Below are positions 1 through 64,000 of a stretch of DNA of 64,000 nt, piece after piece; the first letter of the stretch is position 1; each line of letters starts with the position of its first letter. The notes under the pieces are model-generated. The model worked only from the letters and a program-made list of their open reading frames with translations. It was not told where the DNA came from and ran no database searches. Source of the stretch: a bacterium (GTDB lineage Bacteria; T1Sed10-126). The stretch is taken from NCBI GenBank assembly GCA_003554945.1, contig PWHN01000050.1, positions 19,272 through 83,271 of the forward strand, in the 5' to 3' direction. The position numbers were made by a program, and so were the translations under genes.

Positions 1-530
1 TTGCGATACTCCTGCAGCCGTTTCTTAATAGCATCCTTGCGATCATCGTCTCGCTGAACAATGTCGGAACCACAGTTATCACATATTGATTCAACTTCTG
101 GCGGGTTAGCGTCCAGATGATAGGTGCTACCGCACTCCGGACAGACGCGCCTTCTGCCAAGACGCTGGTAAATAATTTGTTCGGGCACATTTAAATAAAT
201 AACCGCGTCAAGCTCTATATCCTCCTCTTCAAATAGCTCTTCAAGTGCTTCAGCCTGTGGAATTGTACGAGGAAATCCATCGAGGACAAAACCATTTTCG
301 CAGTCGGGCTTGCGAAGACGGGAACGGATAATTTCAACCATGACCTGGTCCGGGACCAGCTCACCAGAATTCATATATTTTTCAGCGCGGCGACCAAGCT
401 CGCTCTGTTCTTTGACGGCCTTTCGCAAAATTTTTCCAGTTTCAACCTGTGGTATTTCATATCGATCACACAATTCAGAGGCCTGTGTGCCCTTGCCTCC
501 ACCCGGTGGAGCCATTATAATTAATCGCAT
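1..530 (-). CDS. adk: adenylate kinase, 3' end runs off the window edge
   Basis: My minus-strand translation begins MRLIIMAPPGGGKGTQA (P-loop) and continues to ...DDRKDAIKKRLQEYR with no stop before position 1. The start overlaps the secY stop, as is usual for the spc operon. Confidence 0.85.
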   Translation of the reverse strand, partial: MRLIIMAPPGGGKGTQASELCDRYEIPQVETGKILRKAVKEQSELGRRAEKYMNSGELVPDQVMVEIIRSRLRKPDCENGFVLDGFPRTIPQAEALEELFEEEDIELDAVIYLNVPEQIIYQRLGRRRVCPECGSTYHLDANPPEVESICDNCGSDIVQRDDDRKDAIKKRLQEYR

Positions 531-1831
531 CAGCCAAATCCCCGTCCTTTCACGCGGCCGGACTCCATAAATCCTTCGTAATGACGCATTAGTAGTTGAC
601 TTTCAAGCTGGTGAACAAAATCAAGTCCTACACCAACCATAATCAGCAATGAAGTCCCACCAAAGAATAATTGAACACCAAACCACGGCTCTATAAATTC
701 CGGAATTAATGCAATAAAGACAACGACCAGAGCCCCAACGAGAGTGATTCTTGTCAGGATACGGTCAATGTATTCTGCTGTGCTGGGGCCGGGACGGCGG
801 CCGGGAACAAATCCTCCGCTTCGTTTTAAATTATCGGCAACATCATTTGGATTGAACGTTATAGCAGTGTAAAAGTAACAGAAAAAGACAATCAATCCGC
901 CGAAGATTAGAGCGTATAGAAAACTACCTCGCCCAAGCCAGATTGTGAGCGTACGCAGCCAGCCTGCCATCTGCTCACCGCCGGCAAAAAATTGAACAAG
1001 CAGAGCGGGAAACATCATCACGCTTGATGCGAATATTACAGCAATAACACCGCTGTAATCTACTTTCAGAGGTAACTCGGTCTGCTGACCACCGTAGACC
1101 TTACGCCCGCGCACCTGTTTTGAATATTTGACCGGTATTTTTCGGTCGGCGGTCTCCACCCAGACACAGATGACGAAAAGAGCCAGCAAGAGTGCAAAAA
1201 GAGTGGCAAAATTAAAGGGGTTGAATTGACCGGCTCTCCAGGCTCTGAACACTCCAAGAAGAAATTGTGGTAAGCTAGCAATTATACTTACGTAAATAAT
1301 TAAGCTGATTCCATTGCCTATTCCGTATTCACTTATCTGTTCGCCAAGCCACATTATGAAAACAGCTCCCGCGGTCAACGAAAGGACTGATACGAAACGA
1401 AACGTCCAGGTGGAGGGGGCAACAGCAGAATGCTCGGCGTGAAGTGTCATACCCAGGCCCTGAACAAGGCTGATAAAAACGGTCAGATACCTGGTATAAA
1501 CATTTATTTTGTCGCGGCCTTCTTTCCCTTGTTTTTTTAACTCTTCCAGGTGAGGAATAACAGCCGTCAAAAGCTGCATAATAATGGAGGCGCTAATATA
1601 GGGCATGATTCCAAGGGCAAGAATAGCAAATTGGGAAAAAGCACCACCGGAGAACATATCGGCCAACTGCATCCAGCCGCCAACCTCGCCCATTTCACGG
1701 ACAGCTTGCGGATCAACACCAGGAATAACGATTTGAACTCCAAGGCGGTAAACAGCAATTAAACCAAGGGTAAAAAGTATCTTATTCCTGAGGTCTTCAA
1801 TTTTGAATACGTTCAGGAAAGCTTCTAACAC
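530..1831 (-). CDS. secY: preprotein translocase SecY
   Basis: A 433-aa polytopic membrane ORF with SecY-like TM topology, located between rplO and adk. Confidence 0.95.
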   Translation of the reverse strand: MLEAFLNVFKIEDLRNKILFTLGLIAVYRLGVQIVIPGVDPQAVREMGEVGGWMQLADMFSGGAFSQFAILALGIMPYISASIIMQLLTAVIPHLEELKKQGKEGRDKINVYTRYLTVFISLVQGLGMTLHAEHSAVAPSTWTFRFVSVLSLTAGAVFIMWLGEQISEYGIGNGISLIIYVSIIASLPQFLLGVFRAWRAGQFNPFNFATLFALLLALFVICVWVETADRKIPVKYSKQVRGRKVYGGQQTELPLKVDYSGVIAVIFASSVMMFPALLVQFFAGGEQMAGWLRTLTIWLGRGSFLYALIFGGLIVFFCYFYTAITFNPNDVADNLKRSGGFVPGRRPGPSTAEYIDRILTRITLVGALVVVFIALIPEFIEPWFGVQLFFGGTSLLIMVGVGLDFVHQLESQLLMRHYEGFMESGRVKGRGFG

Positions 1832-1836
1832 GGAAA

Positions 1837-2292
1837 TTAACTCCCGGTATCAGTGGAGCTGATAATTTTCACTGTGCCGTCGCAGTCCTCCACTTTCTGA
1901 ACTGCTGACTCAGATGCGGCGTGAACTTCTATTGTGAGAGAAACTTCAAGGCTCCCGTCACCGAGCAGTTTAACATGCTCAGTTGAACTAATAAGCCCCG
2001 CCTCTTCAAGTCGTCGAGGGTCAATAGTCTCACCATCGTCAAATTTATTCAGAGAGCGAACATTAATGACTTCTGTTTGCGGGCCACGCTGAAGCGGCGT
2101 AAAACCACGCTTGGGAAGACGGCGATAAAGAGGAGTCTGTCCACCCTCGAAGTAAACAGGAACTTTAAAACGTTTCTTCTGTCCTTTTGTTCCACTACCA
2201 GTTTTTTCACCGCGTCGTGCACCAGCTCCGCGACCTTTACGTATTTTTTCTTTTTTACTGCCGGGGACCGGGGAAAGATCATGTAGTTTCAA
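1837..2292 (-). CDS. rplO: 50S ribosomal protein L15
   Basis: 151 aa with a Gly/Arg/Lys-rich N-terminus; operon position. Confidence 0.9.
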   Translation of the reverse strand: MKLHDLSPVPGSKKEKIRKGRGAGARRGEKTGSGTKGQKKRFKVPVYFEGGQTPLYRRLPKRGFTPLQRGPQTEVINVRSLNKFDDGETIDPRRLEEAGLISSTEHVKLLGDGSLEVSLTIEVHAASESAVQKVEDCDGTVKIISSTDTGS

Positions 2293-2962
2293 CTGACTTC
2301 ACCTCTTCTTGTTCTTCTTCATCCGCTACAGCCTCATCGTCTTCTGACGTCGCGTCTTCAGAGGGTTCAGCGGCATCCTGGTCCTCAGAGGGTTCAGCGG
2401 CATCCTGTTCCTCAGAGGTCTCAGACTCTTCTTCGGCTTCTTCCTCAAGTTTGTCAAGTCCACCAAACGGATTGTCGACCAGCAGCCGATCTACAGGGAT
2501 ACCGCGCAGGTTGGCAATTTTATGTGGATCGCGCATCTCTTTAAAGGCTTCAAATGTCGCCCGGGCAATGTTCAAAGGATTGTCCGATCCAAGAGATTTT
2601 GTCAAAATATCATTAATTCCAGCCAGTTCCACAACAGCCCTTACAGCCCCGCCGGCAATAACTCCAGTTCCAGGATGAGCCGGTTTAAGAAGCACGTGAG
2701 CGCTGTCATATTTACGTTCAATTTCGTGGGGTATCGTTGTCCCAAGCTGAGGGACATCAATCATGTTTTTCTTTGCAGCCGCCTTACCCTTGTGAATGGA
2801 CGGTGCCACTTCATCGGCCTGACCGATCCCTATACCTACACGACCGTCACCGTTACCGACAGCCACCATCGTGGAAAAAGTAAACGTGGAACCTCCAGAT
2901 ATTGCTTTAGAGACACGATTAATATAAACGACACGATCTTCAAGTTCGCCGTTTTTAGCCAC
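2279..2962 (-). CDS. rpsE: 30S ribosomal protein S5 with a ~65-aa acidic C-terminal repeat tail
   Basis: The S5 core is recognisable (VSKAISGGSTFTF...GTGVIAGGAVRAVVELAGI). It is followed by an E/D-rich tail containing SEEQDAAEPSEDQDAAEPSED. No L30 gene lies between S5 and L15. Confidence 0.9.
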   Translation of the reverse strand: MAKNGELEDRVVYINRVSKAISGGSTFTFSTMVAVGNGDGRVGIGIGQADEVAPSIHKGKAAAKKNMIDVPQLGTTIPHEIERKYDSAHVLLKPAHPGTGVIAGGAVRAVVELAGINDILTKSLGSDNPLNIARATFEAFKEMRDPHKIANLRGIPVDRLLVDNPFGGLDKLEEEAEEESETSEEQDAAEPSEDQDAAEPSEDATSEDDEAVADEEEQEEVKSVETT

Positions 2963-2995
2963 AAATATCTCCTACCTTAAAAAAATTTATTGAGT

Positions 2996-3361
2996 TCAAA
3001 ACTGGAGGCCGGCCTCACGGGCGCCTTCCGCCACGGCTGCGATGCGTCCGTGGTAGATAAATCCGCCGCGGTCAAACACTACGCTGTCAAAACCCAGGTC
3101 CTGGGCTTTTTTTGCGATTAGCCTACCAACCTCATGAGCCGCCTCGCAGTTACCCCGATCAAATTTATCTTTGATGTCGGGCGTCTGACTCGACACTCCT
3201 GTTAAAGTTCTTTGAGAAAAATCATCAATCAACTGAGCATATACGTGTTTTTGACTCTTTGTAACGCAGAGTCTTGGCTTGGAAGGTGTTCCGAAGACCT
3301 TCTTACGCACACGCCGGTGTTTCTTTTTGCGTCGTTGTTTAGAATTCATTTTAGCAGTCAA
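2996..3361 (-). CDS. rplR: 50S ribosomal protein L18
   Basis: 121 aa with a basic N-terminus; operon position. Confidence 0.9.
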   Translation of the reverse strand: MTAKMNSKQRRKKKHRRVRKKVFGTPSKPRLCVTKSQKHVYAQLIDDFSQRTLTGVSSQTPDIKDKFDRGNCEAAHEVGRLIAKKAQDLGFDSVVFDRGGFIYHGRIAAVAEGAREAGLQF

Positions 3362-3363
3362 TG

Positions 3364-3921
3364 TTATTCACCCAGAGCTTCCTCGCCACCAACGGTCTTA
3401 CCGACCTTCTGGCGAATATGTTCGTCTTCGTATTTTATACCTTTTTGGTTATATGGATCGGGGTCACGCAGATAGCGTAGTTGAGCGGCAAACTGGCCGA
3501 CTTTCTGCTTATCTATACCGGTAACCTTAATTGTCGTCCGGTTAGGTATTTCAACCTCGATATGATCGGGAATATCCACTTGAACAGGGTTTGAAAATCC
3601 AAGTTCCATGTGAATTAAGTCGCCGCGCAACTGTGCCCGGTAACCAAGCCCGTTAAGGACCAATGTTTTGGCAAACTTTTTCGTTACCCCGTCAATCATA
3701 TTGTTGATAAGCGACCACATTAAGCCATGGTAACTTTTTTGTTGTTTAGAGTCATCTCTCCGCTTAACCTGCACGGTGTCAGAATTAACATCCAGAGTAA
3801 TACCCGGAGAAATCTGCTGACTGAGTTCACCTTCCGGGCCAGAGACGATAACCTCGCCGTTATTAACCTTAACTTCAACGTCATCCGGCAGATCTATAGG
3901 ACGTTTTCCTAATCTTGACAT
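3364..3921 (-). CDS. rplF: 50S ribosomal protein L6
   Basis: 185 aa; order in the spc operon. Confidence 0.9.
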   Translation of the reverse strand: MSRLGKRPIDLPDDVEVKVNNGEVIVSGPEGELSQQISPGITLDVNSDTVQVKRRDDSKQQKSYHGLMWSLINNMIDGVTKKFAKTLVLNGLGYRAQLRGDLIHMELGFSNPVQVDIPDHIEVEIPNRTTIKVTGIDKQKVGQFAAQLRYLRDPDPYNQKGIKYEDEHIRQKVGKTVGGEEALGE

Positions 3922-3924
3922 CGG

Positions 3925-4323
3925 TCACCACACCTCACAGAGAAATTCGCCGCCAACGTTTTCAGCCCGGGCTTCGCGACCGGTCAAAACTCCCTTAGGA
4001 GTCGTAAGCAGAGCAATACCAAGACCGCTTTTGACCAACGGTATCTCCTCTACTCCGACGTAACGACGCCGGCCCGGTTTACTAACTCGTTTCAATCCCT
4101 GAATTACAGACTCGTCATTAGGTCCGTATTTCAGATGTAACCGCAGCGTGCCCTGACGCGGGTTACGTATATTTTTATAGTCAATTATAAACCCCTCGTC
4201 CAAGAGTTTTTTCGCAATACCACGCTTTAAACTTGACGAAGGAATGTCAACCACGTCCTGTTTACGAACAAGAGCATTATTTACACGGGTCAACATATCA
4301 GCAACTGGATCTGTAACATTCAC
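3925..4323 (-). CDS. rpsH: 30S ribosomal protein S8
   Basis: 132 aa; order in the spc operon. Confidence 0.9.
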   Translation of the reverse strand: MNVTDPVADMLTRVNNALVRKQDVVDIPSSSLKRGIAKKLLDEGFIIDYKNIRNPRQGTLRLHLKYGPNDESVIQGLKRVSKPGRRRYVGVEEIPLVKSGLGIALLTTPKGVLTGREARAENVGGEFLCEVW

Positions 4324-4392
4324 AACTTAATCCTCCTAATATTAATATTCTCCAGCCCCACCGATGTATCCGGAGCGGAGATAATTATATAA

Positions 4393-4587
4393 TTACCAGC
4401 TAGACTTACGAACGCCTGGAATCTGTCCTCTGTGAGCAAGCTTACGGAAACAGAGGCGGCAGAGCCCAAAGTCTCTCATGTAAGCACCGGTGCGACCACA
4501 TCGGTTGCAGCGGTTAAAATCACGCACTTTAAACTTACGCTCTTTTTTATGTTTTTCCAATTGAGCTTTTCGTGCCAATATAATCAC
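4393..4587 (-). CDS. rpsN: 30S ribosomal protein S14, type Z (zinc-binding)
   Basis: 61-64 aa with a CxxC...CxxC motif ([22 protein letters not shown]) and the C-terminal [10 protein letters not shown]. Confidence 0.85.
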
Positions 4588-4593
4588 CTTTCT

Positions 4594-4726
4594 GTAACTA
4601 CTCCTCTATCCCCTCTCCCCTGGAGGGAAAGGGCCAGGGTGAGGGGGAAAAAGGTCTTGAAAACCGTTTTTCACCCCCCTTTGCGTTTCCCCCCTTCAAG
4701 GGGGGAAAGATAAGGTGAGTAGTTAC
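4594..4726. repeat. 133-nt palindromic repeat element inside the spc operon, in the rplE-rpsN spacer
   Basis: Flanked by perfect 10-bp terminal inverted repeats, GTAACTACTC and GAGTAGTTAC. It contains the R1 core TCCCCTCTCCCCTGGAGGGAAAGGGCCAGGGTGAGGGGGA (4609-4648) and the R2 hairpin CCCCCCTTCAAGGGGGG (4672-4715). Both cores recur elsewhere in the window. Confidence 0.6.
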
Positions 4727-4755
4727 ACCTTTCTTAAGTAGAGAACGTATAACTT

Positions 4756-5307
4756 TTACGCGAACGGAAACCCGTATTCCTCCAGAAGTGCTTTGGCCTC
4801 TTCAGTATCTTCCGTACTGGTCACTATGGTAATATCCATTCCAAAGACAGTCCCGATCTCCTCATAAGATATTTCAGGGAAGACCCCCTGCTCGTTGAGA
4901 CCAAACGAGTAGTTACCACGCCCATCAAAACTACCGGGGTTAAGACCACGAAAATCTTTGGTGCGGGGTAATACGAGGTGGACTATCTTGCGTAAAAAAT
5001 CGATCATTTTGCGTTCACGTAGAGTAACCTTATATCCCATCGGGTCACCCTGGCGAACTCCGAAATTAGCAACCGATTTACGGGCCCGCGTAATCTGGGG
5101 GCGCTGACCGGTTATAAGTGTCAGGGTTTCCTCGATTTCATCCATTTTATTGACATTTTCACTAGCATCACCAACGCCCACATTAACAACAATTTTTTCA
5201 AGGCGCGGGACTGCATTAATATTATCAAGCTCGAGACGATCGAGTAATTTTTTTCGGCGTTCAATTAGCAATTCCTTTTTTTCAACATTAACCTGTGAAG
5301 CTGTCAT
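4756..5307 (-). CDS. rplE: 50S ribosomal protein L5
   Basis: 183 aa; operon position. Confidence 0.9.
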   Translation of the reverse strand: MTASQVNVEKKELLIERRKKLLDRLELDNINAVPRLEKIVVNVGVGDASENVNKMDEIEETLTLITGQRPQITRARKSVANFGVRQGDPMGYKVTLRERKMIDFLRKIVHLVLPRTKDFRGLNPGSFDGRGNYSFGLNEQGVFPEISYEEIGTVFGMDITIVTSTEDTEEAKALLEEYGFPFA

Positions 5308-5336
5308 TTTAACTTCTCCTTTTTACAAATTAACTC

Positions 5337-5675
5337 TCAGTCAAGTCGGGTGCCACTTTTTTTGGTTACCCGAATCCATTTGCCAGCATCTTCATCATAC
5401 TCACGGCTAACACGGGTGCGTTCGCCAGTTTCCGGGTCAACAATCATAACATTTGAAATATGAACGGGAGCTTCTTTTTTAATACGACCGGAAGGGGCCC
5501 CCTGTCGTTGTTCACGCTGATGGCGAACAGCAATATTAATATCCTCAACTATAACTCTTTCTTCTTCCGGCAGAACCTTTATAACTTCGCCAATTTTCCC
5601 ACGGTCCTTACCGCTAATAATCATCACTTCATCTCCCGTGCGAATATGTTTAACTTTAGTAGCCACTTCAGACAA
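5337..5675 (-). CDS. rplX: 50S ribosomal protein L24
   Basis: 112 aa with a KOW-like motif ([16 protein letters not shown]). Confidence 0.9.
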
Positions 5676-6036
5676 CCTCCGGTGCGAGAGAGATGATACG
5701 CATGAATTTTTTGTCGCGAAGTTCGCGAGCTATAGGCCCAAAAACCCGCGTGCCGATAGGCAGATCATTACCATCAATAATTACAGCGGCATTATCGTCA
5801 AAACTGACGTAAGTACCGTCGTGACGGGCTTTTTCTTTGTTAGTGCGAACAATCACAGCTCTAACAACCTCACCCTCATCGATCTCTGCCGCGGGAATAG
5901 ATTTTATAACACTTGCCGTAATAACATCTCCCACCGTCGCATATCTGCGGCGGGAACCGCCAAGCACTTTTATACATTTAATTACTCGTCCGCCGGAGTT
6001 ATCGGCGACTTTTAGTTTGCTTTCAGATTGTATCAT
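5668..6036 (-). CDS. rplN: 50S ribosomal protein L14
   Basis: [16 protein letters not shown] matches the L14 N-terminus. I trimmed the start to the internal Met. Confidence 0.9.
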
Positions 6037-6358
6037 CAGGGTCACCTTCACCGGTTATAGACTCTTCCAACTCAGAGCCGGCAAAATCCGGACTGCGTTC
6101 AAGTATTTCCATCAAGCGCCAGCACTTGCCGGCGGCCAGGGGACGCGTCTCTTCGATCAAAACACGATCACCGTGTGTTGCCGACTCGTTTTCATCGTGA
6201 GCTTTAAGTTTCTTTCGACGTTCCATTCTTTTCTTATACAGTGGGTGCTGTCGCACATGAGATGTTTCAACAACTATAGTCTTATCCATTTTATCGGAAA
6301 CCACAACACCAACACGACGTTTACGTTGCGGTCTGTTTTCGTTTTCTGTATCAGACAT
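6023..6358 (-). CDS. rpsQ: 30S ribosomal protein S17 with an acidic C-terminal tail
   Basis: S17 core ([20 protein letters not shown]...[17 protein letters not shown]). The start is probably the internal Met, giving a short overlap with rpmC; a 25-aa acidic tail follows. Confidence 0.85.
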
Positions 6359-6554
6359 CTGCTCGTTCAGCCTCCCGCTCGTTCTGGACAGTTTTGATTC
6401 TGGCAATAGTTTTACGAATTTCCACTATGCGCATCGGATTTTCAGACGGTGCAAGAGCTGACTGGACTCGCAAATTGGCCTGTTCATGACGCAAATCGTC
6501 CAGTTTAGCTCGCAATTCTTCATCATTCATACGTCTTACTTCTTCAATATCCAC
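6351..6554 (-). CDS. rpmC: 50S ribosomal protein L29
   Basis: A 67-aa helical protein; operon position. Confidence 0.85.
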
Positions 6555-6556
6555 TT

Positions 6557-6970
6557 TTATAACAGCTCCCTGCGAATGAACTTCGTTTTAATGGGAAGCT
6601 TGTGACCGGCGCGTCGGACAGCTTCTTCGGCTTCGGCCGGATCAATACCTGTTAATTCAAAAATAACACGGCCCGGCCTTACAGCGGCGGCATAATACTC
6701 AATTGCGCCCTTACCTTTTCCCATTCTGGTTTCCGCCGGAGTGGCCGTTACCGGTTTATCCGGAAAAATACGGACCCAGAATCTCCCTTCTTTCTGAAGG
6801 CTGCGGGCAATAACGATCCGAGCCGACTCAATCTGTCGAGCAGTTATCCAGCCGGGTTCAAGAACTTTTAACCCATATTCTCCAAAGGCCAGGGTACTGC
6901 CCCGCTTGTCAACTCCAGTCAATCTCCCACGCTGCTGTTTCATAAATTTTTGTTGTTTTGGCTGTAACAT
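6557..6970 (-). CDS. rplP: 50S ribosomal protein L16
   Basis: MLQPKQQKF...[12 protein letters not shown] matches the L16 signature. Confidence 0.92.
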
Positions 6971-7599
6971 TACAATTCTTCTCCTTTAAAGACCCAGGCT
7001 TTCACGCCAATAATTCCAAATTTAGTATCAGCTTCAGCAAAGGCGTAGTCAATCTTTGCACGAAGTGTATGTAGTGGAATTCGACCTTCGCGATACCACT
7101 CCCGCCGCGCAATATCGGCACCGTTCAAACGGCCCGAAACCTGAACTTTTATCCCCCGGGCACCTTTTCGCATAGCATTCTGAATGGCTTCTTTCATTGC
7201 CCGGCGGTGATGGACGCGGCTCTCAAGTTTTCGAGCAATTTCTTGAGCAACCAGATGTGCGTCTGTTTCAGGGTCTGCTACTTCCTCAATATTTATTTCT
7301 AAATCCTTGTCACCAATTTTTTTCAACAGATCCTTACGAAGCTGTTTAATGTTAGAGCCACCACGACCGATAATAATGCCGGTCCGGGCGGCCGAGAGAT
7401 CAATTCTAATCTTATCGGCAAACCGTTTAATAATAATGTCGCTTATCAGAGCGTGAGGATACTGGCGGCGAATTTCCTCGCGCAGTTCAATATCTTCAGC
7501 CAGCTTCTCTGCCCTCTCCGGTCCCTCAGCGAACCACTTGTCTTCCCAATCGGAGGTTACCCCCAACCGGAAACCTTTAGGATGAACCTGTTGACCCAC
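6970..7599 (-). CDS. rpsC: 30S ribosomal protein S3
   Basis: [14 protein letters not shown]-terminus with a KH-domain pattern. Confidence 0.92.
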
Positions 7600-7602
7600 T
7601 GT

Positions 7603-7953
7603 TTAATCCGCCTCCGTTTCGTCGTTGGTGACAATCACCTTAATATGGCTTGAACGTTTTCTTACTTCTGTTGCTCGCCCCATTGCTCGTGGGCGCCAGC
7701 GTTTCAATGTTGGCCCCTCGTCGACCCGCAGCTCTTTTATCCGTATATCCGCGGTTTGTGCGACAGGGTCCTGATCCTTTAAATTTGATTCCGCGCTATG
7801 TATAGCTTTTTCCAGCGGTTCTGTTGCCCTCTTGTGAGTGTTATTCAATATGTTGTAGGCCTCAGAAACATATTTGCCACGCACAAGATCAGCGACGGGG
7901 CGGGCCTTTTTCGGTGATATTTTCACGTGTTTTGCAATAGCTTTTGCATCCAT
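7603..7953 (-). CDS. rplV: 50S ribosomal protein L22
   Basis: 116 aa; operon position. Confidence 0.9.
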   Translation of the reverse strand: MDAKAIAKHVKISPKKARPVADLVRGKYVSEAYNILNNTHKRATEPLEKAIHSAESNLKDQDPVAQTADIRIKELRVDEGPTLKRWRPRAMGRATEVRKRSSHIKVIVTNDETEAD

Positions 7954-7961
7954 TAGCTTAG

Positions 7962-8249
7962 TTATCCTCCAGGTTTCTTAATTACGCGTTTTTCTGTTGA
8001 AGTATGACTGCGAAAAGTTCGGGTGGGAGAAAATTCTCCCAGTTTGTGTCCCACCATGTTTTCAGTGATATAAACAGGTATATGTTTGCGACCGTTGTAT
8101 ACCTGTATGGTCAACCCCACCATGGAGGGAATAATCATAGAGCGACGCGACCAGGTTTTAATGACCTCGTCACCGTCACCGCTTTTAGCTTCTTCAACTT
8201 TTTCCAGCAGATGATCGTCAATAAATGGTCCTTTTTTGGAACTACGCAT
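7962..8249 (-). CDS. rpsS: 30S ribosomal protein S19
   Basis: 95 aa containing [13 protein letters not shown]. Confidence 0.92.
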
Positions 8250-8260
8250 TGAGTTCCTCC

Positions 8261-9082
8261 TTACTCCTGTATTTTCTTAACAACAAATTTATCGGTTCGC
8301 TTATTATTCCGCGTTTTTTTACCCATGTTAATACGACCGTTAGGCGGCTGCGGGTGGCCACCTTTAATACGACCTTCACCACCGCCAAGTGGGTGGTCAA
8401 CGGGGTTGCGGGCCATCCCCCGGGTTATAGGTCTACGACCAAGATGACGGGTGCGGCCGGCTTTACCGGAGGTAATATTTATATGCTCCTGGTTTCCGAC
8501 CTCACCAATCGTCGCCCTGCAATTTAAATTTAGCCAGCGGCCCTGACCGGACGGCAGTTGGACAAGCGCATAGCCGCTGTCTTTACCGACAAGCTGAGCC
8601 GAGGTTCCGGCACCGCGACACAACTGGCCGCCTTTTCCAGCTTTAACTTCAATGTTATGAATGAAGGCACCAACTGGAATTTCAGAAAGCGGCAAAGTAT
8701 TACCAATTTTAATTGCAGCCGACTCTCCCGCCTCAATAAGGTCGCCCTCCTTCAATCCACGAGGCGCCACAATATATCGTTTTTCACCGTCGGGATAAAT
8801 CACCAGTGCTATATTGGCGGACCGATTCGGATCATATTCGATTCTTTCCACGCGACCGCTAATACCTTCTTTGTCACGCTTAAAATCTATCCGGCGATAC
8901 AACCGCTTATGGCCGCTTCCACGACCTCGGACAGTAATGCGCCCATAACAATTTCTGCCTGCATTTTCTGAAATGTATTCAGTCAGACTTTTCTCCGGTC
9001 TCTCTTTGGAGAGATGAGAACGGTCCTGCATAACGTAATGCCGCCGTCCCGGAGAAGTTGCTTTATTTTTTTTATTGCTCAT
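8261..9082 (-). CDS. rplB: 50S ribosomal protein L2
   Basis: 273 aa containing GRNxxGRITxRxRGGGHKR. Confidence 0.95.
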
Positions 9083-9375
9083 GCCAGTAGACCCTCCACT
9101 TCTTCAATTACGTCGCCCTCAGCAAGGCGCACAATAGCTTTCTTCCAGTCCGGCGTTACACCGGCGGCCCAGCGAACCCGTTTTTCTTTTCCGCGGACAT
9201 TCATGGTCCTGACGCTTTCCACGTCAACACCAAACATTTCTTCAATCGCCTGCCGGATTTCGATCTTATTCGCATCCCGGTGAACGGCAAAATGGTATTC
9301 GTTAGCATCCCGGCGGTTTTGAATTAACTTTTCTGTTACCAGAGGCTGCTGGATTATGTCTTCTTTTCTCATCAT
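9079..9375 (-). CDS. rplW: 50S ribosomal protein L23
   Basis: 98 aa; operon position. Confidence 0.9.
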   Translation of the reverse strand: MMRKEDIIQQPLVTEKLIQNRRDANEYHFAVHRDANKIEIRQAIEEMFGVDVESVRTMNVRGKEKRVRWAAGVTPDWKKAIVRLAEGDVIEEVEGLLA

Positions 9376-9977
9376 TCAAACCTCGCTTTTAACTGTTCAA
9401 GCGCTTCTCCGGCTAACACAAGCGCCGAATTGGCCACAACATGATAAGTGCTTAAAAGATCAACTTTAAGTAGCCGGCAATAGGGTAAATTACGTACCGA
9501 CAGTTCCAACAGACGGTCCTGACCGTCAGTTAACAGTAAAATGTTTTCATCAACAAGATCCGCGTCGTCAAAAACCTCATGAAGAGTCGCCGTGCTTGGC
9601 TCATCAAGCTCAACTTCAGCCAGCTCAAAGAAAACATCTTCACGAGCCCGAACACCAAGCGCGCTCAGCAATGCCTTCCTCTTCATTTTTCGGGTCAACC
9701 TTTGCGAGTGGTCCTGTTCACCGGTGGGGCCATGAGCGCGACCACCACCAACCCACAGAGGACTAATCCGACTACCGTGACGTGACCGGCCGGTTCCTTT
9801 TTGACGCCAGGGCTTCTTATTACGCCCGGCGACGCGGGCCCGGTTTCTAACAGAAGCCACATCGGCTCGTTTGTTAGCTTCAAAAGCCACCACAGCTTGG
9901 TGGATCAAAGGTTCGTTCATCTCAACTTCGTTGCAAAAACTAAGTTCAGAGTCATCTATCTGTTTAATATCAGCCAT
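9372..9977 (-). CDS. rplD: 50S ribosomal protein L4
   Basis: The L4 core starts at MADIKQ... and contains GRNKKPWRQKGTGRSRHGS. The tracked ORF up to 10223 is a spurious 5' extension that runs across rplC in another frame. Confidence 0.88.
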   Translation of the reverse strand: MADIKQIDDSELSFCNEVEMNEPLIHQAVVAFEANKRADVASVRNRARVAGRNKKPWRQKGTGRSRHGSRISPLWVGGGRAHGPTGEQDHSQRLTRKMKRKALLSALGVRAREDVFFELAEVELDEPSTATLHEVFDDADLVDENILLLTDGQDRLLELSVRNLPYCRLLKVDLLSTYHVVANSALVLAGEALEQLKARFE

Positions 9978-10611
9978 CAATATCACCTTTTTGGGCGCTG
10001 TGGACAACAACTGTTCCACCTTCGCTGCCCGGCACAGAGCCGGAAACAAGTAGCAACCCTTTATCGTCAATAATTTTTTCAATTGTAAGGCTCTGCACAG
10101 TTTTGCGTTTGTTGCCATAACGGCCAGGCATTTTCTTACCGGGATAAACCCGGCTGGGGTCCGCGGAAGGACCAATCGAGCCCGTGTGCCGTCCCAGACG
10201 CCCGCCATGAGAATCGGGGCCACCGGAAAAATTCCAGCGTTTAACTACGCCCTGAAATCCGCGTCCCTTGGTAACTCCGACGACGTCAACAGTATCCCCG
10301 ACTTCAAAAAGCTGAGGGGCAACTTCGGCGCCAGCCTCGACTTCTAAAAGCGGCGAATCTTCAGAGACTACAAACTCGCGGATAACGCGCCGGGGTTCAA
10401 TGCCGCGGGATTCAAACTGTCCGGCCTCCGGCTTATTAAGATTATCAGTTTTATCAAAAGCAAGCTGTACAATCTGTTTTCCGTCAACCTCGCGCTTATC
10501 CACAAGCACGCAGTCGGTCGACTCAATTACAGTAACGGGCACAGCCTCATTTTCATCATTATATACTCGGGTCATTCCTTCTTTTTTTCCCAACAAAACC
10601 TTGTCCATCAT
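9970..10611 (-). CDS. rplC: 50S ribosomal protein L3
   Basis: Contains LLGKKEGMTRVY...VTKGRGFQG; the RBS AGGTGA lies 5 nt upstream. Confidence 0.92.
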   Translation of the reverse strand: MMDKVLLGKKEGMTRVYNDENEAVPVTVIESTDCVLVDKREVDGKQIVQLAFDKTDNLNKPEAGQFESRGIEPRRVIREFVVSEDSPLLEVEAGAEVAPQLFEVGDTVDVVGVTKGRGFQGVVKRWNFSGGPDSHGGRLGRHTGSIGPSADPSRVYPGKKMPGRYGNKRKTVQSLTIEKIIDDKGLLLVSGSVPGSEGGTVVVHSAQKGDIDG

Positions 10612-10818
10612 TATTCACCTGTAATACCATAAGTTTCCCGTAATTCGACGCTTCCCGGAGGAAACAAATTAGTCTATTTACGGTTTAAGTGGGGTGATTT
10701 GGCAGGCTCTCCAACGCCGGGCCGAGAGTTTTAATCGCTAAACCCCTCGGCAGAGCGTTGAAGAGGCTACTTGGCACCCTTCTTTTTAAATAATTTAAGA
10801 AGCATAGAAAACCTAGCC

Positions 10819-11124
10819 TTATCCTTTTATCTGGACATCTACTCCAGCTACCAGGTTCAATTGACTTAAAGCTTCCATCGTGTCGTTGTTTGGTTCATGA
10901 ATATCCAGCAACCGCTTGTGCGTTCGCAGTTCAAACTGTTCTTTACTCTGTTCAAACTTATGCGGCGCAGTGTTCACAGTATACCGCCGAATATCGGTCG
11001 GCAGTGGAACAGGACCGCTAACTTCGGCCCCAGTGCGTTCGGCTGCAGAGACGATCTCTTCCGCCGAACGATCTATTAATCTGTAATCGTACGCTTTCAA
11101 TTTAATCCTTATTCTACGGGGCAA
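10819..11124 (-). CDS. rpsJ: 30S ribosomal protein S10
   Basis: [18 protein letters not shown] matches the S10 N-terminus. Confidence 0.95.
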
Positions 11125-11235
11125 AGATCTATCCTCCCAGTTAAAAACAGTGGTTTACAAGACCACAGTATGTAGTTTCACGACCAACAAAATTGCAGAG
11201 ATAAGAGTATAACAATTATCTGACAATTTTCAATC

Positions 11236-11294
11236 AAAAAAGAGATAAAAATCCAAATATTTCCTCCCCCGTGTCGGGGGAGGAAATATTTGGT
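11236..11294 (-). terminator. intrinsic terminator downstream of tuf
   Basis: A perfect 18-bp stem, CCAAATATTTCCTCCCCC / GGGGGAGGAAATATTTGG, with loop GTGTC. On the minus-strand transcript it is followed by a U-rich tract (UUGGAUUUUUAUCUCUUUUUU). Confidence 0.8.
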
Positions 11295-11309
11295 TTTATT
11301 TTTCCGTAA

Positions 11310-12503
11310 TTACTCTATAATCTCAGTCACAACACCGGCGCCAACAGTTCGGCCACCTTCACGGATAGCAAACTTCTGGTTTTCTTCCAGAGCTACCGGG
11401 ACAACCAGCTCAATTTCTACTTCGACGTCATCGCCGGGCATAACCATGTCAATGCCATCGGGCAGAGCAACGTCACCCGTAACGTCGGTGGTTCGAATGT
11501 AGAACTGTGGACGATATCCGTCGCGGAAAGGTGTGTGCCGGCCCCCCTCGTCTTTGGTAAGCGCATATACCTGTGCTTTAACCTTTGTATGAGGAGTTAT
11601 AGTGCCTGGCTCCACAATTACCATTCCACGCTCAATCTCTTCTTTTTCCACACCGCGAAGCAGTGCTCCTATGTTATCGCCGGCCTCGGCAGTATCCAGA
11701 GTTTTCCGGAACATTTCGAGTCCTGTGATAACAGTTTCCATGGGTTCATCTCGCAAACCAACAATTTCAACGTCATCCTTAACATTAATCTTGCCACGCT
11801 CAACTCGACCGGTGGCAACAGTTCCACGTCCGGTAATGGAAAAGACGTCCTCGATAGCCATGAGAAATGGCTTGTCAATTTCACGTTCAGGAACTGGAAT
11901 GTCTGCGTCCATAACTTCAAGCAGTTCAGCGATTGGGGCCTGAGCCTCATCGTCGTCTGGATTTTCCAGAGCCTGAAGGGCGGACCCTTTAACGATAGAT
12001 ACGCTATCGCCGTCGAAATCGTATTCGGTGAGAAGTTCGCGAATTTCCATTTCAACAATTTCAATCAGCTCAGGGTCATCGACCTGATCAGTTTTGTTAA
12101 TGAATACAACAATCTCCGGGACACCAACCTGACGCGCCAACAGCAGGTGTTCACGGGTCTGGGGCATAGCACCGTCGGCAGCACTTACAACCAGAACAGC
12201 ACCTTCTACCTGAGCAGCACCGGTAATCATGTTTTTAACATAGTCAGCGTGACCCGGACAGTCAACGTGAGCATAGTGCCGGTTTTCGGTCTCATACTCG
12301 ACGTGAGCTGTCGCAATTGTAATTCCACGCTCCTGTTCCTCTGGCGCATTGTCAATATCCTCAAATCCCAGTCCGTCTGCGAATCCCTGACTGGAAAGAT
12401 ATTGAACAATGGCAGCGGTAAGAGTAGTTTTACCGTGGTCAACGTGACCAATTGTACCTACATTAACGTGTGGCTTATCGCGCTCAAATTTTTCTTTAGC
12501 CAT
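11310..12503 (-). CDS. tuf: elongation factor Tu
   Basis: 397 aa containing GHVDHGKTT and DCPGHADY. Confidence 0.97.
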
Positions 12504-12540
12504 AATACACGACCTCCTAAAAAGTTATTTAAAGTCTGAA

Positions 12541-14634
12541 TCAACTTACAAGTGTCTTATCTTCTATTACTTCGTTTGCAATGTTGTCTGGAACAATTGC
12601 ATAGTGAGAAAATTCCATTGTGTGATCGCCGCGGCCCTGAGTAATAGAGCGCAGGTCGGTAGCATAGCCAAACATCTCGGCCAGAGGGACCCGAACCCGA
12701 ATTACCTGATCGTTATCACGTTTTTCCATTCCCTGGACCTGACCGCGCCGTGAATTCAAGTCACCAATCACATCACCGGAATAATCTTCCGGGACGACAA
12801 CTTCACAGGCCATAACAGGTTCCAGAAGAGCTGGATTAGCCTGATTAAATCCTTTTTTAAATGCTTTGGATCCGGCTATTTTAAAAGCGTTTTCACTGCT
12901 GTCAACATCGTGGTGGCTGCCGTCGTAGAGATGAACTTTTAAGTCGTCTACCGGATATCCAGCCAATGGGCCCGACTCCATGGCTTCGACTATTCCATCC
13001 TCAACAGCGGGAATAAATTCTTTAGGAATATTACCCCCTTTGATACTGTCTTCAAACTCAAACCCTTCACCACGCTCGAGGGGACTCATTTCAATTAAGA
13101 CGTGCCCATACTGACCACGACCTCCCGACTGTTTAATGTATTCAGTCTCAACGTCTGCTTCAGAAGTAATGGTCTCTTTGTAAGCCACCTGGGGCGCACC
13201 AACATTTGCGTCCACTTTGAATTCACGCAGTAAACGGTCTACAATCACCTCCAGGTGAAGTTCTCCCATACCGCTGATAATAGTCTGCCCGGTTTCCTGA
13301 TCAATTTCCATGACAAAAGTTGGATCTTCTTCAGCCAGTTTACGCAGTGAATCAGAGAGTTTTTCCTGCTCGGCCTGCGAATGTGGTTCAATAGCAACAC
13401 TAATAACCGGCTCGGGGAACTCCATCTCTTCCAGTATGATAGGTGACTCCGTGTCAGTAAGCGTATCTCCCGTTTTAGTATCATCAAGTCCAACGGCAGC
13501 CGCTATATCACCGGCATAAATGATATCCCTTTCCTCACGGTCGTCGGCATGCATTTGAACTATTCTACTAATTCTTTCCCGTTCACCGGTCCGTGGGTTA
13601 AGAACATATGAGCCGGCCTCAAGAGTACCGCTGTAACAACGGAAGAAAGTTAACTTACCAATATAAGGGTCAGTAACAATTTTAAAAGCAATTGCCGTAA
13701 ACGGCTCCGAGTCAGAAGCCTGTCGGGTTTCAGTCTCGTCCGTGTCGGGATTCATTCCCTCAACGGATGGAACATCTACCGGCGACGGCAAGAAATCAAC
13801 AACTGCATCAATTAGCGTCTGAATTCCGGTGTTTTTAAGCGCGGAACCGGCATAAACAGGTAGCAACTCGTTTTTAAGCGTGCCAATTCTGATCACACTT
13901 TTTAGCTCTTCGATCGTAATCTCTTCGTCTTCCAGATATTTTTCAAGCAGTTTGTCATCATACTCAACTACCCGTTCGACAAGCTCTTCACGCGCTCGCC
14001 GGGCACGATCCACCATATCTTCGGGTATGTCAATTTCTTCATAATCAGCGCCAAGTGTATCTTCTTTCCAGATCAGATATTTCATTTTGAGAACATCTAT
14101 ACAACCCTGGAAATTATCTTCGCTACCAACCGGGATTTGCAAAGGAAGTGGGTTGGCTCCCAGTCGTTCTTCCATTTGTTTTACAACACGATCAAAATTA
14201 GCGCCTATACGGTCCATCTTATTTACGAAAGCCATTCGCGGAACATTGTATTTATCGGCCTGACGCCAGACAGTTTCAGACTGTGGCTCCACACCACCCA
14301 CAGCGCAAAATACACCAATCATTCCGTCAAGCACACGCAGTGAGCGCTCCACTTCAATAGTGAAATCAACGTGACCCGGGGTATCAATAATGTTAATACG
14401 GTGATCATTCCAGTAACAGGTGGTAGCGGCGGAAGTAATGGTGATCCCGCGCTCCTTCTCCTGATCCATAAAATCCATTTCGGCTGCGCCCTCGTGGGTC
14501 TCTCCCATTTTGTGGATTTTACCCGAATAGTAGAGGATACGCTCAGTTACTGTTGTCTTACCGGCGTCAATATGTGCCGCCAGCCCTATGTTACGAGTTT
14601 TTTCAAGTGATACGTCACGTCCCAATTTCAACAC
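12541..14634 (-). CDS. fusA: elongation factor G
   Basis: 697 aa containing AHIDAGKTT. Confidence 0.97.
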
Positions 14635-14663
14635 TCCATTTTCTATGATGTATGATCAAAAAA

Positions 14664-15140
<477 letters not shown>

Positions 15141-15144
15141 TCAC

Positions 15145-15513
15145 TTACTCCTTTTTGGTTCCATATTTAGATCGCGCCTGTTTGCGGCCTTCAACACCGG
15201 CGGTGTCCAGGGCGCCGCGAACCACCGTGTAGCGAATCCCGGGCAGATCTTTTACCCGGCCACCGCGAACCAGGACAATGTTGTGTTCCTGCAAATTATG
15301 CCCTTCGCCGGGAATATAGGCAGTAACTTCATACCCGGATGTTAGCCGAACCCGCGCGACCTTACGAAGCGCGGAGTTAGGCTTCTTGGGGGTTGCGGTG
15401 TAAACTCTCGTACAGACACCACGCAACTGCGGTGAACCTTCAAGAGCCGGCGTTGCCTTCTTCTTTTTCTCCTGGTGCCGGCCTTTACGAACTAACTGAT
15501 TAATAGTTGGCAC
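15145..15513 (-). CDS. rpsL: 30S ribosomal protein S12
   Basis: [12 protein letters not shown] and [11 protein letters not shown] match the S12 signatures. Confidence 0.95.
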
Positions 15514-15592
15514 TGTTTTGACACTCCCTTACCAAAATTGGCTGTAAACTTTATCTATCGAAACTCTGTATGTCAACAAATTTTCCATTTTT

Positions 15593-18500
15593 TTAGGCCG
15601 AGGACGCCTCATCCTCAGCGGCCTCTTCAGCTTCGCTGGCCGCCTGGCGTGTATAAGACCGGGCCTTGTCCACGACTTCGCGCAGGTCTTTCTTGAACAT
15701 GTCGCGATAAGTGTAATAGCCGGTTCCGGCCGGAATTAAGTGACCGGTAATAACATTTTCTTTCAACCCTTTAAGCTCGTCAACCTGACCGCGGGCAGCA
15801 GCGTCGGACAACACTCGCTTAGTATCCTGGAAGCTGGCCGACGAAATGAAGCTGTCGGTTCCGAGAGAAGCTTTTGTTATTCCCTGTAGAACAGGTGTAA
15901 AAGAGGCCGGCTCGCCACCATCTTCGGCTATTGTCTGGTTTATGCGCGAAAGACGATAACGATCGACCAGCTCGCCGGGCAGATACTGCGTGTCACCGGA
16001 AGAGGTAATCATTACGCGACGCACCATCTGACGAACTATAAGTTCAATGTGCTTGTCATTTATAGCTACGCCCTGCTGACAATAAACCGTCTGAATTTCC
16101 CGGACAAGATAATTTTGAAGCGCACGGACCCCTTTGATCCTGAGCAGGTCGTGAGGATTTATATAGCCCTCAGTCAGAGGCGTGCCCTCCTCAATAGTCT
16201 CTCCGTCCCGGACCCGAACGTGAACGCCGGGTTTGATTCTATAAGATTTTGAATCCTCAGTTTCAGGATTGGTTATCTGAACAGTCCGAATACCTTTTTC
16301 CTCACGTTTTTCGGGTTTAATAAATTCGACCACGCCCGAAATTTCAGCTATATCAGCGCTCTGCTTAGTTCGCTTACGGGCCTCAAACAGGTCTTCCACC
16401 CGGGGCAAACCACCGGTGATGTCTTTCGTTTCAGCGGCTTCTTTAGGCATTTTGGCCAGAACCTGACCGGACTGAACTTCCTCGCCGTCTTCGACGACAA
16501 GAATGGCATCATAGGGAAGATCGTAACGGCGGGTTGCCTTCTTTCCTTTACGTTTCAGGACAATGCTGGGGAACATTTTCCCCTGTTTGTCCTCGACGAT
16601 TACATTGTTAATAAGTCCGGTAGTTTCATCAACTTCCTCCGACAACGTCCGGCCAACTTCAACGTCACGTAGATTTACTTCCCCGTCAAACTCAGCAATA
16701 ATCAATTCGTTATAGGGGTCAATCTCAACATATCGTTCGCCAGACCGCACAACATCGCCAGGGTCAACCAGCACTTGCGAACCAATGTCAAGACTGATCG
16801 CATAATCCGAACCAAGCACCCTTAAGGCATCTTCCTGGAGCATAACCACACCTTCGGAGCTGGCACAGACTTCTTGTTCGCCGTCTTCACCGTGATAAAC
16901 AGCAATCTGGTCGCCTTCATAGACCCAGAGTCCTTCAAAAACAACCGGTTCAATCTCGCCTTCTTCAGGTTCAAGAGAAATTTCCTGCTGGATCTTGCGA
17001 ACTCTCATCTCCGATTCCGCCAGCGCCACCAGCTCCTCTTCACCGTCAGCACGTGTATACTCGACGGCATTCTCCGGAACAGATTCAACAAATATGTCAT
17101 TCTCAGCTTCCACAGCATGTTCCCCACCACCGGCGGCCGTCCCTCCGGTGTGGAAGGTTCTCATGGTTAGCTGGGTTCCCGGTTCGCCAATTGATTCGGC
17201 GGCAATTATTCCAACCGGCTCGCCAATATCAACCATTTTCCGTGTCGACAGGTCACGCCCGTAACAACGAGCACAGACACCATCTTCGGATTCACAGGTG
17301 AGTAAACTTCTGATCTTGATTGAATCGAACCCGCAATCTTCTATTCTGCGGGCCTGTGGCTCCTCGATCATCTCATCCTCAGCGACAATCAGCTCACCCG
17401 TTTGGGGATGTTTTATGTCTTCGCGAGCAATTCGCCCGAGAATTCTATCATACAGATTCTCAAGGATTTCATCACTGGAGCGGATCGGGCCGATTTCAAC
17501 TCCTTGCAGAGTTTCACAATCTTCCTCAACAATCCGACAACTCTGTGCGACGTCAGCAAGCCGGCGAGTCAGGTAGCCGGCATCAGCCGTCTTCAGAGCA
17601 GTGTCAGCCAAACCTTTTCTGGCACCGTGAGTTGAGATGAAGTATTCCATCACAGAAAGCCCCTCACGAAAGCTTGACTTAATCGGAAGCTCAATAATCT
17701 TACCACTGGGTTTTGCCATGAGCCCGCGCATGCCGGCAAGCTGCCTGAGCTGTTCCTCGGAGCCCCGAGCTCCAGAATTTGCCATCATGTAAACGGGATT
17801 GAGACCGTCCTGGTCGTCGCTCATCTCTTCTAATAACGCATCACTAACATCTTGAGTGATTTGGTGCCAAACGTTAATAACCCGGTTGTATTTTTCTTCT
17901 GCAACCAGCTCCCCGGCTTCATACTGATCATTAATCTCCTCAACCTGCTTGTCGCCCTGTTCGATCAACCTTTTCTTTTCAGGTATCTCAAACATGTCCT
18001 GGTAACCAATCGAACAGCCCATTAAAGTCGACTCGTGGTAACCCACCTCTTTAAAGTCGTCCAGCATATGAACTGCTCTGTAGGTTCCTTCCTCCTCGAC
18101 AACTTCAGCAACAAGATCGGCAAGTCTCCCCTCATTAAATTCATAGTTACGATACCCGAAACTGTCGGGTAGAATTTCGTTAAAAAAGACACGACCCGGA
18201 GTCGTAACATATTTTTCTCCGTAAATTCGGTAAATAATCGGGGTGTGTAGACCAACCCGCCCCTCTTCATAGGCCCATTTTACCTGGCTGGATTGAGAAA
18301 ACTTGTGTTCTAGTTCTTGAAGTTCATCCAGATCTACATCGTAAGGTTCACGGGTCAGGTAGTTCAGCCCGATAACCATGTCCTGAGTTGGAACACTAAC
18401 AGCTCCACCGTGGGCCGGCGAGAGCAAATTATTGGTGCTGAGCATCAGAACGCGAGCCTCAATTTGAGCCGTTTTGGAAAGTGGCACGTGAACAGCCATC

Positions 18501-19987
18501 TGGTCGCCATCAAAGTCAGCATTAAAAGGCGGACAGGCGAGCGGATGCAGACGAATAGAATGACCTTCAGTAAGAACTGGTTCATAGGCCTGTATTCCCA
18601 GCCTGTGAAGAGTGGGCGCACGGTTTATCATAACCGGGTGGCCCTTGATTACCTCTTCAAGAGCGTCCCAGACTTCAGGTTCTTCCCGCTCAATCATTTT
18701 TTTGGCCGACTTAATGCTGGAAGCGACGTTATCATTGACCAGCCGCTGCATAATAAATGGTTTGAAGAGCTCAACGGCCATTTTCTTAGGCAAACCACAC
18801 TGGTTAAATTTCAGTTCCGGACCGTTAACAATTACTGCACGACCCGAGTAATCTACCCGTTTCCCAAGTAGATTCTGGCGGAATCGACCTTGCTTACCTT
18901 TAAGCAAATCTGTTAGAGATTTGAGAGGACGATTGTTTGGTCCGCGAACGGGACGTTCAACCCGCGAATTATCAATGAGAGAATCAACAGCTTCCTGAAG
19001 CATTCGCTTTTCATTACGAATAATAATGTCAGGAGTCCGCAATTCCATCAATTTTTTTAACCGGTTGTTTCGATTAATCACACGCCGATAGAGGTCATTG
19101 ACATCCGAAGTTGCAAAACGACCGCGCTCGAGCTGGATCATCGGCCTTAAGTCGGGTGGCAGGACCGGTAGAACTTCAAGCGTCATATTGTTAGGATCTA
19201 ATCCAGAGTCGTAAAACCCTTTCAAAGCCCGGAGTCGGCGAATAAGTTTCCTGTTTTTCTGCTTGATTTTAGTCCGACCGCGCGAACTTTTTTTCTGAAG
19301 CTCAAGCTCCTCTTCAATAGCTTTTATTTCCGCTTCAAGATCAAGATCATCAAGCAGATACTGTATAGCTTCCGCGCCCATGTCAGCTTTAAAACGGTTG
19401 CTATACTCCTCCCGGGCACGTTGATACTCCTGTTCACTCAATAGCTCCTTCTGTTTTAACTCAGTATCGCCGGGATCGAGAACAGCATAACTTTCAAAGT
19501 AAACAATCTTTTCCAGGTCCTTAATACGCATGTCTAAAACTAAACTTAACTTAGAGGGGATCCCCTTGAGAAACCAGATGTGAGTCACCGGAGACATCAG
19601 GTTGATGTGGCCCATACGAACGCGGCGAACTTTAGAACGCGAAATTTCTACACCACATTTATCACAGACCACACCGGCATATTTTTTACTCTTATATTTA
19701 CCACAGAAACACTCCCAATCCCTTGTCGGCCCAAAAATCTTTTCGCAGAACAGGCCGCCCCGTTCAGGACGCAGGGAGCGATAATTTATGGTTTCAGGCT
19801 CCTCAACTTCGCCGCTTGAAATATCAAGCACACGGTCGGGAGCCATCAAACCAATACTAATATGATCGAACTCGGAGAAAAAATCGTCAGCATAAGCTCC
19901 AGAGTCGTCGCTGTCTCCAAGCAGTCCGCTGTCCGTTAACTGGCTACTTCCGATTGTCTCCGCATCGGATTGTGATTCTTTAGCCAA
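15593..19987 (-). CDS. rpoC: DNA-directed RNA polymerase subunit beta' (1464 aa)
   Basis: Contains the NADFDGD catalytic motif and the Zn-finger cysteines. A large lineage-specific insertion sits in the trigger-loop region. Confidence 0.97.
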
Positions 19988-20012
19988 GGTAAAACACCTC
20001 TAAATTAGATTA

Positions 20013-23000
20013 TTATTCAGTGACCATTTCATCGATATTAAGCTCGCGATCTTTTTCGTCAAAGACACGAATGTCCAGCCCCAGACCCTGCATTTCCTTC
20101 AACAGAACGTTAAAGGACTCGGGCACCCCGGGGACGAAACTCTCTTCGCCTTTGACAATAGACGCGTATGTTCGTGAACGCCCACTCACATCGTCACTTT
20201 TTACCGTAAGAAATTCGCGTAACGTATGAGCAGCTCCATATGCTTCAAGCGCCCAAACTTCCATTTCCCCTAATCGCTGACCGCCAAACTGAGCTTTACC
20301 ACCAAGCGGTTGCTGCGTAACCAGGGAGTATGGTCCAATAGAGCGGGCGTGCACTTTGTCTTCGGCAAGATGTTCAAGTTTCATAATATGCATGTTGCCG
20401 ATTGTAACTTTTTGATCAAAATAATCGCCTGTGCGACCGTCGCGAAGGGGAACTTTGCCATCGCGTGGGTAGCCTGCTTCTTCAAGAATATCAGCGATAT
20501 CTTCGTCAGTTGGGCCTTCAAATACGGGCGCGATTACCCTGTACCCAAGTTCCTCCAGGGCCAGTGTCAGGTGAGTTTCAAGGACCTGGCCAAGGTTCAT
20601 CCGACTGGGAACACCGAGTGGATTAAGCACTACATCCACCGGCTCACCCGCTTCAGTAAACGGCATGTCTTCTTTGGGGAGAATTTTAGATATTACCCCT
20701 TTGTTACCGTGCCGACCGGCTAATTTGTCACCAACACCAATTTTACGCTTGTCAGCGACATAAACCTTAACTTTCTTCTCAACTCCCGCTTCTAAATCGT
20801 CGTTGTTCTCACGACTGAACTCTTTAACATCCACAACTACACCTTTTGTTCCGTGTGGCACCGTTAAAGAGGTGTCCTTAACATCTTTGGCTTTTTCGCC
20901 AAAAATAGAATGGAGAAGCTTATACTCAGGCGAGAGATCTACATGACTCTTTGGCGTTACCTTACCAACCAGCAAATCACCGGGTTCAACATAACTTCCA
21001 ATTTTTATTATCCCTTCGTCGTCAAGATCACGCAGGGCCTGCTTGCTCTGGCTGGGAATATCGCGGGTAATTTCTTCTTTACCCACTTTAGTCTCACGCG
21101 CAGCTATTTCAAGTTCTTCGATATGAATCGAAGTGAATACATCCTCAGTAACCAGCCGTTCAGAGACAAGAATAGCGTCCTCAAAGTTATAACCTTCCCA
21201 GGGCATGAAAGCAACTTTAACGTCGCGACCAAGGGCAAGTTCGCCCTGGCTTGTTGCCGGGCCGTCTGCCAGAACCGAACCGGCCTCAACCTTATCTCCA
21301 ATGTCAACTATGGGAGTCTGATTAAAGCACATCCCCTGATTCGAACGTTTATATTTCATCAAGGGATAAATATCTATCCGGTTTTCACCGGCCTCAGCAA
21401 TTATCTCTCCTGTTTGTTTATCAATCTGGTCTTCCTCTAACTCTTCATCAACTTCAACCCAGATCCGGCGTGAGTCACACTTTACAACCTCACCGTCGCG
21501 CTGCGCCACAACAACAGATCCACTGTCACGAGCAGCTTTTCCTTCTACTCCAGTAGCAACCATAGATCGCTTCGTATTGACCAACGGAACCGCTTGACGC
21601 TGCATGTTTGAACCCATCAGCGCCCGATTGGCGTCATCATTTTCGAGAAATGGAATGCAGGAGGTAGAGATACTGACAATCTGCCGCGGCGATACGTCAA
21701 TATAATCAATTTCGCCACGGTGAACAAGTTCAAACTCATCGGCGCTCCTGGCTCTAATTAGCTCTTTAGTAAACTCACCTTTATCATTAGTTTCAGTTCC
21801 AGCAGCGGCTATATTCGCCTGGTCCTCCTCATCAGCGTCCAGAAAGACTATCTCATCTGTAACCTTACCATCTTTCACAACCCGGTACGGGGTTTCAAGA
21901 AAACCCAGATCATTGACGCGGGCAAAAGTGGCCAGACTAACAATCAATCCAATATTCGGTCCCTCAGGAGTTTCAATAGGACATATGCGGCCATAATGTG
22001 TGTGGTGGACGTCACGGACATCAAACCCGGCTCTTTCCCGGGAAAGACCGCCCGGACCAAGCGCCGACAGACGACGCTTATGAGTGAGCTCGTCAAGCGG
22101 GTTTGTCTGATCCATAAACTGGCTCAGTGAGCCAGTTCCAAAAAACTCCTGCAAATCCGCAGTGAGCGGCTTGATGTTAATCAAGCGGGCCGGGGTTGGC
22201 CGCTCATCGTCTTGAACGTGCATATTGAGTTTGTCTTCAATACTGCGTTCAACGCGGCTTAAACCAGTTTTAGTCTGTTGATAAAGAAGCTCACCTATGG
22301 TCCTCACGCGTCGGTTTGAAAGGTGATCAATGTCGTCAATCTCACCGTCACCGTCAGCTATCTTTATGAAATACTCAAAAATAGCAAGTATATCCTCGGG
22401 GGAAAGGGTTCGTTCCTGGAGGTCTTCCTCCTCTAATCCTTTATGCCCCAGCTTTTTGTTTATTTTGAAGCGTCCCACCCGTTCAAGATCAATTCGATCT
22501 TCATCAAAAAAAGCTCCATAAATATATTCACGGGCGTTTTCAACGCTGTATGGGTCATTAGGCCGAAGTAACTTAAACAATCGTTTGAAGGCCTCGTCCG
22601 GCTCGGTTGTCGGGTCTTTGGCCAGAGTATTTAAGATGACCGGATTGATCTGATCTTCGCGATCTACAATCTTAATCTCATCGTAACCCAGATCCTGCAT
22701 ATCTCGAACAACTTTTTTGTCAATTCGCTGTCCTGCAGGATGGACAATATTATACTGAGGACCGGTTTCCTCTTCCTCTTCTTCAGCCTCCCCCTCTTCT
22801 TCGGCTTCATCTTCCTCGACTGTTTCCGTCTCCACAACTTCTTCCAGTATAGGTTCGGCAAGATACTCAAAAATTAACGAGTCACCGCCATCAACCGAAA
22901 CAACTTTTGTGTCGTAAAAATGTTCAACTATGTCTTCGTTCGTCGGCATTATGTAATCCGACTCGGGATCCTCGGGATCTTCAGGGAGAATACGCAGGAA

Positions 23001-23594
23001 GGTAGTCGATTCAATACGCCGCTCACGGTCTATACTAATTTTCATGCGGTGGCGCGCATCAATATCAATAGTTACCCAGGTTCCTATGTAAGGAACAATT
23101 TTACAGGTAAATCGTTCCTTAGAATCGTCGTAATCGTAAATTACACCTGGCGAACGAATAAGTTGACTGGTAATTATACGCTCGGTGCCATTAACAACGA
23201 ACGATCCCGTAGGAGTCATATAAGGGTAATCACCAAGAAAGACGTCCTCTTCGATTATCTCGCCGGTATCCTTAAAAATCAGTCGCATACGTGCCGTGAT
23301 GGGTACGGAGTAAGTAATTCCTCGTTCCTTACACTCCTGTGGAGTATGCTCGACTTCACCTACTTCATATTGCTCGTATTCAAGGGAGATTTCGTCATTT
23401 TCGATTGGGAAGGTGGACTGCAGAGCATCTTCAAAACCCTGTCTTTTGCGCTCCTCAGGAGCAACGTCCGGCTGTAGAAACCAGTCGTAATGTCGCCGCT
23501 GAATACGCAACAGATCGCCTTCCTCATGTACTTCCTCCAGAGAACTAAAATCGAGAACGTCCTCACCTTCGCGCTTCCACTGGTCAATTACCAT
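20013..23594 (-). CDS. rpoB: DNA-directed RNA polymerase subunit beta (1193 aa)
   Basis: A conserved beta core with an acidic insertion ([28 protein letters not shown]). Confidence 0.97.
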
Positions 23595-23693
23595 ACTACG
23601 TAACCTCCTACGGGTACACAGGAATAATATCCAACCATGGATATATCCTGATTATTAATCTGAGTCCGTTTACAGCCAGGCCAACAACCTGTG

Positions 23694-24089
23694 TTACTTA
23701 AGTTCAACCGTGGCGCCGGCGGCCTCAAGCTGTTCTTTAATTTCTTCGGCGTCCTCGCGAGCGAGACTTTCTTTAACTGCGTTGGGGGCTTCCTCAACGA
23801 GCTGTTTAGCCTCTTTTAGGCCGAGGTCCGTAATAGCACGCACCTCTTTAATAACCTGGATCTTGCTGTCGCCAAAATCAGCGAGAACGACGTCAACCAT
23901 GCTGTCACCTTCGTCTTCTTCTTCGTCGGCTCCAGCCGCTGGTACCGCTGCAACAGCACCTGCCATCGCTCCGGCTTCAACATCAAATCGTTCTTCAATT
24001 TCTTCCACGAGTTCAGACAGTTCTAAAACTGTCATCTCCTCAATAGAATCAATAATTTCATCTTTACTCAACGTAGCCATCAAACTCAC
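23694..24089 (-). CDS. rplL: 50S ribosomal protein L7/L12
   Basis: 131 aa with an Ala-rich hinge and an acidic C-terminal domain. Confidence 0.93.
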
Positions 24090-24883
24090 TCCTCCTGATC
24101 TTCTTTTTGATTTTTAACTTGGTTCAACAGATTAGTCAATTTAACTATCGGATTCTTCAAATATTGTGCAAGCTTCTGTAGCGGTGAATTAAGCCCCATT
24201 GCCACACTGGTTAGCAGTTCGTGGCGCGAAGGCAACTCCGCTATGCGTTCCATCTCTTCAGCATCAAAAAACTCCCGATCAATAATACCCGCCTTCAACT
24301 GAGGATTTTCATACTCTTCCTGAAACTCAACAATGACTTCAGCCATGCGACTCAAATTGCTATCCCCAAAAACAATCGCTGTATTTCCTTTCAGAAGAGC
24401 ATCCACCTTATCCAGTAGACCGTTGCCTTTTTCCGAAAGCTCCAAACTTTCAGCAGCACTGCCACCGGCAAGTTCTTCAGCCGAGTCCAGTATTTTCTCA
24501 GCCATGGCGGGCCCAATCCCGGAGATATCCTGAAGTCCTTCCTGGCCGGTTTCTATTACCTCAGCAACGCTTTCCAGACCGGCTTCTGCAAGTGTTTCGG
24601 CCTTGGACGGGCCAACCCCCTCGAGGTCAGTTAACTCCGGCGTATCTTCCGATTCGTCAGCAGCGGCCTCCACCGGATCCGAATCGCCCACCTGTGCGAA
24701 AGCCCGGCGGGCCAGCCGGTTTTTTACAACGTGAAAACTGGCATCGTTTTCATAAAGTTCCCGCCTCAGCTTCTCCGTCTCTTCGACCGTCATCCCTCTA
24801 AAATTGGTAAAAACCATGTAACTATTATCTTCAATCAGGGTCTGTAGTTCTTCAACCCATTCAACTTTTCGCGCTTTTACCAT
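24086..24883 (-). CDS. rplJ: 50S ribosomal protein L10 with a ~98-aa internal (HhH)2-like insertion
   Basis: The L10 core is recognisable on both sides (…[16 protein letters not shown] / [23 protein letters not shown]…). Inserted residues ~67-164 contain [19 protein letters not shown] and [16 protein letters not shown]. Confidence 0.85.
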
Positions 24884-24907
24884 CGTCTTTTTACCTCCCT
24901 AACTCGG

Positions 24908-25609
24908 TTACGCCAGTTCCCAGGCCGCGGCGGGATCAATCTCTATCCCCGGCGACATGGAGGAGGCCAGCGTAATGGAATCTATGTATTGCCCGCGTGA
25001 AATTCCGGGCGGTTTTTCTTCAATAACAAATTTAAGGACAGCTTTCAGGTTGTCAGCCAGAGCAGAATCATCCATCTCATCAGTTCCCACAGGAGCATGA
25101 ATTATCCCCTGACTGTCGTTACGAAGCTCGACCTGCCCTTGCTTTATTTTTTCAACAGCATCAGCCACATCGAAAGTAACGGTACCGGCCTTGTTGTTCG
25201 GCATTAGCCCTCGAGGACCCAACACAGGTCCCAATTGACCAACCTCACCCATCATATCTGGTGTTGCAACAGCCGCGTCAAAATCAAGCCAGCCGTCTGC
25301 AACCTTTTCAATCAGTTCTTCGTCACCGACAACGTCGGCGCCAGCATCCTCGGCCTCTTTCTGTTTCTCACCGGAAGCAAATATAATCACTTTTGTTTCC
25401 TGACCGGTTCCGGCGGGCAAAACAATAGACCTACGTATTTGCTGATCTGCCTGAGTCGGGTCAATGTTCAACTTGACGTGACACTCGATGGTTTCAACAA
25501 AGTTGGCCGTCGCTGCCTCTTTGACCGCTTCAATTCCAGCCTCAACACCCAGCCGGTCCGCGGACATTTGCTCTTTCAAATCAACGTATCTTTTGCTTCT
25601 AACAGTCAT
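24908..25609 (-). CDS. rplA: 50S ribosomal protein L1
   Basis: 233 aa; operon position. Confidence 0.92.
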
Positions 25610-26064
25610 GCTGCATCACCTGATTGTCGACCTTCGATTTCTATCCCCATGCTGCGAGCAGTTCCGGCTATAATCTTCATGCCCTGCTCGACAGTGTAAG
25701 CGTTCAAGTCGGGAAGTTTTGTTTCAGCAATATCTTTGAGCTCTTCAGTACTAACGCTACCGACCTTGTTCTTGTTCGGTTCGCCGGAAGCTTTAACCAG
25801 TCCTGCCTTCCGTTTGAGCAGAACTGAAGCCGGTGGAGTTTTAGTTATAAAATCAAAGCTGCGATCCTGATATACAGTTATCTCAACAGGAATGATAATC
25901 CCCGGATCAGCGTCCGCAGTTTTTTCATTAAAAGCGTTGCAGAACTCCATGATATTAATACCATGCTGACCGAGAGCTGGACCAACCGGCGGCGCCGGAT
26001 CAGCCTGTCCCGCAGGTATTTGAAGTTTAATCTGAGCTTCTACTGGTTTTTCTGATTCTGGCAT
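25606..26064 (-). CDS. rplK: 50S ribosomal protein L11
   Basis: Contains [26 protein letters not shown]. Confidence 0.93.
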
Positions 26065-26079
26065 AACAAATCCCTCAAT

Positions 26080-26700
26080 CTATAATTTTTCGGCCTGATC
26101 AAAATTTAACTCAACCGGTGTCGAACGACCAAACATGTCTACCGACACCTTAATTTTTGCCCGTTCAATGTCAACGTCTTTTACTGTTCCAGTCATCTCT
26201 TCCATTGCTCCAGCAATAATACGCACGGTGGCGCCCGGCTCGAATTTAACCTGCGGCTCAACTCCGCCCATTTCAATCTGCTGCAGCACGTCGCCCATTT
26301 CAGTCTGGCGAACTGGAATAGGTTCAAGCTGTGTTCCCACGAAACCGGTTATACCGCGCGTCTGACGCACAAAATGCCAGTTGTCTTCTGTCATTTTCAT
26401 TTTAATGAACATGTAGCCGGGGTAAAGCTGCTTCTCTACTTCCTGCTTCTCACCCTGGCGAATTTCCATAACTTCCTGCGTCGGAACAATCACCCGGTCA
26501 ATAACATCTGATTTGCCTTCCTCTTCTACACGGTCAAGAAGTCTCTCCCGGGTTTTTTCTTCCTGCCCGGCAAACGTATGCAGGACAAACCAATCCATTT
26601 CTTCCTCTTCTTCTGTTGCTTCAGCAACTTCGGTTTCATCCGCACCGGCATCTTCTTCAACCACGTCTTCGGACGTCACCGGTTCAGTTTCTGCACTCAT
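26080..26700 (-). CDS. nusG: transcription termination/antitermination factor NusG with an acidic N-terminal extension
   Basis: NGN and KOW domains follow a ~34-aa E/D-rich leader. Position after secE. Confidence 0.9.
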   Translation of the reverse strand: MSAETEPVTSEDVVEEDAGADETEVAEATEEEEEMDWFVLHTFAGQEEKTRERLLDRVEEEGKSDVIDRVIVPTQEVMEIRQGEKQEVEKQLYPGYMFIKMKMTEDNWHFVRQTRGITGFVGTQLEPIPVRQTEMGDVLQQIEMGGVEPQVKFEPGATVRIIAGAMEEMTGTVKDVDIERAKIKVSVDMFGRSTPVELNFDQAEKL

Positions 26701-26721
26701 AAATCATCGCTCCTCATTTTT

Positions 26722-26931
26722 TCACCTGAACATCTGCGTCAGATAGACAAACATCTGACCAAAGATAAAATCCAGCAATCCCACGAAGACCATAAAAAAT
26801 AATGCACAGGCCAGAACAAGCAGGGTTGATTCAAAAAGTTTTTTTGAATCAGGCCAATTTATCCGACCGCCCGGCTTAGCTTCCAACCAGACCTCGTGGA
26901 AAAATTTTTTCATTTTTTTAAACCAACTCAA
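26722..26931 (-). CDS. secE: preprotein translocase subunit SecE
   Basis: 69 aa with a single C-terminal TM; operon position. Confidence 0.85.
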   Translation of the reverse strand: MSWFKKMKKFFHEVWLEAKPGGRINWPDSKKLFESTLLVLACALFFMVFVGLLDFIFGQMFVYLTQMFR

Positions 26932-27017
26932 TTTAAACCACCCAACTCATACTTTGACAAAAAAATATCCCCTTCGCCCCGCACCTAATCTAGATCGCCC
27001 TTCACTTGTACTTATAA

Positions 27018-27094
27018 TGGCAGGCCCGCCGGGAGTCGAACCCGGAACCTCCGGATTTGGAATCCGGCGCTCTCCCAGTTCGAGCTACGGACCT
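27018..27094 (-). tRNA. tRNA-Trp (CCA anticodon)
   Basis: I folded it by hand: AGGTCCG acceptor stem, GCTC/GAGC D stem, anticodon loop TTCCAAA, T arm GGTTCGACTCC, and an encoded 3' CCA. Confidence 0.9.
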
Positions 27095-27304
27095 TCTATC
27101 TATTATCTTATGTTTGATGTGACGTTACCGGCAGGAGTTTTTCAGACCAATTCTGGTAAGGCCTTGCTTAATCTGCAACCCCTCTGTTAGGTAACCTGCT
27201 CGGACAGCTTATTAAACCAGCTTATGAGGCACATTTTTCCTGCCCAAATATAATAGCTGAATAGTTTAACAAATCAAGAATAAAATAGCAAAGAAAAAAT
27301 TTAA

Positions 27305-27378
27305 AGCCGAGGATGGGATTCGAACCCACGACCTCATCCTTACCATGGACGCGCTCTACCGGACTGAGCTACCTCGGC
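27305..27378 (-). tRNA. tRNA-Thr (GGT anticodon)
   Basis: Hand fold: GCCGAGG/CCTCGGC acceptor stem, anticodon loop ATGGTAA, T loop TTCGAAT. No CCA is encoded. Confidence 0.88.
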
Positions 27379-27455
27379 ACAGCGATGTTATATTCTATCT
27401 TACCAGGACGTCAAATTCAAATAGAACTTTCCTACCAGGAAAATAATAATTAGTG

Positions 27456-27535
27456 CCTCTCCGAAAAGTCCCCTCTCCCCTGGAGGGAGAGGGCTAGGGT
27501 GAGGGGGAGGAGATGTTTAACCCTTTTCGGAGAGG
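27456..27535. repeat. 80-nt palindromic repeat element, second copy of the R1 core
   Basis: 13-bp perfect inverted repeats CCTCTCCGAAAAG and CTTTTCGGAGAGG flank TCCCCTCTCCCCTGGAGGGAGAGGGCTAGGGTGAGGGGGA, the same core as at 4609-4648. Confidence 0.6.
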
Positions 27536-27541
27536 GTTTGA

Positions 27542-28828
27542 TTAGAGGAAGGAGCGACGACGATTTAACTTCACAAACAGACCTACCATTACCCAGTTGA
27601 CTATGAGAAAGCTTCCGCCGTAACTAACAAAAGGCAGCGGCAAACCACTAATCGGGGTTAAGCCAATTGCCATACCGATCCCAATTATCAGATGAGCTAT
27701 CCAGACGATACCGATTCCAGAGAAAAAATAAAATATCCACCACTCATCAGCAAGCGCGGCGGCTGAAAATACTCCGTAAATTACCAGTAAGTAACACAGG
27801 ACTATAAATATCGCAAACAGTGCCCCAAATTCCTCCACGCCAACAGAAAAAATAAAATCTGTCCACAGCTCCGGGATAAAACCAAGCTGACTCTGGGTCC
27901 CGCTCATATATCCCTGCCCAAACCAGCCGCCCGACCCTATTGCTATCTGTGACTGAATTAAACTGTATCCTCCTTCTCGTGAGACAGCAAAAGGATTGAA
28001 AAATGATTCCAACCTTTCACGTTGATAGGGAGCCAGCGACGGGATGAGCATCGTTCCTATGATTATCCCCGTGAGCAGCAAACAGATGTAGCCTGCAAAG
28101 TTAACGTTGCGTCGCTTAAAATAGGGAATCACAACCGTAACCAGTAATAAGACGCCCAGGGTGAACCAGAATACAAGTCCAATTTGTGCAGGCAGCTCTA
28201 CAACAGCCTGCACAATACGCTCTGTATTTCCCTCAAACGGCGCCAAAACCAGAGATCCTCCAATCGCTCCACCAGTTCCTAAGACTACCAGCGCTATCCC
28301 TTCCTGCCACCAGCCACTAATAAAAAACCAGCCACAGACTATAGCCAGAAAAACAAGCACCGTCCCCAGGTTTGGCTGCAGGAAAATCAAAACCACAGGC
28401 ACTGCCGCCACCGCCAGAATATAGAATATCCCCCGGAAACGGCTAAGCTGTTGTGCTTCTATCTTTTCAGATATACCGGCCAGAGTTAAGAGCAAAAATA
28501 GTTTCATCACCTCGGAAGTCTGCAGGTTGAAACGCCACAGACTAAGCCAGCGCTGTCCCCCCCGGGCATCGACTCCGAAAAACAGCGTAAGTACAAGCAG
28601 AGCAACTCCAAAAAAATACAATAACCACCTGTAGCGATAAAATCCCGATGCGACCGTCCAATTAATAACAAGAGCAAGGCTAAGACCGGTCAAAAACCAG
28701 GACGCCTGCTTAAACGCCAACTCAAATCCAAAAACTCTATGGCTGGCACTATAAATTAACGCTATTCCCACCAGGGAGAGAACTATCGCAATAGAAAAGA
28801 CAATAACATTAGAAGCACGCCGTCTCAC
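27542..28828 (-). CDS. rodA: SEDS-family peptidoglycan glycosyltransferase (RodA/FtsW)
   Basis: A 428-aa polytopic protein with the C-terminal GLPLPFVSYGGS motif, located downstream of mrdA. Confidence 0.85.
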   Translation of the reverse strand: MRRRASNVIVFSIAIVLSLVGIALIYSASHRVFGFELAFKQASWFLTGLSLALVINWTVASGFYRYRWLLYFFGVALLVLTLFFGVDARGGQRWLSLWRFNLQTSEVMKLFLLLTLAGISEKIEAQQLSRFRGIFYILAVAAVPVVLIFLQPNLGTVLVFLAIVCGWFFISGWWQEGIALVVLGTGGAIGGSLVLAPFEGNTERIVQAVVELPAQIGLVFWFTLGVLLLVTVVIPYFKRRNVNFAGYICLLLTGIIIGTMLIPSLAPYQRERLESFFNPFAVSREGGYSLIQSQIAIGSGGWFGQGYMSGTQSQLGFIPELWTDFIFSVGVEEFGALFAIFIVLCYLLVIYGVFSAAALADEWWIFYFFSGIGIVWIAHLIIGIGMAIGLTPISGLPLPFVSYGGSFLIVNWVMVGLFVKLNRRRSFL

Positions 28829-28831
28829 TTT

Positions 28832-30601
28832 TTAATTCTCCTCCGTAAAGTAACCCAATTTTTCCATCTTCAAGTATACGTCCCGCGCCTGTGGCGCGGC
28901 TGTCTGCCCGGCACTCCCCGCCTCGGATAAAAAAACAATAACAACGTATTCAGGACTACTGGCCGGCGCGACCGAAACAAACCAGGCGTCGGCGCTCGGA
29001 GTATCAACATCATCGTCAAGCCTGACCTTTTGCACTGTTCCCGTCTTCCCGGCCACCTCGGTATCAATCGGTTGATAGTCTTCGGTATGCCGGGCCCAGT
29101 AGCCGGTTCCCGATGAAGTCACTTCACCCATTGTGGTCAATAACCGCTCCCTGTTTTCTGCAGACGGAAAATCTGTCTCCTCGTTTTCTACCTCGCCAAC
29201 CAGCCGCGGCACAATATGACGTCCCGTTACCAGGCGTCCTAAAATTTGGGCCTGCTTGATCGGGGAAATTAATGTATAACCCTGGCCAATCACGGTATTT
29301 AACAGCTCACCATCCGTCCATGGTAATCCATACCGTTCGGACAGCAGAGTCGGAGTTGAAAGTTGCGCTGGTCTCTCCCCGGGAATATCAATACCGGCAC
29401 GACCACTGTAATTTAAATCATCTCCAATTTCAGCTATTTTATCGATCTGTAGCTCCTTGGCCAGGTTGTAAAAGTAAACGTTGCAGGAGTGAACCAGGGC
29501 CCGGTGCAGATTAAGTCGCCCGTGACCCTCTTCCCGCCAGCAGCCAAATTCTTCGCGTCCAAGCTCATAATAGCCCGGACAGCCAAAAATAGTGGCGGGA
29601 TCAAAATTATTTTCAAGAGCCGCCATGTAAGGAATAATTTTGAACGAAGAAGCTGGTGGATAACGACTGTGAACCGCCCGATTAACGAGCGGGTCGTCTT
29701 CCTCCAGGAATAACTGCCTGATTTCCTCGCGATTACCGCGAACAAATTTGTTTGGATCATAAGCGGGCTGAACAAATAAAGAGCGTACCCGACCCGAAGG
29801 GATTTCCATTACTACCACGGCCCCCTCGGAATCCGAATCAAAAGTCGCCTTTACTTCTTTTTGCAGCTCCAGATCCAGATTTAACTGCAGATCGTTCCCT
29901 GCCTGTGGAGCAATTGGCGAGGGTGAGTCAAGAGTTCGTATGTATTCCCCGGTAGCGGTTGTCTCTATCCAGCGAAGACCGTCTTCACCGCGCAAATATC
30001 TGTCATAAGAGCTTTCGACTCCGCGCTTCCCGACAATATCACCCTGAGCCAGCCCCTCACCACGCCGGCGGACCAGTTCCTGGCGTCCAATTTCTCCGGT
30101 ATAGCCCACCACCGGACCGACAACCTCACCGTAATCATAAACGCGGCGGGGAAATACATTAATTTTCAAACCCGGGAATTGGGCCGATTTTTCTTCAAAT
30201 CTTATCTTCTGCTGATCCGATAGATCACGAAGAATAAAACGGCGCTCAGGATCCGCAAGACGACCGGACAGCTTATTTGCATCCACCTCCAGGAGATCGG
30301 CCAGCCGCTGCACACCCACCATGTCCGGTCCTTCTTTTCCCGGTTCTCTAACCAGTTGAAAAACCGGCTGGTCGGCGGCAAGCACACGGCCTGCTCTGTC
30401 CACAATTTTCCCCCGGGAGGCGGGAATGCTCTCATGTCGTATCCTGTTAACTGCACTCAGTCGCTCAAACTCTTGCCCGAGTTCAAGCTGTAAATAGAAC
30501 ATCCGCCCCAGCACCAGCAAAAGAAAAAGCAGAAGCAGAAGAAAGAGGGGGGATAAACGGCGGGTAAGTTTAAAGCGGTCTTTTTCAGGTATTAATTCCA
30601 T
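28832..30601 (-). CDS. mrdA: penicillin-binding protein 2 (transpeptidase)
   Basis: An N-terminal TM followed by the SSFK, SCN and KTGT motifs. Confidence 0.88.
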   Translation of the reverse strand: MELIPEKDRFKLTRRLSPLFLLLLLFLLLVLGRMFYLQLELGQEFERLSAVNRIRHESIPASRGKIVDRAGRVLAADQPVFQLVREPGKEGPDMVGVQRLADLLEVDANKLSGRLADPERRFILRDLSDQQKIRFEEKSAQFPGLKINVFPRRVYDYGEVVGPVVGYTGEIGRQELVRRRGEGLAQGDIVGKRGVESSYDRYLRGEDGLRWIETTATGEYIRTLDSPSPIAPQAGNDLQLNLDLELQKEVKATFDSDSEGAVVVMEIPSGRVRSLFVQPAYDPNKFVRGNREEIRQLFLEEDDPLVNRAVHSRYPPASSFKIIPYMAALENNFDPATIFGCPGYYELGREEFGCWREEGHGRLNLHRALVHSCNVYFYNLAKELQIDKIAEIGDDLNYSGRAGIDIPGERPAQLSTPTLLSERYGLPWTDGELLNTVIGQGYTLISPIKQAQILGRLVTGRHIVPRLVGEVENEETDFPSAENRERLLTTMGEVTSSGTGYWARHTEDYQPIDTEVAGKTGTVQKVRLDDDVDTPSADAWFVSVAPASSPEYVVIVFLSEAGSAGQTAAPQARDVYLKMEKLGYFTEEN

Positions 30602-30627
30602 CGAATACTCCCCCCAAAAAATTCAGA

Positions 30628-31092
30628 CTAAAACATTTTTCTACGAACATTGTATGCTCTCATAACTCCCGGCTGCATCCAGGCAAAAAAGAACCCCAGA
30701 AACACTGTTATCAGCCAGGGTAATACGGCCGGTAGTGGCGGTCCCTCGAAAAACAAATAACTCAACAAACCACGGCTAATCAAAATAGCAGCAACCACCA
30801 GTAAAAACCCCATAGCTCGGGCCAGCGGCTGACGCCAGTCGACTGATTTTTCTATGACGGTCAGACCAAAAACTCCGAGACCAAGTCCAAATAAAATTGT
30901 CCCCGGCAATAAACCGTGCATCTGTTCCAGTAAAGCTCCGGCTAAAAATGCCCCGGCGAGTACTACAGGTAAGCTTCGGCCACTCACGTAATACCGCAGG
31001 GGCAATAATATTAACAGATAACTGCCAACTCCAACCACAACCAGCGTTAAATCCAGAATATAAATACCAACGATAAACGCTATTTCAATCAT
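30628..31092 (-). CDS. mreD: rod shape-determining protein MreD
   Basis: A small polytopic membrane protein downstream of mreC. I trimmed the start to the internal Met. Confidence 0.7.
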   Translation of the reverse strand: MIEIAFIVGIYILDLTLVVVGVGSYLLILLPLRYYVSGRSLPVVLAGAFLAGALLEQMHGLLPGTILFGLGLGVFGLTVIEKSVDWRQPLARAMGFLLVVAAILISRGLLSYLFFEGPPLPAVLPWLITVFLGFFFAWMQPGVMRAYNVRRKMF

Positions 31093-31903
31093 GACCCACC
31101 AGCACCCAGCCAAATGAGGGTAAGTTTTCCAGGGGCGGTGCCTCAACAAATAAATTTTTACCGGCCCGATCTGCCGCGTCAACTTCAACCACTTCCCTTA
31201 CTCGCCCTACCAATACGTCCGGCGGCGCAATTAAACTCGCTTGCGCTGAATATACACGGGCCCCCGGTTCAACCTCCAGCACTTCTGGAAATTCTTCCAC
31301 TACCATATCTCCCGAACCGCTGCCCTTGAGTACAAACTGCCTGTCCGGTATCCCCTCTATCTTCACACCGACGGTAAATCTTGGATCTCCGGATATTACG
31401 GCCAGACTATGGTCGGCGTAGACTCGTTTAAGCTTACCCCGCAATAGCCAATTATTATCGCTACCAACCTCCAGCAGGGGTTGTCCCTCACGCAAACCCT
31501 GGCGGTAGCCCTTGTTCAGGTAAGTAGTCCGCTCCAGCAGAGATAGGTTTTGACTGACCGACTCAACGGCCACGGGAAAACCGGACGGAACCGGAGGTAG
31601 CTCCAACTGGCGTCTTAATTGACGGCTGTCTTCACGATATACTGTTAATTCTTCCACACTCCGGGCCAATTGTTCACGCTCGCCCCGTAAATCCTGCAGT
31701 TCGCTCATCAGCCGACCACGTGAACGTAGCGCATCCACTGCTGTGCCCACAGTTTGACCCAGCACCCGGTAGCCTCCTGCTACTATACGAAAACCCGGTT
31801 GATAAAATAAGTAGGGGTTAAAATCATAGACCAATGCTCCGGTTAGCAACAAACAGGTGAGCAAAAAATAAATGCCAAAGGCAAACCAACCCTTATAAAT
31901 CAC
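31085..31903 (-). CDS. mreC: rod shape-determining protein MreC
   Basis: An N-terminal TM and a coiled-coil (LQDLRGEREQLARSVEEL) followed by a beta-rich domain. Confidence 0.8.
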   Translation of the reverse strand: MIYKGWFAFGIYFLLTCLLLTGALVYDFNPYLFYQPGFRIVAGGYRVLGQTVGTAVDALRSRGRLMSELQDLRGEREQLARSVEELTVYREDSRQLRRQLELPPVPSGFPVAVESVSQNLSLLERTTYLNKGYRQGLREGQPLLEVGSDNNWLLRGKLKRVYADHSLAVISGDPRFTVGVKIEGIPDRQFVLKGSGSGDMVVEEFPEVLEVEPGARVYSAQASLIAPPDVLVGRVREVVEVDAADRAGKNLFVEAPPLENLPSFGWVLVGHD

Positions 31904-31930
31904 TTTATAACGCTCCCGCGGCGGCGTGCT

Positions 31931-32980
31931 TTAAATATCTCCGGCTGAATGTTCGTTTTCTTTTAACTGCTGTAAATATTTTCCAGATCCACGAACAACA
32001 CTGGTCAGTGGTTCTTCTGAAATAGTTACCGGTAGAGAGGTGTGTTCGGACAGCAACTGGTCCATACCTTTCAGCATCGCGCCTCCACCCGTCAATACTA
32101 TCCCCCTGTCCGTTATGTCGGCGGAGAGTTCCGGAGGAGTCTCCTCCAGCGTTGTTTTGACACTTTCAACTATGGTTTCAATTGGTTCGGCCAGAGCCTC
32201 ACGTATCTCCTCCCCGGTAACCGAGAGAGTCTTGGGCAGCCCGGTAGTTAAATCTCGCCCTTTAATTTCATAGGTTGCTTTATCATACTCCTCGCCCGGG
32301 TAGGCCGAGCCAATTTCCATTTTAACCTCTTCCGCCGTCCGTTCACCCACCATCAGACTGTATGTTCGACGCAGGTAGCTCGCGATTGACTTGTCCATTT
32401 CGTCTCCACCGACTCGCACGGAGCGGGCCACAACTAAACCACCCATAGAAATTACAGATACTTCCGTTGTTCCGCCGCCAATATCAATAACCATGTTGCC
32501 GGCGGGCTCATATACAGGCATCCCCGCCCCTATAGCTGCCGCCAGCGGCTCCTCAATTATATGAATTTCTCGACAGCCGGCATGTTCGGCCGATTCAGTT
32601 ACCGCTCGCTTTTCCACCTCGGTCACTCCGTATGGAACACCAATCACCATACGCGGACTGACAAATTTTCTTCGATTGTGAACCTTGTCAATAAAGTAGC
32701 GTATCATCTTTTCGGTGACGTCAAAATCAGCTATAACACCGTCTCTCATCGGTCGGACGGCTCTTATTTTGGCCGGCGTACGACCAACCATATTCTTGGC
32801 TTTTTCGCCCACCGCCAGTACACGGTCGGCCTCATCGTCCAGAGCCACTATGGAAGGCTCGCTTAATACCACCCCGCGTCCCTTTACGTATACAAGTGTG
32901 TTTGCCGTCCCCAGGTCAATACCCATGTCGTTTGAAAAAAGACTGTAAATGTAATCAATTGGTTGAAACAACAAAATCAA
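31931..32980 (-). CDS. mreB: rod shape-determining protein MreB
   Basis: Contains [16 protein letters not shown] and the actin-fold motifs. The true start is probably a few codons inside the tracked ORF. Confidence 0.93.
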
Positions 32981-32986
32981 CTCCTC

Positions 32987-33925
32987 TTATAAATTCTCAA
33001 GTAATTCTCTCGCCCGCTCGGGCGCTCCATCGCTGGCTGTAACAGCCTGCAGCATTTGCCGCGCTTCGTTCACACGCTCCTCCTCAAGTAGTACTTCGGC
33101 ACAAAGTGTCTGAATTTTGAGGTTCTCCTGGAGCTCACTACTTGCCTGCAAAACCGCCCGCGCCTCCGCCGGTTGAGCTAAATCCAAACTCACCCGGGCC
33201 AGGGCCAAGCGATACTGCGTGGTTAACTCCAATTCGTTGGGCTCCTGTTCTTGCAAAAGATTTAATCCTCTTTCCAATTCTTCTTGCGCCGCACGCAAAT
33301 GGTTTTCCTTGCCAGTTGCCTTTAAACTCCAGGCCCGGTTAAATATAAGAACCGGATCACTAATTCGCTGGCCCAACGCTTCATAAAATTGCAGCGCCTC
33401 TTCAAATCTTCCCAACCCATAGTTTACGTTGGCCAGTAATGTTATTAATTCCTCGGATCGTTCACCCTCTTGATGGGCTCGTAACCCATATTCTCGCCCC
33501 CGGTGCAAATAACGGTCACCGAGATGATAATAAAGATAAGCGATGTTAAAGTAATCGCGGGGCTGCAATTGCCACTCGTCTCTGGCACTTAAACGACGAT
33601 AAAGCGATAGTCCTTTTTTCACCGTTTCCTCTACATCATCCTGTTCTGCACCGGATTGAAGTTCTTTGCGTACAATTTTATAATGATGGCGTGCCGCCTG
33701 TAGAATTAAACTACCGTCGTAAGGAGACTCGCGCAGACGCTGGTGGTATTCTTCAAGTACTTCAGCATTCACATAGCTGTAAGCACCACGCCAGTAAACA
33801 TGGTAGCTATAACCAAAAAACAAAATTGCCAGCGTTAACAAACATAGCGTCGGTAACGGTTTCTTTACTAAGGATACCGTTCTTCTAATAAACGGAGTTA
33901 ACCGGCGACGCATCCTTTCGATCAT
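32987..33925 (-). CDS. TPR-repeat protein with an N-terminal membrane anchor
   Basis: An N-terminal hydrophobic segment followed by repeated 34-aa helical TPR-like units. Confidence 0.6.
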   Translation of the reverse strand: MIERMRRRLTPFIRRTVSLVKKPLPTLCLLTLAILFFGYSYHVYWRGAYSYVNAEVLEEYHQRLRESPYDGSLILQAARHHYKIVRKELQSGAEQDDVEETVKKGLSLYRRLSARDEWQLQPRDYFNIAYLYYHLGDRYLHRGREYGLRAHQEGERSEELITLLANVNYGLGRFEEALQFYEALGQRISDPVLIFNRAWSLKATGKENHLRAAQEELERGLNLLQEQEPNELELTTQYRLALARVSLDLAQPAEARAVLQASSELQENLKIQTLCAEVLLEEERVNEARQMLQAVTASDGAPERARELLENL

Positions 33926-34254
33926 TTGGTCAATCCATCCTTAATCTGAGTTAATCCTACTGTTTCACGCTTAAAAACTACTTCAAACTTAACCCCACAT
34001 TCTAACGCCGCATCGAACATTCATATTTCGGGCTCCCCCAACCTTACACGGGAAAAGAACCAAACCAGGGAAAGAGTCTTTCCTTTTCCACTCGAGAGGA
34101 GATGAAATTTAGGAACTCCTTCGGCGGGTTCTGTAAAATATGCTATGACTGTAGCATTTTCGGGTTAATTTAGATAAAATTAGATTGTGAGATTTGACAA
34201 TTATATCTGCTACAATTGTCGCTATTTTAAAATTCCAATTAAATTATACCTGAG

Positions 34255-35859
34255 GTGGAGAAAAAAATGAACTGGTTACGTGACCACATGAAAAAAATTA
34301 TTTGGATAATAGTAATTGCGTTTATACTTACGATCTTTGCCGGCTGGGGAATGGGCGGGTTGGATCGCCGGCAACCGGAACGCGATCTGGCCGTTGTAGA
34401 CGGAGAAACGATCTCCATGACCCGCTACCGGGAAATTGTTGCTCAAGTGCGCGAGGAATTCAGGGAGCGGTTAGACGCGCCGCTGGACGAGGAAACGAAT
34501 CAAAAAATTGAGGAAGAAGCTTTCCGGCGGGCGGTAAACGAAGTTCTTCTCCAGCGGCTTGCCGAAGAGGAGGGGGCGCGAGCCACAGACGAAGAAATCC
34601 GACAGTTTGTCGCAGCTCAGTTCCGTGACGAGGCCGGTCAGATAGATTATCACGAATTTCAGCAATTTCTTCAGCACATTTCACCGGCCAGACGACGGGA
34701 AATTGAGGACGATGAACGCACACGAATTGAAACCATGCGCATTTATAACTGGCTTGAAAACCAGCTCTTCATACCAGAACAGGAGATCGAGCTGGGGCTT
34801 GCAAGCGGCCTGCGAGAATTAAATCTCTACGGCCTGTTCATTGACCCTGGCAGCTTTTTAGAGGACGAAGCCATCCAGACTTATTACGAGGAAAATGAAG
34901 AAGACTTTCTCGCCCCTCCAAGCGCTCATCTCCGTCAGCTCAAATTAAGAGGAGACAAAGAACCAGAAGATCCTGAAACGGATAGGCTGGATGAAATTGG
35001 CGAGTTACGCGAACAGATTGAAAGACAATTCAGAGCCGGTATTGATTTTTCGGAACTGGCCCGGCGATATTCAGAGGATACTGAAACAGTAGACGCCGGC
35101 GGGGACGTCGGCTGGATTGAGCCGGACGCTTTGCCCGATCAACTATCGCGGGCTGCTTTCGATCTTGAAGCCGGGGAAATGAGCGATATGATTGTTTCCG
35201 ATGACAACTATTACTTCCTTTATCTTGAGGAACCGGTTGAACAGGAAGTGAAGCCGCTATCGGAGGTGGAAGCTGAGATAATACAGGAGCTGCTTACTAC
35301 CGAGCACTGGCAGAAAGCCCGCGAAGAAGCTCAGGAATTGTTTGAACAGATTACTGCAGAAGATGATGCGCTGGCTGAATTGCAGCGCCTGGCCGAGCGA
35401 TCTCATGGTTTTACTTCTACCACGGGGGGGCATTACGACTGGGTTCCAGTTCGTTTTCTCCCGGGCTATCTTGACGAACAGCTCCGGCAAAACTGGAGTG
35501 GTGAGTTAACATCCAGCCCCGATGATAATCGTATCCTCAACACGGTTACCAATACCATGTTAGATCTAATTGTAGAAGAGAAAAGCGTTGCAGAACCAGT
35601 TGAAACTGACTATGGCCTGCTCATTCTCGGTGCACAGGAACACCGTCCCGGGCAGCCGGAAGAACTCACCGCTGAAGAAGAAGAGACATTCAAAAACTAC
35701 ATCCGGGGAGAAAAAATTAACCACTACGTAGAGGGCTGGCTGCGGTGGAAGCGGCTCAGCGCCGAAGTCGAACTTGAAGTGGATGAGGATAGAATTGGAG
35801 GACGTTCTGCAGAAGAGGTGCTGGGAGATATACTCGAATTTGAGTTAGAAACTATCTAA
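34255..35859 (+). CDS. PpiD-like membrane-anchored parvulin peptidyl-prolyl isomerase / chaperone
   Basis: An N-terminal TM (IIWIIVIAFILTIFAGWGMG) and a parvulin PPIase signature (DFSELARRYSEDTETVDAGGDVGWIEPDALPDQL). Confidence 0.7.
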   Translation: MEKKMNWLRDHMKKIIWIIVIAFILTIFAGWGMGGLDRRQPERDLAVVDGETISMTRYREIVAQVREEFRERLDAPLDEETNQKIEEEAFRRAVNEVLLQRLAEEEGARATDEEIRQFVAAQFRDEAGQIDYHEFQQFLQHISPARRREIEDDERTRIETMRIYNWLENQLFIPEQEIELGLASGLRELNLYGLFIDPGSFLEDEAIQTYYEENEEDFLAPPSAHLRQLKLRGDKEPEDPETDRLDEIGELREQIERQFRAGIDFSELARRYSEDTETVDAGGDVGWIEPDALPDQLSRAAFDLEAGEMSDMIVSDDNYYFLYLEEPVEQEVKPLSEVEAEIIQELLTTEHWQKAREEAQELFEQITAEDDALAELQRLAERSHGFTSTTGGHYDWVPVRFLPGYLDEQLRQNWSGELTSSPDDNRILNTVTNTMLDLIVEEKSVAEPVETDYGLLILGAQEHRPGQPEELTAEEEETFKNYIRGEKINHYVEGWLRWKRLSAEVELEVDEDRIGGRSAEEVLGDILEFELETI

Positions 35860-36590
35860 CCTAATATGTGAACCTCTCTTACCTGGCGGCCAAATAACAG
35901 CGCGTCTTCGCGAGAGTTATAGAGCAAATCAACTCTGTTGCCCTTGATTGCTCCCCCTACATCTGCCGCGATTCCATAACCGTATCCCTCGACATAAAGC
36001 AGAGTCCCAAGCGGAATAACACGCGGGTCAACAGCAATTAATCCGTATTCCGCGGGAAGACCAACGGCGGAATAACCGTCCGTGTAAGGAGCGGTGTCCA
36101 AAAAGTGGGGCGAATAAGCCGTAGCCACCATTGTCATCGACCCCTTCTCCAGCACTTCTTCCAACCGCTTGTTTCGAAACTGCGCATTTCCTCTAAGAAT
36201 CACGCGTGGACTACCGTCTTCACCTGATCTCCCCCCCTGGATAACAAGTTCTCGCCCCGCGGGCAGCGCTGTGGAGTTTATTTTTCTTTTTTCTACTTCT
36301 TGCTCCCAGCGGCTCGCGGCAGACTCGCCTTCACCGTTGCGTAGAAATATGTTCATTCCTTTTATAAAGTCTGAATTTGGTGATGGAAAGAGCGAATCGT
36401 ATGAATCAGGATCTATTTCGTTGTCACGCAGGGCTTCTTCAACCGTTTCAGCACGCGAGTATATTTCAACCTGTTCACCGTTGGTATGCAGGGTAGCTGT
36501 TACCCCCTCGGGTTTTTCAGCCTCCAGCAACATTGGTAAAGTGACCATAAACATCAATATTAGCAAACCGGTTAATCTAACAGTTTTCAT
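35856..36590 (-). CDS. secreted 3D-domain (MltA-like) cell-wall protein
   Basis: A signal peptide and a C-terminal 3D-domain motif (GTLLYVEGYGYGIAADVGGAIKGNRVDLLY). Confidence 0.65.
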   Translation of the reverse strand: MKTVRLTGLLILMFMVTLPMLLEAEKPEGVTATLHTNGEQVEIYSRAETVEEALRDNEIDPDSYDSLFPSPNSDFIKGMNIFLRNGEGESAASRWEQEVEKRKINSTALPAGRELVIQGGRSGEDGSPRVILRGNAQFRNKRLEEVLEKGSMTMVATAYSPHFLDTAPYTDGYSAVGLPAEYGLIAVDPRVIPLGTLLYVEGYGYGIAADVGGAIKGNRVDLLYNSREDALLFGRQVREVHILG

Positions 36591-36988
36591 ACTTCTCGCC
36601 CCTTTTTCAAAAAATTAGCCCGTTCTATTCAGGAACTTCAAATGAATAGACCGCCTGAAGATCCGCCCATTCTCGGCAAAATACCCTGTGGGAAAAGATG
36701 ATATTCCCTGGCCTATTTGGTGGGTGCGTCTGCTGGGTCATCTCTTTCTGACGCCGTAAAAATATACCACATCTTCAGCCTCAGGTCAATTTTTTTTTAA
36801 CAGCTCTCAGAGCCTAACCTGAATAATTCACAAAAAAATGAAGAAAACCCTTAATTTTTTTCAAAATTATGTTCATAATAGTAATGAGTTCACTCTAACC
36901 CCCTTCTTTGTCCTTCCTGTAAAAGCAGGAATCCGTGGGGTAGAGCAGTAATTACCAAACTAAATCACACAAAGGTAGGGATTAACTA

Positions 36989-37630
36989 ATGTTTTTTGGT
37001 CAAAAAGAATCAGAAGTTAAAGAGTTGCTTCACAAGCATTTACAGTCGGTTGGTGACTGTCTGGATGTATTTGAGGATATGATGGAGAGCTACCTAAAAG
37101 GCAAGAAGGACTTCCGTGACCTCTCTTTCAAAGTCCACGAAGCCGAGCACGAAGCCGATAACATCAGACGAAAAATTGAGACCCAGATCTACGAGGGCGC
37201 TTTCATGCCTGCTTACCGGGGCGACTACATAACGCTGGTTGAACACATAGATAAGATCGCTAACCGCGCCGAGACCATCAGCGACTTTGTTGCTCAGCAG
37301 AACCCCCTCATCCCCGACGACCTTACCAGCCGAGTTGAGGCACTTACAAAATCCTCTATAGATTGCATAAACCCTCTGCTTGAAATTATCAAAGTAATGG
37401 ACCAGAACTGGGAAGAAGCACGCAAAAGAGCCCAGCAGGTGGAAAATGCCGAGCAAGAGGTGGATCAGATGGAGTGGAAATTAATTCGAGACATTTTTGA
37501 ACGGGATGATTTAGAACTTGCCGAAAAAATGCAGGCTCGTGATTTGATTCACTTGATTGCTTCTATCTCCGACAGGATGGAGACTATCTCCGACAGAATT
37601 GACATTATGCTGGCCAAACGAAGCCTCTAA
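36989..37630 (+). CDS. DUF47 (PhoU-like, Pit accessory) family protein
   Basis: 213 aa, all helical. N-terminal pattern EVKELLxKHLQxVGDCLDVFEDM typical of TIGR00153/DUF47. Confidence 0.55.
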   Translation: MFFGQKESEVKELLHKHLQSVGDCLDVFEDMMESYLKGKKDFRDLSFKVHEAEHEADNIRRKIETQIYEGAFMPAYRGDYITLVEHIDKIANRAETISDFVAQQNPLIPDDLTSRVEALTKSSIDCINPLLEIIKVMDQNWEEARKRAQQVENAEQEVDQMEWKLIRDIFERDDLELAEKMQARDLIHLIASISDRMETISDRIDIMLAKRSL

Positions 37631-37632
37631 CC

Positions 37633-38724
37633 TCACTTACCTCGCCAGAGGCGATAAAGCAGTATCGTCCCCAGACCACCAAAAGCTATGTTGGGAAGCC
37701 ACAGGGCAAGATTGTAATGTATCCAGCCCTGTACCGCCAGTGGTTCAAGCAAAACCATCAAAACGTAGTAGCTGAATATAATAAGTAGACTCATTACAAA
37801 GCCCATTGCTTTACCGCTTTTTTGAGCAAGCATACCAAGGGGAGCCGAAACCAGCACTAAGAAGAATGGTGCCATTGGCAGGGCAAGCTCCCGATGAAAT
37901 TCCAGCATTTCTGAACGATAATCCTCCTGTAGACGGCGCAAATCTTCCTCATCCGCCGACTCTGTCTTCGCCTCCCTGTAATTTTGTCGTTTTTCTGCAG
38001 CCCGGCTATAAAGATCCCGTAGACTTGCCGCATCTTCTTCTCCCGGGGCGGCCGCCATGCCCCGCATGTCCACTTCTACTTCCTGTTTCTGGAAACTAAT
38101 TCGCCTGAACCCCCCGTCCGCCAGCTTCTGATGCATAGTGCCATTTTGCAACAGAAGCACATATTTGTCCGCAACTTCCTCGGTCCAGCGACCACTACGG
38201 GCAAAAATATCCACCGGCTGGTCCTCACTGCGATCCTCAAGATAGACGTCATACATCTCGGCTCCGTCCACTTCCCCGGCATAAATGGTATAAGGCCCCA
38301 GGTCCAGGTAGCTCTCCGCCGTTAGTAATCTCTCCGGCGAGGGGAGCGCCATCTCTCTTAAGAGCTCATTACGAAATTCGGCCAGGGCCGGCTGTCCGTA
38401 GTGGCGCAACCCCACCAGACCTCCCGAAAGTAGCAGAGAAGCAATCAACGCGGGCAGGACCAGCGATGTCAGGGAAAACCCGGCCACACGAAACGCTGTC
38501 AACTCATTGTCCGCCGCCAGACGACCATAACCCATTAAAACGGCCAGGATCGCCGCCATCGGCGTGGTAAGAAATAACGTCTCCGGCAGTCCGGCCGCAA
38601 CTAACATGAGCATACGAGGGAAGGAAAAACCGTGGGTGATTACAGACTCGGTCAACTCGTAAAGGCCGTGCAGAAGAAATATGCCGGTAAACAACGCCAG
38701 TCCCAGAAAAAAGGGAACCAGCAA
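37633..38724 (-). CDS. LptF/LptG-family LPS export permease
   Basis: 363 aa with 6 TMs and a central periplasmic domain, matching the YjgP/YjgQ pattern. Immediately downstream of the lptD-like gene. Confidence 0.72.
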   Translation of the reverse strand: MLVPFFLGLALFTGIFLLHGLYELTESVITHGFSFPRMLMLVAAGLPETLFLTTPMAAILAVLMGYGRLAADNELTAFRVAGFSLTSLVLPALIASLLLSGGLVGLRHYGQPALAEFRNELLREMALPSPERLLTAESYLDLGPYTIYAGEVDGAEMYDVYLEDRSEDQPVDIFARSGRWTEEVADKYVLLLQNGTMHQKLADGGFRRISFQKQEVEVDMRGMAAAPGEEDAASLRDLYSRAAEKRQNYREAKTESADEEDLRRLQEDYRSEMLEFHRELALPMAPFFLVLVSAPLGMLAQKSGKAMGFVMSLLIIFSYYVLMVLLEPLAVQGWIHYNLALWLPNIAFGGLGTILLYRLWRGK

Positions 38725-38840
38725 CTCTTTTAATAAATATCGAGTCGTCAGCTTCAGAATAAATCACTCGCCCTCGTTAGAATCGCTACTATAAATCTCG
38801 ATTTAGCCCTGTTTAGCGCATACTTACAAATGCAGCTTAT

Positions 38841-38880
38841 TCCGTCATTCCGGGCGGAGCGAAGCGGAGACCCGGAATCC
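38841..38880. repeat. CATTCCGG hairpin repeat, copy A
   Basis: CGTCATTCCGGGCGGAGCGAAGCGGAGACCCGGAATCCA forms an 8-bp stem (ATTCCGGG / CCCGGAAT). The same termini recur at 63231 and, in inverted orientation, at 41207. Confidence 0.5.
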
Positions 38881-38894
38881 ATAGCTTTTTACCC

Positions 38895-41012
38895 TCACTG
38901 CCGATCAATCGACCCGGTTAAATCTATCTCGTCCCTGTCAAGATGTCGCTCCAGCCCAACGCCACGGTCAGGATAATCTGCCAGGGTAAACATAACCCAG
39001 ATCTGTCGATCGTCGGAGCGTAACTGCCGATACATCAACTGCATGTCCCAGCAGTGCAGGTTGCGATCAAGTAAAAACGTCATCTCGTCAAATTCAGAGC
39101 CTTTTAAATTATAGGTTACGTCCCCCCGAACGCGCCAATGGTCCTCAACTATTGACCAGTCAAAATCATGCCTGAAATGAGATAGGTTTTCAGCATCCTC
39201 ACGCCGGTTAAAATTCCAGCCAAAACCAAAATTTAAACTCCCGCTCGGCTTAAAATCCCAGCTCGTGTTGAGCTGGCGGAATTTACGCTCGGGTGGATCG
39301 TAACGTAAAAATTGATTCCACTCCCAGTAATCTGTTAACTCTGAATTAGCATGTAAACGGACCGGCAGCATCCGGCTATCCGAGGCAACTCTTGATTTTT
39401 CCGGCTGGCGTAAATCCAGACCACCGTCCAGGTTAAAATACGAGCGCTGCCCCCGATAGGACAGATTGGCTCCCAGCGCATGTTCGTCGCGCCCATGTTT
39501 CTCTCGTTCTTCCTCTTTTAACCCCAGTTCATCCGCTTCCAGAACCGCCTCACTTTTTTTGCTGGTCCGCTGACGGAGTAGATAGTCAACTTCAAGGGCC
39601 AGACGGTTGGTGGGTTGAACAACGTTGCGCAGCCGAAAACCGGCACGGCCAAACAAATTGTCTCCAAGTTCCCCCGCTCGCCGTCTTTCACGGTAACTCA
39701 GGTCATAGGAAAATCGGTAGGATTGACGGAACAATGGATGCCAGTATTGTGACCTGCTCAGACCGCCCTCAAGGTAACCGTCCCATAAAAACTCTTCCCC
39801 GAAATGTGGAAACTCACGCTTCACTTCAAAATCCAGATCATAACTACCGCGCAATAAATCTGCTGGTAGACGACGTGGAAAAACCCGATAACTCACTCTT
39901 GGCCCCAGGGCGTGATGCCGCTCGAAATTATCTATTTCCCCCTCCTTTTCCTCGTAATCACGCTGCTCCTCTCGAACTTCGGTTCTAAGTAAAGTTCCGT
40001 CTCCGTGATAGCTAAGCGACGCCCTGGCACTTCTGTCCATGTCCGCCCGGGGAGCTAATTGGGTCGCAAAATCGCGCTCGAATCGTCGGTAGTTCTGCCA
40101 GCTAACATCTGATTTGAATCGCCAGCTTTCACCGTTAAAACGATGATTAAATCGGGAACCTATCTGCCAGACTCGCTCACGTTTTTGGGCCCGCACTTCG
40201 TTGTCATCCGCGTCCAGAACCAGTGGCCGCCGCCTCGACTGAAAATATGAGAGATAAGCCTCGGTAGCGTTACGCTCGTAATTAAAATCTACCCCGTAAC
40301 CGGGTCGGACGTATTCACGCCAGTCCGTATATATTGTCCCCGTAAACGGATAGCCGTCTTCCTCCAATAAATAATGATAATTGGCTTCCAGAGATATCCC
40401 GTCTCGCGAACGATAACCGGGCCGTAACTCCCAGCGCCTTAGTCGATCCTTGAGATCAATTGCTATCCAGGGCCAGTAAAAAACAGGGGTGTGAGCGAAC
40501 CAGACGACATTGTTATACCCGGTTATCCAGTCGCCGGGGTAATAATAATAAGTACTCCCGGTAAGATAAAAATGGGGGACTTCAAGCTCACAGGTGCTCA
40601 AACGCCCACCTTTTAAGACCATCATCTCGTCCGCAATTCCCTCTATACTTCTGGCGCTAACATACCAGGGCAATAGCCTACCGCTTACCTCGTCCACCGA
40701 GACCTCCCTGGTTGCTCGATTTAAAATTATATACTCACCTTCCATTTCCTGATCCCCATAGACAAGCTTAGCTCCCTGGCTCGCTATTATTAGCTCAGTT
40801 TCCTCCTCATAAACAACCCGGCCGGCATACAAATTCCGCCCCGCCCAGCTCACATGCACATTCCCGTCAGCTATAAATTTTTCGCCCGCGTCCACCAGGA
40901 TTTGATCGGCCCGCTCTATTGCAATAGGCTCCTCGGATGCAATTGCCTGCGGGACAGTTAGAAAACTGACGACTGCTATAGATATTAGGAAAAACAATTT
41001 TCTCATCAACAA
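38895..41012 (-). CDS. lptD: LptD-like outer-membrane LPS assembly protein
   Basis: 705 aa with a signal peptide (…AIASEEP), an N-terminal OstA-like jellyroll region, then an R/Y/W-rich amphipathic-strand-rich sequence typical of a large beta-barrel. Adjacent to LptF/G. Confidence 0.55.
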   Translation of the reverse strand: MLMRKLFFLISIAVVSFLTVPQAIASEEPIAIERADQILVDAGEKFIADGNVHVSWAGRNLYAGRVVYEEETELIIASQGAKLVYGDQEMEGEYIILNRATREVSVDEVSGRLLPWYVSARSIEGIADEMMVLKGGRLSTCELEVPHFYLTGSTYYYYPGDWITGYNNVVWFAHTPVFYWPWIAIDLKDRLRRWELRPGYRSRDGISLEANYHYLLEEDGYPFTGTIYTDWREYVRPGYGVDFNYERNATEAYLSYFQSRRRPLVLDADDNEVRAQKRERVWQIGSRFNHRFNGESWRFKSDVSWQNYRRFERDFATQLAPRADMDRSARASLSYHGDGTLLRTEVREEQRDYEEKEGEIDNFERHHALGPRVSYRVFPRRLPADLLRGSYDLDFEVKREFPHFGEEFLWDGYLEGGLSRSQYWHPLFRQSYRFSYDLSYRERRRAGELGDNLFGRAGFRLRNVVQPTNRLALEVDYLLRQRTSKKSEAVLEADELGLKEEEREKHGRDEHALGANLSYRGQRSYFNLDGGLDLRQPEKSRVASDSRMLPVRLHANSELTDYWEWNQFLRYDPPERKFRQLNTSWDFKPSGSLNFGFGWNFNRREDAENLSHFRHDFDWSIVEDHWRVRGDVTYNLKGSEFDEMTFLLDRNLHCWDMQLMYRQLRSDDRQIWVMFTLADYPDRGVGLERHLDRDEIDLTGSIDRQ

Positions 41013-41096
41013 TCACTCACCACTTCACAATCAGAACAAACTATCTTGAACTATTCACAAATATTTTAACCCCTGAACAAATTAATTACCACTTCC

Positions 41097-41243
41097 TTTG
41101 ACACACAGCGCCTCCTAACGATTTCGGCATTGCCGGGCTTGACCCGGCAATCCATCTTGAAGTTACCATAGATTCCAGATCTTTGGGCACTACGTGCCCT
41201 TGTCCGGAATGACGTCGGTGGTTCTGTTTGACACACAGCGCCC
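41097..41243. repeat. 17-bp direct repeats flanking a ~110-nt palindromic element, with a candidate rplU promoter
   Basis: TTTGACACACAGCGCC occurs at 41097 and again at 41226. Between the copies lie the hairpins CATTGCCGGG-CTTGA-CCCGGCAATCC and GGGCAC-TAC-GTGCCC, plus TCCGGAATGACG. The second copy supplies TTGACA, then 17 nt, then TAAACT, about 55 nt upstream of rplU. Confidence 0.45.
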
Positions 41244-41309
41244 CTTATAGTAAACTTTTTGGCCCTATATTATTAATCGACTGAATTTATCACAGGAGGT
41301 ATTATTAAA

Positions 41310-41624
41310 ATGTATGCTATCTTTGCCCTTGGAGAACACCAATATCGGGCTGAACCTGATTCGGAAGTGACGGTTTTCCGCCGTGACGTCGAAGAAGGCG
41401 AAGAGATCGAACTGGAGGACGTGCTTCTCGTAAAAGACGGCGATGACGTAAAAATTGGCACCCCAAAAGTAGAGGGGGCCACTATTACAGCTCGAGTTGA
41501 GGACCACTTCCGCGGCGACAAAATAACTGTTTTTAACTACAAACGTCGCGAGGGTCGGCGGCGCAAACTGGGCCATCGTGACGACTTAACCCGTCTGCGA
41601 ATTGAGTCCATTAACCTGAACTGA
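41310..41624 (+). CDS. rplU: 50S ribosomal protein L21
   Basis: MYAIFALGEHQYRAE...HRDDLTRLRIESI matches the L21 signature. Confidence 0.93.
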   Translation: MYAIFALGEHQYRAEPDSEVTVFRRDVEEGEEIELEDVLLVKDGDDVKIGTPKVEGATITARVEDHFRGDKITVFNYKRREGRRRKLGHRDDLTRLRIESINLN

Positions 41625-41975
41625 ATGATTGAAGTCAGGCTTTACCGCCACCCGCAACATGGATTGACCGGGATGGAAGCTGTCGGGCACGCAGGCGAAG
41701 AACCACGTGGATCTAATCTGCTCTGCGCTGCCTTTTCCACACTGTTCGAGGTTCTTGTCGCCGGGGCAAATAATTTGCCTGCGGAAAGCGTTGACTACGT
41801 TCGAGACGAGCAAAAAAACCACTGGAAACTAGTCGCTGAGCCGGATTTGATCCCCTCAACTGACTGGGGAGCGTTCAGACACACTTTGAAATCGACTGCA
41901 TCCGTCGCCGGACAGATCGTTGATTCTAACCCCGACCGGTGCCAGTTAACCCAGCTTACTCATAAAACAAATTAA
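41625..41975 (+). CDS. prp: ribosomal-processing cysteine protease Prp homologue (DUF464/YsxB)
   Basis: 116 aa sitting between rplU and rpmA. It has the Prp His and Cys motifs, AVGHAG and NLLCAAFSTL (compare Staphylococcus aureus GHADHG...DIVCAGASAV). Confidence 0.75.
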   Translation: MIEVRLYRHPQHGLTGMEAVGHAGEEPRGSNLLCAAFSTLFEVLVAGANNLPAESVDYVRDEQKNHWKLVAEPDLIPSTDWGAFRHTLKSTASVAGQIVDSNPDRCQLTQLTHKTN

Positions 41976-42008
41976 AAACAGAATCTTCCCCCGGTTTTGT
42001 CATTGTAT

Positions 42009-42057
42009 CCCCCCCCTTTGTCTTTCCCCCCTTGAAGGGGGGAAAAAGAAAGGGGGG
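42009..42057. repeat. R2 G/C-run long hairpin, second copy
   Basis: C8-TTTGTCTTT-C6-TTGAA-G6-AAAAAGAAA-G6 folds as a ~21-bp imperfect stem. It is related to 4672-4715 (C6TTTGCGTTTC6-TTCAA-G6AAAGATAAGG). Confidence 0.55.
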
Positions 42058-42226
42058 ATGACGCTGCAAGATTCTGATTAAAAATCGCTGGTAATTCTTG
42101 TACAAACAACTTATAATATTGTTGAGTCATCTGAAAAAATTCCTTCTGCATTGAAGGAGAGAGTAATTTTTTTGGAGTGGACTCATTATTGTTTCTGAAG
42201 ATTACTGAATTTCAGGAGGTAAACCA

Positions 42227-42532
42227 ATGGCAACAAAAGCAAGTCAAGGCTCGACTCAAAACGGTCGCGATAGCATATCTAAACGTCTTGGCCCGAAAAA
42301 ATTTGACCAGGAACTGGTTCGTGCGGGAAATATTCTTATTCGCCAGCGCGGTACCAAATACCATCCGGGTATTAATGTCGGTCGTGGCAGCGATGACACG
42401 CTGTTTGCTAAACAGGACGGCTATGTCTTCTACAAGCGACAGGGGAACGGACGCAAAGTAGTGAGCGTGCTTTCCAAAAAAGAAATAGAACACCTGGAAA
42501 AGGTGAACAAAACGGCCAAAGCTGCCGTTTGA
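42227..42532 (+). CDS. rpmA: 50S ribosomal protein L27, no N-terminal propeptide
   Basis: [22 protein letters not shown]...[16 protein letters not shown]. The RBS AGGAGG is present, and an in-frame TGA lies 7 codons upstream, so no extension is possible. Confidence 0.93.
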
Positions 42533-42603
42533 TCAGCCTCTCCCCCCGACTGCTACTGGGTTAAATCCTATTCCCCCAAAATACTGGAGTTGAATTCTCT
42601 CCT

Positions 42604-43872
42604 ATGGCCAGACCGTTTGTTGATGAGGTTTTGCTAACGGTTCGGGGTGGTGATGGCGGTGACGGCTGCACCTCTTTTGAGCGCGAACCCCACAACTCAA
42701 AAGCCGGACCCGACGGCGGTGACGGCGGCACCGGTGGCGACGTTATTCTCCAGGCCGTCGAACAGGTAAATACCCTTTCCCACCTTAATCAGAAAAGTCT
42801 GCTCACTGCTGAAGACGGAAGTCGCGGCGGTTCAAACCGTAAGCGAGGTGCTTCCGGTGACGATCTCACAATTAAAGTTCCCACCGGTACTTCTGTCTAC
42901 AACCAAAAAAATAATAAATTGCTCGGCGAGCTGTTAGAAGATGGCCAAACTCTGAAAGTTGCCAGTGGCGGTAGCGGGGGGCGCGGCAACCGCTGCTTTC
43001 GCTCCAGCCGCAATCAAGCCCCCAGATTTCATGAATTCGGCGAAACCGGCGAAGAGAAAGATATACGTATAGAGTTGAAGCTTATCGCTGATGTTGGTAT
43101 TGTGGGACTGCCCAACGCCGGCAAGTCTACGCTACTTGCCCATCTTACTAATGCTCACCCACGGGTTGCCGGACATCCCTTTACTACGATTAATCCAAAC
43201 CTTGGTGTGCTGGAAGAGGACTTTCGCCGCCTCACACTCTGTGACCTGCCCGGCCTGGTTAACGACGCTCATAAAGGAGCCGGTTTAGGCATCCAGTTCC
43301 TTCGTCACATTGACCGAACCGGTGTCCTGCTGCACCTCGTTGACATATCATCACGCACCCCGGTTGACGACTACAGGGTTGTCCGAGAAGAACTTCAAGC
43401 TTATAATCCTCAGTTGGCAGAAAAAACTGCGCTCGTGGTCTGCAATAAAATCGACCTCGTCGACTCCGGTGAAGTTGAAATTTTCGCCGAGGATATTGCT
43501 CCGGCTCCTGGACCGGTCATCGGCATTTCGGCACAGGAGAGAACGAACCTTGATCTTCTCCGGCAGCAGCTCTGGAAGCTGGCGGAGTCAGCTAAAACAG
43601 ATGAAACCGACGACTCCAAAACAGAAGAAAAAGTAGTTCGACTTGAACAGCAGGAACCAATTAAGGTTATTCCTCACGGCGATAGATACCTGCTTAGCGG
43701 CGACCGGGTTAGCGAACTTGTTCAACGCTTCGATTTGAACAACCACGAGGCGCTCAGCTATGTGCGCAGACGATTGCTGGAGATTGGGCTTCATAAAAAA
43801 TTGGAAAAAGCCGGCTGCCGGCCGGGCGACACCGTTCAAATTGGTAACAGGGAGTTTGAATACACAGGATGA
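42604..43872 (+). CDS. obg: GTPase Obg
   Basis: An Obg fold with Gly-rich N-terminus (DGGDGGTGGDV), the G domain (GLPNAGKST) and a C-terminal OCT domain. Confidence 0.93.
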   Translation: MARPFVDEVLLTVRGGDGGDGCTSFEREPHNSKAGPDGGDGGTGGDVILQAVEQVNTLSHLNQKSLLTAEDGSRGGSNRKRGASGDDLTIKVPTGTSVYNQKNNKLLGELLEDGQTLKVASGGSGGRGNRCFRSSRNQAPRFHEFGETGEEKDIRIELKLIADVGIVGLPNAGKSTLLAHLTNAHPRVAGHPFTTINPNLGVLEEDFRRLTLCDLPGLVNDAHKGAGLGIQFLRHIDRTGVLLHLVDISSRTPVDDYRVVREELQAYNPQLAEKTALVVCNKIDLVDSGEVEIFAEDIAPAPGPVIGISAQERTNLDLLRQQLWKLAESAKTDETDDSKTEEKVVRLEQQEPIKVIPHGDRYLLSGDRVSELVQRFDLNNHEALSYVRRRLLEIGLHKKLEKAGCRPGDTVQIGNREFEYTG

Positions 43873-44990
43873 AAAGAAAAGACCTAACAAAAGCAAAACG
43901 AATAGTCGTAAAAGTCGGGTCCAGCCTGCTGGACACAAATAATCCGACTATACTACGTAATCTGATATCTCAGATTAATGATTTAAGACGGCTCGAGCGC
44001 GAGGTTGTTCTCGTAAGCTCCGGTGCTATTTTTTTCGGACTCAGCACCGGCCTTTTAAACGGCGATCCGGTCACCCTGCCTCAAAAACAGGCCACGGCTG
44101 CCGTTGGCCAGCCACTCCTGATGAATTTCTACAGTGAGCTTTTTGCCAAACACGACTTACTTACCGCCCAGGTGCTTCTCACGCAGTCCGGCATCCATGA
44201 CCGTCACTCCTATCTTAACGCATCTAACACCTTGAATACGCTCCTCGACATGGGGGTTGTCCCGGTTGTCAATGAGAACGATACCGTTGCTACTGAAGAG
44301 ATTCAATTTGGTGACAACGACACCCTCTCAGTTCTGGCCAGCACCCTCTGTGATGCTGATCTGCTTATTATTTTAAGCGACGTTGAGGGGCTTTATCCCG
44401 GCCCGCCTTCAGAACATGATTCCCCCCTGCGCCGGGTTGGCGAAATAAATGATAAAATCAAATCATTAGCCGGTCCTTCGGACCCTGACAGTTCTACTGT
44501 TGGTGGTATGATTACCAAAATAGAAGCGGCCGAAACCGCCACTTCATCCGGTATTCCCATGGTCATCGCTTCCGGATATACGGACGAAGTCCTGACCAGG
44601 ATCTACAATGGCGAGGCGGTAGGTACTTTCTTTCCCCCCTGCGACGAAGCGGAGATCATTCGCGGTCGCAAACGCTGGATTGGCTACCATCTGCTGCCCA
44701 AGGGCTACTTAAAAATAGACAGCGGTGCTGTTAAAGCACTTAAGAGCAGAGGTAAAAGTCTTCTGCCCTCCGGTGTGACGCGAGCAGTAGGCCAGTTTGA
44801 ACGCGGCGATGTTGTTAAAATACTTGATGAAAGCGATAATGAATTTGCCCGGGGAATGGTTAATTACAATCAATCTGAGGTGGAGCAGTTAAAGGGATGT
44901 CAATCCTCTGAAATTTCTGATATTCTTGGGACCCATTATTACGATGAAATAATACATCGAGACAATATGGTGGTGTTTACTAATGAGTAA
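43869..44990 (+). CDS. proB: glutamate 5-kinase (with PUA domain)
   Basis: VVKVGSSLL N-terminus, an amino-acid-kinase fold and a C-terminal PUA domain. Confidence 0.9.
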   Translation: MKRKDLTKAKRIVVKVGSSLLDTNNPTILRNLISQINDLRRLEREVVLVSSGAIFFGLSTGLLNGDPVTLPQKQATAAVGQPLLMNFYSELFAKHDLLTAQVLLTQSGIHDRHSYLNASNTLNTLLDMGVVPVVNENDTVATEEIQFGDNDTLSVLASTLCDADLLIILSDVEGLYPGPPSEHDSPLRRVGEINDKIKSLAGPSDPDSSTVGGMITKIEAAETATSSGIPMVIASGYTDEVLTRIYNGEAVGTFFPPCDEAEIIRGRKRWIGYHLLPKGYLKIDSGAVKALKSRGKSLLPSGVTRAVGQFERGDVVKILDESDNEFARGMVNYNQSEVEQLKGCQSSEISDILGTHYYDEIIHRDNMVVFTNE

Positions 44991-46248
44991 TTCCGTTAAC
45001 ATTCAAAAGCTGGCACAACGATCTAAACAGGCTTCCCGCGAACTGGCGGCGGCCTCGACACTTGATAAAAACGAAGTGTTGAACCGTCTTGCTCGACTGC
45101 TTGACGAAAATCGGGAGCAGATAAAAGAGGCCAATGAAAAAGACCTCGCGGCCGGCCGAGAGAACGATCTTTCCGCCGCGATGCTTGACCGGTTAATGCT
45201 CGACGATGATCGGATTGACTCCATGATCGCGGGACTAATGAAAATCATCGATCTTGAAGATCCCGTTGGAGAAATGATTGAACAGGTAAGACGACCAAAT
45301 GATTTAAAAATTGGTCGGCAGCGCGTTCCGCTGGGCGTAATCGGAATTATATACGAATCACGACCAAACGTTACCGTTGATGCCGCTGCGCTCTGTCTAA
45401 AATCTGGAAACTGCACACTGCTGCGCGGTGGTTCCGAAGCCCGCCACTCCAATTACTTGCTGGTCGATCTAATCCAGAAGGCACTGCACGATCTCTTGCC
45501 GGAAGCCGCTGTTCAAATTTTGCGCGATCAGGATCACTCCCTGGTTGATGAGATGCTCCGCCAGGATAACTTCATCGACGTCATTATCCCGCGCGGCGGT
45601 GAAGGCCTGATAAAAATGGTCGCCGAAAAATCAACCATTCCGGTGATAAAACACTATAAAGGGGTCTGTCACACTTACGTCTCGGACAGCGCCAACCTTC
45701 AAATGGCTGAAAAGATCTGTCTCAACGCAAAAACTCAGCGCCCCGGTGTCTGCAACGCCATGGAGACCCTGATTTTACACAAGGAACTCCCCGATAAGTT
45801 CATTCAAGGGTTGTTCCAAAAAATGGCCGAACACAACGTTGAACTACGCGCCGACAACGAACTCAGAAATCGTATTTCTGGCGGCGACTTCAAACTTCAG
45901 CCGGTTAATGAAGACGACTGGGACGCGGAATATCTGGATTATATCCTCAGCGTCAAACAGGTTGAATCTACTGCTGAAGCAATTGACCACGTTAACCGCC
46001 ACGGTTCCAATCACTCCGATGCCATAATTACAGAAAATTACTCGGAAGCCGAAACGTTTCTGGATCAGGTCGACTCGGCTGCCGTTTATGTGAACGCTTC
46101 GACTCGCTTTACTGACGGCGGCGAATTCGGTCTTGGAGCAGAAATTGGCATCAGCACCGAACGGCTACACGCCCGCGGGCCGATGGGTCTTCGCGAGCTA
46201 ACTATTCCCAAGTATGTAATCCATGGACAGGGACAAATCCGCAGTTAA
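44983..46248 (+). CDS. proA: gamma-glutamyl phosphate reductase
   Basis: 421 aa with an aldehyde-dehydrogenase-like fold. Translationally coupled to proB. Confidence 0.9.
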   Translation: MSNSVNIQKLAQRSKQASRELAAASTLDKNEVLNRLARLLDENREQIKEANEKDLAAGRENDLSAAMLDRLMLDDDRIDSMIAGLMKIIDLEDPVGEMIEQVRRPNDLKIGRQRVPLGVIGIIYESRPNVTVDAAALCLKSGNCTLLRGGSEARHSNYLLVDLIQKALHDLLPEAAVQILRDQDHSLVDEMLRQDNFIDVIIPRGGEGLIKMVAEKSTIPVIKHYKGVCHTYVSDSANLQMAEKICLNAKTQRPGVCNAMETLILHKELPDKFIQGLFQKMAEHNVELRADNELRNRISGGDFKLQPVNEDDWDAEYLDYILSVKQVESTAEAIDHVNRHGSNHSDAIITENYSEAETFLDQVDSAAVYVNASTRFTDGGEFGLGAEIGISTERLHARGPMGLRELTIPKYVIHGQGQIRS

Positions 46249-46846
46249 AGACCAACCCGAACTCTCCGGAGACGTCGGCGTCTTTGGCGGCATGTTCAAC
46301 CCGCCCCATGTCGGCCACCTGGCTGGAGCTCAGGAGGTTGGTTTCAAGCTTAATCTTCAAAAAATTCTCTTTGTCCCCACACATCAACCGCCGCATCGCC
46401 CTTCGCCGGCCATTTCTGCTGAACACCGCCTCGCAATGACCCGGCTTGCAGTCGCTGACAACCCTCTCTTTTCAGTATGCGAGCTGGAGTTTGAACGGTC
46501 AGATGTCTCCTATACTTTTGATACTCTTGAGACCCTGAAAAACCGTTATCCAACGGTCCAGCTACACCTGATTATTGGCACTGATGAATTAAATTCTTTT
46601 GACACCTGGCACCAATACGAAAAAATACTCGAACTGGCTCGGATTGTCGTTATGACCCGGCCCGGGTTCCGCCCTGATCCGCCTGAGCTTTTCTCAAAAT
46701 ACAGCCCCCTGCTGGTTGAAATTCCTTCCCTTGAAATAGCCTCGCGGAAAATAAGAGCAAGGGCGCGGGATAATCAACCTCTGCGTTATCTCCTCACTCC
46801 TCCTGTCGAAAAATACATTAAGGAAAAAGAACTCTACCATGAATAA
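46223..46846 (+). CDS. nadD: nicotinate-nucleotide adenylyltransferase
   Basis: GVFGGMFNPPHVGHL matches the (H/T)xGH nucleotidyltransferase motif. The start overlaps the proA 3' end. Confidence 0.88.
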   Translation: MDRDKSAVKDQPELSGDVGVFGGMFNPPHVGHLAGAQEVGFKLNLQKILFVPTHQPPHRPSPAISAEHRLAMTRLAVADNPLFSVCELEFERSDVSYTFDTLETLKNRYPTVQLHLIIGTDELNSFDTWHQYEKILELARIVVMTRPGFRPDPPELFSKYSPLLVEIPSLEIASRKIRARARDNQPLRYLLTPPVEKYIKEKELYHE

Positions 46847-47447
46847 AATAGCGCTGAAACAAAACGTCCTCAGGTCACTCGACTCTGATTATCTGCGCTG
46901 GGCCCGCGAGCTAATGAGCGAAAATCGCTGGTCCCACACACTTGGTGTACTCAACAACATAGACCGGCTGCTTGACTCTTATGCTCAACTGGATCCTTTT
47001 AGAGAACAACTGCTACTGGCCGGGCTCTTGCACGACGTCGGCAAAGATTTGCCCTTGAATCAACAGAAGCAACTGGCAGGTCAACTTCAAAACGGGCTCG
47101 ATGAAATTGAACAGCAGCTTCCTGCTATCTGGCACGGACCGGCCGCCGCACGACTTGTTCTTTCAGAGTTTAATCTCAAGACGGCGGACCCGCTCATCGA
47201 GGCCATAGCTTTACACTCAACCGGGGCAAGCACTAAACATACCATCTGTGACGCCCTTGTTGTTGCCGATTTTTCCGCGCCGGACCGGGATTTTTCTGAA
47301 GCCGGTCAAATACGTGATAAAATTTCTAAACTTCCTTTCAACCGGCTGGTTCACGAAACAATACGTTACAAACTCCTGGAATGTCTCGATAATTTTAAAC
47401 TGATTCATCCCCGTTCACTGGAGGCTTACAACCGGCTATGCGAATAA
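46839..47447 (+). CDS. yqeK: HD-domain protein YqeK (bis(5'-nucleosyl)-tetraphosphatase-like)
   Basis: HD motif (LLAGLLHDVGKDLP). Conserved position right after nadD. Confidence 0.8.
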   Translation: MNKIALKQNVLRSLDSDYLRWARELMSENRWSHTLGVLNNIDRLLDSYAQLDPFREQLLLAGLLHDVGKDLPLNQQKQLAGQLQNGLDEIEQQLPAIWHGPAAARLVLSEFNLKTADPLIEAIALHSTGASTKHTICDALVVADFSAPDRDFSEAGQIRDKISKLPFNRLVHETIRYKLLECLDNFKLIHPRSLEAYNRLCE

Positions 47448-48577
47448 CTAACCTTCTTGCCCTGGTGATTGGTGGATTTCTGATCCTCGGAGCATTCGCT
47501 CTCTATTTTTTCCCGGAACAGCCGCTTGAACTCGAAGAAAAACCAGAATTTGTTCTCAGGCAGCTTGAAGAAGAACAGCGTGTGACCGGCTCTATAATTC
47601 ACAGCGCTAACGGCCGTTTGGGCCACCTCTATCTACTCGGTTATGAGCCGATGACCGAGAAGCTCAGTCTGATATTTCTGCATCACGAAAACAAAATTTT
47701 CTCTTCCGTTTACGCCGACGATATCAGTCTCGGCGAGTTATACAATAACCTGGACCGGGAAACTTTTCTCGAAGAGATAGCTTACTTTTTTGAAATTGAG
47801 CTGCACTTCTGGCTTTACAGCTCACCGGAATCCCTACGCCGATTTACCGACACCCTGGGCGGGGTCTCCCTCTCCGACCCGCTACAAGGCGAGATTACCG
47901 GTGAGGATCGCTGGTTGGACGGTGAGATGCTGCTTGAATTTCTCAACTCCGATGAGCTACTTCAACTTGGGACCGATGCACTGCGTGCCCGGCATAAGGC
48001 ATTTTTAATCGCTCTCAGTCAGGAACTGCAGGAAAAAAGCTATCTCCTGGAAGACGACCAGCTTTATTCACAACTTGAGCAACTGGTCACCTCCAACCTC
48101 AGTGCCCAAGAATTTCGCAAAGCCGGCAAGCTACTGGCCAACATCCGCCGGAACAACCTGCGGGTCTTGCACCCGTTTCCGGGACAGCCGATTGCAGATG
48201 AAAAAGTTGACGTGGAAATTGTCCGGCGCATGCTACCACGGCCTTTGAGACACGAAATTGAGCTGGCACAGCCGCGTGAATTAATTGAGGTCCAGGTCCT
48301 TAACGGCGTTGGTGAACCGGGACTGGCCGGCCGCGTTCGCGACTATCTGCGAAATTACGACTTTGTGGATGTGGTTGAAACAGATAACGCCGACCACACT
48401 GACTATGAAACGTCTCTATTCATTGACCGAGGCGATCATCCCCAGTCTGCTTATCGGCTTAATGAAATATTTGGTTTTGGTGAACTACAGCTTGATCCCT
48501 CCACACGAGCGCTTGTTGATGTTACACTTGTAGTTGGTGAAGATATGCTGGAATATCTGGATGAGGTTGAGGAATAG
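47438..48577 (+). CDS. LCP-like (LytR-CpsA-Psr) membrane protein with a LytR_C domain
   Basis: An N-terminal TM and an LCP-like core (FTDTLGGVSLSDP). The C-terminal LytR_C signature is IEVQVLNGVGEPGLAGRVRDYL. The catalytic residues were not clearly seen. Confidence 0.55.
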   Translation: MRITNLLALVIGGFLILGAFALYFFPEQPLELEEKPEFVLRQLEEEQRVTGSIIHSANGRLGHLYLLGYEPMTEKLSLIFLHHENKIFSSVYADDISLGELYNNLDRETFLEEIAYFFEIELHFWLYSSPESLRRFTDTLGGVSLSDPLQGEITGEDRWLDGEMLLEFLNSDELLQLGTDALRARHKAFLIALSQELQEKSYLLEDDQLYSQLEQLVTSNLSAQEFRKAGKLLANIRRNNLRVLHPFPGQPIADEKVDVEIVRRMLPRPLRHEIELAQPRELIEVQVLNGVGEPGLAGRVRDYLRNYDFVDVVETDNADHTDYETSLFIDRGDHPQSAYRLNEIFGFGELQLDPSTRALVDVTLVVGEDMLEYLDEVEE

Positions 48578-48594
48578 CCTGATTTATTAACCCG

Positions 48595-48960
48595 GTGTTT
48601 ATACTTATGAGTGCAGATCTTGTTGAACATATTGTTAAAATTTTAGACGACAATAAGGCCGAAGAAATTACTGTCCTTGAGGTTACAGATCAGATTGGTC
48701 TTACCGACTACTTTGTCATTGCCAGCGGCCAGTCACTTCCCCATTTGAATTTTTTAAACCGGGAAGTTAAAAAACAAATTAAAGATGAACAGGACAAACA
48801 ACCGCTGGCAAGGGAAGGTAGTGCCGACGGCGGCTGGTTAATCACTGATTACGGTACCGTTATAGTCCATCTTTTTCTACCGAAAACGCGAAGGTATTAT
48901 AATCTTGAAGGGCTCTGGGCGGACGCGCCAGAATTAGAGCCTAAATTTCTTAAATCGTGA
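48595..48960 (+). CDS. rsfS: ribosomal silencing factor RsfS (Iojap)
   Basis: 121 aa containing ITVLEVTDQIGLTDYFVIASGQS. Confidence 0.88.
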   Translation: MFILMSADLVEHIVKILDDNKAEEITVLEVTDQIGLTDYFVIASGQSLPHLNFLNREVKKQIKDEQDKQPLAREGSADGGWLITDYGTVIVHLFLPKTRRYYNLEGLWADAPELEPKFLKS

Positions 48961-48970
48961 GGGTTGCTCA

Positions 48971-49519
48971 ATGGAATTTCAGGATGAGTTTGAACAAATT
49001 CTTCTCACTGAAGAAGAAATAAATCAAAAGGTTAAGTCTCTCGGTGTTCAACTAACTGAAGATTACCGGGATAAAAACCCCCTTCTCGTCGGCGTTTTAC
49101 GAGGCTGTGTAACTTTTATGGCCGACTTAATGCGGGAAATTGAGGTCCCGGTTGAGCTGGATTTTCTTTCCGTCGCCAGCTACGGCCAGTCCGCTTTCAC
49201 AAGCGGTGTTGTCCGCGTCCTGAAAGATCTGAGCGAAGATGTCGACGGTCGACACGTAATCCTGATTGAGGATATAGTTGACTCCGGCCTCACGCTTAAC
49301 TATCTAATTAACTACTTAAACGGACGCAACCCCGCATCAATCGCCACCTGTGTTCTACTTGATAAACCTTACCGCCGCGAAGTTGACGTAAAAGCTGACT
49401 ATGTCGGTTTTGAGGTTCCCGATAAATTTCTCGTCGGTTACGGACTCGACTACGCTCAAAAATATCGTAACTTACCCTATGTTGCTACTCTGAAAGATAA
49501 TGCTATCGAGGAGGAATAA
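48971..49519 (+). CDS. hpt: hypoxanthine phosphoribosyltransferase
   Basis: LVGVLRGCVTFMADL plus the PRPP-binding stretch VILIEDIVDSGLTL. Confidence 0.88.
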   Translation: MEFQDEFEQILLTEEEINQKVKSLGVQLTEDYRDKNPLLVGVLRGCVTFMADLMREIEVPVELDFLSVASYGQSAFTSGVVRVLKDLSEDVDGRHVILIEDIVDSGLTLNYLINYLNGRNPASIATCVLLDKPYRREVDVKADYVGFEVPDKFLVGYGLDYAQKYRNLPYVATLKDNAIEEE

Positions 49520-49521
49520 CC

Positions 49522-50007
49522 GTGGACAAACTGCTTGAACTTCTTGAAGAAAACGGCCGCCTTCCGGTCAAAGAACTGGCCGCCGCCCTTGAAATGTCGG
49601 AGGAGGAAATACGTGAAAAAATTCAGGATTATGAGAAAAATGGTGTTATCAAAGGATACCGTGCAGTTATTAACAGACGCAACCTCCCGGAACCACCGGA
49701 CTCGGTTACCGGACTGATTGAAGTTGACATAGCACCACAACCTGACACCGGATTTGACGAGATAGCCCGTGAAATATACGACCATCCCGAAGTCAAAGCC
49801 TGCTACCTCTGCTCCGGTGACTACGATCTACTTGTGCGCATAGAAGCCGAAAACCTCAATGAAATCGCCGAGTTTGTCTCCCGCGAGCTGGCCCCGTTAA
49901 AAAACGTCCATAAAACTGAATCCCACTTTATGCTGAAAACTTATAAAGAAGCCGGGGTTAACTTCGAAGCACCTTCCCAGGACCGCCGCCTCTCGATCTC
50001 GCCATGA
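49522..50007 (+). CDS. Lrp/AsnC-family transcriptional regulator
   Basis: An N-terminal HTH (DKLLELLEENGRLPVKELAAAL) and a C-terminal RAM domain. Confidence 0.8.
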   Translation: MDKLLELLEENGRLPVKELAAALEMSEEEIREKIQDYEKNGVIKGYRAVINRRNLPEPPDSVTGLIEVDIAPQPDTGFDEIAREIYDHPEVKACYLCSGDYDLLVRIEAENLNEIAEFVSRELAPLKNVHKTESHFMLKTYKEAGVNFEAPSQDRRLSISP

Positions 50008-51182
50008 TTGAAATATCCGATACGGTAGCTTCACTGAAACCCTCCGGCATACGGGAATTTTTTGACCTGGTAATGGGTATGGATGACGTTATTTCACTCG
50101 GCGTCGGCGAACCGGATTTCGCCACTCCCTGGCACATACGCGAGGCCGCCATTCAATCGATCGAGGACGGTTTTACCAACTACACTTCAAACAAGGGAAT
50201 GACCGAACTCCGTAACGCTCTCTCCGAACACCTGGACAGCGAACACAACCTCAACTACGACCCTGAAGACGAAATACTTATCACTACCGGCGTTAGCGAG
50301 GGTATGGATATCGCCATGCGTGCTCTGCTCAATCCCGGTGACGAAGTTATTATCCCCACCCCTTGTTACGTCTCCTACCTTCCCACTGCTAAAATGGCCG
50401 GCGGTAAAGTTAAGATTCTGAATACTGCTAAAAATGATTTTAAAATCGACCACAACCAACTGGAAGAACTGATCAGTCCCAGGACAAAACTGCTTGTCCT
50501 CAACTACCCCTCCAATCCGACCGGGGTTACCTACGGTAAACAGGAACTTGATAAAATTGCTGAACTTGTTCGTAAACATGAACTGATTGTTATTTCAGAC
50601 GAAATTTACGGTCACCTTACCTATAATCACGAACACTACCCTTTCCCCACTCTTGAATCCATGCGGGAGCAGACCATCTTCCTCAACGGATACTCCAAGA
50701 GCTGTGCAATGACCGGTATGCGTATCGCCTACGCCGCCGCCCCCCCAAAAATAATCGCCGCCATGAACAAAATTCATCAGTATACTATGCTATGTGCACC
50801 AACCACTTCTCAATTCGCTGCCGTCGAGGCCACACGGCACGGTGCTGACGCTATAAAAGAGATGAAAGGAGAATACGAGCGGCGGCGGAACCTGGTTCAC
50901 AACCGTCTTAACGAAATGGGATTAGACTGTCCCCTACCGGAAGGTGCTTTCTATGCCTTCCCCTCAGTTAAAAAAACCGGGTTTGAGCCGGAAGACTTTT
51001 GTCGTAAACTGCTGGCCGAGCATAGCGTTGCCGCTGTCCCCGGCGACGCTTTCGGCCCCGGCGGCGAGACTCACATCCGCATCTCTTACGCAACCGGATT
51101 TCAGAAGCTGCGCGAGGCTCTCTCGCGCATGGAAGAATTTGTCAATGAACACAGCGCTCATACTGCTGGCTCGACAGGCTGA
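50004..51182 (+). CDS. class I/II (aspartate-type) PLP-dependent aminotransferase
   Basis: NYPSNPTG motif and the PLP-lysine context YSKSCAMTGMR. Confidence 0.85.
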   Translation: MIEISDTVASLKPSGIREFFDLVMGMDDVISLGVGEPDFATPWHIREAAIQSIEDGFTNYTSNKGMTELRNALSEHLDSEHNLNYDPEDEILITTGVSEGMDIAMRALLNPGDEVIIPTPCYVSYLPTAKMAGGKVKILNTAKNDFKIDHNQLEELISPRTKLLVLNYPSNPTGVTYGKQELDKIAELVRKHELIVISDEIYGHLTYNHEHYPFPTLESMREQTIFLNGYSKSCAMTGMRIAYAAAPPKIIAAMNKIHQYTMLCAPTTSQFAAVEATRHGADAIKEMKGEYERRRNLVHNRLNEMGLDCPLPEGAFYAFPSVKKTGFEPEDFCRKLLAEHSVAAVPGDAFGPGGETHIRISYATGFQKLREALSRMEEFVNEHSAHTAGSTG

Positions 51183-51807
51183 ATTTCTTCCTTTCCTCTC
51201 CCGCAGGCAGGGGTTTAAAAATAACTCCCGCAAGGAAATAAATTTCTTCCAGCTTCCCCTCGGTGATTTCCATCTACGTATCTTGGCCGTGGGGAGCAGG
51301 CCGGAGAGCATCCACAGGCGAGTCGACTCACTGCCGGCCGACTGGCTCCGGAAACCAGTTCTATTCTTAGGCACTGCCGGCGCTTTAACAGATGAGCTAA
51401 AAACCTATTCTCTTTTCCTGGCCGATGAAATTGTTTCTGCGAAGGATGGCTCACGGCTCGCAATAAATAACCGTTCTGTAATCAATCGAAGCTTGCTGCA
51501 ACAGCTTGCCCCTGATTTTTCCACTAACTCTTCATTACTTACCAGCTCAAAACCTCTGCTTGACCGCTCGAGTCGTCTGCAGGCCGGTCAACAGTATCAA
51601 AGCCAGGCAGTTGACCTTGAGGCGGTCCACATCTATAAGGCGCTTCGCAACCACCAGGATGATCTCAGCTTTACTTGCTTAAAAATTATCTCTGATGGGC
51701 TTGATGACTCACAGTATGCAACCGTTCTCGAGCAACAAAAACCGGCCCTTGAAAAATTGTGGGATATTATCCTCAGTAATCCCGACCTATTCCAGCTCAA
51801 TAAATAA
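51145..51807 (+). CDS. phosphorylase-family (MTAN / futalosine-hydrolase-like) protein
   Basis: ~220 aa beginning MNTALILLARQAEFLP, with G(T)AG and VDLEA motifs typical of the PNP/UDP/MTAN fold. The upstream part of the tracked ORF overlaps the aminotransferase, and I judge it a spurious extension. Confidence 0.4.
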   Translation: MNTALILLARQAEFLPFLSRRQGFKNNSRKEINFFQLPLGDFHLRILAVGSRPESIHRRVDSLPADWLRKPVLFLGTAGALTDELKTYSLFLADEIVSAKDGSRLAINNRSVINRSLLQQLAPDFSTNSSLLTSSKPLLDRSSRLQAGQQYQSQAVDLEAVHIYKALRNHQDDLSFTCLKIISDGLDDSQYATVLEQQKPALEKLWDIILSNPDLFQLNK

Positions 51808-51818
51808 GCTCTACGATG

Positions 51819-52943
51819 TTAAAACAGCCCGACACTCCTGTGAAATAAATATATTCCTCCACCCAGAAATAACATTGGTGCCAGATAAACGGGCAACGCG
51901 GCGGGTAACAGCGGCGTGATGAAAAAGAAATAATCAGCTTTCGCGTAAGCCAGAACCATGTGAAATAACGCCCAGTAAATAAGCGCAACCAGGAGCAGAG
52001 TCCCCAATCCGGCCGGGCGACTCAGCTTAGTCCCCGCACCGACGTAAATCCCCAGCACTCCAAGAGCCAGTATCGTCAACGGATAACTGTACTTCCAGTG
52101 ATAAAAAACTTCTTCCGCCGTTGTATTCATTCCCCGCCGCTGACGAAAATTTATCGCCGCCCGTAAATCGGCAGCGGTAAACTCTTCCGGGCGTCGGTCG
52201 GCACGTCTCGGGTTGGCCTCCATGATCTGTTTTAATACACCCGGCGGATCCAGACTTATCATATACTCCTCAAGCTGGCTCATCTGAATTCTACCCGGAG
52301 CTTCAAAATCACGCACCTCCAGCTCCTTGAGCATCCAGCCTTCGCCAGCTATATAATCACCCTGCTCTGCATCCAATCTCCGGCGCAATTGGTCATTTTC
52401 CATCGATTGTACAACAATTCCTTCCGCCCTGTTTTCATGCGGCACCAGCCGATCCATCTTAATAAGATTACCGTCAAGCGCCCGGAAATGCAGGTCTCGA
52501 TACTCGGGCAGCTCCTCCTCCCGACCGGGGATAACATAATTTTCAATACGACGGTAGCCTTGCGAAACCTCAGCCATCCAGTAGACGCCAAAAAAGATCC
52601 CCAGAATGGTAAGCACAAGCAAACAGAAAACCGGCCCCCGCAGCAGCTTCAGCGGGGAGACACCGCTGTTTAAAACCGCCGTCCACTGATTGCTCTCCCG
52701 CCAGCCGTTTAACCCCCAGAACCCGCCGAGCATTGCGACCAGCGGTAACATGTAAAAGGTTGCGTATAGAAAACGATAAAAGACATAGTTCATAACTACG
52801 CCAACTGCGGGACGATATTCCAGTATGTCGTCCAGCGTTCCAAAAAAATCAGCCAGTAAAAATAGAAAAACACAAATCAATAGACTTACTGCAGCCGGTA
52901 TAACAAATAGTCGCAAAAACTCCCGGTCCAGGGTTCTAATCAT
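51819..52943 (-). CDS. second LptF/LptG-family permease
   Basis: 374 aa showing the YjgP/YjgQ topology and pattern. Confidence 0.7.
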   Translation of the reverse strand: MIRTLDREFLRLFVIPAAVSLLICVFLFLLADFFGTLDDILEYRPAVGVVMNYVFYRFLYATFYMLPLVAMLGGFWGLNGWRESNQWTAVLNSGVSPLKLLRGPVFCLLVLTILGIFFGVYWMAEVSQGYRRIENYVIPGREEELPEYRDLHFRALDGNLIKMDRLVPHENRAEGIVVQSMENDQLRRRLDAEQGDYIAGEGWMLKELEVRDFEAPGRIQMSQLEEYMISLDPPGVLKQIMEANPRRADRRPEEFTAADLRAAINFRQRRGMNTTAEEVFYHWKYSYPLTILALGVLGIYVGAGTKLSRPAGLGTLLLVALIYWALFHMVLAYAKADYFFFITPLLPAALPVYLAPMLFLGGGIYLFHRSVGLF

Positions 52944-54420
52944 TTTCCGTCAGTCCCTCGCTGTCTCCAACAACATGATCGAAAAATACTTCAACAACAT
53001 CCCTATCTATCGCCCCGGCGGCTGCTTCTTCTTGTAGTATCTTCTGAGCCCGGTCGTCTGACAGTGGTTTTTTATAAGGCCGGTCAGTTGCCGTCAGGGC
53101 CTCGTAAATATCAACAGCTGCCAGTATACGCGCTCTCAGCGGAATCTCTTCACCCTTTAATCCACGCGGATAGCCCTCCCCGTTTAGTTTCTCGTGATGC
53201 AGCGACGCCAGCCAGGGAACTTCCTCCAGCCCCTCCGTCCAGTTAACCTGCTGCAGTATTTCATAGGTTGCCATCGGGTGTTCCCGCATCTGTTCCCACT
53301 CTTCGGCGGTCAGAGTCCCCTTCTCCGCCAGTAAACTATCGTATTCCTCAGCTGTCAGCAGTTGTTGTGTTTCGCCGCTCGGCAGCTCCACCGTTATTTC
53401 CGCCAGTTGTTTTATTTTATCCTGTAACTCTTCCGAAAGGTGATGCGCTCGATTCGCTTCTCTTACCTGTTCATAGAGCTGCTGCATGTCTTCTATCTCG
53501 TTTATTGATTCCAGATAAGCCAGCCGGTATTCAAGCGCTGACATACACTCATCTGAAAGCCGGTTATCCTTCAGCAAAATCTCTTCGGGCACCGCCAGCT
53601 TCCCTATGTCATGAGTCAGGGCGGCGTAGTGAAGCGCTGTTATTTCCTCGTCTTCAAATTCTACTTCCTCCCACCGCCCCTCATCTAACTGATGAATAAC
53701 TTCCGCTGTCTTTACAGCATATTCTGCCAGTCTTTGACTGTGACCCGAGGTTACCTTATCTCGGCGCTCAATTCCTGAAACTAAAGTCGCTATTAAGCCT
53801 TCAAGCATCTCCTGCACCTGCCTCTCAAGAGTTGCACGCTCCAGCGCCAGCGCCGCCTGGCTCGCAGCCGCAAGCACTAATCGCGCCTCGGACTCCGGGT
53901 AGGGAAGAATCTCTGTCTCATCCGCTAAACAATCTGGCTCCGCCTTTTTGTTTATTAACTGCAGCACTCCACGAACCCTTCCCACCCGGTTTTTTAAAGG
54001 CACCACCAGGATTGACTTCGTCCGATAATTAAACTTTTTATCAAACTCCCGGTTAACCTCACAGGGTAACGACGTCGACTCCTTGTATGCATCTTCTATA
54101 TTAAGAACTTCACCTGTCTCAGCTACATATCCCGCCAGACTACCGCTCCCTACGTCAACTCTAACCCCCTGCTTAGGTGAAAAATCAACACTGTCGTTCT
54201 GCGCCGCCTCAAAAATCAGATAGTCCTCCCCCTCCTCTTCCGTCATCCTGTATATTGTTCCCGCGTCACTCCCCGTCAAGCGACGCAGCCCGTTTAATAT
54301 AGAGCTCAATAGCTCCGCCAGGGTCCGCTTCTCTGTCATCTCCTGACCCAGCTCGACAAGCTCTTCCGCCCAGCGTCGGTAATTCATCTCTGCCTCCTCC
54401 TGTCTCCCCCTTTTCAACAC
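52936..54420 (-). CDS. GAF-domain HD-GYP phosphodiesterase
   Basis: An N-terminal GAF domain. The HD-GYP motifs are HYAALTHDIGKLAV and HHEKLNGEGYPRGL. Confidence 0.85.
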   Translation of the reverse strand: MLKRGRQEEAEMNYRRWAEELVELGQEMTEKRTLAELLSSILNGLRRLTGSDAGTIYRMTEEEGEDYLIFEAAQNDSVDFSPKQGVRVDVGSGSLAGYVAETGEVLNIEDAYKESTSLPCEVNREFDKKFNYRTKSILVVPLKNRVGRVRGVLQLINKKAEPDCLADETEILPYPESEARLVLAAASQAALALERATLERQVQEMLEGLIATLVSGIERRDKVTSGHSQRLAEYAVKTAEVIHQLDEGRWEEVEFEDEEITALHYAALTHDIGKLAVPEEILLKDNRLSDECMSALEYRLAYLESINEIEDMQQLYEQVREANRAHHLSEELQDKIKQLAEITVELPSGETQQLLTAEEYDSLLAEKGTLTAEEWEQMREHPMATYEILQQVNWTEGLEEVPWLASLHHEKLNGEGYPRGLKGEEIPLRARILAAVDIYEALTATDRPYKKPLSDDRAQKILQEEAAAGAIDRDVVEVFFDHVVGDSEGLTEND

Positions 54421-54442
54421 CTGTTCTGTTTTCTCTTCCCAA

Positions 54443-55405
54443 ATGTTACAATTTAATAGCTCTGTTAATCAACCCGGCCCACCGGTGACCATTATGTTAT
54501 TTAAACGACCCCTGCTTATTATATTTATTTCCGGCCTCTTTGCTTTCATAATCAGCCTTGGCGGCGGCTACTACTGGGCGACTTCGCCCGCAGAGGAAGC
54601 TGAGGAAGAACAGGTTGCTGAAACCGAAGACTCCGCTGATGAAATTAGTAAAACCGAAGAAGACGAACAGCCTCAATTTGACGAACCGACTATAGACGAC
54701 TGGGCCAGTTTTATCGACTACGAGGGCGAAAGAGTCGATATGCTCGGCATAAGACGTGAATACGACCAGGTTAATTTCAGACGTGGCCCGGCCACAGAAC
54801 ATGAAATTGTCGGCACTCCATCCGGCGGCTCACTGCTGGCTCCGCTTGATCTTTTTGAGGGCTGGTTTCGGGCCCGTGATATTGATGGTAACGTCGGCTG
54901 GATTCACCGTTCTTTGGTTCGGCAAATACGGGCCCCGAAAACTATCGCCGACAAATTTCGAGAGGAGCTGCCTCCACTCGAAGAATCAGTCCAATCAAAA
55001 ATGCCCGATCAATTTCTCGACCAGACCCACGTCGTGGTTAAGGCCAACCGGGTCAACCTGCGCCAGGGCGCCGGCCCTCAATTCAGAATCATAGGTCGCG
55101 CTTACTCCCACCAAATATTCCGGCTGCTGGCCCGAAAACAGGACTGGGCTTATGTCCAAACTCATCTTGGTGACGTCGGCTGGATTAACACCGAATACGT
55201 TGAAATTAACCGCCCCTCACGTCCCGAATTATCTTCTATTGAAGTGGCTGAAGCTAACATCTGGCCCAACCGCGGCCAGCAGTTTCGCCCTCTTATAAGA
55301 GTCGATTCTCCTCAGGAACTTACCGTCCTCGAACAGGACTCCAACTGGCTACTGGTCGAAACTGATGACGGTAATATTGGCTGGTTCCTCCAGCAAGACC
55401 AGTAA
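54443..55405 (+). CDS. membrane-anchored protein with three SH3b-like repeats
   Basis: An N-terminal TM, an acidic linker, then three repeats each ending in a G(N/D)VGWI motif. Confidence 0.6.
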   Translation: MLQFNSSVNQPGPPVTIMLFKRPLLIIFISGLFAFIISLGGGYYWATSPAEEAEEEQVAETEDSADEISKTEEDEQPQFDEPTIDDWASFIDYEGERVDMLGIRREYDQVNFRRGPATEHEIVGTPSGGSLLAPLDLFEGWFRARDIDGNVGWIHRSLVRQIRAPKTIADKFREELPPLEESVQSKMPDQFLDQTHVVVKANRVNLRQGAGPQFRIIGRAYSHQIFRLLARKQDWAYVQTHLGDVGWINTEYVEINRPSRPELSSIEVAEANIWPNRGQQFRPLIRVDSPQELTVLEQDSNWLLVETDDGNIGWFLQQDQ

Positions 55406-56473
55406 TTAAATAGCTTCTAACAACTCTTCCCCCAGCGCATTGCACTCTTGAACCGCCTCGATAATTTCCCCCACTTCTAAGTCTACTTCGCTCTCACTAA
55501 ATCGGTCCACTATCTCTTTCGCCGCTTCTTTAACGATTGTTTCCCGCTGATGCTCCGGCAGGCCAAGTCCATCAAGGGATATTGGTAGTTGCAGATCACG
55601 GAAAAATTTAACTGTTTTCTCAATTTCTTCCGTTCCAAACAACCTCTCCTGTACTAGCGTAAAAAATGATGCGCCCTCTCCGTAAAGCAACGGCTCCTCG
55701 GCGTAGGGCAACAGCTTTTGGGCCATGTAATGGGAAATTTGGCCCGGCGTCGGTTCACCGGCCAGGGTAATTATCAGTCCGGACTGGAGTATTACTGCCT
55801 CCACCGTTGAGCTTAATTTCTCAGTTACTTCTCCTTTTTTCACGTCACCAACCGCTCCCCGCGCCTCATCATACAGAAAATTACGCAGTGATTTGCTTAA
55901 TTCTCGGGCTAATTGCCTGCCATAGGGCTCATCTTCACTTCGGACAAATTTGGTCACTGAATAAGCCCCCGCTATCCCGGCGGCCAGATGGCGACTTGAT
56001 GCAAGCCCAACAGCTTTGTGATCGAGCAGCAGTAAGTTTGGACAGACGTCCAACGACAACTGTTCCACAAAATCCCCATCTTCTGTATAAAGGTGAACCT
56101 GGTTTGTAAAAGCAGCCGGTGAACTTGTGACTGTCGGCACAGTTACAACTGCGCAACCGGTACGCTCACCAACAAATTTGGCCACGTCCATCGGCGTCCC
56201 TCCACCCAGGCCCATTACTATATCCGCTCTTTCCGCTTTTAACTTTTCAATCTGCCTGTCTACTTCTGTCTGACAGCACTCTCCCAGGCAGACTTCAATA
56301 CTTACGCCCAGCATTGATTCTTTTAGCGCCTCCCTGATTACTTCTTCATGTCTCTCCAGGGCGGTTTTCCCGGCTATGATTAATACTCTCTCTCCCAATC
56401 CCTCGAGATGCTCTCCCATAGCTTCCAGTAGCTTTGGCTCAGCCAGATAACGCTGCGGTGCAATCCTTAACAT
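55406..56473 (-). CDS. iron-containing alcohol dehydrogenase family protein (glycerol / glycerol-1-phosphate dehydrogenase-like)
   Basis: GLGGGTPMDVAKFV matches the Fe-ADH dinucleotide motif. The start is probably the Met preceded by GGAGG at 56481-56485, not the tracked TTG. Confidence 0.65.
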   Translation of the reverse strand: MLRIAPQRYLAEPKLLEAMGEHLEGLGERVLIIAGKTALERHEEVIREALKESMLGVSIEVCLGECCQTEVDRQIEKLKAERADIVMGLGGGTPMDVAKFVGERTGCAVVTVPTVTSSPAAFTNQVHLYTEDGDFVEQLSLDVCPNLLLLDHKAVGLASSRHLAAGIAGAYSVTKFVRSEDEPYGRQLARELSKSLRNFLYDEARGAVGDVKKGEVTEKLSSTVEAVILQSGLIITLAGEPTPGQISHYMAQKLLPYAEEPLLYGEGASFFTLVQERLFGTEEIEKTVKFFRDLQLPISLDGLGLPEHQRETIVKEAAKEIVDRFSESEVDLEVGEIIEAVQECNALGEELLEAI

Positions 56474-56504
56474 ACTATACCTCCTCAGTATTTTCGACTC
56501 CCCC

Positions 56505-56532
56505 AACTACGTCAAAATACTTTGACGTAGTT
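56505..56532. promoter_or_regulatory. perfect 12-bp inverted repeat (operator candidate) upstream of the Fe-ADH gene
   Basis: AACTACGTCAAA-ATAC-TTTGACGTAGTT lies ~30 nt upstream of the start codon. It overlaps a TTGACG, 17 nt, AATACT promoter-like arrangement on the coding strand. Confidence 0.45.
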
Positions 56533-56853
56533 CCGAAGCACTTAATTCAGCAGTTGCAAGCAAGATAGCTCATATCTTTCTCTATGCGTTTATTTTTGCT
56601 CAAATAGTTATTGACCCCTGCTTTGTTAAAAACGGTAGTTCTGAGGGCCGATGTGTTTCTGACGGATTTATAACGACCTCTTACCCCAGGATGGGGTTGG
56701 TTTGAGGTCGTTATACCTCGGAAGTGGCCTGGAGGGCCACGAGAATGATGTCAGAAATATATCGGTCCTCAGAACGGGGAAACCGCAAAATTATGGTAAA
56801 TATCTATAACCTTTGATTAGCCCGGTTTCAGCATGGGTTTCAACAGAACAAAG

Positions 56854-57492
56854 TCACCAGACAATTGCTAATAGAGTTCCTTGAATCACTGTCGTTATAT
56901 CAATGAAAAAACGAAAAATCAGATGTAAAACTCCGCTCATTAATAGTAACAAAAAACCAAAAAATACCACATAACTGTTACGTTCCAACCAACGCTCGGT
57001 TTCGGCTGAGGCAAAGTAACGAAAGACACTCGCACCGTCAAGCGGCGGCACCGGAATCATATTGAAGACTGCTAAAATTACATTTATTCGAGTATTAAAC
57101 TGCAGTAGCAAATATAGCCCGTCAACCAGTCCAAGAAAGGGATAAAAAATTACGGTAAGCAGAATACTCGTCGTTGCCAGGGCCAGGTTGGCACCGGGGC
57201 CGGCCAGTGAGACTATCACTCTATCACGGCTTGGATAATTAAGGTTTGTCGTGTTCACCGGCCCCGGTTTTGCCCAGCCGAACACGTAGCCGCCGGTCAT
57301 AATCAACAGCGCCGGCAGCAGCACCGTCCCAAATAGATCCACGTGAACTAACGGATTAAGCGAAATCCGGCCCATCCTCTCGGCGGTTGGATCTCCACAT
57401 CTTTTTGCCGCATAACCGTGTGCCGATTCGTGCGCACTTATCGCCAGGGCGAACACAGCGACCATCAAGAATATACTGCCCGGATCAGCCAT
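56854..57492 (-). CDS. site-2 protease family (M50) zinc metalloprotease, small form
   Basis: HESAHGYAAK contains the HExxH motif in a TM segment, in a polytopic membrane protein. Confidence 0.75.
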   Translation of the reverse strand: MADPGSIFLMVAVFALAISAHESAHGYAAKRCGDPTAERMGRISLNPLVHVDLFGTVLLPALLIMTGGYVFGWAKPGPVNTTNLNYPSRDRVIVSLAGPGANLALATTSILLTVIFYPFLGLVDGLYLLLQFNTRINVILAVFNMIPVPPLDGASVFRYFASAETERWLERNSYVVFFGFLLLLMSGVLHLIFRFFIDITTVIQGTLLAIVW

Positions 57493-59134
57493 CTTCTTTC
57501 ACTTCCTCCAGCAATTCCTGGGCCTGTTGACGGGAAACCTGAGACTCCGCGTCCCCCGACAGCAGCCGGCAAATCTCGTCCAATCTCTCCTCGCCCTCCA
57601 ACGTCCTCGCTTTTATTTCCACGTCTTCCTCCCTGTCCTCCCTTTCGATCGCCAGATGCCGGTCGGCAAAAACACTAACCAGGGGCAGATGAGTTATACA
57701 AATGACCTGGTGATAACGGGCGAGTTCAGACAATACCTTGCCGACACTGCGCGCTTCTTCCCCTGAAATTCCAACGTCTATTTCATCAAAGACCAGCACC
57801 GGCGTTGTATCCGCAGCGGCAAGCGCCGCCTTCACCGCCAGCAGAACCCGGGATATCTCGCCGCCGGAGATGCGACTGGCCAGCTCAGCCGGCGGTTCCG
57901 AACTGTGCGAGGAAAACAACCATTTGACCTCGTCGGCCCCCTCCGGCCCCGGCTCCACCTGCGTAACTTCAACCCGAAATTCAGCTTTTTCCAGATCCAG
58001 CACCTGCAAACGCTTGACTATCTTCTTTTCCAGCCTTTTAGCTGCTTCACCACGACACCGGGAGAGTTCTCCCGCCCGTGACCTTACTTTATCCTCCAGC
58101 TCCTCTCGGCGCTCGCCCAGCACCTTCAGCCGCTCTTCTATCTTCGCCAACTGATCAAGCTCTTCACGCAGCTCCCTGTAGTGGATAAACAGGGCTTCCG
58201 GGGCTACCTTGTATTTACGGCTTAACTCAAGCCATTTTCCCCTGCGCTTTAGTAGCTGTTCGTATTGATGCCCGGAAAAGCTTATCCCCTCACGAAATTC
58301 TCGCAAACGCTGGCGATACTCTTCTAATTTTTTATCCATCTCCGATAGCTCATCCGGCCAATCTTCCAGCTCGTTCGTCTGTTCCGTGATCGTCCTCAGG
58401 TTGTCCTGCAGCAGTTTCAAGCCGTCCGTCAGCCCCCCCTCCGCCTCCAGGCGACCAAGCGATTCGCGCACACAGCGGTCAATGTCTTCAAAATTTTCCA
58501 TCTGCCTCCGCTCGTCTTCTATCTCTTGCCATTCCCCCTCAGCCGGCGAAAACTCCTCCAGCTCTTCAATTTGATACTCAAGCAGCTGTTTCTCCTTGTC
58601 CGCTTTCTCTCGTCTATTCTTTAATTTCTCTATTTTTTCTCTTACTTCCCTGTATTGCTCAAAAATCTCTTTGTATTCTTTCAGCACCTCTTCGTGGCCG
58701 CCAAATTTATCGAGCACTATTCTCGGGTAGGCCGCTGAAAATACATTCTGGTTCTCGTGCTGACCGTGAAAGTCAATCAAATCTCGACGTAACTTCTGCA
58801 GACTTTTCAACCGCACCCGCTCGCCATTCAAATAAGCGGGACTCTTACGTGAGTTTTTCAGCACCCGGCGGCAATGTATCTCCTCCGCTTTTCCTAAACC
58901 GCACGGTAAATTTAGTTCTGCTTCTGGATTAAAAAATACTGACACCACGGCTGGTTGGTCGCCGGACGGTAAAAGATCATAGTCAGCCCGAGCGCCGAGA
59001 GAGAGCCTTAAGGCTCTCAGCAAAAGTGTCTTACCCGATCCTGTCGGGCCGGTAATGACGTTTAAACCCTCCCCCAGGTCAACCTCAATTTCATCAATCA
59101 GCGCCAGGTTTTTTACCGTCACCGACTCTAACAT
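57485..59134 (-). CDS. recN: DNA repair protein RecN
   Basis: Walker A (GPTGSGKT), a long coiled-coil and the C-terminal signature region. Confidence 0.92.
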   Translation of the reverse strand: MLESVTVKNLALIDEIEVDLGEGLNVITGPTGSGKTLLLRALRLSLGARADYDLLPSGDQPAVVSVFFNPEAELNLPCGLGKAEEIHCRRVLKNSRKSPAYLNGERVRLKSLQKLRRDLIDFHGQHENQNVFSAAYPRIVLDKFGGHEEVLKEYKEIFEQYREVREKIEKLKNRREKADKEKQLLEYQIEELEEFSPAEGEWQEIEDERRQMENFEDIDRCVRESLGRLEAEGGLTDGLKLLQDNLRTITEQTNELEDWPDELSEMDKKLEEYRQRLREFREGISFSGHQYEQLLKRRGKWLELSRKYKVAPEALFIHYRELREELDQLAKIEERLKVLGERREELEDKVRSRAGELSRCRGEAAKRLEKKIVKRLQVLDLEKAEFRVEVTQVEPGPEGADEVKWLFSSHSSEPPAELASRISGGEISRVLLAVKAALAAADTTPVLVFDEIDVGISGEEARSVGKVLSELARYHQVICITHLPLVSVFADRHLAIEREDREEDVEIKARTLEGEERLDEICRLLSGDAESQVSRQQAQELLEEVKEDG

Positions 59135-59168
59135 TTGCGATTCACCAAAAATTAAATTTTTGACCCCG

Positions 59169-59897
59169 TCACTTTTCTACCAGCATTAAATACTCCTGGT
59201 TACCTTCTTCGCCCCTTAAAGGAGCTGGGGCCGTCTCAACTACACGCCAGCCTTTTTCTTCCCAGCCGGCACGCACTCGCTCAAGAATTTTTTGCCGCAG
59301 CGTCTCGCTCTCAATTACCCCGTCTCCAACTTCCTCCTTGTTTGCCTCAAACTGTGGTTTTACGAGAACTATCCCCGCCGGCGTCTCTGTCATAACTATT
59401 TCCAGGGGGTCGATCAACTTCAAGCTGGAGATAAAAGAGACGTCCATTACGAAAATTTGCGGTGGCGGTTGAAAATCATCGCTCTGGGCGTGGCGAAAGT
59501 TGTAACGATCCAGCCTGATAACTCGCTCATCACGCTGTAGTTTATAAGCAAGCTGACCATAACCGACGTCAACTGCATATACACGTTCAGCGCCCGCTCG
59601 CAGGAGCGCTTCCGTAAATCCGCCCGTCGATGCTCCCACATCAAGAGCCCGCTTCCCCTCTACCTTAAGCCAGCCTTCTTCCAGCACCGGCCATATCTTT
59701 TCGCCCCCCCTGCCCACCCAGGCCGGGTCGTCACTTTTTATTTTTAATTCAGCCCCCGGTTTCACTAATGATCTTTCTGATTTCACCGGTAAACCATCGG
59801 CTAATACCCTCCCCTCTTTAATCAGTCTCTCCGCTTCACTTAAATCTTTAACCAGCTCTTGTGCAACCAGTAGCTCGGTAACTTTTTCATTCTTCAC
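59169..59897 (-). CDS. tlyA: TlyA-family rRNA 2'-O-methyltransferase
   Basis: An S4-like N-terminus and the FtsJ SAM motif (LDVGASTGGFTEALL). Confidence 0.85.
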   Translation of the reverse strand: MKNEKVTELLVAQELVKDLSEAERLIKEGRVLADGLPVKSERSLVKPGAELKIKSDDPAWVGRGGEKIWPVLEEGWLKVEGKRALDVGASTGGFTEALLRAGAERVYAVDVGYGQLAYKLQRDERVIRLDRYNFRHAQSDDFQPPPQIFVMDVSFISSLKLIDPLEIVMTETPAGIVLVKPQFEANKEEVGDGVIESETLRQKILERVRAGWEEKGWRVVETAPAPLRGEEGNQEYLMLVEK

Positions 59898-61782
59898 TGC
59901 TGCCGAGTATCTCCCGTGTTGCCTCGGCTATCCCCTCGGGCGTCAGGCCAAAACGTTCTAAATATTGCTGCCGCGTCCCGTGAGATACTTTTCCCTCCGG
60001 TACGCCCAGTCTTTTGACCGGATAACGTTTTCCTCGCTCGTTTAAAAGTTCCAGCACCGCCGAACCAAAACCGCCCTCAAGTATCCCTTCCTCCACTGTC
60101 ACCGCCGCTCCCGTTTTATCAAGCGATTTTAACAATAAATTCTCATCGAGCGGTTTAGCCCAGCGAGCGTTTATTACCTCCGCCTCCACTCCTTCAGCCG
60201 CCAGCGACTCCGCCGCTGACTGTGCCGCATCTACAAAAGGTCCGAGAACTATCAGACTCACCGCTTCTCCTTCCCGCACCAGCTCTCCTTTCCCTACCTC
60301 AATCTCTTCCAGCCCTGAAATTTCCGCCGCCTCATCAGTTTCCACAGTGGCACGCGGGTAACGAACAGCTATTGGCCCTTCATTGTAATTGACAGCCGTT
60401 TTAATAAAAGACTGAAGACTATGGTCACTGCTTGGCGCGCCGATTGCTATTCCCGGCAACGAACGCAAGAAAGCAATGTCAAATATTCCCTGGTGGGTCT
60501 CTCCATCGCCGCCAACTATACCCGCCCGGTCAAGAAAGAATTTAACCGGTAGCTCCATTAAGCAGACGTCGTGAAAGACCTGGTCGTAAGCTCTCTGCAG
60601 AAAGGATGAGTAAATACAGGCCACCGGATTCTCTCCCTCAACGGCCAGACCGGCAGCAAAAGTAACCGCGTGCTCTTCAGCAATCCCTACGTCGTAAAAT
60701 CGGTCGGGATATTCGTCTGCAAAAAATACCGTCCCCGTTCCTTTCCGCATTGCGGCTGTTATGACTACCAGTTCTTCGTCTTCTTCGCCCAGGTCACGCA
60801 GGGTTTCTCCCGCCCTCTGCGACCACTTCGGCGACGACTCTTCCCTCGGTTTACCGGTTTTAATGTCGAATGGGCTAACGGCGTGATTCGCGTATTGATC
60901 CTCCGCTGCCGGCTCATATCCATGCCCTTTTTCCGTCAGCACATGCACAAACCGGGGCCCCTCAAATCTTTTGACTTTATTAAACTCCCGCACCAGCCGG
61001 TTAACGTCATGCCCGTCAACCGGACCAAAATAACGGAAACCAAACTCCTCAAACATCAGCCGCGGTATTACAAGATTTTTTAAACTCATTTCAAATCGGC
61101 GGGCCAGGGCCGTGGCCTTGCGCCCCAAACGCTCCGGTCCACGGTCAAGTATTTTTTTGACTTCATCTTTCATCTGGTCGTAGGCCGGTAGATTAATCAG
61201 CCGGTCGAAATACTCGGTAATTGCTCCCACGTTCTCCGCAATTGCCATCCCGTTATCGTTTAACACCACTATCATATCCGTTTTTTGACCACCAGCGTTG
61301 TTTAAACCTTCATACGCCATACCACCGGTGAGCGAACCGTCTCCAATTATCGCCACCACCTCACCTTCATCTCCCCGCCGGGTAAGTGCCTCCGCTATCC
61401 CCGTCGCCGCCGAAATAGAGGTAGAAGCGTGACCGGCGTTAAATATGTCGTGTTTGGATTCGGAACGTTTTAAAAATCCGCTGAGCCCCCCCGGCTTGCG
61501 AATCGTATTCAACTTCGACGCTCGCCCCGTTAACATCTTGTGTATGTAAGCCTGGTGACCAACGTCCCAGACTAACCTGTCCTTCGGCGACTCAAATACA
61601 TAGTGCAGGGCCACCGTCAGCTCCACCGCTCCCAGGTTCGGACCAAAATGCCCCCCCGTTTGGGAAATGGTCTCAATCAACTTTTGACGACAGGCGGACG
61701 CCAGTTCTGCCAGTTCCTCCTCCGGCAGTTCCTGAATATCTGCCGGTGATTCAATCTCGTCAACTGAAAAATCCATCGCCAC
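59887..61782 (-). CDS. dxs: 1-deoxy-D-xylulose-5-phosphate synthase
   Basis: 631 aa with the TPP-binding motif (GDGSLTGGMAYEGLNNAG) and transketolase-like domains. Confidence 0.95.
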   Translation of the reverse strand: MAMDFSVDEIESPADIQELPEEELAELASACRQKLIETISQTGGHFGPNLGAVELTVALHYVFESPKDRLVWDVGHQAYIHKMLTGRASKLNTIRKPGGLSGFLKRSESKHDIFNAGHASTSISAATGIAEALTRRGDEGEVVAIIGDGSLTGGMAYEGLNNAGGQKTDMIVVLNDNGMAIAENVGAITEYFDRLINLPAYDQMKDEVKKILDRGPERLGRKATALARRFEMSLKNLVIPRLMFEEFGFRYFGPVDGHDVNRLVREFNKVKRFEGPRFVHVLTEKGHGYEPAAEDQYANHAVSPFDIKTGKPREESSPKWSQRAGETLRDLGEEDEELVVITAAMRKGTGTVFFADEYPDRFYDVGIAEEHAVTFAAGLAVEGENPVACIYSSFLQRAYDQVFHDVCLMELPVKFFLDRAGIVGGDGETHQGIFDIAFLRSLPGIAIGAPSSDHSLQSFIKTAVNYNEGPIAVRYPRATVETDEAAEISGLEEIEVGKGELVREGEAVSLIVLGPFVDAAQSAAESLAAEGVEAEVINARWAKPLDENLLLKSLDKTGAAVTVEEGILEGGFGSAVLELLNERGKRYPVKRLGVPEGKVSHGTRQQYLERFGLTPEGIAEATREILGSSEE

Positions 61783-61858
61783 ACCCTCCGTTATAAATCA
61801 GGTTCTACCCTTTAACTTTAAATTTAACCCCAACTCGCTCCCCCACTTCCCATAACCT

Positions 61859-62746
61859 TCATTTCTCTCTGCTTATAACAAACCTCGCCAGCTCATTTAA
61901 CCTCCCACCGGCTGTTGTAACTTCGTCCAGCATCCTACACGCCTCTTCGATCAACTGCCGCGCTCGCTGCTGCGATTTTTCAACCCCGAGCAGGGCAGGA
62001 TAAGTCAATTTACCGGCTCGCTCGTCCGCCCCTGGCTCCTTTCCCAGCTTCTCAAAATCAGCTGTCACGTCAAGTAAGTCGTCTTTAATTTGAAAAGCAT
62101 GGCCAATTAATTCACCAAATCGCCGCAACCCTTTCAGCAACTCCTCGTTTGCACCGCCGGCGATCCCCCCCAACAACAAACTGACTGTTATAAGAGCACC
62201 GGTCTTCCAACGGTGTATTGCCTTCAACTGCTCAAGATCTGCCTCGCGGTCCGCTGCCGTTATATCCAGTATTTGACCGCCAATTAACCCCTGAACTCCA
62301 ATATGCTCGGTCAGCACTTCAAGCAATCGCGCCACCGGCAGCTCTTCACCGGGCGCACTTAGATGACCGAGGACGTAAAAAGCTCGGGTTAACAACGCGT
62401 CTCCGGCCAAAATTGCTATGTCCTCACCAAATTTCTTGTGATTGGCCGGCTTGCCGCGTCTATAGTCGTCATCGTCCATCGCCGGCAAATCGTCGTGAAC
62501 CAGCGAGTAGGCGTGAATCATCTCAATAAGCGCTGCCAGCCCGGCGGTAACCTCGTCATCTCGACCGGCGAGGCGCCCCGCCTCCATGACCAGCACTCCG
62601 CGCAGCCGCTTGCCTCCGTTTAAAACACTGTAACGGACCGCTTCCGTCAATATTTGCGGCTCGGCTTCGAAAGCCGGTAGCCACTCTTCAAGTGCCTCTT
62701 CAACACGCTGCCTCTGCTCGTCGTAAAAACCTGGAAGCCGAGCGGT
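61859..62746 (-). CDS. ispA: polyprenyl (farnesyl/geranylgeranyl) diphosphate synthase
   Basis: FARM motif [19 protein letters not shown] and SARM motif [10 protein letters not shown] trimmed the start to MTARLP; the upstream basic stretch in the tracked ORF is spurious. Confidence 0.88.
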
Positions 62747-62750
62747 CATT

Positions 62751-63005
62751 TTACTCCGGCTCCTCTTTCGGCAACAGCTCCACCTGCTCGCCCCCCTGGT
62801 CGTCAACTTCCTCGACCAGCAGTTCCGCTTCCTCAAGTTTCTCTTCACAATATTTGATTAACTCCGCACCTCGACTGTAGCTCTGCATTGCTTCTTCTAA
62901 CGAAAGCTCGCCGCTCTCCAGCGCCGACGCCAGCTCTTCCAACTGATCCATCGCCTCTCTAAAATTTTCCGGTTCCTTCTGTTCACCACTCATAAAAATC
63001 ACCAA
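62751..63005 (-). CDS. xseB: exodeoxyribonuclease VII small subunit
   Basis: An 84-aa helical acidic protein containing ENFREAMDQLEELASALESGELSLEE. Confidence 0.85.
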   Translation of the reverse strand: MVIFMSGEQKEPENFREAMDQLEELASALESGELSLEEAMQSYSRGAELIKYCEEKLEEAELLVEEVDDQGGEQVELLPKEEPE

Positions 63006-63049
63006 TTCACTATTTTTAAGTTTCTCGCCCGCCCAAAACTTCAGATTAA

Positions 63050-63430
63050 AGCTTAAAGCCCAAAGCTCAAAGCTAAAACCGTTTTTCTTTGTTTTCGAAT
63101 TAACGATTTTCTGCGCTCACCAATCACTGCTCTCCCGCCTGCTCGAATGTTCGCTAGTTCGAATGCTCGCTTTTCCTTAGCGTCTTCGCGTTCTCCGCTC
63201 TTGGTCAACGATTTTGCTCTTGACCTAAAGCTCGTCATTCCGGCCTCCGAGCCGGAATCCAGTGACTTTGACCTTGAACTTGATTTTGCTTTACGTCTTC
63301 GCGCCTTCGCGTTCTCCGTTTTTGACTTTACGCCTGCTCGCATGCTCGCCTGTTCGCAGGCTCGATGTTTAACGCCCCGCCCCCTGCGCCGCGCTCCTTT
63401 CACCCACTCCCCCACTCCCCCCATCGCTAA
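63050..63430. repeat. repeat-rich ~380-nt intergenic insert between xseB and xseA
   Basis: Degenerate direct repeats (CGTCTTCGCGTTCTCCG twice; CCTGCTCGAATGTTCGC / CCTGCTCGCATGCTCGC). A perfect hairpin CATTCCGGCCTCCGAGCCGGAATC carries the CGTCATTCCGG family termini, and a C/A-rich tail CCCCACTCCCCCCATCGCTAATCCTCCCCCACAACAACCCCAACC follows. Confidence 0.55.
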
Positions 63431-64000
63431 TCCTCCCCCACAACAACCCCAACCTCACCATCCCACCAGCGTATACTCAGCTCTTCTCCCGTCTCTACAG
63501 CCTTTGCCGCGGTAACCAGCTCCTCCCCCCGTTCTACCACTGTATACCCACGTTTCAAAACCCGCTCTGGATTCAACGATTCCAGTTTCCCCCGCTGCTG
63601 GTCCCACTTGTGCCGTTTATCTCGCAAATTTCTTCGATAATTATTTTGAAACCTTTCCCGCCAGAGCTCTAGCTTTTCTCGAAACGGCTTTACCCAGCCC
63701 CGCGGATCGGCAAATACCCGCTTTTCACCCATAAATTGCAGCCGCTCCCAACCCCGATCTACACGGGTACGGTAACCTGTTTTCATCCGTTTTTTAAACT
63801 CGCCCAACTCCCGCTTCAACTCTTCCAGCGAAGGGGCCACTTCTTCGCCTGCCGCCGTCGGCGTCGGTGAGCGGTGATCGGCAACAAGATCGGAGATAGT
63901 GACGTCCACCTCGTGACCAACCGCACTGATCACCGGCACCGGACAGTCAATAATCGCCCGGGCTACCTCTTCCTCGTTAAAAGCCCATAGATCTTCCGGG
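63427..64000 (-). CDS. xseA: exodeoxyribonuclease VII large subunit, 5' part runs off the window edge
   Basis: ...[31 protein letters not shown] matches the ExoVII large-subunit catalytic region. The reading frame stays open to the window end; the tracked 'M' is a GTG inside the gene. Confidence 0.85.

Follow-up and report, generated by a model that had tools for sequence, protein, structure and literature searches.

BoxC, also referred to as PIT or TMECO, was reportedly described in the 1990s and is said to have been treated again by Hoyne et al. in 2000 and by Hoyne and Maher in 2002, and to our knowledge no way in which it spreads has been described. Its pattern is given by Holder et al. 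(2015, PMC4666352) as CCCTCNCCC-N3-6-GGGNGAGGG-N3-GGGNGAGGG, with one stem mismatch allowed; they also report that NMR favours an intrastrand triplex over a G-quadruplex (G4), that TMECO sites are linked to local variability, and that BoxC in E. coli has neither promoter nor terminator activity and no link to gene class (PMC4666352). BoxC/TMECO was, according to a 2015 report, not associated with mobile elements. The same motif has been presented as HPG1/HPG2, a G-quadruplex-hairpin-duplex switch, on the basis of in vitro work on E. coli (Kaplan et al. 2016, PMC5100583). Traditionally, BoxC is listed beside the REP/BIME repeats of E. coli (PMC2267715), and NEMIS, ERIC, BoxC and RUP all appear in that source.

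The subject of the current study is a 133-nt element which resembles the Correia/NEMIS elements of Neisseria, the enterobacterial ERIC/IRU and the pneumococcal RUP/BOX in that it is small, has terminal inverted repeats and is flanked by a duplication of fixed length, and also in its intergenic, co-transcribed position, its rod-like fold and its occurrence in many copies per genome, whereas its termini and duplication length differ from theirs. Correia elements duplicate TA, and RNase processing or promoter creation has been documented for some MITE families that reside in operons. With REP, BIME and REPIN sequences the element shares the features of being short, GC-rich, palindromic, intergenic, modular and arranged in inverted doublets; however, REPs are not known to have a target-site duplication and are recognised as hairpins with a 5' GTAG, while this element has an 8-bp duplication and DDE-type termini. 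Its module 1 agrees with E. coli BoxC in being intergenic and multi-copy and in having an inverted partner module that is built to the same layout. In contrast to E. coli, the motif lies inside a unit with GTAAC... terminal repeats and 8-bp duplications, and its inverted partner is a C6/G6 variant, with no second BoxC. We conclude, with a probability of about 0.8, that this element is a MITE with BoxC as cargo which would be moved in trans by a DDE transposase and is selfish and roughly neutral to its host. The case has a bearing on the mobility of BoxC and on the reasons for its conservation, questions that date from the 1990s, and it supplies a concrete, checkable BoxC-bearing unit with transposition signatures and IS66-type ends.

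The window, i.e. the whole stretch of 64,000 nucleotides that was analysed, carries rplE (L5; 4756-5307) and rpsN (zinc-type S14, 61 aa; 4393-4578) on the minus strand, and the spacer between them contains an insert of 133 nt at 4594-4726 without coding capacity. This insert is bounded by perfect 10-bp inverted repeats, GTAACTACTC at 4594-4603 and GAGTAGTTAC at 4717-4726 (plus strand), as stated in an earlier note made from the sequence of this DNA, and imperfect complementarity runs inward from the left repeat to approximately 35 nt. All sequence features described in that note were found where it had placed them, and while its observation of the sequence was correct, its functional reading was mostly wrong. 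The element is composed of two inverted halves, each consisting of a terminus followed by a module of C-arm, loop, G-arm, loop and G-arm. One module is the published BoxC/PIT/TMECO motif (4611-4645, plus strand; CCCTCTCCC-CTGGA-GGGAAAGGG-CCA-GGGTGAGGG, with one stem mismatch); the other, module 2 (4674-4705, minus strand; CCCCCC-TTGAA-GGGGGG-AAACGCAAA-GGGGGG), is a C6/G6 variant that has the BoxC-like layout of C-arm, G-arm and G-arm on the minus strand, inward from the opposite terminus. According to the predicted folds, the halves are joined by a central hairpin, GGGGGAAAAAGG ... CCGTTTTTCACCCCC (4643-4680, plus strand), which the alignment of copies revealed to be variable or absent in shorter copies. 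Structure computations, here and for the other elements, covered Watson-Crick folding only; the predicted fold is rod-like, the termini being paired with each other, with z-scores of -4.3 to -4.8 for the single-stranded DNA and RNA folds and an RNA folding energy of -77.3 kcal/mol (z -4.8).

Both inverted repeats are abutted by a perfect 8-bp direct repeat, which the earlier note had overlooked. This target-site duplication reads ACCTTTCT on the plus strand at 4586-4593 and again at 4727-4734 (AGAAAGGT on the transcribed strand), the locus reading AGAAAGGT / GTAACTACTC ... GAGTAGTTAC / AGAAAGGT. The duplicated AGAAAGGT is the Shine-Dalgarno (SD) region of rpsN: the copy at 4586-4593 belongs to the working SD, AGAAAGGTGAT, and that at 4727-4734 is a decoy SD copy lying upstream of the element in the transcript. 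The likely start of rpsN is the TTG at 4578, located 5 nt after GGTGAT, and this start codon is conserved in relatives, as are the rpsN SD and the start-codon context in L202, L204 and L207. L202 is the closest relative found (L5 81% identical) and reads aaaagttataagattAGAAAGGTGATTATAGTG at the rplE-rpsN site; the element is absent there, and since the duplicated 8-mer is present only once (AGAAAGGTGATTATAGTG), L202 represents the empty site. The element is likewise missing at this position in L204 and L207. The spacer length of 168 nt given in that note is correct up to the first in-frame GTG, but amounts to 177 nt when measured to the start codon conserved in relatives, and the assertion that such a spacer is normally a few nt did not hold, the three element-free relatives having approximately 79-100 nt. 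In the window, 36 nt remain once the element and one copy of the duplication are subtracted. The long rplE-rpsN spacer may be regarded as a transposon scar, a simple account that replaces a regulatory one.

According to the proposed mechanism, the element would have inserted into the rpsN SD region, the target duplication would have regenerated AGAAAGGTGAT directly downstream of it, and the element would, according to prediction, fold back on itself; the regenerated SD and the self-folding together can explain why an insertion within a ribosomal-protein operon was tolerated. For the SD, the mean predicted probability of being unpaired amounts to 0.48 in the presence of the element and to 0.40 in its absence, i.e. 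predicted accessibility is essentially the same in both situations. A second insertion of this kind was observed in copy L219 3426-3528, where the gene-side duplicate reads AAAAGGAG, 8 nt before an ATG. These two cases suggest that insertion into an SD can be harmless if the target-site duplication rebuilds it.

Fourteen further complete copies, ranging from 75 to 183 nt, were identified in a related genome and in metagenome contigs, the resulting set of 15 comprising the window copy, two copies in L204 and 12 distinct metagenome copies from Ga0207421 and from SL_8KL_010_SED, a soda-lake sample that also contains the window sequence. The copies are spread over at least 12 different contigs and have the GTAACTACTC/GAGTAGTTAC termini in common with at most two mismatches. 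Their flanking 8-mers match at all eight positions in 5/15 copies, at seven in 6/15 and at five or six in 4/15, and the sequence of the target-site duplication differs in every copy. All 15, together with two truncated copies, are intergenic, and no long ORF overlaps any of them. The L204 copies occupy the rpsM-rpsK and rplQ-truA spacers, and siblings neighbour ribE/ribD, infB, NAD-GDH, an aminotransferase gene and truD, pyrF, a hypB-like gene and an F420 ligase gene; the genes beside the copies are functionally unrelated. One copy, at L212 4587-4718, is identical to the window copy at 127 of 133 positions while occupying another site with a different duplication, which indicates recent transposition. 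Short-read assemblies that approach the element from either side break off within it, as is expected of a multi-copy repeat. The Ga0207421 contigs have a GC content similar to that of the window and share one locus with the source sample, and they possibly derive from the same genome as the window. Ten-bp termini, 8-bp duplications, intergenic copies beside unrelated genes and an empty site in the closest relative thus characterise the element as a MITE, and the guess in the earlier note that it is 'REP/MITE-like' is in keeping with its terminal repeats, 8-bp duplication, empty site and at least 14 siblings. Supported on the same grounds is the view that its cores are multi-copy and do not represent chance similarity of GC-rich sequence. 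A comparison of the whole MITE with a phage collection returned no match.

Two other elements are present in the window. The second (27456-27535) is situated between the rodA stop codon and tRNA-Thr, and the 13-bp inverted repeats that had been reported as different flanks around 27469-27508, CCTCTCCGAAAAG (27456-27468) and CTTTTCGGAGAGG (27523-27535), are real. It encloses an exact BoxC/TMECO motif at 27471-27505, displays neither GTAAC termini nor a clear duplication, and has a sibling with the same termini at L224 5288-5443; the BoxC module also occurs in one or more further repeat families whose termini differ. The third element (41979-42076) is a 98-nt palindrome between prp and rpmA with the termini CAGAATCTT / AAGATTCTG, the core C8-TTTGTCTTT-C6-TTGAA-G6-AAAAAGAAA-G6 and a fold z-score of -5.5. 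A perfect 8-bp repeat, ATTAAAAA, lies on either side of it, at 41971-41978 and 42077-42084, and the left copy of this repeat overlaps the prp stop codon; no sibling with the termini of this third element was found among the sequences searched. The recurrence of module 2 described previously was reproduced (4671-4713 versus 42008-42050, 86% identity); the stretch that corresponds to 4674-4705 lies at 42011-42045, the module was also found in L212, L213, L216 and L219, and its pattern gave 0 matches in viral contigs.

Module 1 likewise recurs as had been described, with 38/40 identity between 4609-4648 and 27469-27508, while shuffles of the window gave 0 matches. It is the published BoxC/PIT/TMECO motif: the strict pattern is matched at 27471-27505, and at 4611-4645 with a single mismatch, in GGGAAAGGG. 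Using blastn, window positions 4605-4652 align with E. coli copies at 87% identity over 46/48 nt, and such E. coli matches occur in 5356 of 5426 genomes at a median of 11 places per genome. BoxC has a wide distribution that takes in many phyla as well as plasmids and viral contigs, with 85 stretches in the viral contigs, 467 plasmid records and more than 114 stretches among genome representatives; its 35-nt core hardly changes from phylum to phylum, whereas the sequences on either side of it are unrelated. A GTAAC-like sequence upstream of BoxC was detected at only 1 of 224 sites from other lineages, from which it follows that the association of GTAAC termini with BoxC is peculiar to this lineage; around hrpB-mrcB, the single pair inspected in E. 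coli, there are no GTAAC termini.

Concerning the enzyme that moves this non-coding passenger, the 8-bp flanking repeats and the empty site constitute the signature of a staggered cut of the DDE type, and the terminus GTAACTA(C/T)TCACCT together with the 8-bp duplication would point to a single-ORF IS66-family transposase of the ISBst12 group, acting in trans on the MITE. In ISDge4 of Deinococcus geothermalis (IS66 family, ISBst12 group), the ends are GTGACTACTCAGCA / GTAACTGCTCAGCA and the direct repeat measures 8 bp (PMC12898284), and the start of IS66 terminal repeats has been given as GTAAGCG (PMC11946415). An insertion sequence on Geobacillus kaustophilus pHTA426, the transposase of which scores 218 bits on Pfam DDE_Tnp_IS66, has the termini GTATCTATTCAGCCC / GTAACTATTCAGCCC and the duplication GACGAGTT, and the MITE terminus GTAACTATTCACCT is identical to the pHTA426 terminus at 12 of 14 positions. 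The MITE is therefore like ISBst12-group IS66 elements in a terminal repeat that begins GTAACTA(C/T)TCA and in its 8-bp target-site duplication, and unlike them in being 75-183 nt long, in encoding no transposase and in its unrelated interior. Neither the window nor approximately 186 kb of lineage loci yielded a long element with the same termini that could serve as the autonomous partner, or a tblastn match to the pHTA426 IS66-family transposase, and a literature search for the terminus GTAACTACTC returned nothing relevant.

A functional interpretation, which takes up suggestions of the earlier note, is that the element has been co-opted by ribosomal-protein operons for regulation in cis, at the level of RNA or DNA, and serves between rplE and rpsN in processing, stability or attenuation or as a hairpin/G4 switch. 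In its favour, the element is co-transcribed within an essential operon and is very structured, the three window elements and the two L204 copies lie in or beside ribosomal-protein spacers, and a canonical G3N3G3N3G3N3G5 motif is present on the plus strand of module 1; the E. coli version, moreover, showed a G4/hairpin switch in vitro. The switch idea itself is not new, since Kaplan et al. (2016, PMC5100583) had already put it forward for the motif in E. coli. However, the window is rich in ribosomal-protein genes and so gives a biased view of where copies sit, and a link to ribosomal-protein operons is contradicted by the siblings beside unrelated genes and by the wide distribution of BoxC, as well as by the rplE-rpsN site being empty in the closest and two further relatives. 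Since transcription of rplE-rpsN uses the G-rich strand as its template, the mRNA has the C-rich complement and lacks the G4 motif. Moreover, a conserved G-quadruplex is at odds with the small number of copies that retain four G3 tracts (4 of 15) and with the L204 homologues, which have GAGAGAG arms and a single GGG run. No more than two substitutions in 40 nt underlie the argument that the loops vary and the G-tracts are kept: by our own arithmetic, the chance that two random substitutions both miss the 14 G-tract positions is (26/40)(25/39) = 0.42, and one of the substitutions seen, GGGAAAGGG versus GGGAGAGGG, disrupts a pair in the hairpin. A conserved functional G4 regulatory motif was accordingly rejected, the tracts being mostly lost across copies and the motif missing from the mRNA, as was an intrinsic terminator or attenuator, with 0 terminator-like sites in 4300-5000 and none on 27456-27535 or 41979-42076. 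Terminator and promoter scans of all three element loci found nothing on the elements; Rfam at gathering thresholds identified only two tRNAs in the whole window and, in permissive mode over 4500-4800, only hairpin look-alikes far below threshold. For a role in termination, attenuation or processing, neither a terminator-like site nor an Rfam family was found, SD accessibility is unchanged in silico, and the inactivity of the E. coli motif and its lack of a gene-class link (see above) also count against such co-option. We consider a regulatory role improbable, and structure prediction and absence in relatives suggest that the insertion is selfish and roughly neutral rather than a regulator of the ribosomal operon. 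For annotation purposes, the element should be masked and not labelled as an RNA element or G4 switch.

A different origin was considered in which the element is of the REP/REPIN type and owes its mobility to a RAYT, which is an IS200/IS605-like Y1 transposase with specificity for hairpins in single-stranded DNA. A short, GC-rich, palindromic and intergenic repeat of two inverted halves is indeed REPIN-like, the terminus GAGTAGTTAC contains the tetranucleotide GTAG, and BoxC has its traditional place beside the REP/BIME repeats. Y1 transposition, though, is not known to create a target duplication, while 8-bp flanking repeats were found in 15/15 copies with 5-8 positions matching (at least 7/8 in 11 of them) and the empty site has a single 8-mer; furthermore, the GTAG lies at the outer tip without leading into a hairpin, and the termini match IS66-family ends. 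A REP/RAYT origin was rejected on account of the 8-bp duplication and the position of the GTAG, and we deem it very improbable indeed. It may also be argued that BoxC itself is the selected unit, as an intrastrand triplex or other non-B DNA promoting local recombination or instability, or as a binding site for a conserved host factor, with termini that are incidental and carriers that repeatedly pick up a useful BoxC. This would agree with the near-invariant core amid unrelated flanks, with the presence of the same module in two or more families of this lineage that differ in their termini, with the variability that Holder et al. tie to TMECO sites, and with L204a, in which three arms have changed together (CTCTCTCCC / GGGAGAGAG / GAGAGAGTGG) while hairpin and mirror symmetry are kept. 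That three-way covariation comes from one lineage only, however, and in L209, L210, L213, L219b and L224 the BoxC arms are lost or truncated while termini and duplications are kept, which implies that transposition does not need BoxC; selection on BoxC with incidental termini is consequently hard to credit.

Beyond the preferred reading of the element as a MITE with BoxC cargo, we tentatively raise the idea, itself rather unlikely, that BoxC is a portable structural cassette captured repeatedly by small transposons and caught here, on the evidence of target-site duplications and an empty site, as the cargo of a DDE-movable MITE. If this were true, a self-folding GC-rich rod that insulates insertions, making landings inside operons tolerable, would be one possible reason for its capture, and hitch-hiking on MITEs, plasmids and phages could explain near-identical BoxC across phyla. 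Pairs of BoxC with an inverted CCCTCCCC-type variant were also observed in Binatia, Thermodesulfovibrionales and Dehalococcoidia.

The 133-nt element at 4594-4726 is a MITE with IS66-type ends which carries the known BoxC/TMECO motif, both kinds of sequence having been described before. It is bounded by the inverted repeat GTAACTACTC (4594-4603), perfect with GAGTAGTTAC (4717-4726) as the earlier note had described, and is flanked by rplE (4756-5307, minus strand) and rpsN (zinc-type, 61 aa). Since the context GGTGAT-N5-(T/G)TG is common to relatives, the rpsN start was assigned to the TTG at 4578, which gives an rplE-rpsN spacer of 177 nt. The junctions, given for the transcribed strand, are ...cttaAGAAAGGT/GTAACTACTC...GAGTAGTTAC/AGAAAGGTgattatattg (slashes marking the element boundaries). 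They reveal an 8-bp direct repeat, previously overlooked, that adjoins both inverted repeats and whose downstream copy belongs to the Shine-Dalgarno sequence of rpsN.

The comparison with related genomes which the earlier note had proposed revealed that this site is empty of the element. The closest relative found (locus L202, GCA_964566495.1; L5 81% identical) reads aaaagttataagattAGAAAGGTGATTATAGTG, with a single copy of the 8-mer and no element, and the element is also absent at rplE-rpsN in the more distant loci L204 (L5 72%) and L207 (L5 69%), beyond which the nearest L5 proteins are about 55-60% identical. The L204 and L207 spacers measure 79-88 nt, so that the claim of a spacer of normally a few nt fails in this lineage; subtraction of the element and one repeat copy leaves 36 nt in the window. 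Sequence of the window organism, an uncultured bacterium, is also present in the soda-lake sediment sample SL_8KL_010_SED.

A pattern search for either end of the element in metagenome contigs yielded 16 stretches, two of which were chance matches; including extra copies found within the scanned loci, the family comprises 15 distinct complete elements (75-183 nt) and two truncated ones. All complete elements possess GTAACTACTC-type termini, and their flanking 8-mers, different in sequence in every copy, match completely (8/8) in five of the copies, at 7/8 positions in another six and at 5-6/8 in the other four. L204 harbours two MITEs with the same termini, one of 154 nt in the rpsM-rpsK spacer (17261-17414; flanks ACCAATTT/ATCAATTT) and one of 183 nt in the rplQ-truA spacer (20007-20189; perfect flank CTGAAATG), while the copy in locus L212 is 127/133 identical to the window copy at a different site. 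All copies are intergenic, beside unrelated neighbours including ribE/ribD, infB, NAD-glutamate dehydrogenase, an aminotransferase with truD, pyrF, a hypB-like gene and an F420 ligase gene. The termini, 8-bp flanks, dispersed intergenic copies and empty site together define a MITE, and the original guess of a MITE-like element was correct. In the SRR490134 assembly two contigs break off within the element, one approaching it from each side, as a dispersed repeat would lead one to expect. Short-read contigs begin or end within the 4594-4726 element, and another contig stops exactly at the prp stop codon, beside the element at 41979 (L001 7518-7547; L227 1-120; the end of L226); these repeats break assemblies.

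IS66 elements have terminal repeats beginning GTAA and generate 8-bp duplications (PMC11946415), and ISDge4 of the ISBst12 group ends in GTGACTACTCAGCA / GTAACTGCTCAGCA, with a repeat of 8 bp (PMC12898284). On the Geobacillus plasmid pHTA426, which has a gene scoring 218 bits against Pfam DDE_Tnp_IS66, the element ends were read directly as GTATCTATTCAGCCC / GTAACTATTCAGCCC with the duplication GACGAGTT; the MITE terminus GTAACTA(C/T)TCACCT is identical to the pHTA426 terminus at 12/14 positions. Neither the window nor the lineage loci examined yielded a transposase, and the termini and duplication length point to the single-ORF branch of the IS66 family as the putative mobiliser.

As had been noticed, a module of 40 nt (4609-4648) has a second copy at 27469-27508, identical at 38/40 positions, and shuffled sequences gave no matches. 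It contains the motif TMECO, formerly BoxC and PIT, with the pattern CCCTCNCCC-N3-6-GGGNGAGGG-N3-GGGNGAGGG (Holder et al. 2015, PMC4666352), which 27471-27505 matches strictly and 4611-4645 with a single mismatch that the pattern permits. TMECO occurs in 23 copies in E. coli K-12, commonly as inverted pairs, and in thousands in other bacteria, with no promoter or terminator activity and no mobility route known (PMC4666352); the wider interest of the present element is that in it a unit containing BoxC bears unambiguous signatures of transposition. By blastn, the window BoxC matched 5356/5426 E. coli genomes (87% identity over 46/48 nt). The core was also present, even when the first loop was restricted to TGGA, in more than 114 stretches from genome representatives, the hosts including Binatia, Nitrospirales, Thermodesulfovibrionales, Dehalococcoidia, Planctomycetaceae, Entotheonella, several proteobacterial classes, Atribacteria and a Streptomyces MAG. 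A further 85 stretches in viral contigs (IMG/VR; L003-L087) and 467 plasmid records (including H11-H22) fit poorly with the view, stated in 2015, that the motif has no association with phages or plasmids. Flanks elsewhere are unrelated, a GTAAC-like terminus lying upstream at only 1/224 sites, which indicates that the link between BoxC and this terminus is specific to the window lineage. In other phyla (L089-L166: Binatia, Thermodesulfovibrionales, Dehalococcoidia) an inverted CCCTCCCC-type variant is often found approximately 10 nt 5' of BoxC, and within one genome conserved flanks reach far past the core, indicating that BoxC sits within longer lineage-specific repeats; L109 4215-4364 contains tandem units of approximately 115 nt.

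The two halves of the MITE, when each is read from its terminus inward, share one layout: the terminus is followed in one half by CCCTCTCCC-CTGGA-GGGAAAGGG-CCA-GGGTGAGGG-GGAAAAA and in the other by CCCCCC-TTGAA-GGGGGG-AAACGCAAA-GGGGGG-TGAAAAA. At 75 nt, the shortest copies (L214, L215a) consist only of terminus, BoxC and terminus, longer ones gaining a variable middle. The earlier note had proposed a hairpin/G-quadruplex switch, but Kaplan et al. (2016, PMC5100583) had already published this idea, describing these sequences as a 'G-quadruplex-hairpin-duplex switch'. The CD and NMR results of Holder et al. were in favour of an intrastrand triplex (PMC4666352). The switch is not supported here, as four G3 tracts are retained in only 4/15 copies and, the G-rich strand of the window being the template, the rplE-rpsN mRNA carries the C-rich complement. 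The G-arms are lost or truncated in L209, L210, L213, L219b and L224, where termini and duplications are kept. In the single case of L204a (arms CTCTCTCCC / GGGAGAGAG / GAGAGAGTGG), hairpin and mirror symmetry are intact with one GGG run left, and a hairpin/triplex layout fits better than a quadruplex. Both L204 MITEs have GAGAGAG-type BoxC-like arms, one arm being broken by a small hairpin; such a hairpin, (A/C)CGTTTTACG(T/G), lies within the BoxC arm in three copies from two genomes (L204 20120-20150, L211 10340-10365, L219 7225-7250) and marks a subfamily.

A regulatory role in the ribosomal-protein operon, as had also been suggested, found no support: no terminator-like site was detected at the rplE-rpsN element, no Rfam family matches it, relatives lack it at this site and its copies lie beside unrelated genes. 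The simplest reading is that of a tolerated selfish insertion, the presumed neutrality being based on prediction and on absence in relatives. The element is predicted to self-fold with paired termini (z -4.8 as RNA, -4.3 to -4.65 as ssDNA), and the computed mean probability of the rpsN Shine-Dalgarno sequence being unpaired is 0.48 when the element is present, against 0.40 for the empty site as reconstructed. The duplication would restore the rpsN ribosome-binding site after insertion, and the rod-like fold may hold the insert out of the way. A second family-1 MITE within a Shine-Dalgarno sequence was found at L219 3426-3528, upstream of a CobW/HypB/UreG-type GTPase gene; its gene-proximal duplication copy, AAAAGGAG, lies 8 nt 5' of the ATG, and the distal copy has decayed to AAAAAGAG.

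Two further repeats in the window are different elements that share modules with 4594-4726. That at 27456-27535 (27447-27544 with surroundings), between the rodA stop codon and tRNA-Thr, contains an exact BoxC inside 13-bp inverted repeats (CCTCTCCGAAAAG / CTTTTCGGAGAGG) unlike the family-1 termini; L224 5288-5443 is a longer sibling with the same termini and a C-rich/G-rich hairpin, and no clear target-site duplication was seen. The C6/G6 module (4671-4713) recurs, as noted earlier, at 42008-42050 with 86% identity, within a 98-nt palindrome (41979-42076) between prp and rpmA with termini CAGAATCTT/AAGATTCTG. This palindrome is flanked by the perfect 8-bp repeat ATTAAAAA (41971-41978, overlapping the prp stop codon, and 42077-42084) and is probably another MITE family; no sibling with its termini was found in the loci examined, and L213, L216 and L219 contain related C6/G6 palindromes. 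Given different termini and shared modules, the genome holds several small repeat families with GC-rich modules in common. Larger repeats surround a C6-N9-C6-N5-G6-N9-G6 palindrome at L213 3420-3540, L216 7070-7200 and L219 12620-12790, sharing 50 nt or more of flanking sequence to either side and containing no long ORF. The window also contains a 30-nt near-perfect palindrome (87% complementary, 3-nt loop) in the tuf-rpsJ spacer at 11242-11304 and a tandem 27-nt duplication (96% identical) at 2354-2407, within the ORF at 2279-2962, an rpsE whose N-terminal extension is acidic.

Follow-up and report, generated by a model that had tools for sequence, protein, structure and literature searches.

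A helix-hairpin-helix domain inserted into ribosomal protein uL10 of a halophilic bacterial lineage

The rplJ gene of the window (the whole 64,000-nucleotide stretch of DNA analysed here) encodes a ribosomal protein uL10 whose N-terminal domain is split by about 90 additional residues. Within these residues lies a tandem helix-hairpin-helix, (HhH)2, module, a self-contained folded domain under purifying selection that is carried on two unconstrained acidic linkers. Core ribosomal proteins rarely acquire folded domains, and every translational GTPase docks at the stalk base. A conserved extra domain at this site, fixed in a deep, uncultured, halophilic lineage, amounts to a lineage-specific change to the translation machinery. 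The novelty lies in the lineage-specific insertion of a domain into a core ribosomal protein; the module that was reused has already been seen on another one, eL32. In the literature that we searched, we found neither an HhH domain in uL10 nor relevant work on HhH motifs or halophily in eL32.

The product of rplJ is a genuine uL10, as judged by family profiles, core fold, and operon position. The open reading frame confirms the length of 265 residues given by an earlier reading made from the sequence only. The protein scores 79 bits against PF00466 (Ribosomal_L10; cutoff 22.8), in a match that is split into two pieces, and 143.4 bits against NF000955, the NCBIfam equivalog for bacterial L10 (cutoff 85). 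Residues 1–66 form α1, β1, α2, β2, and α3, include the invariant VVKN motif, and pair with residues 8–66 of B. subtilis uL10 in an alignment; residues 157–265 pair with B. subtilis residues 72–153. The C-terminal helix α8, which in this family bears the bL12 dimers, spans approximately residues 220–264, in line with a DSSP helix at 220–264 in the AlphaFold2 model. In this model, computed on the family alignment, the uL10 core has pLDDT values of 85–95, and Foldseek matches its fold to solved uL10 chains with TMt values of 0.90 (5o60_I) and 0.93 (7as8_L); the T. maritima L10–L12 complex (1zav/1zax) follows at 0.66–0.67. The gene order, secE-nusG-rplK-rplA-rplJ-rplL-rpoB, is the usual one and is identical in the orthologous loci L082–L084. 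Next to rplJ lies the gene for its stalk partner bL12, which has 128 residues in the JGI record. The 64-kb window contains no rRNA of the lineage.

Table 1. Features of the rplJ region, in positions of the window
Feature	Coordinates	Strand	Remarks
rplJ, encoding the 265-residue uL10	24086..24883	minus	Open reading frame; stop codon included in the coordinates
uL10 N-terminal domain, part 1 (residues 1–66)	24686..24883	minus	Pfam L10 profile positions 1–68; pLDDT 89–92
Linker 1 (residues 67–81)	24641..24685	minus	Acidic; variable in sequence and length
(HhH)2 domain (residues 82–140)	24464..24640	minus	59 residues in every orthologue
HhH motif 1 (residues 84–102)	24578..24634	minus	Read from the sequence
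HhH motif 2 (residues 117–132)	24488..24535	minus	Best stretch of Pfam HHH at residues 114–133
Linker 2 (residues 141–156)	24416..24463	minus	Acidic; variable
uL10 N-terminal domain, part 2, and C-terminal helix α8 (residues 157–265)	24089..24415	minus	NF000955 profile positions 64–168
rplL (bL12)	23694..24089	minus	PF16320 and PF00542; length and domains ordinary
rplK (uL11)	25606..26064	minus	PF03946 and PF00298; pI 4.9; stalk-base neighbour of uL10

The insert interrupts the N-terminal domain of uL10 directly after helix α3. Solved bacterial uL10 chains cover residues 5–64 and 160–241 of the window protein and have about five residues of their own in between. Since canonical 174-residue uL10s rejoin the family alignment at residue 157, the insertion comprises approximately residues 67–156 (~90 residues; 24416–24685). 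The sequence-only reading was right that a contiguous insert is present and overestimated its extent: it gave residues 67–164 (~98 residues) and so wrongly took in a short canonical helix, LLDKVDALL. The two HhH motifs that it described are present; their starts are 33 residues apart, and their hairpins are GVG (residues 89–91) and GIG (residues 122–124).

Profile searches and structure prediction both bear out an (HhH)2 module. With the insert alone as query, Pfam returned HHH_5 (PF14520) at E 1.5e-16 and HHH (PF00633) at E 7e-11, the latter in two stretches; E values of this size exclude chance. HHH_5 reaches 61 bits with the isolated insert and 44.9 bits with the whole protein, above its cutoff of 27. 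AlphaFold2 predicts a confident, compact helical (HhH)2 fold for residues 80–140 (pLDDT 88–95), flanked on both sides by stretches with pLDDT below 50 (residues 69–79 and 142–153). Both linkers are thus predicted to be disordered. Since the model as a whole has a pTM of 0.55, no fixed position of the module relative to the uL10 core is predicted. Among the solved uL10 structures matched by Foldseek, none has such a domain.

In 14 full-length orthologues the module has a constant length, a mean pairwise identity of 0.46, and a net charge of −6 to −12. The core regions of uL10 are likewise conserved in length, with a mean pairwise identity of 0.48–0.59 and varying charge. Linker 1 has 15–24 residues, a mean pairwise identity of 0.15, and a net charge of −1 to −9; for linker 2, the values are 13–24 residues, 0.13, and −2 to −9. 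Seven positions of the module (G89, G91, P92, L117, G122, G124, and A128) are invariant in the 14 orthologues. Each hairpin is followed by a lysine that is kept amid acidic residues: K94, after hairpin 1, is Lys or Arg in 16 of 19 sequences, and K130, after hairpin 2, is Lys in 14 of 19.

The module is very acidic: its net charge of −6 to −12 in 59 residues is roughly double the acidic excess of an average protein of the window. One rival reading is that it is passive halophilic ballast, i.e. a soluble acidic domain with linkers that serves hydration or solubility of uL10 or the stalk in molar salt, or acts as an entropic bristle, and has no specific ligand. Acidic insertions and tails are common in the window (uS5, RpoB, NusG), the two linkers are likewise acidic and free to vary in sequence, and all carriers belong to a lineage of acidic proteins. 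However, the other acidic additions (a C-terminal tail on uS5, a poly-Glu insert in RpoB, and an N-terminal extension on NusG) are all of low complexity and are not folded domains. By contrast, the uL10 module is a fixed 59-residue fold with invariant hairpin Gly, Pro, and Ala residues, conserved as well as the uL10 core, and a related module occurs on the eL32 of a non-acidic archaeon (P0252). We therefore consider ballast quite unlikely; if it were the answer, the insert would be a curiosity of halophilic protein evolution.

The unusual length of the protein is the one feature that might point to an artefact, such as a chimeric assembly, a frameshift, or a gene call that wrongly fuses uL10 with an unrelated HhH gene. 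In a search of 5.8 billion proteins, however, the identical protein was found on three contigs, from NCBI, JGI, and Logan sources. Insert-bearing orthologues from separate assemblies, about 20 in all and diverged from one another, share this architecture and the insertion site. The uL10 fold is complete only with both halves of the protein, and the GC content at third codon positions is similar in insert (0.50) and core (0.46). An artefact is vanishingly improbable on these grounds, and the sequence-only reading was correct in dismissing an assembly fusion. Total GC (0.56 in the insert versus 0.44) was considered as a sign of recent acquisition and is uninformative; with third positions being similar, the higher value probably results from the Gly, Ala, Glu, and Pro content of the insert.

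In the databases searched, the insert occurs in a single clade. The search of 5.8 billion proteins returned, beyond the window protein, 14 further full-length or partial insert-bearing uL10s that are 39–75% identical to it; the next matches are ordinary 174-residue uL10s. Five more insert-bearing orthologues came from a search of 1.84 billion representatives. When a family profile was run against these representatives, which are clustered at 50% identity, only eight clusters gave an unbroken match that ran through the insert; the other uL10s among the matches listed match in two stretches and therefore do not carry it. No insert-bearing uL10 from outside the clade was found among the 1.84 billion representatives, a set in which other salt-in organisms would be included. 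The insert is present in only three GTDB species representatives, and a scan of metagenome contigs with the family gave only canonical uL10 among the matches listed. Two loci considered as partial carriers, L130 and L157, encode ordinary proteins of 171 and 189 residues.

The insertion site is not a commonly variable loop, a possibility that the sequence-only reading itself had named as a refutation. Alignment to related uL10s places the insert at one site throughout the clade and shows ordinary 174-residue uL10s without it. Other uL10s are also well above ~170 residues, including the Verrucomicrobiota-type proteins (224–277 residues) and P0362, P0364, and P0314. Their extra residues form an unfolded, low-complexity tail at the C-terminus (or N-terminus), i.e. 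at a different site, and because other long uL10s owe their length to such terminal tails, the site of the insert is not generally variable.

Several observations place the carriers in a deep lineage of salt-in character. The RpoB encoded in the window has 11 relatives at 72–83% identity, followed by proteins of at most 52% identity from Spirochaetota, Bacillota, and Hydrogenedentota; the fall from at least 72% inside to at most 52% outside argues that the clade is deep and isolated. An identical rplJ gene lies on a contig of JGI sample 3300000557 (SL_8KL_010_SED), a name that we take to denote soda-lake sediment. Acidic ribosomal proteins are a hallmark of salt-in halophiles. The soluble proteins of the window are strongly acidic, and even the RNA-binding ones are (uL1, pI 4.4; uL11, 4.9; uS5, 4.4). 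Across the clade loci, the pI of uL1 is 4.2–5.0 where the protein was recovered, and that of uL11, recovered in four of them (L002, L003, L082, and the window), is 4.8–5.0; the corresponding proteins of comparator phyla have values of 9.3–9.8 (9.5–9.8 for uL11). Two genomes from hypersaline lake sediment in Siberia first defined phylum T1Sed10-126 ('Ca. Salsurabacteriota'), for which a median pI below 5 is described (bioRxiv 10.1101/2024.03.10.584303); it is still uncultured (PMC13162412). The acidic proteins of the clade, the drop in RpoB identity at its border, and its apparent soda-lake sediment source are consistent with this phylum, to which the lineage may belong.

Outside uL10, the closest sequence matches of the module are the N-terminal regions of haloarchaeal eL32. 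Residues 8–84 of H. marismortui L32e (1JJ2 chain X) match the module at E 2e-9, and NCBIfam PRK12766 matches residues 75–140 of the window uL10 at E 2.6e-12. A search with an insert-only profile placed N-terminal fragments of haloarchaeal eL32 at the top, followed by archaeal RadA N-terminal domains. Scored against a profile of the uL10 modules, haloarchaeal eL32 reaches 70–78 bits, level with divergent members of the uL10 clade that had been left out of the profile (69–85 bits) and above RadA (58–61 bits) and ComEA (26–28 bits); UvrC scores 50 bits. The uL10 and eL32 modules belong to the same HHH_5 subtype, and share the signature GVGPSKAE ... L.xxxGIGxAxAxK; the positions of K94 and K130 are Lys or Arg in the eL32 modules. 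Both are acidic, both are joined through an acidic linker to a protein of the large subunit, and both occur in hosts with acidic proteins.

The two differ in how the module is attached. On eL32, an archaeal protein that occupies another site of the ribosome, one to four copies extend the N-terminus, whereas in the bacterial uL10, at the stalk base, one copy lies internally and divides a domain in two. Pfam listed no eL32 core (PF01655) in the window uL10, and sequence comparison identifies the insert as a relative of the eL32 module, while the protein itself does not belong to the eL32 family. To ask whether the uL10 modules derive from eL32, 44 modules were placed in a neighbour-joining tree (57 columns), which gave 0% bootstrap for monophyly of the uL10 modules, supported only the RadA-type group, and favours no direction of transfer. 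A common origin of the uL10 and eL32 modules, inter-domain transfer included, is plausible, and the matching module on eL32 suggests that a small domain was either recruited convergently or passed between domains of life in hypersaline habitats. The structural matches listed for the module include no eL32 chain, in spite of the similarity in sequence, suggesting that the eL32 module was never resolved on deposited ribosomes; the uL10 module is, in turn, predicted to be mobile. A purely salt-based account is tempered by two further carriers: the eL32 of P0252, lysine-rich and apparently from a non-halophilic archaeon, has four such modules, and an archaeal Top6A has seven.

RadA-type modules are distinct from those of uL10. 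They form a group of their own in the tree (92% bootstrap), with the uL10 modules outside, and the N-terminal domain of RadA/Rad51/Dmc1 is attached to an ATPase core, which uL10 lacks. RadA has GVGPATAEK, with Thr after hairpin 1, where the uL10 and eL32 modules have GVGPSKAE and a conserved Lys. Other carriers, Methanopyrus topoisomerase V and engineered HhH-polymerase chimeras, are DNA enzymes with many tandem copies, compared with one in uL10.

The fold matches to (HhH)2 domains of RadA/Rad51, Pol X, UvrC, and Topo V, which bind double-stranded DNA, could be taken to favour an extraribosomal or regulatory role, in which the module would serve feedback of uL10–bL12 on their own mRNA or would tether ribosomes or free uL10 to the DNA of the nucleoid. 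Autoregulation has a precedent in E. coli, where L10(L12)4 controls the rplJL mRNA. Yet a search of the operon for an Rfam L10 leader or another known leader found none, whether gathering thresholds were applied or matches of E up to 1 were admitted. The spacer between rplA and rplJ, only 24 nt long, is too short to hold a leader immediately before rplJ, and nothing else points to DNA tethering. We regard a role of this kind as highly unlikely.

A precedent for an extra globular domain in the N-terminal domain of uL10 at the stalk base is provided by insertion domain II of P0, the archaeal and eukaryotic uL10 (RL10P_insert). Equivalence with this domain was considered and rejected: the fold differs, and PF00466 is split at profile position 68 in the window protein, whereas P0 domain II comes after the whole PF00466 region. 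Pfam listed no RL10P_insert in the window uL10 at E up to 1, and M. jannaschii P0 (3jsy) matches it via the common core only.

[quoted passage not shown] By analogy, the uL10 module could be a docking domain that provides an additional recruitment site at the stalk base; candidate partners would be a translational GTPase, the C-terminal domain of bL12, uL11, or a hibernation, assembly, or coupling factor. Only the fold is shared, however; sequence similarity to NusA C-terminal chains is not significant (E 0.49–0.68). The insignificant similarity to the acidic repeats (E 0.5–0.7) contrasts with the strong similarity to modules of the RadA/eL32 type. In the NusA repeats and the α C-terminal domain the hairpins are degenerate, and Gly-x-Gly is lost in the former; in uL10, both hairpins and the lysines that follow them are invariant or nearly so. 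Moreover, eL32 carries the same module at a great distance from the stalk, and a partner specific to the stalk would hardly account for both; nor does the operon contain a conspicuous gene for a partner. These observations make docking somewhat unlikely.

The explanation that we tentatively favour is that the module is a tethered, sequence-independent, salt-tolerant arm that binds RNA backbone at the stalk base. The insert departs from the C-terminal end of helix α3, and because α3 bears the most conserved basic residues of the family (VVKN...RR), the module probably exits uL10 near its rRNA-binding face. Linkers of about 13–24 residues would let it sweep the stalk base, i.e. H42–H44, uL11, and the factor-binding region. 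The two invariant Gly-x-Gly hairpins, each with its conserved lysine, could then grip RNA backbone. HhH motifs contact nucleic acids mostly through main-chain atoms and bound cations, and we propose that contacts of this type would tolerate molar salt. The arm may transiently hold rRNA, during assembly of the stalk base or in the mature particle, or an incoming tRNA, and in doing so it would make up for the electrostatic attraction that was lost once uL10, uL11, and uL1 turned acidic.

Published data bear on an RNA-binding arm in both directions. According to its title, one study found that HhH motifs make a chimeric DNA polymerase more tolerant of salt (PMC8313265). L10 is reported to contact chiefly the sugar-phosphate backbone of H42 and adjoining loops (PMC1635324), the type of target that an HhH hairpin recognizes, which we count in favour of the arm. 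On the other hand, binding of archaeal L10/L12 to rRNA is nearly independent of salt from 50 to 800 mM KCl (PMC1635324), so that there may be no need for a further anchor that withstands salt. The apparent failure of the homologous eL32 module to be resolved on any ribosome also argues against a stable rRNA contact. Among side observations, the use of the module as an add-on to nucleic-acid enzymes, as in Top6A, the acidic uL1 and uL11 of the clade, and the occurrence of the module on eL32 of halophiles were counted for an RNA-binding arm; its strong acidity and predicted mobility, the lack of insert-bearing uL10s outside the clade among the representatives, and the eL32 of P0252 were counted against it.

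A bolder proposal is that, in a whole candidate phylum of extremely halophilic bacteria, the (HhH)2 arm functions within the GTPase-associated centre, providing a salt-tolerant contact to rRNA, tRNA, or a factor, and that the module was exchanged between haloarchaea (eL32) and these bacteria (uL10). We hold this to be unlikely; if true, a ribosomal add-on would have moved horizontally, as a single domain, between Archaea and Bacteria of the same brines. The insert also offers a handle on how ribosomes cope once even their RNA-binding proteins are acidic, and the module is a candidate salt-tolerant nucleic-acid-binding tag.

For metagenomic surveys, the insert is a clean sequence signature by which the clade can be spotted. 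Among the open reading frames of the window, the insert profile found no copy of the module besides that in uL10, and in six-frame translations of 84 loci only uL10 genes of the clade matched well. The latter search also gave one weak match, of 22 bits, in locus L081.

The computed isoelectric points of uL1 (4.4), uL11 (4.9), and uS5 (4.4) from the window are low for proteins of this type, which bind rRNA and are normally basic. The small globular ribosomal proteins of the window are still basic. Acidity of normally basic rRNA-binding proteins recurs at the other loci of the clade, and this pattern, in the window and across the clade, fits a salt-in halophile.

Coordinates of acidic proteins and segments and of the uL3, uL4, and uL11 genes
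Feature	Location	Strand	Description
rpoB	window 20013-23594	-	
RpoB Glu-rich run	window 22764-22844	-	residues 251-277
nusG	window 26080-26700	-	
NusG acidic N-terminal extension	window 26599-26700	-	~34 residues
rplA (uL1)	window 24908-25609		example of window-wide acidity
rplK (uL11)	window 25606-26064		example of window-wide acidity
tuf	window 11310-12503		example of window-wide acidity
uS5 gene	window 2279-2962	-	227 aa
uS5 acidic tail	window 2282-2458	-	residues 169-227, low-complexity
uL4 longest ORF	window 9372-10223	-	283 aa
uL3 gene	window 9970-10611		overlapped by start of uL4 longest ORF
uL11 gene as called	L084 2699-3250	+	183 aa

Discrete acidic segments are found in both RpoB and NusG. 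RpoB, which is 72-83% identical to its clade relatives vs at most 52% beyond the clade, carries a run of ~27 residues, mostly Glu. In NusG, the acidic residues precede the N-terminal domain, and the orthologues at the clade loci L002, L003, L082, and L084 have similarly acidic N-termini. The Pfam S5 domains of uS5 end at residue 153, and the tail beyond them contains a near-repeat, EQDAAEPSED followed by DQDAAEPSED. The tail is acidic and of low complexity and is not a folded domain; it looks like one more case of a halophile-type acidic segment added to a ribosomal protein.

The N-terminal surplus of uL4 is not an extension but an artefact of the start codon. The first ~80 residues of its longest ORF overlap the uL3 gene, and the Pfam L4 match begins only at residue 99. 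The uL11 called on L084, the contig of a clade member that bears P0009, is longer than its counterparts in the window and at the remaining clade loci (146-156 aa) and has no match to the HhH module profile.

The spacer between rplA and rplJ is 24 nt (window 24884-24907), and none of the Rfam L10, L1, and L11 leader RNAs was found in the operon (23500-27500), even with the E-value limit relaxed to 1. Any uL10 autoregulation in this operon does without a known leader.

HhH modules also occur on other proteins. Two proteins from the representatives search owe their high scores against the uL10-with-insert profile solely to HhH modules. P0241 (950 aa) is subunit A of an archaeal topoisomerase VI and has seven HHH_5 modules at its N-terminus; it is lysine-rich and not halophilic. 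P0242 (3360 aa) is a giant protein in which six HHH_5 modules accompany one peptidase M23 and one LysM domain. Archaeal eL32 proteins (P0103-P0114, P0363, and P0252) bear between one and four (HhH)2 modules at their N-termini. Those from haloarchaea are acidic; P0252 (444 aa) is basic, with KKKRK linkers, so the fusion of HhH modules to eL32 extends beyond halophiles.

What the first reader, a model, noticed from the sequence alone, without database searches (positions are those of the whole stretch)
41625..42532. Prp protease homologue retained although L27 has no cleavable N-terminal extension; a 250-nt structured spacer separates prp and rpmA
The ORF between rplU and rpmA carries the Prp/DUF464 His and Cys motifs (AVGHAG...LLCAAFSTL). 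In described Prp systems L27 is made with a short N-terminal propeptide that Prp removes to expose the mature end (ASKKG... in Staphylococcus aureus). Here L27 starts [16 protein letters not shown] directly behind an AGGAGG RBS, and an in-frame TGA at 42206 excludes any extension. The encoded protein is already 'mature', so Prp lacks its canonical substrate. Either Prp has another target or it is a relic. In addition, prp and rpmA, normally abutting, are separated by 250 nt. That spacer holds a ~21-bp G/C-run hairpin (42009-42057) and a perfect TATAAT at 42112-42117, which suggests rpmA has acquired its own promoter and is uncoupled from rplU-prp.
Basis: partly seen in the sequence, partly recalled or inferred. 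Interest (0 to 1): 0.58.

Follow-up and report, generated by a model that had tools for sequence, protein, structure and literature searches.

The report
Prp protease gene beside short L27
An uncultured bacterial lineage keeps an intact Prp-type cysteine protease gene between the L21 and L27 ribosomal protein genes although its L27 has no propeptide to remove; this arrangement is already described in spirochaetes and Thermotoga, so it is a further example of an open puzzle and not a new one.

Summary
The ORF at 41625-41975 is a true Prp-family protein: it scores above the Pfam PF04327 cut-off, its AlphaFold model (pLDDT 94.7) matches only Prp crystal structures, and His22 and Cys34 are in place. 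L27 (42227-42532) starts [10 protein letters not shown] behind AGGAGG, and the in-frame TGA at 42206 rules out an extension.

"Prp without long L27" is already published for spirochaetes, Thermotoga maritima and Mycoplasma pneumoniae (PMC9405229).

In eight related loci plus the window, Prp stays intact (111-117 aa) with the dyad and an SaPrp-length His-Cys loop. This holds even though Prp identity falls to about 30% while L27 stays at 56-75%. It is therefore not a relic.

A prp-rpmA spacer occurs throughout the clade (48-251 nt). The window's extra length is a 98-nt palindromic element. Its core recurs at 4686-4708, between rplE and rpsN, and is absent from relatives, so it is a dispersed repeat and not a conserved part of the locus.

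The TATAAT box lies in a CTGG-N19-TTATAATA motif found at the same place in two other genomes. This gives moderate support for a separate rpmA promoter.

The substrate is unknown and cannot be tested here.

Verdict: a new member of a known kind, of modest interest.

The parts
41310..41624 (+). rplU (ribosomal protein L21, 104 aa)
   Evidence: PF00829 at 110.9 bits and TIGR00061 at 101.6 bits.
41625..41975 (+). prp: Prp-family (Pfam PF04327; MEROPS C108 per PMC9405229) cysteine protease homologue, 116 aa. The ATG directly follows the rplU stop (TGAATG) and there is no Shine-Dalgarno sequence. His22 codon 41688-41690; Cys34 codon 41724-41726.
   Evidence: PF04327 at 38.6 bits against a cut-off of 27. 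AF2 model pLDDT 94.7. The 14 Foldseek PDB hits at E <= 0.001 are all Prp structures: 2idl, 2g0i/j, 7jvs, 7kld, 1s12, 4peo. His22 and Cys34 are the only invariant columns among 66 homologues. The 116-aa start is supported by the conserved MIEV/MTEV N-terminus.
41979..42076 (.). 98-nt palindromic element. Outer stem 41979-41987 / 42068-42076; inner C-run/G-run hairpin 42011-42033 / 42035-42057. It is one copy of a repeat also present at 4673-4715.
   Evidence: The core TTTCCCCCCTTNAAGGGGGGAAA occurs twice in the window (0.00 expected) and is absent from 14 related loci. No U-tract follows the stem, so it is not a canonical intrinsic terminator.
42088..42118 (+). Promoter-like motif CTGGTAA-N-TTATAATA (-10 TATAAT at 42112-42117; -35-like TGGTAA at 42089-42094, 17-nt spacing).
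   Evidence: It occurs once in the window (0.00 expected) and at the equivalent spot in the prp-rpmA spacers of L003 and L006/L007. TTATAATA is the only 8-mer shared by the three spacers, which happens in 0.3% of shuffles. The pattern was derived post hoc.
42206..42208 (+). In-frame TGA, 7 codons upstream of the rpmA start.
42214..42219 (+). AGGAGG Shine-Dalgarno sequence of rpmA.
   Evidence: GGAGG lies at the same distance in 8 of the 9 clade loci; L013 has GGGAGG.
42227..42532 (+). rpmA (L27, 101 aa). N-terminus of canonical length ([16 protein letters not shown]) with no propeptide, plus a C-terminal extension of about 16 aa.
   Evidence: PF01016 at 115.5 bits and TIGR00062 at 116.6 bits. 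Alignment A4.
42604..43872 (+). obg (GTPase ObgE), downstream neighbour; then proB, proA, nadD.
4673..4715 (.). Second copy of the hairpin core, in the rplE-rpsN spacer of the spc operon.

Best explanation
The ORF is a genuine, functionally maintained Prp-family cysteine protease in an uncultured diderm lineage. NCBI labels the relatives only as 'bacterium', and the nearest MAG, CSSed10_354m, was tentatively placed near Ca. Acetothermia / Ca. Lindowbacteria. Throughout this lineage L27 is synthesised in its mature form. The locus is therefore another case of the published 'Prp without long L27' configuration.

Shown: the fold, the catalytic His22/Cys34 dyad, the hinge glycines G21 and G29, and Ser38 (Thr in one member). 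A His-Cys loop of 11 residues, the same length as in S. aureus Prp, is kept in all nine clade loci. Prp otherwise diverges far faster than its neighbours.

Inferred: Prp is still an active protease. Its substrate is either another protein with a hydrophobic-Phe|Ala-type N-terminal propeptide (FlhB has been proposed in the literature for other phyla), or it acts on or with L27 and the late 50S particle without cleaving L27.

Expression (inferred from sequence): prp has no Shine-Dalgarno sequence and starts 0-12 nt after rplU in most loci, so it is probably translated by coupling to L21. rpmA sits behind a clade-wide spacer of 48-251 nt with a strong GGAGG and, in at least three genomes, a conserved CTGG-N19-TTATAATA box. 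It is therefore likely expressed at least partly from its own promoter.

The window's spacer is the longest because a 98-nt palindromic repeat inserted just after the prp stop, upstream of that box.
For: Family membership: Pfam; AF2 model pLDDT 94.7; Foldseek top hits are exclusively Prp structures, TM 0.6-0.8; a profile of 66 homologues hits 2idl at 1.9e-23 and 4peo/7kld at 6e-21, with GHA and C aligned.

Conservation: in alignment A2, G21, H22, G29, C34, A35, F41, L44, L88 and C106 are invariant at 28-36% identity to the window protein (65% for P0002). Every member has 11 residues between His and Cys.

Neighbour conservation: Obg 63% and L27 71% between the window and L003, against 28% for Prp.

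Short L27: it is short in all nine clade loci, with GGAGG (GGGAGG in L013) directly upstream and, in the eight loci tabulated, in-frame stops 5-43 codons upstream. The positive control L016 shows the canonical MIRVNLQLF|ASKK with prp overlapping rpmA.

Literature: PMC9405229 sections 3.1, 3.2, 3.4.3 and Tables 2-3.

Public annotation: NCBI names two relatives 'ribosomal-processing cysteine protease Prp [bacterium]'.

Spacer and promoter. Repeat.
Against: No biochemical evidence of activity is available. Asp31, which is essential in SaPrp (D31A is inactive), is Asn in the window protein and Asn or Ser in four other clade members listed (P0002, P0007, P0008, P0009), as well as in L013. The NCBIfam Prp equivalog models score far below their cut-offs (17.6 bits or less against 133-171). 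No candidate substrate was found in the 64-kb window, and FlhB could not be looked for in the genome. For the promoter, the -35 match is only 3 of 6, window-versus-L003 similarity over 40 nt is not above shuffles (129 of 300), and the motif was defined post hoc and is seen in only 3 of the 9 clade loci.
Confidence: 0.7

Rival explanations
1. Prp here is an evolutionary relic: a decaying gene left over after L27 lost its propeptide.
For: Prp diverges much faster than the flanking genes: 28% identity against 63-71% between the window and L003. Asp31 is replaced by Asn. Prp has no Shine-Dalgarno sequence.
Against: All nine clade loci have intact ORFs of 111-117 aa, with an invariant dyad, hinge glycines and loop length. 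The predicted fold is highly confident. Rapid divergence is also reported for Prps that do cleave L27.
Confidence: 0.05
2. Prp acts here only as a non-proteolytic L27 or late-50S assembly chaperone.
For: A chaperone role has been proposed for SaPrp: pre-cleaved L27 gives growth defects, and a Prp/L27 complex is found on pre-50S particles (PMC9405229 section 3.3.2). The gene keeps its position between rplU and rpmA in every locus.
Against: A pure binding role would not require invariant His22, Cys34, Gly21 and Gly29. In S. aureus, tight Prp-L27 binding is attributed to the cleavage sequence, which is absent here. rpmA appears uncoupled from prp.
Confidence: 0.2
3. L27 does carry an extension, made from an upstream non-canonical start or by recoding.
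For: None was found.
Against: In-frame stops lie 5-43 codons upstream in the eight clade loci tabulated. Only L005 and L010 have an upstream in-frame TTG, and the peptides it would add (LKNSKFRRQNP, LLSYSTLFPYLGGIT) show no LQ[FL]F|A-type motif. GGAGG lies 5-8 nt before the annotated start. The peptide upstream in the window (ISGGKP) has no cleavage-site character.
Confidence: 0.02
4. The spacer has no promoter. rplU-prp-rpmA is one transcript, and the spacer is only tolerated intergenic DNA plus an inserted repeat that may act as an RNA processing or stability hairpin.
For: TATAAT alone is expected by chance in DNA of 31% G+C. The -35 match is weak. The motif is absent from six clade loci. 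The repeat's second copy also lies inside an operon, between rplE and rpsN, where co-transcription is expected.
Against: CTGG-N19-TTATAATA is in the same place in three diverged genomes. L003 and L006 share a 40-nt block with 26 identities, reached by 0 of 300 shuffles. Most other spacers also contain -35/-10-like pairs.
Confidence: 0.35

Closest known systems
Prp of Staphylococcus aureus / Streptococcus (PF04327; PDB 4PEO, 7KLD, 7JVS, 2IDL, 2G0I)
   Same: Same fold. His22/Cys34 dyad at the same residue numbers. Gly21 and Gly29 hinges, Ser38, and an 11-residue His-Cys clamp loop. The gene lies between rplU and rpmA.
   Different: No L27 propeptide substrate. About 20% sequence identity. Asp31 is Asn. 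A clade-specific invariant Cys106 is present. prp is separated from rpmA by 251 nt instead of abutting or overlapping it. Equivalog HMMs are not reached.
Prps of bacteria without long L27: spirochaetes, Thermotoga maritima TM1457 (PDB 1S12), Mycoplasma pneumoniae (PMC9405229 sections 3.2 and 3.4.3)
   Same: Prp is present and L27 is made mature. Some of those L27s have similar N-termini (Leptospira MATKK, Borrelia MATSK; Table 2). The substrate is unknown.
   Different: Those Prps are reported to tend towards shorter flexible loops (TmPrp Gly15-Asp19). This clade keeps the full-length loop. The lineage is different: an unclassified diderm MAG clade outside the six phyla listed. Whether an FlhB with an N-terminal extension exists here is unknown.
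REP-like (repetitive extragenic palindromic) elements
   Same: A short palindromic G/C-rich hairpin present in more than one intergenic site inside operons, and not conserved in orthologous spacers of relatives.
   Different: Only two copies could be seen in 64 kb, with no sequence relation to described REP families tested here. Rfam gives only sub-threshold microRNA-hairpin noise.

Membership tests
Prp / Peptidase_Prp (Pfam PF04327; MEROPS C108 per PMC9405229) | Sequence match to the family profile above the curated cut-off | tested here: met
   38.6 bits against a gathering score of 27, but only profile positions 1-64 of 90. A profile of 66 homologues hits the PDB Prps at 1e-18 to 1e-23 over the full length.
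Prp / Peptidase_Prp (Pfam PF04327; MEROPS C108 per PMC9405229) | Prp fold | tested here: met
   AF2 pLDDT 94.7, pTM 0.86. Foldseek PDB hits 1-14 are all Prp-family chains, probability 1.00, TM 0.60-0.83; the next hit has E = 0.1.
Prp / Peptidase_Prp (Pfam PF04327; MEROPS C108 per PMC9405229) | Catalytic His/Cys dyad (SaPrp His22, Cys34) | tested here: met
   H22 and C34 are the only invariant columns in the 66-sequence alignment, and they align to GHA / C of 4PEO, 2IDL and 2G0I.
Prp / Peptidase_Prp (Pfam PF04327; MEROPS C108 per PMC9405229) | Residues whose mutation inactivates SaPrp: Gly21, Asp31, Ser38 (plus the Gly29 hinge) | tested here: inconclusive
   G21, G29 and S38 are present. Position 31 is Asn in the window protein (Asp in 4 of the 9 sequences in alignment A2, Asn or Ser in the rest).
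Prp / Peptidase_Prp (Pfam PF04327; MEROPS C108 per PMC9405229) | Gene located between rplU and rpmA | tested here: met
   the same in all related loci.
Prp / Peptidase_Prp (Pfam PF04327; MEROPS C108 per PMC9405229) | Proteolytic activity | not testable with these tools
   Needs enzyme assays.
Canonical L27-processing Prp system (Firmicutes type) | L27 with an N-terminal extension ending in a hydrophobic-(F/L)|A(S/H)KK cleavage site | tested here: not met
   L27 starts [10 protein letters not shown], with an in-frame TGA 7 codons upstream. The same holds in the eight other clade loci. Control L016 shows MIRVNLQLF|ASKK.
Canonical L27-processing Prp system (Firmicutes type) | NCBIfam 'ribosomal-processing cysteine protease Prp' equivalog score | tested here: not met
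   Best score 17.6 bits against cut-offs of 133-171. NCBI nevertheless names two clade relatives Prp.
Published class 'Prp without long L27' (spirochaete / Thermotoga type) | Prp gene present and L27 of mature length | tested here: met
   definition from PMC9405229 section 3.2.
Published class 'Prp without long L27' (spirochaete / Thermotoga type) | Tendency to a shortened flexible loop L2 and a more neutral pI | tested here: not met
   The loop has 11 residues, as in SaPrp, in all members. pI is 5.8 (clade range 4.6-7.0), so only slightly less acidic than SaPrp at 4.3. The paper describes this as a tendency, not a strict criterion.
Published class 'Prp without long L27' (spirochaete / Thermotoga type) | FlhB with an N-terminal extension carrying a Prp-like site (proposed substrate) | not testable with these tools
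   No flhB was found among the 42 window ORFs scanned against Pfam; rpoB, rpoC, fusA, tuf and the smaller ORFs were not scanned.
Intrinsic (Rho-independent) terminator, for the hairpin | G+C-rich stem-loop immediately followed by a U-tract | tested here: not met
   The stem is present but is followed by ATGACGCTGC and, after the outer stem, ATTAAAAATC. The terminator scan did not report it.
Sigma-70-type promoter, for 42089-42117 | -35 and -10 hexamers with 16-18 nt spacing, and a mapped start site | tested here: inconclusive
   The -10 is 6 of 6, the -35 TGGTAA is 3 of 6, and the spacing is 17 nt. The position is conserved in L003 and L006. The transcription start is not testable here.

The most novel reading that the evidence does not exclude
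In this deep, uncultured diderm lineage Prp is an active protease that keeps its full substrate-clamp loop and has gained an invariant extra cysteine (Cys106). It is translationally coupled to L21 but transcriptionally uncoupled from L27. It would serve a conserved substrate that is neither the L27 propeptide nor necessarily FlhB, for example another ribosome-assembly or envelope protein. If so, the ancestral or general role of the Prp family is broader than L27 maturation.
Probability: 0.3. Interest if true: 0.5.

Novelty: new member of a known kind. Interest (0 to 1): 0.3.

Why it matters
What Prp does in bacteria whose L27 needs no processing is an acknowledged open question, and FlhB cleavage is only a hypothesis. 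This clade adds a clean comparative data set of nine loci. The catalytic machinery and the full clamp loop are under clear constraint while the canonical substrate is absent, and the lineage lies outside the phyla surveyed so far. If the corresponding MAGs lack flagellar genes, the FlhB hypothesis could not be general. If they have an FlhB with a Phe|Ala N-terminal site, the hypothesis would gain an independent case. The work also shows that the eye-catching hairpin is a dispersed repeat and not part of the system.

Tried and rejected
- Rfam at gathering and permissive thresholds gave nothing beyond tRNAs and sub-threshold microRNA-like hits on the hairpin.
- A genome-contig scan with the 3-sequence Prp alignment found no confirmed relative. 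The Obg query then gave L003.
A hand-made L27 N-terminus pattern returned only 2 contigs.
- The contig of the closest relative, P0002 (67% identity), is not on record, so no near-neighbour spacer or dN/dS comparison was possible.
- Single-sequence phmmer against the PDB gave only a weak hit (E = 0.016). The profile and fold searches were needed.
- A conserved structured rpmA leader was looked for. Leader folds are not consistently better than shuffles (z from +0.7 to -2.8), and the L003 spacer has z = +0.27.
- A search for Prp-site-like N-terminal motifs in all window ORFs found only two hits, both in spurious ORFs.
- Wall et al. 2015 and 2017 (PMC4418427, PMC5397363) are not held, so the literature basis is the 2022 review.
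- The hairpin as an intrinsic terminator was rejected for lack of a U-tract.
- The taxonomy of the window could not be resolved beyond 'unclassified bacterium'.

Full report
**1. Observation**

The region reads as the first-stage reader described it.
- rplU is 41310-41624.
- An ORF of 116 aa (41625-41975) starts at the ATG that directly follows the rplU stop (TGAATG).
- The spacer is 251 nt (41976-42226).
- AGGAGG is at 42214-42219.
- rpmA is 42227-42532 and encodes [16 protein letters not shown]...
- obg starts at 42604.
- The in-frame TGA at 42206-42208 lies 7 codons upstream of the rpmA start, with no alternative start codon in between.
- The hairpin arms are 42011-42033 and 42035-42057, 23 nt each and 91% complementary.
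- TATAAT is at 42112-42117.

**2. Is the ORF a Prp?**

Yes.
- Pfam PF04327 (Peptidase_Prp) scores 38.6 bits against a cut-off of 27, although only over the N-terminal two thirds of the profile.
- The narrow NCBIfam equivalog models are far from being reached.
- An exhaustive profile search found 733 relatives at E <= 1e-3, but only 13 at E <= 1e-10. The protein therefore belongs to a small, divergent branch.
- In an alignment of 66 homologues, the only invariant columns are His22 and Cys34. Gly21, Gly29, Ala35 and Ser38 are nearly invariant.
- That profile matches the solved Prps over their full length: 2IDL at 1.9e-23, 2G0I at 2.4e-22, 4PEO/7KLD at 6e-21, 7JVS at 2e-18 and TM1457/1S12 at 2e-8. 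The GHA and C motifs are aligned.
- The AlphaFold model is very confident (pLDDT 94.7, pTM 0.86).
- The 14 Foldseek PDB hits at E <= 0.001 are exclusively Prp-family chains, and the next hit has E = 0.1.
- Of the residues shown by mutagenesis to be essential in S. aureus Prp (G21, D31, S38; PMC9405229 section 3.4.1), G21 and S38 are present and D31 is Asn here.

**3. Is L27 really short, and is this peculiar to the window?**

I collected related loci with genomic context.
- L003: soda-lake MAG CSSed10_354m, Obg 63% identical.
- L005, L006/L007, L008/L009, L010, L011, L012.
- L013: a marine metagenome contig.

In every one of them Prp is an intact ORF of 111-117 aa. L27 begins M(A/S)TK(A/M)SQG(S/A)..., with GGAGG (GGGAGG in L013) just upstream. 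In the eight clade loci tabulated an in-frame stop lies 5-43 codons upstream.

Two more distant Prp neighbours serve as controls.
- L016 has the canonical system: L27 MIRVNLQLF|ASKKG, with prp overlapping rpmA by 4 nt.
- L001 and L015 have short MAHKKGQG L27s with prp overlapping rpmA or 20 nt away.

So the method does detect a propeptide when one exists.

**4. Relic or functional?**

Prp identity between the window and L003 is 28%, while L27 is 71% and Obg 63% identical. Despite this rapid divergence, G21, H22, G29, C34, A35, F41, L44, L88 and a clade-specific C106 are invariant in the nine-sequence subfamily alignment.

The His-Cys loop is 11 residues in every member, which is the length found in S. 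aureus Prp. No locus has a disrupted ORF.

This is the signature of a maintained active site, not of decay. The relic option is rejected.

**5. What is already known**

The review by Hotinger et al. 2022 (PMC9405229) states that all species with long L27 encode Prp, but that "the inverse is not true". Its section 3.2, "Prps of Bacteria without an L27 N-Terminal Extension", lists all spirochaetes and some Tenericutes and Thermotogae.

Table 2 of the review shows short L27 in Leptospira (MATKK), Borrelia (MATSK), T. maritima and M. pneumoniae. FlhB, with an N-terminal extension ending in a Phe|Ala-like site, is proposed as the alternative substrate. A chaperone role for L27 is also discussed.

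NCBI already names two clade relatives "ribosomal-processing cysteine protease Prp [bacterium]".

What this clade adds:
- It lies outside the six phyla surveyed in that review. The nearest MAG is an unclassified bacterium that its authors tentatively put near Ca. Acetothermia, with closest match Ca. Lindowbacteria.
- It is a diderm: the window has two LptF/LptG-family genes, a SurA-like gene and a large outer-membrane-protein-like ORF. That ORF has no Pfam hit here; its counterpart in L008 carries only a faint LptD_N hit.
- It keeps the full-length clamp loop, whereas non-L27-cleaving Prps were reported to tend towards short loops.

**6. The spacer**

A prp-rpmA spacer is a clade character: 251, 178, 172, 129, 126, 118, 87, 75 and 48 nt. 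The window's is the longest.

The extra length is explained by a 98-nt palindromic element (41979-42076) directly after the prp stop. It accounts for the strong fold of the spacer (-82.6 kcal/mol, z = -4.3).

The core of the element, TTTCCCCCCTTNAAGGGGGGAAA, occurs a second time at 4686-4708 (0.00 expected by chance). That site lies between rplE (L5) and rpsN (S14) of the spc operon, another junction that is normally tight.

The core is absent from all 14 related loci, and the L003 spacer is unstructured (z = +0.27). No U-tract follows the stem, so it is not a canonical terminator.

I conclude that the hairpin is a dispersed, REP-like repeat of this genome. It may act as an RNA stability or processing hairpin, but it is not a conserved component of the rplU-prp-rpmA locus.

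**7. A promoter for rpmA?**

TATAAT alone is not significant in a stretch of 31% G+C, and the -35 match is weak (TGGTAA, 3 of 6).

However, the box lies within CTGG-N19-TTATAATA. That motif occurs once in the window (0.00 expected) and at the equivalent place in the spacers of L003 and L006/L007.
- TTATAATA is the only 8-mer shared by the three spacers, which happens in 0.3% of shuffles.
- L003 and L006 share a 40-nt block around it with 26 identities, reached by 0 of 300 shuffles.
- Window-versus-L003 similarity alone is not above chance.
- The pattern was defined post hoc.

Most of the other clade spacers contain their own -35/-10-like pairs.

In addition, prp has no Shine-Dalgarno sequence and starts 0-12 nt after rplU in most loci, while rpmA always has a GGAGG-type Shine-Dalgarno sequence.

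I therefore rate an internal rpmA promoter as plausible, at about 0.6, but unproven. The putative leaders show no consistent structure.

**8. Mechanism**

Shown:
- a Prp-fold protein with a conserved catalytic dyad, hinge glycines and clamp loop;
- no L27 propeptide;
- the gene order rplU-prp-(spacer)-rpmA-obg.

Inferred:
- Prp is an active cysteine protease whose substrate is not the L27 N-terminus;
- it is made in step with L21 by translational coupling;
- L27 is expressed independently.

The substrate cannot be identified from 64 kb. No ORF in the window has a Prp-site-like N-terminus, and no flagellar gene was found among the 42 window ORFs scanned against Pfam.

**9. Verdict**

The case is a new member of a known kind: Prp retained without long L27. 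The "structured spacer" is explained mainly by an inserted repeat, and a separate rpmA promoter has modest support. Interest is modest (0.3). The value of the finding is as a comparative test case for the unresolved question of what Prp does when L27 needs no processing.

Noticed in passing
window 4588-4755 (core 4686-4708): The rplE (L5, 4756-5307, minus strand) to rpsN (S14 type Z, 4393-~4587) junction of the spc operon has a spacer of about 170 nt. It is packed with C-run/G-run hairpins (-73 kcal/mol, z = -3.85) and includes the second copy of the hairpin core seen in the prp-rpmA spacer. Both copies in the window sit between co-transcribed ribosomal protein genes.
   Followed up: partly
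window 41097-41117 and 41227-41247: A direct repeat TTTGACACACAGCGCC(T/C)C.. lies 130 nt apart upstream of rplU, and each copy carries a TTGACA. The second copy is followed after 17 nt by TAAACT, the likely rplU promoter. TAAACTTTT is also found upstream of rplU in L003, and small hairpins lie between the repeats.
   Followed up: partly
window 42227-42532; L003, L005, L006, L008, L010-L013: L27 of this clade has an unusual N-terminal tail: (A/S)TK(A/M)SQG where most bacteria have AHKKGGG, so His3 and Lys5 are replaced. It also has a conserved C-terminal extension of 15-22 aa (VLTExxIExLE...) that is absent from E. coli L27 and from L001.
   Followed up: partly
window 41940-41942 (Cys106 of Prp): A second cysteine in a [HY]P[ED]xC motif, at the start of the last beta-strand, is invariant in the nine-member Prp subfamily. 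Canonical Prps have a hydrophobic residue there (YPxxV). Its role is unknown.
   Followed up: no
window 41625-41975 vs P0001: The public gene call for this protein (NCBI/JGI/GEM, P0001) starts at Met17 (100 aa) and so omits the first beta-strand. Homologues and the structural model support the 116-aa start at 41625, as in JGI's P0004.
   Followed up: yes
P0020: One hit of the exhaustive search is a 2167-aa protein with six separate Prp-like stretches, a giant multi-Prp-domain protein. P0077 (251 aa, two stretches) and P0143 (338 aa) are also longer than usual.
   Followed up: no
window 24086-24883 (minus strand): This 265-aa ORF matches ribosomal protein L10 only over residues 1-68 (profile 1-68 of 100) and then carries helix-hairpin-helix (HHH_5) matches at 83-136. 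It may be an unusual L10 architecture or an ORF-calling or frameshift artefact.
   Followed up: no
L003 4455-4485: A second exact match to CTGG-N19-TTATAATA lies inside the obg coding region of L003. It is probably a chance match.
   Followed up: no
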